Source: an uncultured archaeon (GTDB lineage: Archaea; Asgardarchaeota; Lokiarchaeia; Sigyniarchaeales; SOKP01). From it: a stretch of DNA of 10,657 nt. The notes below the pieces were generated by a model. The model was given only the letters and a program-made list of their open reading frames with translations, made no database searches and had not been told where the DNA came from. Position numbers and translations under genes: made by a program. This document shows, one piece after another, positions 1 to 10,657 of this stretch. How positions within the stretch are numbered: the stretch's first letter is position 1; every line of letters starts with the position of its first letter. The stretch lies in NCBI GenBank assembly GCA_964583985.1, contig CAZOYD010000096.1, positions 1-10,657 of the forward strand, given 5' to 3'.

Positions 1-234
1 GTAACAATTAAAGAACATAGAAAACTTATCTTAGTTGTTAGAGAAAGTCCTTTCAGTGCAATTCATTTAGAAAATATGCTAAAATTATCAAGATTAGGCG
101 TTATTATTGCTCCTCCAATTCCATCTTATTACATAAAACCAAAAAGCATTGAAGAACTTAACGAATATTTTATAGGTAGAATTCTAGATCACATTGGTAT
201 TGATAGTAGGATTAAAAGATGGGGGAATAAGTAA
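1..234 (+). CDS. ubiX: UbiX-family flavin prenyltransferase, C-terminal part (5' end lies outside the window)
   Basis: Hand translation of frame +1: VTIKEHRKLILVVRESPFSAIHLENMLKLSRLGVIIAPPIPSYYIKPKSIEELNEYFIGRILDHIGIDSRIKRWGNK*, stop TAA at 232-234. Matches the UbiX pattern KE-R-L-L--RE-P---IHLENML-L---G--I-PP-P--Y--P. Not in the ORF track. It lies next to a UbiD-family gene that needs prenylated FMN. Confidence 0.93.
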   Translation, partial: VTIKEHRKLILVVRESPFSAIHLENMLKLSRLGVIIAPPIPSYYIKPKSIEELNEYFIGRILDHIGIDSRIKRWGNK

Positions 235-249
235 AATACTAGAAATAAG

Positions 250-1395
250 TTACATGAATTGCTTTTGACTTAACCAGAAGAATAAATCGCCAATAATCAC
301 ATATTTATTCCGATTGGTTTTCAATTCACTTAAATTTTTTAAATTCATCAACCACATACTCGAGCGTAATTCATTTTTCAAAGTTCTTATTTCTCTTACC
401 GTATTTGATATCGTTTTGTTTTTTCTATCTTGCCATGCGGATTTTAAGAATTTGTAAGCAAATCCCCCAATGTCAGCTCCTAAAGCAATGGATTTTGCGA
501 TGTCAATTCCAGTTTTCAATCCTCCTGTAGCAATAATTAGTTTTTGCGAAACTGAACGAACATTAATGGTGCTTACAGGAGTAGGAATTCCCCATTCCCT
601 AAATACATCAGCAGGATTACGAGAATATTTATCATTATCAAAATTCTTACGTTTTGACTCAATCGCAGCGAAACTGGTACCACCAGACCCTCCAACATCA
701 AATCCATCAAAACCAAGTTCATCAAGCATCAGTGCAACTTCTTTATTTAATCCCGAACCCACTTCTTTCGCGATGAAAGGAATATCAGTGCTTTCCCTAA
801 TTTTCTCGAAATTTTGCTTGAAATTTTTATATGAAATATTTCCCTCATCTTGAACAAGTTCATGTAATGCGTTCAAGTGGATAGCCATTACATCCGCCTC
901 TATCATATCAATACAATCAGATAAATCTTCTTCTTTGAAATTGGTAGAACTTATTTGACCTAACCCTAAATTGCCAATTACAGGAACCGAAGGAGCATAC
1001 TCGCGTACTATTTTAAAAGAGTCGACGGTAGATAGATCTTCTAATCCAATTCGCTGACTTCCAACGCTCATGACAACATTTTCTTTTTCAGCAGCTTTGG
1101 CAAGGATTTCATTAATTTCCCTTGATAAAGGATGACCTCCAGTTATGGCAGAAATGCAAATAGGCGCTGAAATTTTTTTTTTGAAAAAATTAATTGTGAG
1201 ATTAATTTCCTCCAGATCAATCTCGGGAATGGCATGATGAATCAATTTGATATCTTTAAAATAGTTAACAGAATGTTGCACGTCATATTCAAGAGGAATC
1301 GTTATATGTTCTTCCTTTCTATTTAAAATGTTTTTGGTTTGTTTTGGTCCGGGCATGGTTTGATTTTCAAAATTGCTTTTAGTCATATTATTCAT
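250..1395 (-). CDS. fni: Type 2 (FMN-dependent) isopentenyl-diphosphate delta-isomerase
   Basis: IDI-2 motifs RKEEHI, ISAITGG (MTGG-like), VGSQR, GNLG, HLNxxxE, AKEVGSG, DVGGSGGTSFAAIE, WGIPT, ATGGLKTGIDIAKSIALGA. The ATG overlaps the ipk stop; alternative starts at downstream ATGs are possible. Confidence 0.95.
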   Translation of the reverse strand: MNNMTKSNFENQTMPGPKQTKNILNRKEEHITIPLEYDVQHSVNYFKDIKLIHHAIPEIDLEEINLTINFFKKKISAPICISAITGGHPLSREINEILAKAAEKENVVMSVGSQRIGLEDLSTVDSFKIVREYAPSVPVIGNLGLGQISSTNFKEEDLSDCIDMIEADVMAIHLNALHELVQDEGNISYKNFKQNFEKIRESTDIPFIAKEVGSGLNKEVALMLDELGFDGFDVGGSGGTSFAAIESKRKNFDNDKYSRNPADVFREWGIPTPVSTINVRSVSQKLIIATGGLKTGIDIAKSIALGADIGGFAYKFLKSAWQDRKNKTISNTVREIRTLKNELRSSMWLMNLKNLSELKTNRNKYVIIGDLFFWLSQKQFM

Positions 1396-2203
1396 TAATT
1401 AATATATTTGTACAATTAAATCTTTGATTCTTTAATGATTTATAGATATATCCTTCAGTTAATCCATTTATCAATTGAACGGGTATGTTTAATTCGCATA
1501 TTTTTTTGATTTGAGTAAGCTTACTCTCGATTCCACCAGTTACATCTATCTTTTGACCGAGATCTGCCAAAATTATGTTGTTAAGCTCACTAGAATAGCA
1601 TTCAGTAAGAAATTTACAATTATTACTTTCTAACTCATCCACTTTATATAATCCATCAGATTCCATTGCGAAAATTACTTTAGATATGTTATAACTTTTA
1701 AGAGATTCGCATAATTTTAGAATAATCTCATCTCCTGAAAGTATCGTAAATGATCCGCTTTTATCAAGCATGATATCGCCATATAAAATTGGCATGATTT
1801 TAAGGTCTAATGCAGTTTCAAGAACATCTAAAGTTTCCAATGAAATTGTGTTTGATTTCTTAATAAAAATACTTGAAGTTTGAATTGATAGAACGGGATA
1901 ATTTCTCTCTAAAAATTGTTCAATTACATATGAGTTGAATTTTATCATTGAATGATGAGTTTTCGCTACTCCAAGAATTTGATTTGGTATGGATTTATCA
2001 ATTCCATTTGAAACACTATATTTCTTTGCTAATGGATGACCAAACGAGCCACCACCGTGAAGTAGAATGATCTTTTCATTAGCATCGACTATTTGTTTAA
2101 CTGCACTTGTAATAATGTCTTCTCTTATTGAAAAGGGATTATTTTTATCAGTAAGTAACCCTCCTCCTAATTTTAAAAGAATTACGCTATATTTTGTGTT
2201 CAA
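1388..2203 (-). CDS. ipk: Isopentenyl phosphate kinase (amino-acid kinase family)
   Basis: LKLGGGLLTDK, HGGGSFGH with the IPK signature His, PILYGD, ILSGD, DVTGGIESKL. TTG start. Located between mvk and fni. Confidence 0.93.
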   Translation of the reverse strand: MNTKYSVILLKLGGGLLTDKNNPFSIREDIITSAVKQIVDANEKIILLHGGGSFGHPLAKKYSVSNGIDKSIPNQILGVAKTHHSMIKFNSYVIEQFLERNYPVLSIQTSSIFIKKSNTISLETLDVLETALDLKIMPILYGDIMLDKSGSFTILSGDEIILKLCESLKSYNISKVIFAMESDGLYKVDELESNNCKFLTECYSSELNNIILADLGQKIDVTGGIESKLTQIKKICELNIPVQLINGLTEGYIYKSLKNQRFNCTNILINE

Positions 2204-2216
2204 TTTTGATATACAC

Positions 2217-3183
2217 TCATCCTATCATTGTTTTCCAGGATTCATACCCATCCCTTTTAATGGCATTGAAGATTTTTTCTTGTATTTTTTCATTTTCAGC
2301 TAATGCAATAACTAATCCTCCACGCCCAGTCCCAGTCACTTTGGCTCCGAGTGCTCCATTATTTAATCCAATATCTACTAATTTATCGATAATTTCACTT
2401 GATACAGTGATATCTTGAAGTAATTTATGATTTTGGGTCATTAATTTACCTATTAGCTTTATATCGCTTTTTAATAACGCTTTCTTAGCTTCTTCAGAGA
2501 GAACTTTATATTTCTTGAATATTTCTTCAAATTTTTCAGGATTTTTTTCTTTTAAACGTCTAACATCAGCGACCACTTCTGCAGTTGATGCCGTGATTCC
2601 AGTGTTTGCGATTATTAAAGGGATTTTTTCAGGTGATTGGAGAATTTCCATTGTATTTTTTCCACCCTCTAAATTCTTCACAAACCAGATTAATCCTCCA
2701 TAAGTTGAAGCTGTATTATCTATTCCTGAAGGAGTTCCATGATATGCTCTTTCTCCTTCATATGATGCTTGGTTTATCATTTCATCATCCAACATTAGCG
2801 TAAAAGTATCATTTATTGCCCGTGCAAGTGAAGTAGATTGAGCAGCAGAAGCACCAACCCCGCTAGCGGCAATTAAATTTCCAGAAAATGTTATTTCAAT
2901 TTTCTGAGAATCAACATCTATATGCAAGTATTTAATAACATTTTGAATAGATTGCATGGATTCGTTAAATTTTTGTTCCTTATATCCTGGAGTAGCAAGG
3001 CGTTGATCGTGAACTTCCCATCCTTTTCCGTCAATAATTTTGACCTCAGCAATAGTATAAGAACTCAATGCTGATGCGATTGCAGGAAGACCATAAACCA
3101 CAAAATGATAACGTTAATTCCTGAATTGGGAATTAAATTTCGCCAAATAATATAGTCTTTCCATATCCTATTCCAGTTCCCAA
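2217..3183 (-). CDS. mvk: Mevalonate kinase, split gene: complement(join(2217..3107,3139..3183)), about 311 aa after removing a 31-nt insert
   Basis: Exon 1 (TTG at 3183; in-frame TTGs at 3192 and 3195 also possible) reads MGTGIGYGKTILFGE. Exon 2 begins HFVVYGLPAIASAL. Joining them restores GHMP motif I (GKxILFGEHxVVYG). The remainder has motif II (AASGVGASAA), HGTPSGIDN and motif III (GAKVTGTGRGG). The ORF-track call starting at GTG 3101 lacks motif I. Confidence 0.9.
3108..3138 (-). other. Putative 31-nt archaeal bulge-helix-bulge-type intron in the mvk mRNA
   Basis: Minus-strand read: ...TTT GGC GAA [ATTTAATTCCCAATTCAGGAATTAACGTTAT] CAT TTT GTG.... The insert is 31 nt (not a multiple of 3) and has an immediate in-frame TAA. 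It contains the hairpin TTAATTCC/GGAATTAA with a 7-nt loop, and a 4-bp central helix GGCG/CGTT with 3-nt bulges AA^A and AT^C whose canonical cut positions equal the frame-restoring junctions. Confidence 0.8.
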
Positions 3184-3195
3184 TTTCTTCAACAA

Positions 3196-3316
3196 TTCCT
3201 GATATATGATTTAATATAATTTAAGGAAAATTATTATTTTGATTGAATTACATTAATCGGTTTTTTACTTAAATAATTTTTACCAATATTTAAAAAATTG
3301 GATATGATAACAATCT
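3196..3316 (-). promoter_or_regulatory. Possible internal promoter for mvk-ipk-fni
   Basis: About 120-nt AT-rich gap in an otherwise tightly packed run. The minus strand has AAAAATTATTTAAGTA (BRE/TATA-like, about 3266-3281) and an AGGA SD-like word at 3197-3200. Confidence 0.3.
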
Positions 3317-3703
3317 TTAGATGGTAACAATACCATCGTCACCATTAACAATTAACTTTTGTCCCGTTTTTATTCTTTCAATATCAATCTTATCCACACA
3401 TGGAATCTCACTGATTATGCAACCGACAGCGATGATAGTATCGATTTCTTTATTAATAATTGCTATTGGGGCTGTATTATTTTTCTTCATCCGATACATG
3501 GTATATGAACCTACGGTTGATCCTTTACCAGTAGGGAAGACTAAAACTTTTCCTGTTACAGACTGACCTTCAAGTTCGTGTCCAACCTCAACTACTTTAC
3601 CGGTATCGGGATCAACACCACCATAAAAGGAAATTCCATCATTAGTCACTATAGCTTCTCCTTCAGCCATTCCCTTATATATTTTTCTCCCTGTAAGCTT
3701 CAC
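3317..3703 (-). CDS. Phosphomevalonate dehydratase small subunit (AcnX swivel domain, DUF126)
   Basis: 128 aa with ISFYGGVDPDTG, GKVLVFPTGKGSTVGSY (conserved GxGST Ser motif) and IIAVGCIISEIP. The GTG start overlaps the TGA of the large subunit (GTGA), suggesting translational coupling. Confidence 0.9.
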   Translation of the reverse strand: MKLTGRKIYKGMAEGEAIVTNDGISFYGGVDPDTGKVVEVGHELEGQSVTGKVLVFPTGKGSTVGSYTMYRMKKNNTAPIAIINKEIDTIIAVGCIISEIPCVDKIDIERIKTGQKLIVNGDDGIVTI

Positions 3704-4893
3704 TTCAACGCCTCCTCAACGCAATCTTCAATCGTTCCAATTTTAACCTTAAATTTATTTTTAGCTCGACCATAATAACACGCTTTTGCCGAATCAACCA
3801 TTATCCCTTTAAAGCGTCCCTTAATGGGCGCTACCACACAACAAGTATCCGCAGCAAATTTTGCTCCAGCATCTTCAATCATTTTAGAATAGCCTGCTTC
3901 ATCAGCAATTTTTTTAGTAGGTCGAGCAGTAGTAATCCAAAATTCTTTTTTGACAGTTTTTCCATCTAATAATTGTGATAGAATTGCAATTTCGTGAATT
4001 GATGCGTGGGGACATCCTATACTGACAAAATCAATTTCAATATCATCATCAATAAGATCAGCCCGAGCTTTTTTCATGTCATTTTGACTAATCTCAAACA
4101 TAAGTTTGCTCGGTTTGGGATAGTTATTATATTCTGGGGTGATTCCATCCATGTGGAATAAAGCTGTTCCGCCATAAGTCGCCACTGAAGCACAAAAAGA
4201 TTTAAGCTCTTCGATTGTTGCTGAAGGAATTCCAACAATATATGGAATTTTTTTTCCCAATTCGCCCAATTTATCGCCAATTAATTTTCCTAACACTCCA
4301 AATTCATCTGTACCTTTAATTGGTGTGTTTACTTTAACAAGTACTTGACCATAACGATTTTTATCTAAATGATATCCATAATTAGGCGTCTTTCCTGTTA
4401 ACGCCGAAGCTAGCGCGCTTGGTCCACCTTCTCGATTTGTTCGAGCACCTATTACAGAATTTGAATAACAAACAGCACTACTTTCTGCCCATGCAATATG
4501 TTGTCCGTAATGTGGGTTGTTCCCAATAAGGTAGGGAGTACAAGAACAAGTAGTTACAATTCCCATCTTAGCAAAAGCATCAATTGCTCGATTTTGATTT
4601 ATGGCAAATTCTTCGTCTATCCCTAAAGCTCGCCAATTTTCGCGATCCATCCCTGCAGGATTTAATGTTGTTAACACTCTAACTTTTCCATCTTTAGCCA
4701 TTTCATTTAGAAATTCTAATCCTGCTTCGCCAAGATTGTCATATGAGACACCTGCTATTTGAACGCCAAAAACATCGATCATGTTCTCTGCATCAAAAAT
4801 CTCACCCAAAGTAGTTAATATCTCCATGGATTTTTGTGTAGCTTTTCCATATTTCCCATCGAGCATGTCCTTCTCTTCTTGATTTAATTTCAT
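3700..4893 (-). CDS. Phosphomevalonate dehydratase large subunit (aconitase X catalytic domain, DUF521; Fe-S)
   Basis: Motifs AGVSY, TTLNP, CSCTPY, AWAESSAV, NSVIGARTNREGGP, IGCPHAS and DTCCVVAP provide the AcnX Cys ligands. ATG 4893 is preferred over GTG 4902 because AGGAGTGA (SD-like) lies just upstream of the ATG. Confidence 0.92.
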   Translation of the reverse strand: MKLNQEEKDMLDGKYGKATQKSMEILTTLGEIFDAENMIDVFGVQIAGVSYDNLGEAGLEFLNEMAKDGKVRVLTTLNPAGMDRENWRALGIDEEFAINQNRAIDAFAKMGIVTTCSCTPYLIGNNPHYGQHIAWAESSAVCYSNSVIGARTNREGGPSALASALTGKTPNYGYHLDKNRYGQVLVKVNTPIKGTDEFGVLGKLIGDKLGELGKKIPYIVGIPSATIEELKSFCASVATYGGTALFHMDGITPEYNNYPKPSKLMFEISQNDMKKARADLIDDDIEIDFVSIGCPHASIHEIAILSQLLDGKTVKKEFWITTARPTKKIADEAGYSKMIEDAGAKFAADTCCVVAPIKGRFKGIMVDSAKACYYGRAKNKFKVKIGTIEDCVEEALK

Positions 4894-4904
4894 GTCAATC
4901 ACTC

Positions 4905-6212
4905 CTATTGATTAAAATATTTCTGAAGATCTACTTGAGGAAAATTAGCTCTTTCGAAACTTTTGCCTTTTGCTATTAAAGGTTTAGTTAAATCAAATCC
5001 CATTTTAGTTGTCATTTTCGTTCCTAATTCTGCGCTAGGATCTAAACTACTTCCAGGTTCTTTATCTTTAATTATCAAATCAACATCGCCTTGAAAGCGA
5101 GTTGCCATTGCCCATTCCACAGATAATGGGTTGTAAATATCAATATCTTTATCAACGATAAACACGTGTTTGCAACTTGTATGACCAATAAAAGCACCTT
5201 TTATTGCTTTTTCACCATCTGCTTCTGATTTTTTATCAATTTGTACAATAGCATGTAGCCATGAGCACCCTCCTGGATTGACATTTACATCTAAACATTT
5301 AACCCCAGCTTCGTTCACTTTATTAAAAATAGTGGGTTCTCTCGGCATGCCCATCAATAGCTTATGCTCAAGCGCACCGGGTAATAAAGCTTGCCAAATT
5401 GCATCCTTTCGATGAGTTATTTTTTTCACTTCAAAAACTGGTTCTTCTCTTACAATGTCATAAGTTTCTGTTAAGTCGACAAAAGGGCCTTCAGCGTGTC
5501 TTTCTTCCAAAAAAACTCGCCCTTCTAATACAAATTCTGCTTCTGCAGGAATTAAAAGATCAACTGAATTTGCTTTAACAACTTTTATTGGTTCTAATGC
5601 ATTTGCAATATGTAATTCATCAACTCCAATATCCACAGAGGTTGCTCCAGCAATTAGAATGTTAGGTGTATTGCCTATGCAAAAAGCAACATCCAATTCG
5701 TTATTTTTTTTTAAAAATGCATCAAAATGGCGCCCACTGACTATTCGAGTGGAAAATTTGTTTTTAGAAATTTGCATGGCACGATGAAAATCCATATTTT
5801 GGCCATAGTCGGGGTCTCTTGTGATCACAACAGCAGAACTTATATAGTTTCCCCCATCTTTTTCGCAATGAAATAAAATAGGTAATTTGTCTAAATCTAC
5901 ACTTGATTCTATCACTTCTTGACAAGGAGCGTTTGAAACGATTTGCGGCGGTGAACGTTCAATAATCGCTTTTGAAAGCATTGGTATGATGTCTGCGGGA
6001 GTTACATTAAAATATGAAGCAATTACATTTTTGGTACAGAACATGTTACCAACTACCCGGAATTTAGATTCTTTTACATTATTAAACATTAAGGGAGTTG
6101 GTTCCTTCTCTTTTAATATTCCAGAAATTTCTAAATTCTTTGAAGTCTCAACATTTACCTTTTGGATCAGTCCTTTCTCATCAATATTATTTATATAATC
6201 TCTAAAACCCAT
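4905..6212 (-). CDS. UbiD-family prFMN-dependent decarboxylase, probably anhydromevalonate phosphate decarboxylase
   Basis: UbiD motifs DLDKLPIL, DGGNYISS, FHR, PAEAEFVLEG, EGPFVD, VDKDIDIYN, VEWAMATRFQ, SSLDPS, KMGFDLT. The specific function is inferred from adjacency to the AcnX pair, mvk and ipk. ATG 6212 (preceded by AAGGA) is preferred; GTG 6224 is the alternative. Confidence 0.88.
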   Translation of the reverse strand: MGFRDYINNIDEKGLIQKVNVETSKNLEISGILKEKEPTPLMFNNVKESKFRVVGNMFCTKNVIASYFNVTPADIIPMLSKAIIERSPPQIVSNAPCQEVIESSVDLDKLPILFHCEKDGGNYISSAVVITRDPDYGQNMDFHRAMQISKNKFSTRIVSGRHFDAFLKKNNELDVAFCIGNTPNILIAGATSVDIGVDELHIANALEPIKVVKANSVDLLIPAEAEFVLEGRVFLEERHAEGPFVDLTETYDIVREEPVFEVKKITHRKDAIWQALLPGALEHKLLMGMPREPTIFNKVNEAGVKCLDVNVNPGGCSWLHAIVQIDKKSEADGEKAIKGAFIGHTSCKHVFIVDKDIDIYNPLSVEWAMATRFQGDVDLIIKDKEPGSSLDPSAELGTKMTTKMGFDLTKPLIAKGKSFERANFPQVDLQKYFNQ

Positions 6213-6254
6213 AATTTCCTTCACATATTTCGTTAATTATATTACATTTATCAA

Positions 6255-7526
6255 TTATCTTTCCACTAATTTATTTAATATCTTTTTTGCATGATCAACT
6301 CGGATTTTACCATCTTGAACTAACTGTTTCGCAACTTTTTCTACTAACTCATCTGGAACTCCAGCTGATTTTGCGATATTTCTTGAATGCAATATCATGT
6401 GCCCCCGTTGTATCCCCTCGGCAGCTAAAGCTCTTAATGCTGCTACATTTTGAGCTAAACCTAACGCGGCTGCAATTTGAGATAACTCTCCAGCACTCTT
6501 AACTCCTAAAATTTTTAGTGCCAAGCGTGCCATGGGATGAATTTTTGTCATTCCTCCAACAATACCTAAAGCTAAAGGAATTTCTATTTCTCCAACTAAA
6601 TTTCCATTTGAGTCTGATTCAAATTTTGTGAGGGGTTTATATTTCCCACTTAAGGAAGCATAGGCATGGGCTCCAGCCTCAATAGCACGAGTGTCATTCC
6701 CCGTTGCTAAGGTTAATGCAATTATCCCATTCATTATTCCTTTATTATGTGTTGTTGCCCTATATGGATCAGCGAGCGCAAATTCATAAGCATTCAATAT
6801 ACCTTCCACTACTTCTTCTCCGCCTAACATTTCCTTATCAAAAATTGCTTTACATCGTGCAATTCGATGAGTAGCCAAGTTTGATACGATTCGAAGATAT
6901 ATTTTCCCACCAGTAATTTCTTCTATATAAGGACTAACGGCTTCAGCCATTGTATTTACTACATTGGCGCCCATCGCGTCTAAAACATCAACCAAAAGAT
7001 GAAGAATTACCATCTTGCCTTTATTTGTTTCTAACTCTCGAATCTCAACATCTAATGCACCACCACCTAACTTAATTAGTAAGGGGTCTTGTTCGTTTGC
7101 AATTTTTAAGATTTCTTCCCGGTTCCTTTTTAAAATTTCCTTAACAGCAGTAGTATCTTTTAATTGAGTTATTTGAATTTGGGAAATCATGATTGATCTA
7201 ACTTCTTCAGAGTGAAATCCTCCATTTTTTCGTGCAATCTTAGCTGCGTTAGAAGCAGCGGCAACAACTGAAGGTTCTTCAATAACCATTGGTAAAAAAT
7301 AATCTTTTCCGTTGATCTTAAAGTTCAAGGCAATTCCTAACGGCAATTGATAACTCCCAATTACGTTTTCTATTAACGTATCAATTTGAGTTGGGCTAAA
7401 ATATCCCAGATTTTGCAATAATTCAACTTCTTCTTGTTCTAAGTCGAGAAATTTTGTTAATTGATCCCGACGTTCTTTTAGTGATAATTTATAAAAACCT
7501 GATATATTTGAAGTAAAATCTCTCAT
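6255..7526 (-). CDS. mvaA: HMG-CoA reductase, class II (bacterial/Archaeoglobus type)
   Basis: SGFYKLS, IENVIG, EEPSVVAAAS, DAMGAN, LRIVSNL, RATTHNKGIMNGI, GNDTRAIEAGAH and GIQRGHM with the C-terminal flap are class II signatures. Confidence 0.95.
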   Translation of the reverse strand: MRDFTSNISGFYKLSLKERRDQLTKFLDLEQEEVELLQNLGYFSPTQIDTLIENVIGSYQLPLGIALNFKINGKDYFLPMVIEEPSVVAAASNAAKIARKNGGFHSEEVRSIMISQIQITQLKDTTAVKEILKRNREEILKIANEQDPLLIKLGGGALDVEIRELETNKGKMVILHLLVDVLDAMGANVVNTMAEAVSPYIEEITGGKIYLRIVSNLATHRIARCKAIFDKEMLGGEEVVEGILNAYEFALADPYRATTHNKGIMNGIIALTLATGNDTRAIEAGAHAYASLSGKYKPLTKFESDSNGNLVGEIEIPLALGIVGGMTKIHPMARLALKILGVKSAGELSQIAAALGLAQNVAALRALAAEGIQRGHMILHSRNIAKSAGVPDELVEKVAKQLVQDGKIRVDHAKKILNKLVER

Positions 7527-7562
7527 AAACTAACATCTCTTTAATCTAGTATAAAATTTGGA

Positions 7563-7651
7563 ATTCTATCATAATTCTTTTCAAGCTCTATTTTTAATTT
7601 AAATATGAGGAAATTAGGAATAGAAACTGACATTATTAAACATGATAGAAT
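7563..7651. repeat. Nested imperfect inverted repeat in the HMGS-HMGR spacer
   Basis: ATTCTATCAT (7563-7572) and ATGATAGAAT (7642-7651) form a perfect 10-bp inverted repeat. Inside it, TCTATTTTTAATTT (7587-7600) pairs with AAATTAGGAATAGA (7611-7624) at 12/14 Watson-Crick, around a 10-nt loop. Confidence 0.5.
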
Positions 7652-7660
7652 GATTTTAAT

Positions 7661-9295
7661 TTAGTAAACATTTTGGACAGGATAATAAATTGGACTCCAA
7701 TTTAACAATCCAATGGCATTAACATTAGTTTCATTCTTGTTTTCAATTCGCCGAATTTCATATTCTAATAAAGCACCTTCCTTTACATCTCCTGCAATTC
7801 TCACCAAGCCATTATAAAGGAAGCTAAGTTTGTTTTCATCGGGATTTACTTTAGGTTCTGACTTTAACACCGCATATAACGGAAAGAACTTCTTGTGAAA
7901 ACCTGAATGCCCTTTTGGGCAATGATTCAAACCAACTATATTTGGAATTATGCAGCCCTCATCACAAAAATGAAGGGTAAATCCGCGATTGTTATTATTT
8001 TTATGTTCTACAATTTTACCTAAAACTGTTTTCGGTGAGATTCTTCCTCCTTTTATTTGCTCGTACTCTTGAACGGTTTTTAACTCCTTATTATTGATGA
8101 AATCTTTAATCTGAGGAGATTGTCCTACAATCGTATTAAATCCTCGTTGAATTTTTAACAATCCTGAAATACACGTGGCTCCCGAGCCATAAGAGCCGAA
8201 ATAGATAATATCGTTTGCACGCGCATACTCTTCTGCTATATACATTATTTGAGCCCAAATTGAGGCATTATACATGTTACCAAAATGTGAAGGAACTCGT
8301 AATTGGGGTAAAACTTTTCCTTTAATATTTCGAATTAATTTATAAGATATGGACTCTAAAGTCTCAGAGGAGTATCCTCGCTCTTTTAATTTTAAATATA
8401 ACCATTCAGGTAAAATGGTAATATCGTGCATAAAGGAATCTAATTTTTTAAGAATAGAAGCAGTGATTTGGTTTCTATTAAGTCTTGGAAGGTTATTAAT
8501 GTGTTTTATCCAACGCTTCTGAATTATTTGTTGCATGCATTTAATTGGTAATTTTGAAAAAGGGGCATGAAAAGTGTAAAAATCAGCGTGAAAATCCCCA
8601 ATATTGTTAACTAAATCATCGTATGCTTTCAATTGAAAATCAAGATATGTGTCCACCGAATATTGACCAAATACTTGAGCACAATTTTCATATGCAGGCC
8701 TGAAAAAATCATCTACATTTCCCGATACTTTCCCAAACTTCTCGCCAAATACTGCAACCCTAGGGTTTTTTGAAATTACAAAAGCAACGGCTCCTGAGCC
8801 TTGTGTTGCCTCACTTGGAGAACCCAGATGATAGGATGATATATCAGCGCTTATAACAAGAGCCTTTTTAATAATATCCTTTTCTACTAAAGCAATCGCG
8901 TTAAGAAGTGCAAGTGTGCCACCTGCGCATGCGTTATAAACATCTTGGCAGAAAGAATTGGGTGAAATTCCTAATAATTCAGCGAAAATATTCGATACAG
9001 ATTTCACGGCATATGTAATGGTTTCAGTTCCTACAAACAATGCATCAATGCTTTTTGGATCTATGTTTCCTTTTAATAGTGCTTGATATCCCGCTTTCAA
9101 TCCCAGAGATATAATATCTTCGTTAACCTCAGGCACTCTCATCTCGAGAGCCATCAAACCCTTTTTATATTTATTTGGATCAACTTTCCGCTCAATCGCA
9201 AGGTCTTTTAATTTTATATAGTATCTAGGGGCATAAAATCCCATAGAGTCAATACCGATGGAGGAAAACAATGAATTGTTCCGAATCATGTGCAA
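7661..9295 (-). CDS. mvaS: HMG-CoA synthase with an internal insertion and a C-terminal DUF35-like (Zn-ribbon + OB) extension
   Basis: Catalytic motifs VGTET (Glu), NACAGGT (Cys), FHAPF (His243), GNMY and GSYGSG. At 544 aa it is much longer than typical archaeal HMGS (about 350 aa). Start is TTG 9295 or ATG 9289. Confidence 0.88.
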   Translation of the reverse strand: MHMIRNNSLFSSIGIDSMGFYAPRYYIKLKDLAIERKVDPNKYKKGLMALEMRVPEVNEDIISLGLKAGYQALLKGNIDPKSIDALFVGTETITYAVKSVSNIFAELLGISPNSFCQDVYNACAGGTLALLNAIALVEKDIIKKALVISADISSYHLGSPSEATQGSGAVAFVISKNPRVAVFGEKFGKVSGNVDDFFRPAYENCAQVFGQYSVDTYLDFQLKAYDDLVNNIGDFHADFYTFHAPFSKLPIKCMQQIIQKRWIKHINNLPRLNRNQITASILKKLDSFMHDITILPEWLYLKLKERGYSSETLESISYKLIRNIKGKVLPQLRVPSHFGNMYNASIWAQIMYIAEEYARANDIIYFGSYGSGATCISGLLKIQRGFNTIVGQSPQIKDFINNKELKTVQEYEQIKGGRISPKTVLGKIVEHKNNNNRGFTLHFCDEGCIIPNIVGLNHCPKGHSGFHKKFFPLYAVLKSEPKVNPDENKLSFLYNGLVRIAGDVKEGALLEYEIRRIENKNETNVNAIGLLNWSPIYYPVQNVY

Positions 9296-9568
9296 AATCT
9301 CTTTTTTAATTGATTTTTATGGATTAACTGGAAAAATCGTTAATCTTATGTAATATTTATTTGTTCAAAAACTTATCTAGTTAAATGTTTATTTAAATAA
9401 GAAAATTGCCTTTATAATAATAATCATCAATTTACTAATTTCAATCATTCAGAATATTGAAATTAGGAATATAATCACAAGTGCAGAAATTTTTGTAAAC
9501 TTTAATATTTTTACGAGTATTAATATTAATGCTATTTCATTATTATATCATACTAATTTTTCGGTCAT
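9296..9568. promoter_or_regulatory. Divergent promoter region between the MVA cluster (minus) and uppS (plus)
   Basis: 273-nt very AT-rich gap between head-to-head genes with several TATA-like words (TTTATAA 9411-9417, TTTAATA 9501-9507). Exact elements cannot be assigned from sequence alone. Confidence 0.55.
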
Positions 9569-10309
9569 GTGAGTAAAAAAACAGTGGAAGGACAAGAAAA
9601 GATACCAGAGAAAAGGCTACCTCGCCATATTGGCTTAATACTTGATGGAAATCGTCGATGGGCAAAAAAAAATCTCCTCAGTCCCAATGTTGGCCACTTG
9701 GTGGGGTATAAGAATCTTCGAGAAAGACTGTTTGATTTTTTTGATGCTGGAATTAAATATTTATCAATTTACGCATTATCGTTAGAAAATGTTCGAAAAA
9801 GGAGTGATGCCGAAATAGAATACATTTTTGGCATTATTTTAGATGCAGTCGATGCAACCATCAAAGAAGCGACCGTAAAGGAGGAAAAAATTAATTTCAA
9901 TGTAATAGGACGAATATACTTGTTACCGAAAAGCGTACAAGAAAAAATTCAAGAACTGAAAGAATTTACAAAAGAACACGACCAAAAATTCATTAATTTA
10001 TGCATAATGTATGATGGACAAGAAGAAATCGTTGACGCTGTTAAATCGATAGTTAACGATAACATTCAATCAGATAAGATCAATAAAGATATAATAAAAA
10101 ATCATTTGTATACTCGAAACTTCCCTGAAGTCGATTATATAATTAGAACGGGAATGGAAGATGGAGCTAGAATTTCTGGATTTTTGTTATGGGATGCTTC
10201 TTATGCTGAGTTTAAATTTAGAACAGACTTATGGCCCGATTATGATAAAGTCATGGTTATAGAAGATTTACAAGATTATGTCAATCGAAATCGACGTAAG
10301 GGGAAGTAA
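9569..10309 (+). CDS. uppS: cis-prenyltransferase (UppS family; polyprenyl diphosphate synthase for the glycosyl carrier lipid)
   Basis: HIGLILDGNRRWA, GH--G, YALSLENVRKRS, YDGQEEI, DYIIRTG, RISGFLLW and a C-terminal RxG (RRKGK). GTG start; divergent from HMGS. Confidence 0.94.
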   Translation: MSKKTVEGQEKIPEKRLPRHIGLILDGNRRWAKKNLLSPNVGHLVGYKNLRERLFDFFDAGIKYLSIYALSLENVRKRSDAEIEYIFGIILDAVDATIKEATVKEEKINFNVIGRIYLLPKSVQEKIQELKEFTKEHDQKFINLCIMYDGQEEIVDAVKSIVNDNIQSDKINKDIIKNHLYTRNFPEVDYIIRTGMEDGARISGFLLWDASYAEFKFRTDLWPDYDKVMVIEDLQDYVNRNRRKGK

Positions 10310-10489
10310 GCTTCAATAAAAATATTTACTAAGATACGATTCTCTTAAAGTAAAAATTTAAAACCAATCAATTTTATGTTTGAGATATAAATTGATTATA
10401 CTTCGATTTAATGATAAATGAAATACTAAAAAATTATTAGTCAAGCTAAATTTATTATTTAAACAAATTTGACACGAATTTAAATTAAC

Positions 10490-10657
10490 ATGTCATCTCT
10501 AAACCAAAATACAGCAATCACGCTAACAGTGACAAATTTTCCTCACAACCTCTTGATTCCTAATGGAGAAAATCTGGTCTCGTTTCAGGTTAGAAATAAC
10601 TTGGATAAGGAAGGCGATTTTAAATTCTCATTTGAAGGTGAAAATATAGCTGTAAGG
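10490..10657 (+). CDS. Hypothetical protein, N-terminal fragment (runs off the window end)
   Basis: ATG at 10490 and open to the end: MSSLNQNTAITLTVTNFPHNLLIPNGENLVSFQVRNNLDKEGDFKFSFEGENIAVR. Alternating hydrophobic pattern suggests beta strands. The sequence shifts from very AT-rich intergenic DNA to coding-like composition. Confidence 0.6.
   Translation, partial: MSSLNQNTAITLTVTNFPHNLLIPNGENLVSFQVRNNLDKEGDFKFSFEGENIAVR

What the first reader, a model, noticed from the sequence alone, without database searches (positions are those of the whole stretch)
3108..3138. Candidate bulge-helix-bulge mRNA intron splitting the motif I of mevalonate kinase
Seen in sequence: on the minus strand, mvk reads TTG GGA ACT GGA ATA GGA TAT GGA AAG ACT ATA TTA TTT GGC GAA | 31 nt | CAT TTT GTG GTT TAT GGT. 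Removing exactly 3108..3138 gives MGTGIGYGKTILFGE-HFVVYGLPAIA, an intact GHMP motif I and a ~311-aa kinase. The RNA can fold as central helix GGCG (3144-3141) : CGUU (3113-3110) with two G-C and two G.U pairs; 5' bulge AAA (3140-3138); intron stem UUAAUUCC/GGAAUUAA (one extra U bulged) with loop CAAUUCA; and 3' bulge AUC (3109-3107) closed by a single U-A pair. Established knowledge: the archaeal tRNA splicing endonuclease (EndA) cuts after the 2nd nucleotide of each 3-nt bulge and RtcB ligates the exons. Applying that rule gives AA^A and AU^C, exactly the junctions that the protein motif independently requires. The best-characterised archaeal mRNA introns are in crenarchaeal cbf5; I know of none in an isoprenoid pathway gene. 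Inference: this is a spliced protein-coding intron, and if the host is an Asgard archaeon it bears on the origin of non-spliceosomal mRNA splicing (compare RtcB/Trl1-ligated XBP1/HAC1 introns).
Basis: partly seen in the sequence, partly recalled or inferred. Interest (0 to 1): 0.95.

Follow-up and report, generated by a model that had tools for sequence, protein, structure and literature searches.

The report
tRNA-type mini-intron splits Asgard mevalonate kinase
The only mevalonate kinase gene of this Asgard archaeon, needed to make its membrane lipids, is cut inside its catalytic motif by a 31-base insert shaped like a tRNA intron; 54 of 91 related genomes keep the insert at the same spot, so the messenger RNA almost certainly has to be cut and rejoined by the tRNA-splicing enzymes, which the papers I searched report inside an archaeal coding sequence for only one other gene (cbf5).

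Summary
On the minus strand, mvk reads start 3183 to GAA 3139, then a 31-nt insert (3138-3108), then CAT 3107 to the stop at 2217. Removing exactly those 31 nt restores GKTILFGE|HFVVYG and a 311-aa kinase.

- In the host's family, 54 of 91 scorable orthologues carry a 28-31-nt insert at the same codon boundary, and 37 lack it exactly.
- Basal lineages all carry the insert, which fits one gain and at least 7 exact losses.
- Both exons are under purifying selection (dN/dS about 0.1).
- The fold is a 4-position central helix, a 3-nt bulge and an 8-bp hairpin. It is kept in 84% of cells against 41-48% in shifted controls, with compensating changes.
- Only intron-bearing alleles freeze synonymous sites next to the junction. 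They also keep an 11-bp exon-exon clamp helix.
- The genome has two EndA paralogues, one catalytic with the broad-specificity loop, plus RtcB and no second true MVK.

Weak points:
- The motif is relaxed (HBh').
- It is not the minimum-energy fold in this genome.
- The bare motif is as common as chance expects.
- No RNA data were available.

The scan had already noted similar mini-introns in other genes of this same genome. I re-checked one of them, RNase HII.

The parts
3139..3183 (-). mvk exon 1: TTG start (3183-3181) plus 14 codons ending GAA (Glu of the GEH motif). It carries the catalytic Lys and Glu of GHMP motif I.
   Evidence: The homologous start and upstream GGTGA-like Shine-Dalgarno are kept in relatives. 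Among the 13 intron-bearing orthologues of the first sample, pN is 0.049 against pS 0.376.
3108..3138 (-). 31-nt insert: a phase-0 mini-intron of the relaxed bulge-helix-bulge (HBh') type.
   Evidence: An insert of 28-31 nt sits at the same boundary in 54 of 91 family orthologues. Covariation is shown.
2217..3107 (-). mvk exon 2: 296 codons plus the stop, beginning CAT (His of GEH).
   Evidence: TIGR00549 scores 217.6 bits, above its cut-off. dN/dS against relatives is 0.08-0.16.
3141..3144 (-). Central helix H, 5' strand (GGCG, in exon 1). The Gly codon's third base C3142 pairs with G3112.
   Evidence: the pair is C-G in 47 sequences, U-A in 4, U-G in 1, and never broken; the Gly codon is GGC 49 / GGT 5 in intron-bearing alleles, but uses all four codons in intronless ones.
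3110..3113 (-). Central helix H, 3' strand (CGUU, at the intron's 3' end).
   Evidence: The outermost pair is G.U here and in 18 of 52 sequences, G.A in 33 of 52.
3137..3140 (-). 5' bulge A A | A (+U3137). The predicted cut is between 3139 and 3138.
   Evidence: The bulge has 3 nt in most orthologues and 4 nt in this genome.
3114..3136 (-). Intron hairpin h': 8 bp (3136-3129 with 3121-3114) and a 7-nt loop (3128-3122).
   Evidence: The helix is 84.5% paired across 52 distinct sequences, and 4 pairs have changes on both sides.
3107..3109 (-). 3' bulge A U | C. The predicted cut is between 3108 and 3107.
   Evidence: It is closed by U3145-A3106. That U is the third base of the Phe codon: it is T in 54 of 54 intron-bearing alleles, against C 23 / T 12 in intronless ones.
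3151..3162 (-). Exon 1 strand of an exon-exon clamp helix (positions -24 to -13).
   Evidence: It pairs with 3095-3085 (11 of 11 pairs here). Across intron-bearing alleles the mean is 10.35 of 11 pairs and duplex energy -14.2 kcal/mol. Intronless alleles give 7.4 of 11 and -4.9.
3085..3095 (-). Exon 2 strand of the clamp helix (positions +13 to +23).
   Evidence: The synonymous sites at +15, +18, +19 and +21 are frozen only in intron-bearing alleles.

Best explanation
The 31 nt at 3138-3108 are an archaeal tRNA-type (bulge-helix-bulge class) intron inside the coding sequence of mevalonate kinase.

Proposed mechanism, which is inferred and not observed:
1. The pre-mRNA folds so that the last bases of exon 1 (GGCG) pair with the 3' end of the intron.
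2. A long intron hairpin stacks on one side of this helix.
3. An 11-bp exon 1-exon 2 clamp helix, 13-24 nt from each junction, holds the exons together on the other side.
4. The two-subunit splicing endonuclease EndA cuts 2 nt 3' of each strand of the central helix: AA|A at 3139/3138 and AU|C at 3108/3107.
5. RtcB joins the exons. The product reads ...TTTGGCGAA-CATTTTGTG... and encodes a 311-aa kinase with an intact GKTILFGEHFVVYG motif. A 31-nt, probably circular, intron is released.

Without splicing, translation stops two codons into the insert. The intron was probably gained once at the base of the host's family and has since been lost exactly many times.
For: Shown here:
- Removing exactly 3138-3108 restores the motif and the frame. 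The 311-aa product has the length of the intronless orthologues.
- 54 of 91 scorable orthologues in the family have an insert at the same codon boundary (50 of 31 nt, 3 of 30, 1 of 28). 37 orthologues, and the outgroup family, lack it exactly.
- In all 54 intron-bearing genes the exon 1 frame hits a stop in or just after the insert.
- Selection: exon 2 dN/dS is 0.08-0.16; exon 1 has pN 0.049 against pS 0.376.
- Structure over 52 distinct sequences: 84.4% of cells are paired, against 41-48% when partners are slid. The covariation score is 0.194 against 0.129 +/- 0.009, reached by 0 of 500 shuffles. Twenty-four cells are changed on both sides, against 8.6 +/- 2.5. The exon Gly codon's change from C to U is matched by G to A in the intron in 4 sequences, and no sequence breaks that pair.
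- Synonymous sites from about -37 to +21 are frozen only in intron-bearing alleles. Variation further into the gene is equal in both groups.
- The exon-exon clamp helix is kept only in intron-bearing alleles.
- The same cut rule reproduces canonical 37/38 introns in two tRNA-Ser genes of this genome.
- Machinery: there are two EndA paralogues. One is closest to the catalytic subunit of Aeropyrum pernix EndA and aligns through its specific loop. RtcB is present.
- Asgard EndA is reported as (alpha-beta)2 with the broad-specificity L1 loop (PMC5829648).
- This is the only MVK in the genome, and it sits inside a complete modified mevalonate operon.
- In the tree, basal lineages all carry the intron. 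At least 7 and up to 16 state changes are needed.
- A second gene of this genome, RNase HII, has a 30-nt hairpin insert with a stop inside its catalytic motif.
Against: - No transcript, cDNA or protein evidence was available.
- The motif is relaxed. The 3' bulge is closed by a single U-A pair.
- The outermost central-helix position is G.A in 33 of 52 sequences.
- This genome has a 4-nt 5' bulge.
- The required conformer lies above the predicted minimum-energy fold: median 1.75 kcal/mol over 54 sequences, and 4.9 here. A competing helix, GCGAAAU with AUUUUGU, is predicted instead.
- The bare motif is as frequent as in simulated sequence.
- Related sequences are not independent, so the shuffle statistics overstate significance.
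- A scan of JGI metagenome contigs for the spliced junction with intron-type flanks found nothing. This is uninformative, because those are DNA assemblies.
Confidence: 0.85

Rival explanations
1. The insert is removed or skipped by something other than EndA/RtcB. Candidates are translational bypassing (a ribosome hop as in T4 gene 60), programmed frameshifting, or an unknown RNA-processing activity.
For: The insert is a stable hairpin just after a conserved codon, with stops close to the take-off point. In some clades the exon 2 frame stays open backwards through the insert; 28 of 54 have no stop there.
Against: - No matching take-off and landing codons exist: GAA/GAG against AAT, TAT, TAA, AAA, TAG or TAC before CAT.
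- In this genome both relevant frames carry stops in an order that no single shift can avoid.
- In 26 of 54 sequences the exon 2 frame is also closed.
- The covarying helix joins exon bases to the intron's 3' end in exactly the EndA register. Bypassing would not need this.
Confidence: 0.06
2. The gene is disrupted. Intron-bearing lineages either make no MVK from it or make an N-terminally truncated enzyme from an internal start, such as GTG 3101.
For: - ORF callers see only a 294-aa frame from GTG 3101.
- This genome's mvk has a long terminal branch, 0.20-0.25 against 0.07-0.10 in its sisters.
- Start codons are often TTG, ACG or CTG.
Against: - dN/dS is about 0.1 in exon 2, and exon 1 is equally constrained.
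- The candidate GTG is GTA or GTT in most orthologues.
- Exon 1 keeps its Shine-Dalgarno, its frame and the Lys and Glu of motif I.
- Insert length is held at 28-31 nt over 54 species.
- No other MVK is present in a genome estimated 100% complete.
- ACG starts also occur in intronless genes.
Confidence: 0.04
3. The insert is an assembly or binning artefact, or a recent insertion by a mobile element.
For: The genome is a 138-contig assembly with 5% estimated contamination.
Against: - The same insert is present in 54 independently assembled genomes, with graded divergence.
- No other copy of it is found in the genome by blastn-short or by a covariance model.
Confidence: 0.01

Closest known systems
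BHB intron in the cbf5 (pseudouridine synthase) pre-mRNA of Desulfurococcales and Sulfolobales (Watanabe 2002; Yoshinari 2006; Yokobori 2009, PMC2738675)
   Same: - Both are short introns inside an archaeal coding sequence.
- Both have exon-intron boundaries that form a bulge-helix-bulge-type motif.
- Both hosts have hetero-oligomeric EndA.
- Both show one ancestral gain followed by lineage-specific exact losses.
   Different: - The gene differs (mvk, a lipid-precursor enzyme) and so does the phylum (Asgard).
- cbf5 of this genome is uninterrupted.
- The motif here is the relaxed HBh' form with a distal exon-exon clamp helix.
- Splicing here has not been shown experimentally.
- Losses are far more numerous: at least 7, against at least 2 for cbf5.
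Non-canonical (HBh') tRNA introns cut by broad-specificity (alpha-beta)2 or epsilon2 EndA (Marck and Grosjean 2003; PMC6379350; PMC5829648)
   Same: - Same geometry: a 4-position central helix, a 3-nt bulge, and a strong intron-side helix h'.
- The exon-side helix is weak or missing.
- Both cuts lie 2 nt 3' of the strands of the central helix, as in tRNA-Ser genes of the same genome.
   Different: The substrate is an mRNA with no tRNA body. The exon side is held by a helix made of coding sequence through synonymous codon choice.
BHB element in the 5' UTR of Haloferax volcanii HVO_1309 mRNA (PMC7714728)
   Same: An mRNA processed by the archaeal splicing endonuclease, shown there both in vivo and in vitro.
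   Different: That element lies in the untranslated leader. Here the insert breaks the reading frame inside a catalytic motif.
HAC1/XBP1 unconventional mRNA splicing in eukaryotes (IRE1 cleavage, RtcB or Trl1 ligation; from my own knowledge)
   Same: - A very short intron that is not a multiple of 3 (26 nt in XBP1).
- Its removal changes the frame.
- It is removed by a protein endonuclease and a tRNA ligase, without a spliceosome.
   Different: - The endonuclease is IRE1, not EndA.
- The substrate is a pair of stem-loops.
- Splicing is stress-regulated, which has not been tested here.

Membership tests
Archaeal EndA-dependent (bulge-helix-bulge class) intron | Strict hBHBh' motif: two 3-nt bulges on opposite strands, a 4-bp central helix, and outer helices on both sides. 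| tested here: not met
   - The 3' bulge is closed by only one U-A pair.
- The outermost central pair is G.U here and G.A in 33 of 52 orthologues.
- The 5' bulge has 4 nt in this genome.
Archaeal EndA-dependent (bulge-helix-bulge class) intron | Relaxed HBh' motif: a central helix, one well-formed 3-nt bulge and a flush intron helix (PMC6379350). | tested here: met
   Across 52 distinct sequences, 84.4% of cells are paired for H(4)-B(3)-h'(8), against 41-48% in slid controls. Covariation exceeds all 500 shuffles.
Archaeal EndA-dependent (bulge-helix-bulge class) intron | Cuts 2 nt 3' of each strand of the central helix give a functional product. | tested here: met
   - The predicted cuts 3139|3138 and 3108|3107 equal the only junction that restores GE|HF.
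- The same register gives canonical 37/38 introns in two tRNA-Ser genes of this genome.
Archaeal EndA-dependent (bulge-helix-bulge class) intron | The host encodes a splicing endonuclease of a broad-specificity type and an RtcB ligase. | tested here: met
   - Two EndA paralogues are over the Pfam and NCBIfam cut-offs.
- One aligns with the A. pernix catalytic subunit, including the loop region and the catalytic Tyr, His and Lys context.
- RtcB scores 557 bits.
- The role of the second paralogue as beta subunit is inferred only.
Archaeal EndA-dependent (bulge-helix-bulge class) intron | Excision and exon ligation are demonstrated at the RNA level. | not testable with these tools
   No transcript data were available. 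A scan of metagenome contigs for the spliced junction found nothing.
cbf5 intron lineage of Crenarchaeota | The intron lies in cbf5 and is homologous to the crenarchaeal one. | tested here: not met
   cbf5 of this genome is one open 343-codon frame with no stops inside the match. The mvk intron has no sequence relatives elsewhere in the genome.
Mevalonate kinase (TIGR00549) | A score above the equivalog cut-off and an intact GHMP motif I (GKxILFGEH). | tested here: met
   Exon 2 alone scores 217.6 bits against the 163 cut-off. Motif I is complete only after the 31 nt are removed.

The most novel reading that the evidence does not exclude
The mvk intron is one of many tRNA-type mini-introns in protein-coding genes of this Asgard family. 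mRNA splicing by EndA/RtcB would then be a routine, possibly regulated, step of gene expression in close prokaryotic relatives of eukaryotes. In mvk, the competing non-BHB fold and the clamp helix would act as a switch that ties isoprenoid lipid synthesis to the activity of the splicing machinery.
Probability: 0.2. Interest if true: 0.95.

Novelty: new member of a known kind. Interest (0 to 1): 0.8.

Why it matters
Mevalonate kinase is the single entry into the lower mevalonate pathway, so membrane lipid synthesis in these archaea would depend on mRNA splicing by the tRNA-splicing enzymes.

In the papers I could search, a coding-sequence intron of this kind is documented for only one archaeal gene, cbf5 (PMC2738675; PMC7714728 says so explicitly). 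Here the case rests on 91 orthologues with presence/absence polymorphism, compensating changes, and an exon-level signature (frozen synonymous sites and a clamp helix).

Four consequences follow:
- Gene callers truncate such genes.
- Exact intron loss is frequent in archaea.
- Coding sequence can be shaped by the needs of a splicing structure.
- In Asgard archaea it gives a concrete, testable substrate for asking how protein-only mRNA splicing (compare HAC1/XBP1 with RtcB) relates to the archaeal tRNA machinery.

Tried and rejected
- RNAalifold on a 13-sequence alignment with long exon flanks returned a structure driven by conserved exon sequence, with no compensating change. It did point to the clamp helix.
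- Pair counts on those 13 sequences were underpowered: 26 to 80 of 500 shuffles reached the observed values. This was resolved by collecting 54 sequences.
- A genome-wide scan for the motif found 2,951 hits against 2,822 simulated. Adding a crude filter for joined open frames gave 209 hits against about 173 at random positions. That is too noisy to list further introns.
- blastn-short and a covariance model of the mvk intron found no other copy in the genome: 64 bits for itself, and next best 17 bits at E about 6. The intron is therefore not a repeated element.
- A scan of metagenome contigs for the spliced junction returned nothing.
- No RVT_1 reverse transcriptase is present in this genome. 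The route of exact intron loss stays open.
- Frameshifting, ribosome hopping, an internal start, a pseudogene and an assembly artefact were considered and rejected (see the rival explanations).
- The GHMP paralogue on contig 1 (P0002) was considered as a second MVK and rejected. Its motif I reads ILGDKVD, it scores below the TIGR00549 cut-off, and classic archaeal MVKs from relatives hit the window gene best.

Full report
**What is in the sequence.** On the minus strand the window carries a complete modified (Aeropyrum-type) mevalonate operon. It holds HMG-CoA synthase, HMG-CoA reductase, a UbiD-type decarboxylase, both aconitase-X subunits, mevalonate kinase, isopentenyl phosphate kinase and IDI-2. 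A cis-prenyltransferase lies on the other strand.

The kinase gene is read as a 294-aa ORF from GTG 3101 by a mechanical ORF list. However, 45 nt further upstream (3183-3139) encode LGTGIGYGKTILFGE, and the frame from CAT 3107 encodes HFVVYGLPAIA... over 296 codons. The 31 nt between them (3138-3108) put a stop two codons into the exon 1 frame and shift the frame by +1. Removing exactly these 31 nt gives GKTILFGE-HFVVYG, the GHMP motif I, and a 311-aa product. That is the length of the open frame in intronless orthologues.

**The host.** The genome has 3.8 Mb in 138 contigs, with estimated completeness 100% and contamination 5%. The nearest named records for this gene are 'Promethearchaeota archaeon' and 'Candidatus Hodarchaeota archaeon' metagenome-assembled genomes, so it is an Asgard archaeon.

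It encodes two full-length EndA paralogues. One is closest to the catalytic subunit of the Aeropyrum pernix heterotetramer (3P1Z_B, 3AJV_B). It aligns through the region of the Crenarchaea-specific loop and keeps the catalytic Tyr, His and Lys context. The other is more divergent. RtcB is present. Published work reports (alpha-beta)2 EndA with the broad-specificity L1 loop across Asgard archaea (PMC5829648).

ARAGORN finds only 22 tRNA genes in this genome, 13 of them with introns. This fits the heavily interrupted tRNA genes reported for some Asgard archaea (bioRxiv 10.64898/2026.10.13.758758).

**Is the gene needed and alive?**
- Only the window gene passes the mevalonate kinase equivalog cut-off.
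- The best paralogue (P0002, contig 1) has ILGDKVD in place of ILFGEH.
- Classic archaeal MVKs taken from related genomes hit the window gene best.
- Exon 2 has dN/dS of 0.08-0.16 against 19 relatives.
- Among the 13 intron-bearing orthologues of the first sample, exon 1 has pN 0.049 against pS 0.376.
- A GGTGA-like Shine-Dalgarno and the start position are conserved upstream of exon 1.

**Comparative evidence.** I collected 93 orthologues from the host's family and read the site in 91 of them.
- 54 carry an insert at exactly the same codon boundary: 50 of 31 nt, 3 of 30 nt and 1 of 28 nt.
- 37 read GE-H without interruption, as do the two outgroup-family genes.
- In all 54 intron-bearing genes the exon 1 frame meets a stop in or just after the insert. 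All three 30-nt inserts carry in-frame stops.

On a tree of exon 2 rooted with the outgroup family, the earliest branches all carry the insert. The state changes at least 7 times across strongly supported branches and 16 times on the best tree. The simplest history is one gain at the base of the family and many exact losses. Recombination between species could reduce the number of independent losses, because the gene tree does not follow the genus labels. Every loss restores GAA|CAT precisely, so the boundaries deduced from the protein are also the boundaries at which the DNA has repeatedly been healed.

**RNA structure.** In most orthologues the local minimum-energy fold has four elements:
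- the last exon bases, G(G)CG, paired to CGC(U/A) at the intron's 3' end;
- a 3-nt bulge (two exon A's plus the first intron base);
- an 8-9-bp intron hairpin stacked directly on the central helix;
- a 3' bulge of two intron bases plus the first exon 2 base.

On 52 distinct sequences this structure is paired in 84.4% of cells, against 41-48% when partners are slid by 1-3 columns. It has 24 cells changed on both sides (8.6 +/- 2.5 in shuffles, 0 of 500 as high) and a covariation score of 0.194 against 0.129 +/- 0.009 (0 of 500). Relatedness inflates such numbers, so I treat them as support rather than as probabilities.

The clearest single case is the pair formed by the third base of the Gly codon. 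It is C-G in 47 sequences, U-A in 4, U-G in 1, and never broken.

The same register (cuts 2 nt 3' of each strand of the central helix) reproduces canonical 37/38 introns and 7-nt anticodon loops in two tRNA-Ser genes of this genome.

**A signature in the exons.** Synonymous sites from about -37 to +21 around the junction are nearly frozen in intron-bearing alleles and free in intronless ones.

| Site | Intron-bearing alleles | Intronless alleles |
|---|---|---|
| Phe codon | TTT 54 of 54 | TTC 23 / TTT 12 |
| Gly codon | GGC 49 / GGT 5 | all four codons |
| Lys codon | AAG 51 of 54 | AAA 20 / AAG 15 |
| Gly at +18 | T 47 of 54 | A 21 / T 8 |

Further into the gene both groups vary equally, so shared ancestry cannot explain the pattern.

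The frozen bases fit two features:
- The closing pair U3145-A3106.
- An 11-bp helix between exon 1 positions -24 to -13 (3162-3151) and exon 2 positions +13 to +23 (3095-3085).

This helix forms 10.35 of 11 pairs (duplex -14.2 +/- 2.1 kcal/mol) in intron-bearing alleles, against 7.4 of 11 (-4.9 +/- 3.1) in intronless ones. I read it as a distal substitute for the missing outer helix, clamping the two exons for cleavage and ligation. This is inference.

**Weak points.**
- The motif is the relaxed HBh' type, not a strict bulge-helix-bulge.
- The outermost central position is G.A in 33 of 52 sequences.
- This genome has an extra U in the 5' bulge.
- The required conformer lies above the predicted minimum (median 1.75 kcal/mol, and 4.9 here), because GCGAAAU can pair with AUUUUGU of exon 2.
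- A motif of this looseness is found 2,951 times in the genome against 2,822 in simulated sequence, so the shape alone proves nothing.
- No RNA data could be consulted, and a scan of JGI metagenome contigs for the spliced junction found nothing.

**Rivals.**
- Ribosome hopping lacks matching take-off and landing codons.
- Frameshifting cannot pass the stops in this genome or in 26 of the 54 sequences.
- An internal start is not conserved.
- A pseudogene is contradicted by the selection data.
- An artefact is excluded by 54 independent assemblies.
- A mobile repeat is excluded by the lack of other copies.

**Context and novelty.** In the library I could search, coding-sequence introns of this class are documented only for cbf5 of Crenarchaeota, plus a 5'-UTR element in Haloferax (PMC2738675, PMC7714728). 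cbf5 of this genome is uninterrupted.

Earlier notes of this scan report similar 28-35-nt inserts in other genes of this same genome: uL11, thiolases, cdhD, SCP2, nadE and RNase HII. I re-checked RNase HII and confirm a 30-nt in-frame hairpin insert with a TAA between DEAGR and GPVLGP. The others I did not test.

The mvk case is therefore a new member of a known kind, in a new phylum and a new pathway. It has unusually rich comparative support and an exon-level clamp that I have not seen described.

Noticed in passing
window 250-10309: The whole modified (Aeropyrum-type) mevalonate pathway sits in one co-oriented cluster: HMGS (a long 544-aa form), HMGR, a UbiD-type decarboxylase, AcnX large and small subunits, MVK, IPK and IDI-2. 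A divergent cis-prenyltransferase lies at 9569-10309.
   Followed up: partly
L016-L019, L073, L082, L087 (ACG); L014 (CTG); also the intronless L064 and L080: In 10 orthologues of this family the homologous mvk start codon is ACG, and in one it is CTG. All keep the GGTGA Shine-Dalgarno 5-6 nt upstream, often directly after the TAA stop of acnX-small. This suggests near-cognate initiation or translational coupling. It is not linked to the intron.
   Followed up: partly
own genome G000, whole: ARAGORN calls only 22 tRNA genes in a genome estimated 100% complete, 13 of them with introns. It mistypes one tRNA-Ser(UGA) as Thr. Most tRNA genes are probably interrupted at non-canonical sites or more than once.
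   Followed up: partly
G000:C1:127200-127829 (L054:2060-2125, minus strand): The RNase HII gene carries a 30-nt in-frame insert with a TAA and a 9-bp hairpin between DEAGR and GPVLGP of the catalytic motif.
   Followed up: partly
G000:C1:152530-153490 (P0002) and C1:155665-156978: An MVK-like GHMP kinase of unknown substrate (motif I reads ILGDKVD) lies about 2 kb from RtcB. I found no evidence of a functional link.
   Followed up: no
window 3184-3316: This genome has a 133-nt AT-rich spacer between acnX-small and mvk. In many relatives the two genes abut (TAA followed directly by ATG). The spacer occurs in several intron-bearing clades.
   Followed up: no
window 3101-3107 with 3137-3143: A competing helix (GCGAAAU of exon 1 and the intron start, with AUUUUGU of exon 2) is predicted to be more stable than the splicing-competent fold in this genome. 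It could be a kinetic trap or a switch.
   Followed up: partly
tree of 87 orthologues: The mvk gene tree does not follow the genus labels: sequences of the host's genus appear in several places. The host's own terminal branch is 2-3 times longer than those of its sisters, although dN/dS is low. Either recombination or transfer of mvk within the family, or poor resolution, could explain this.
   Followed up: no
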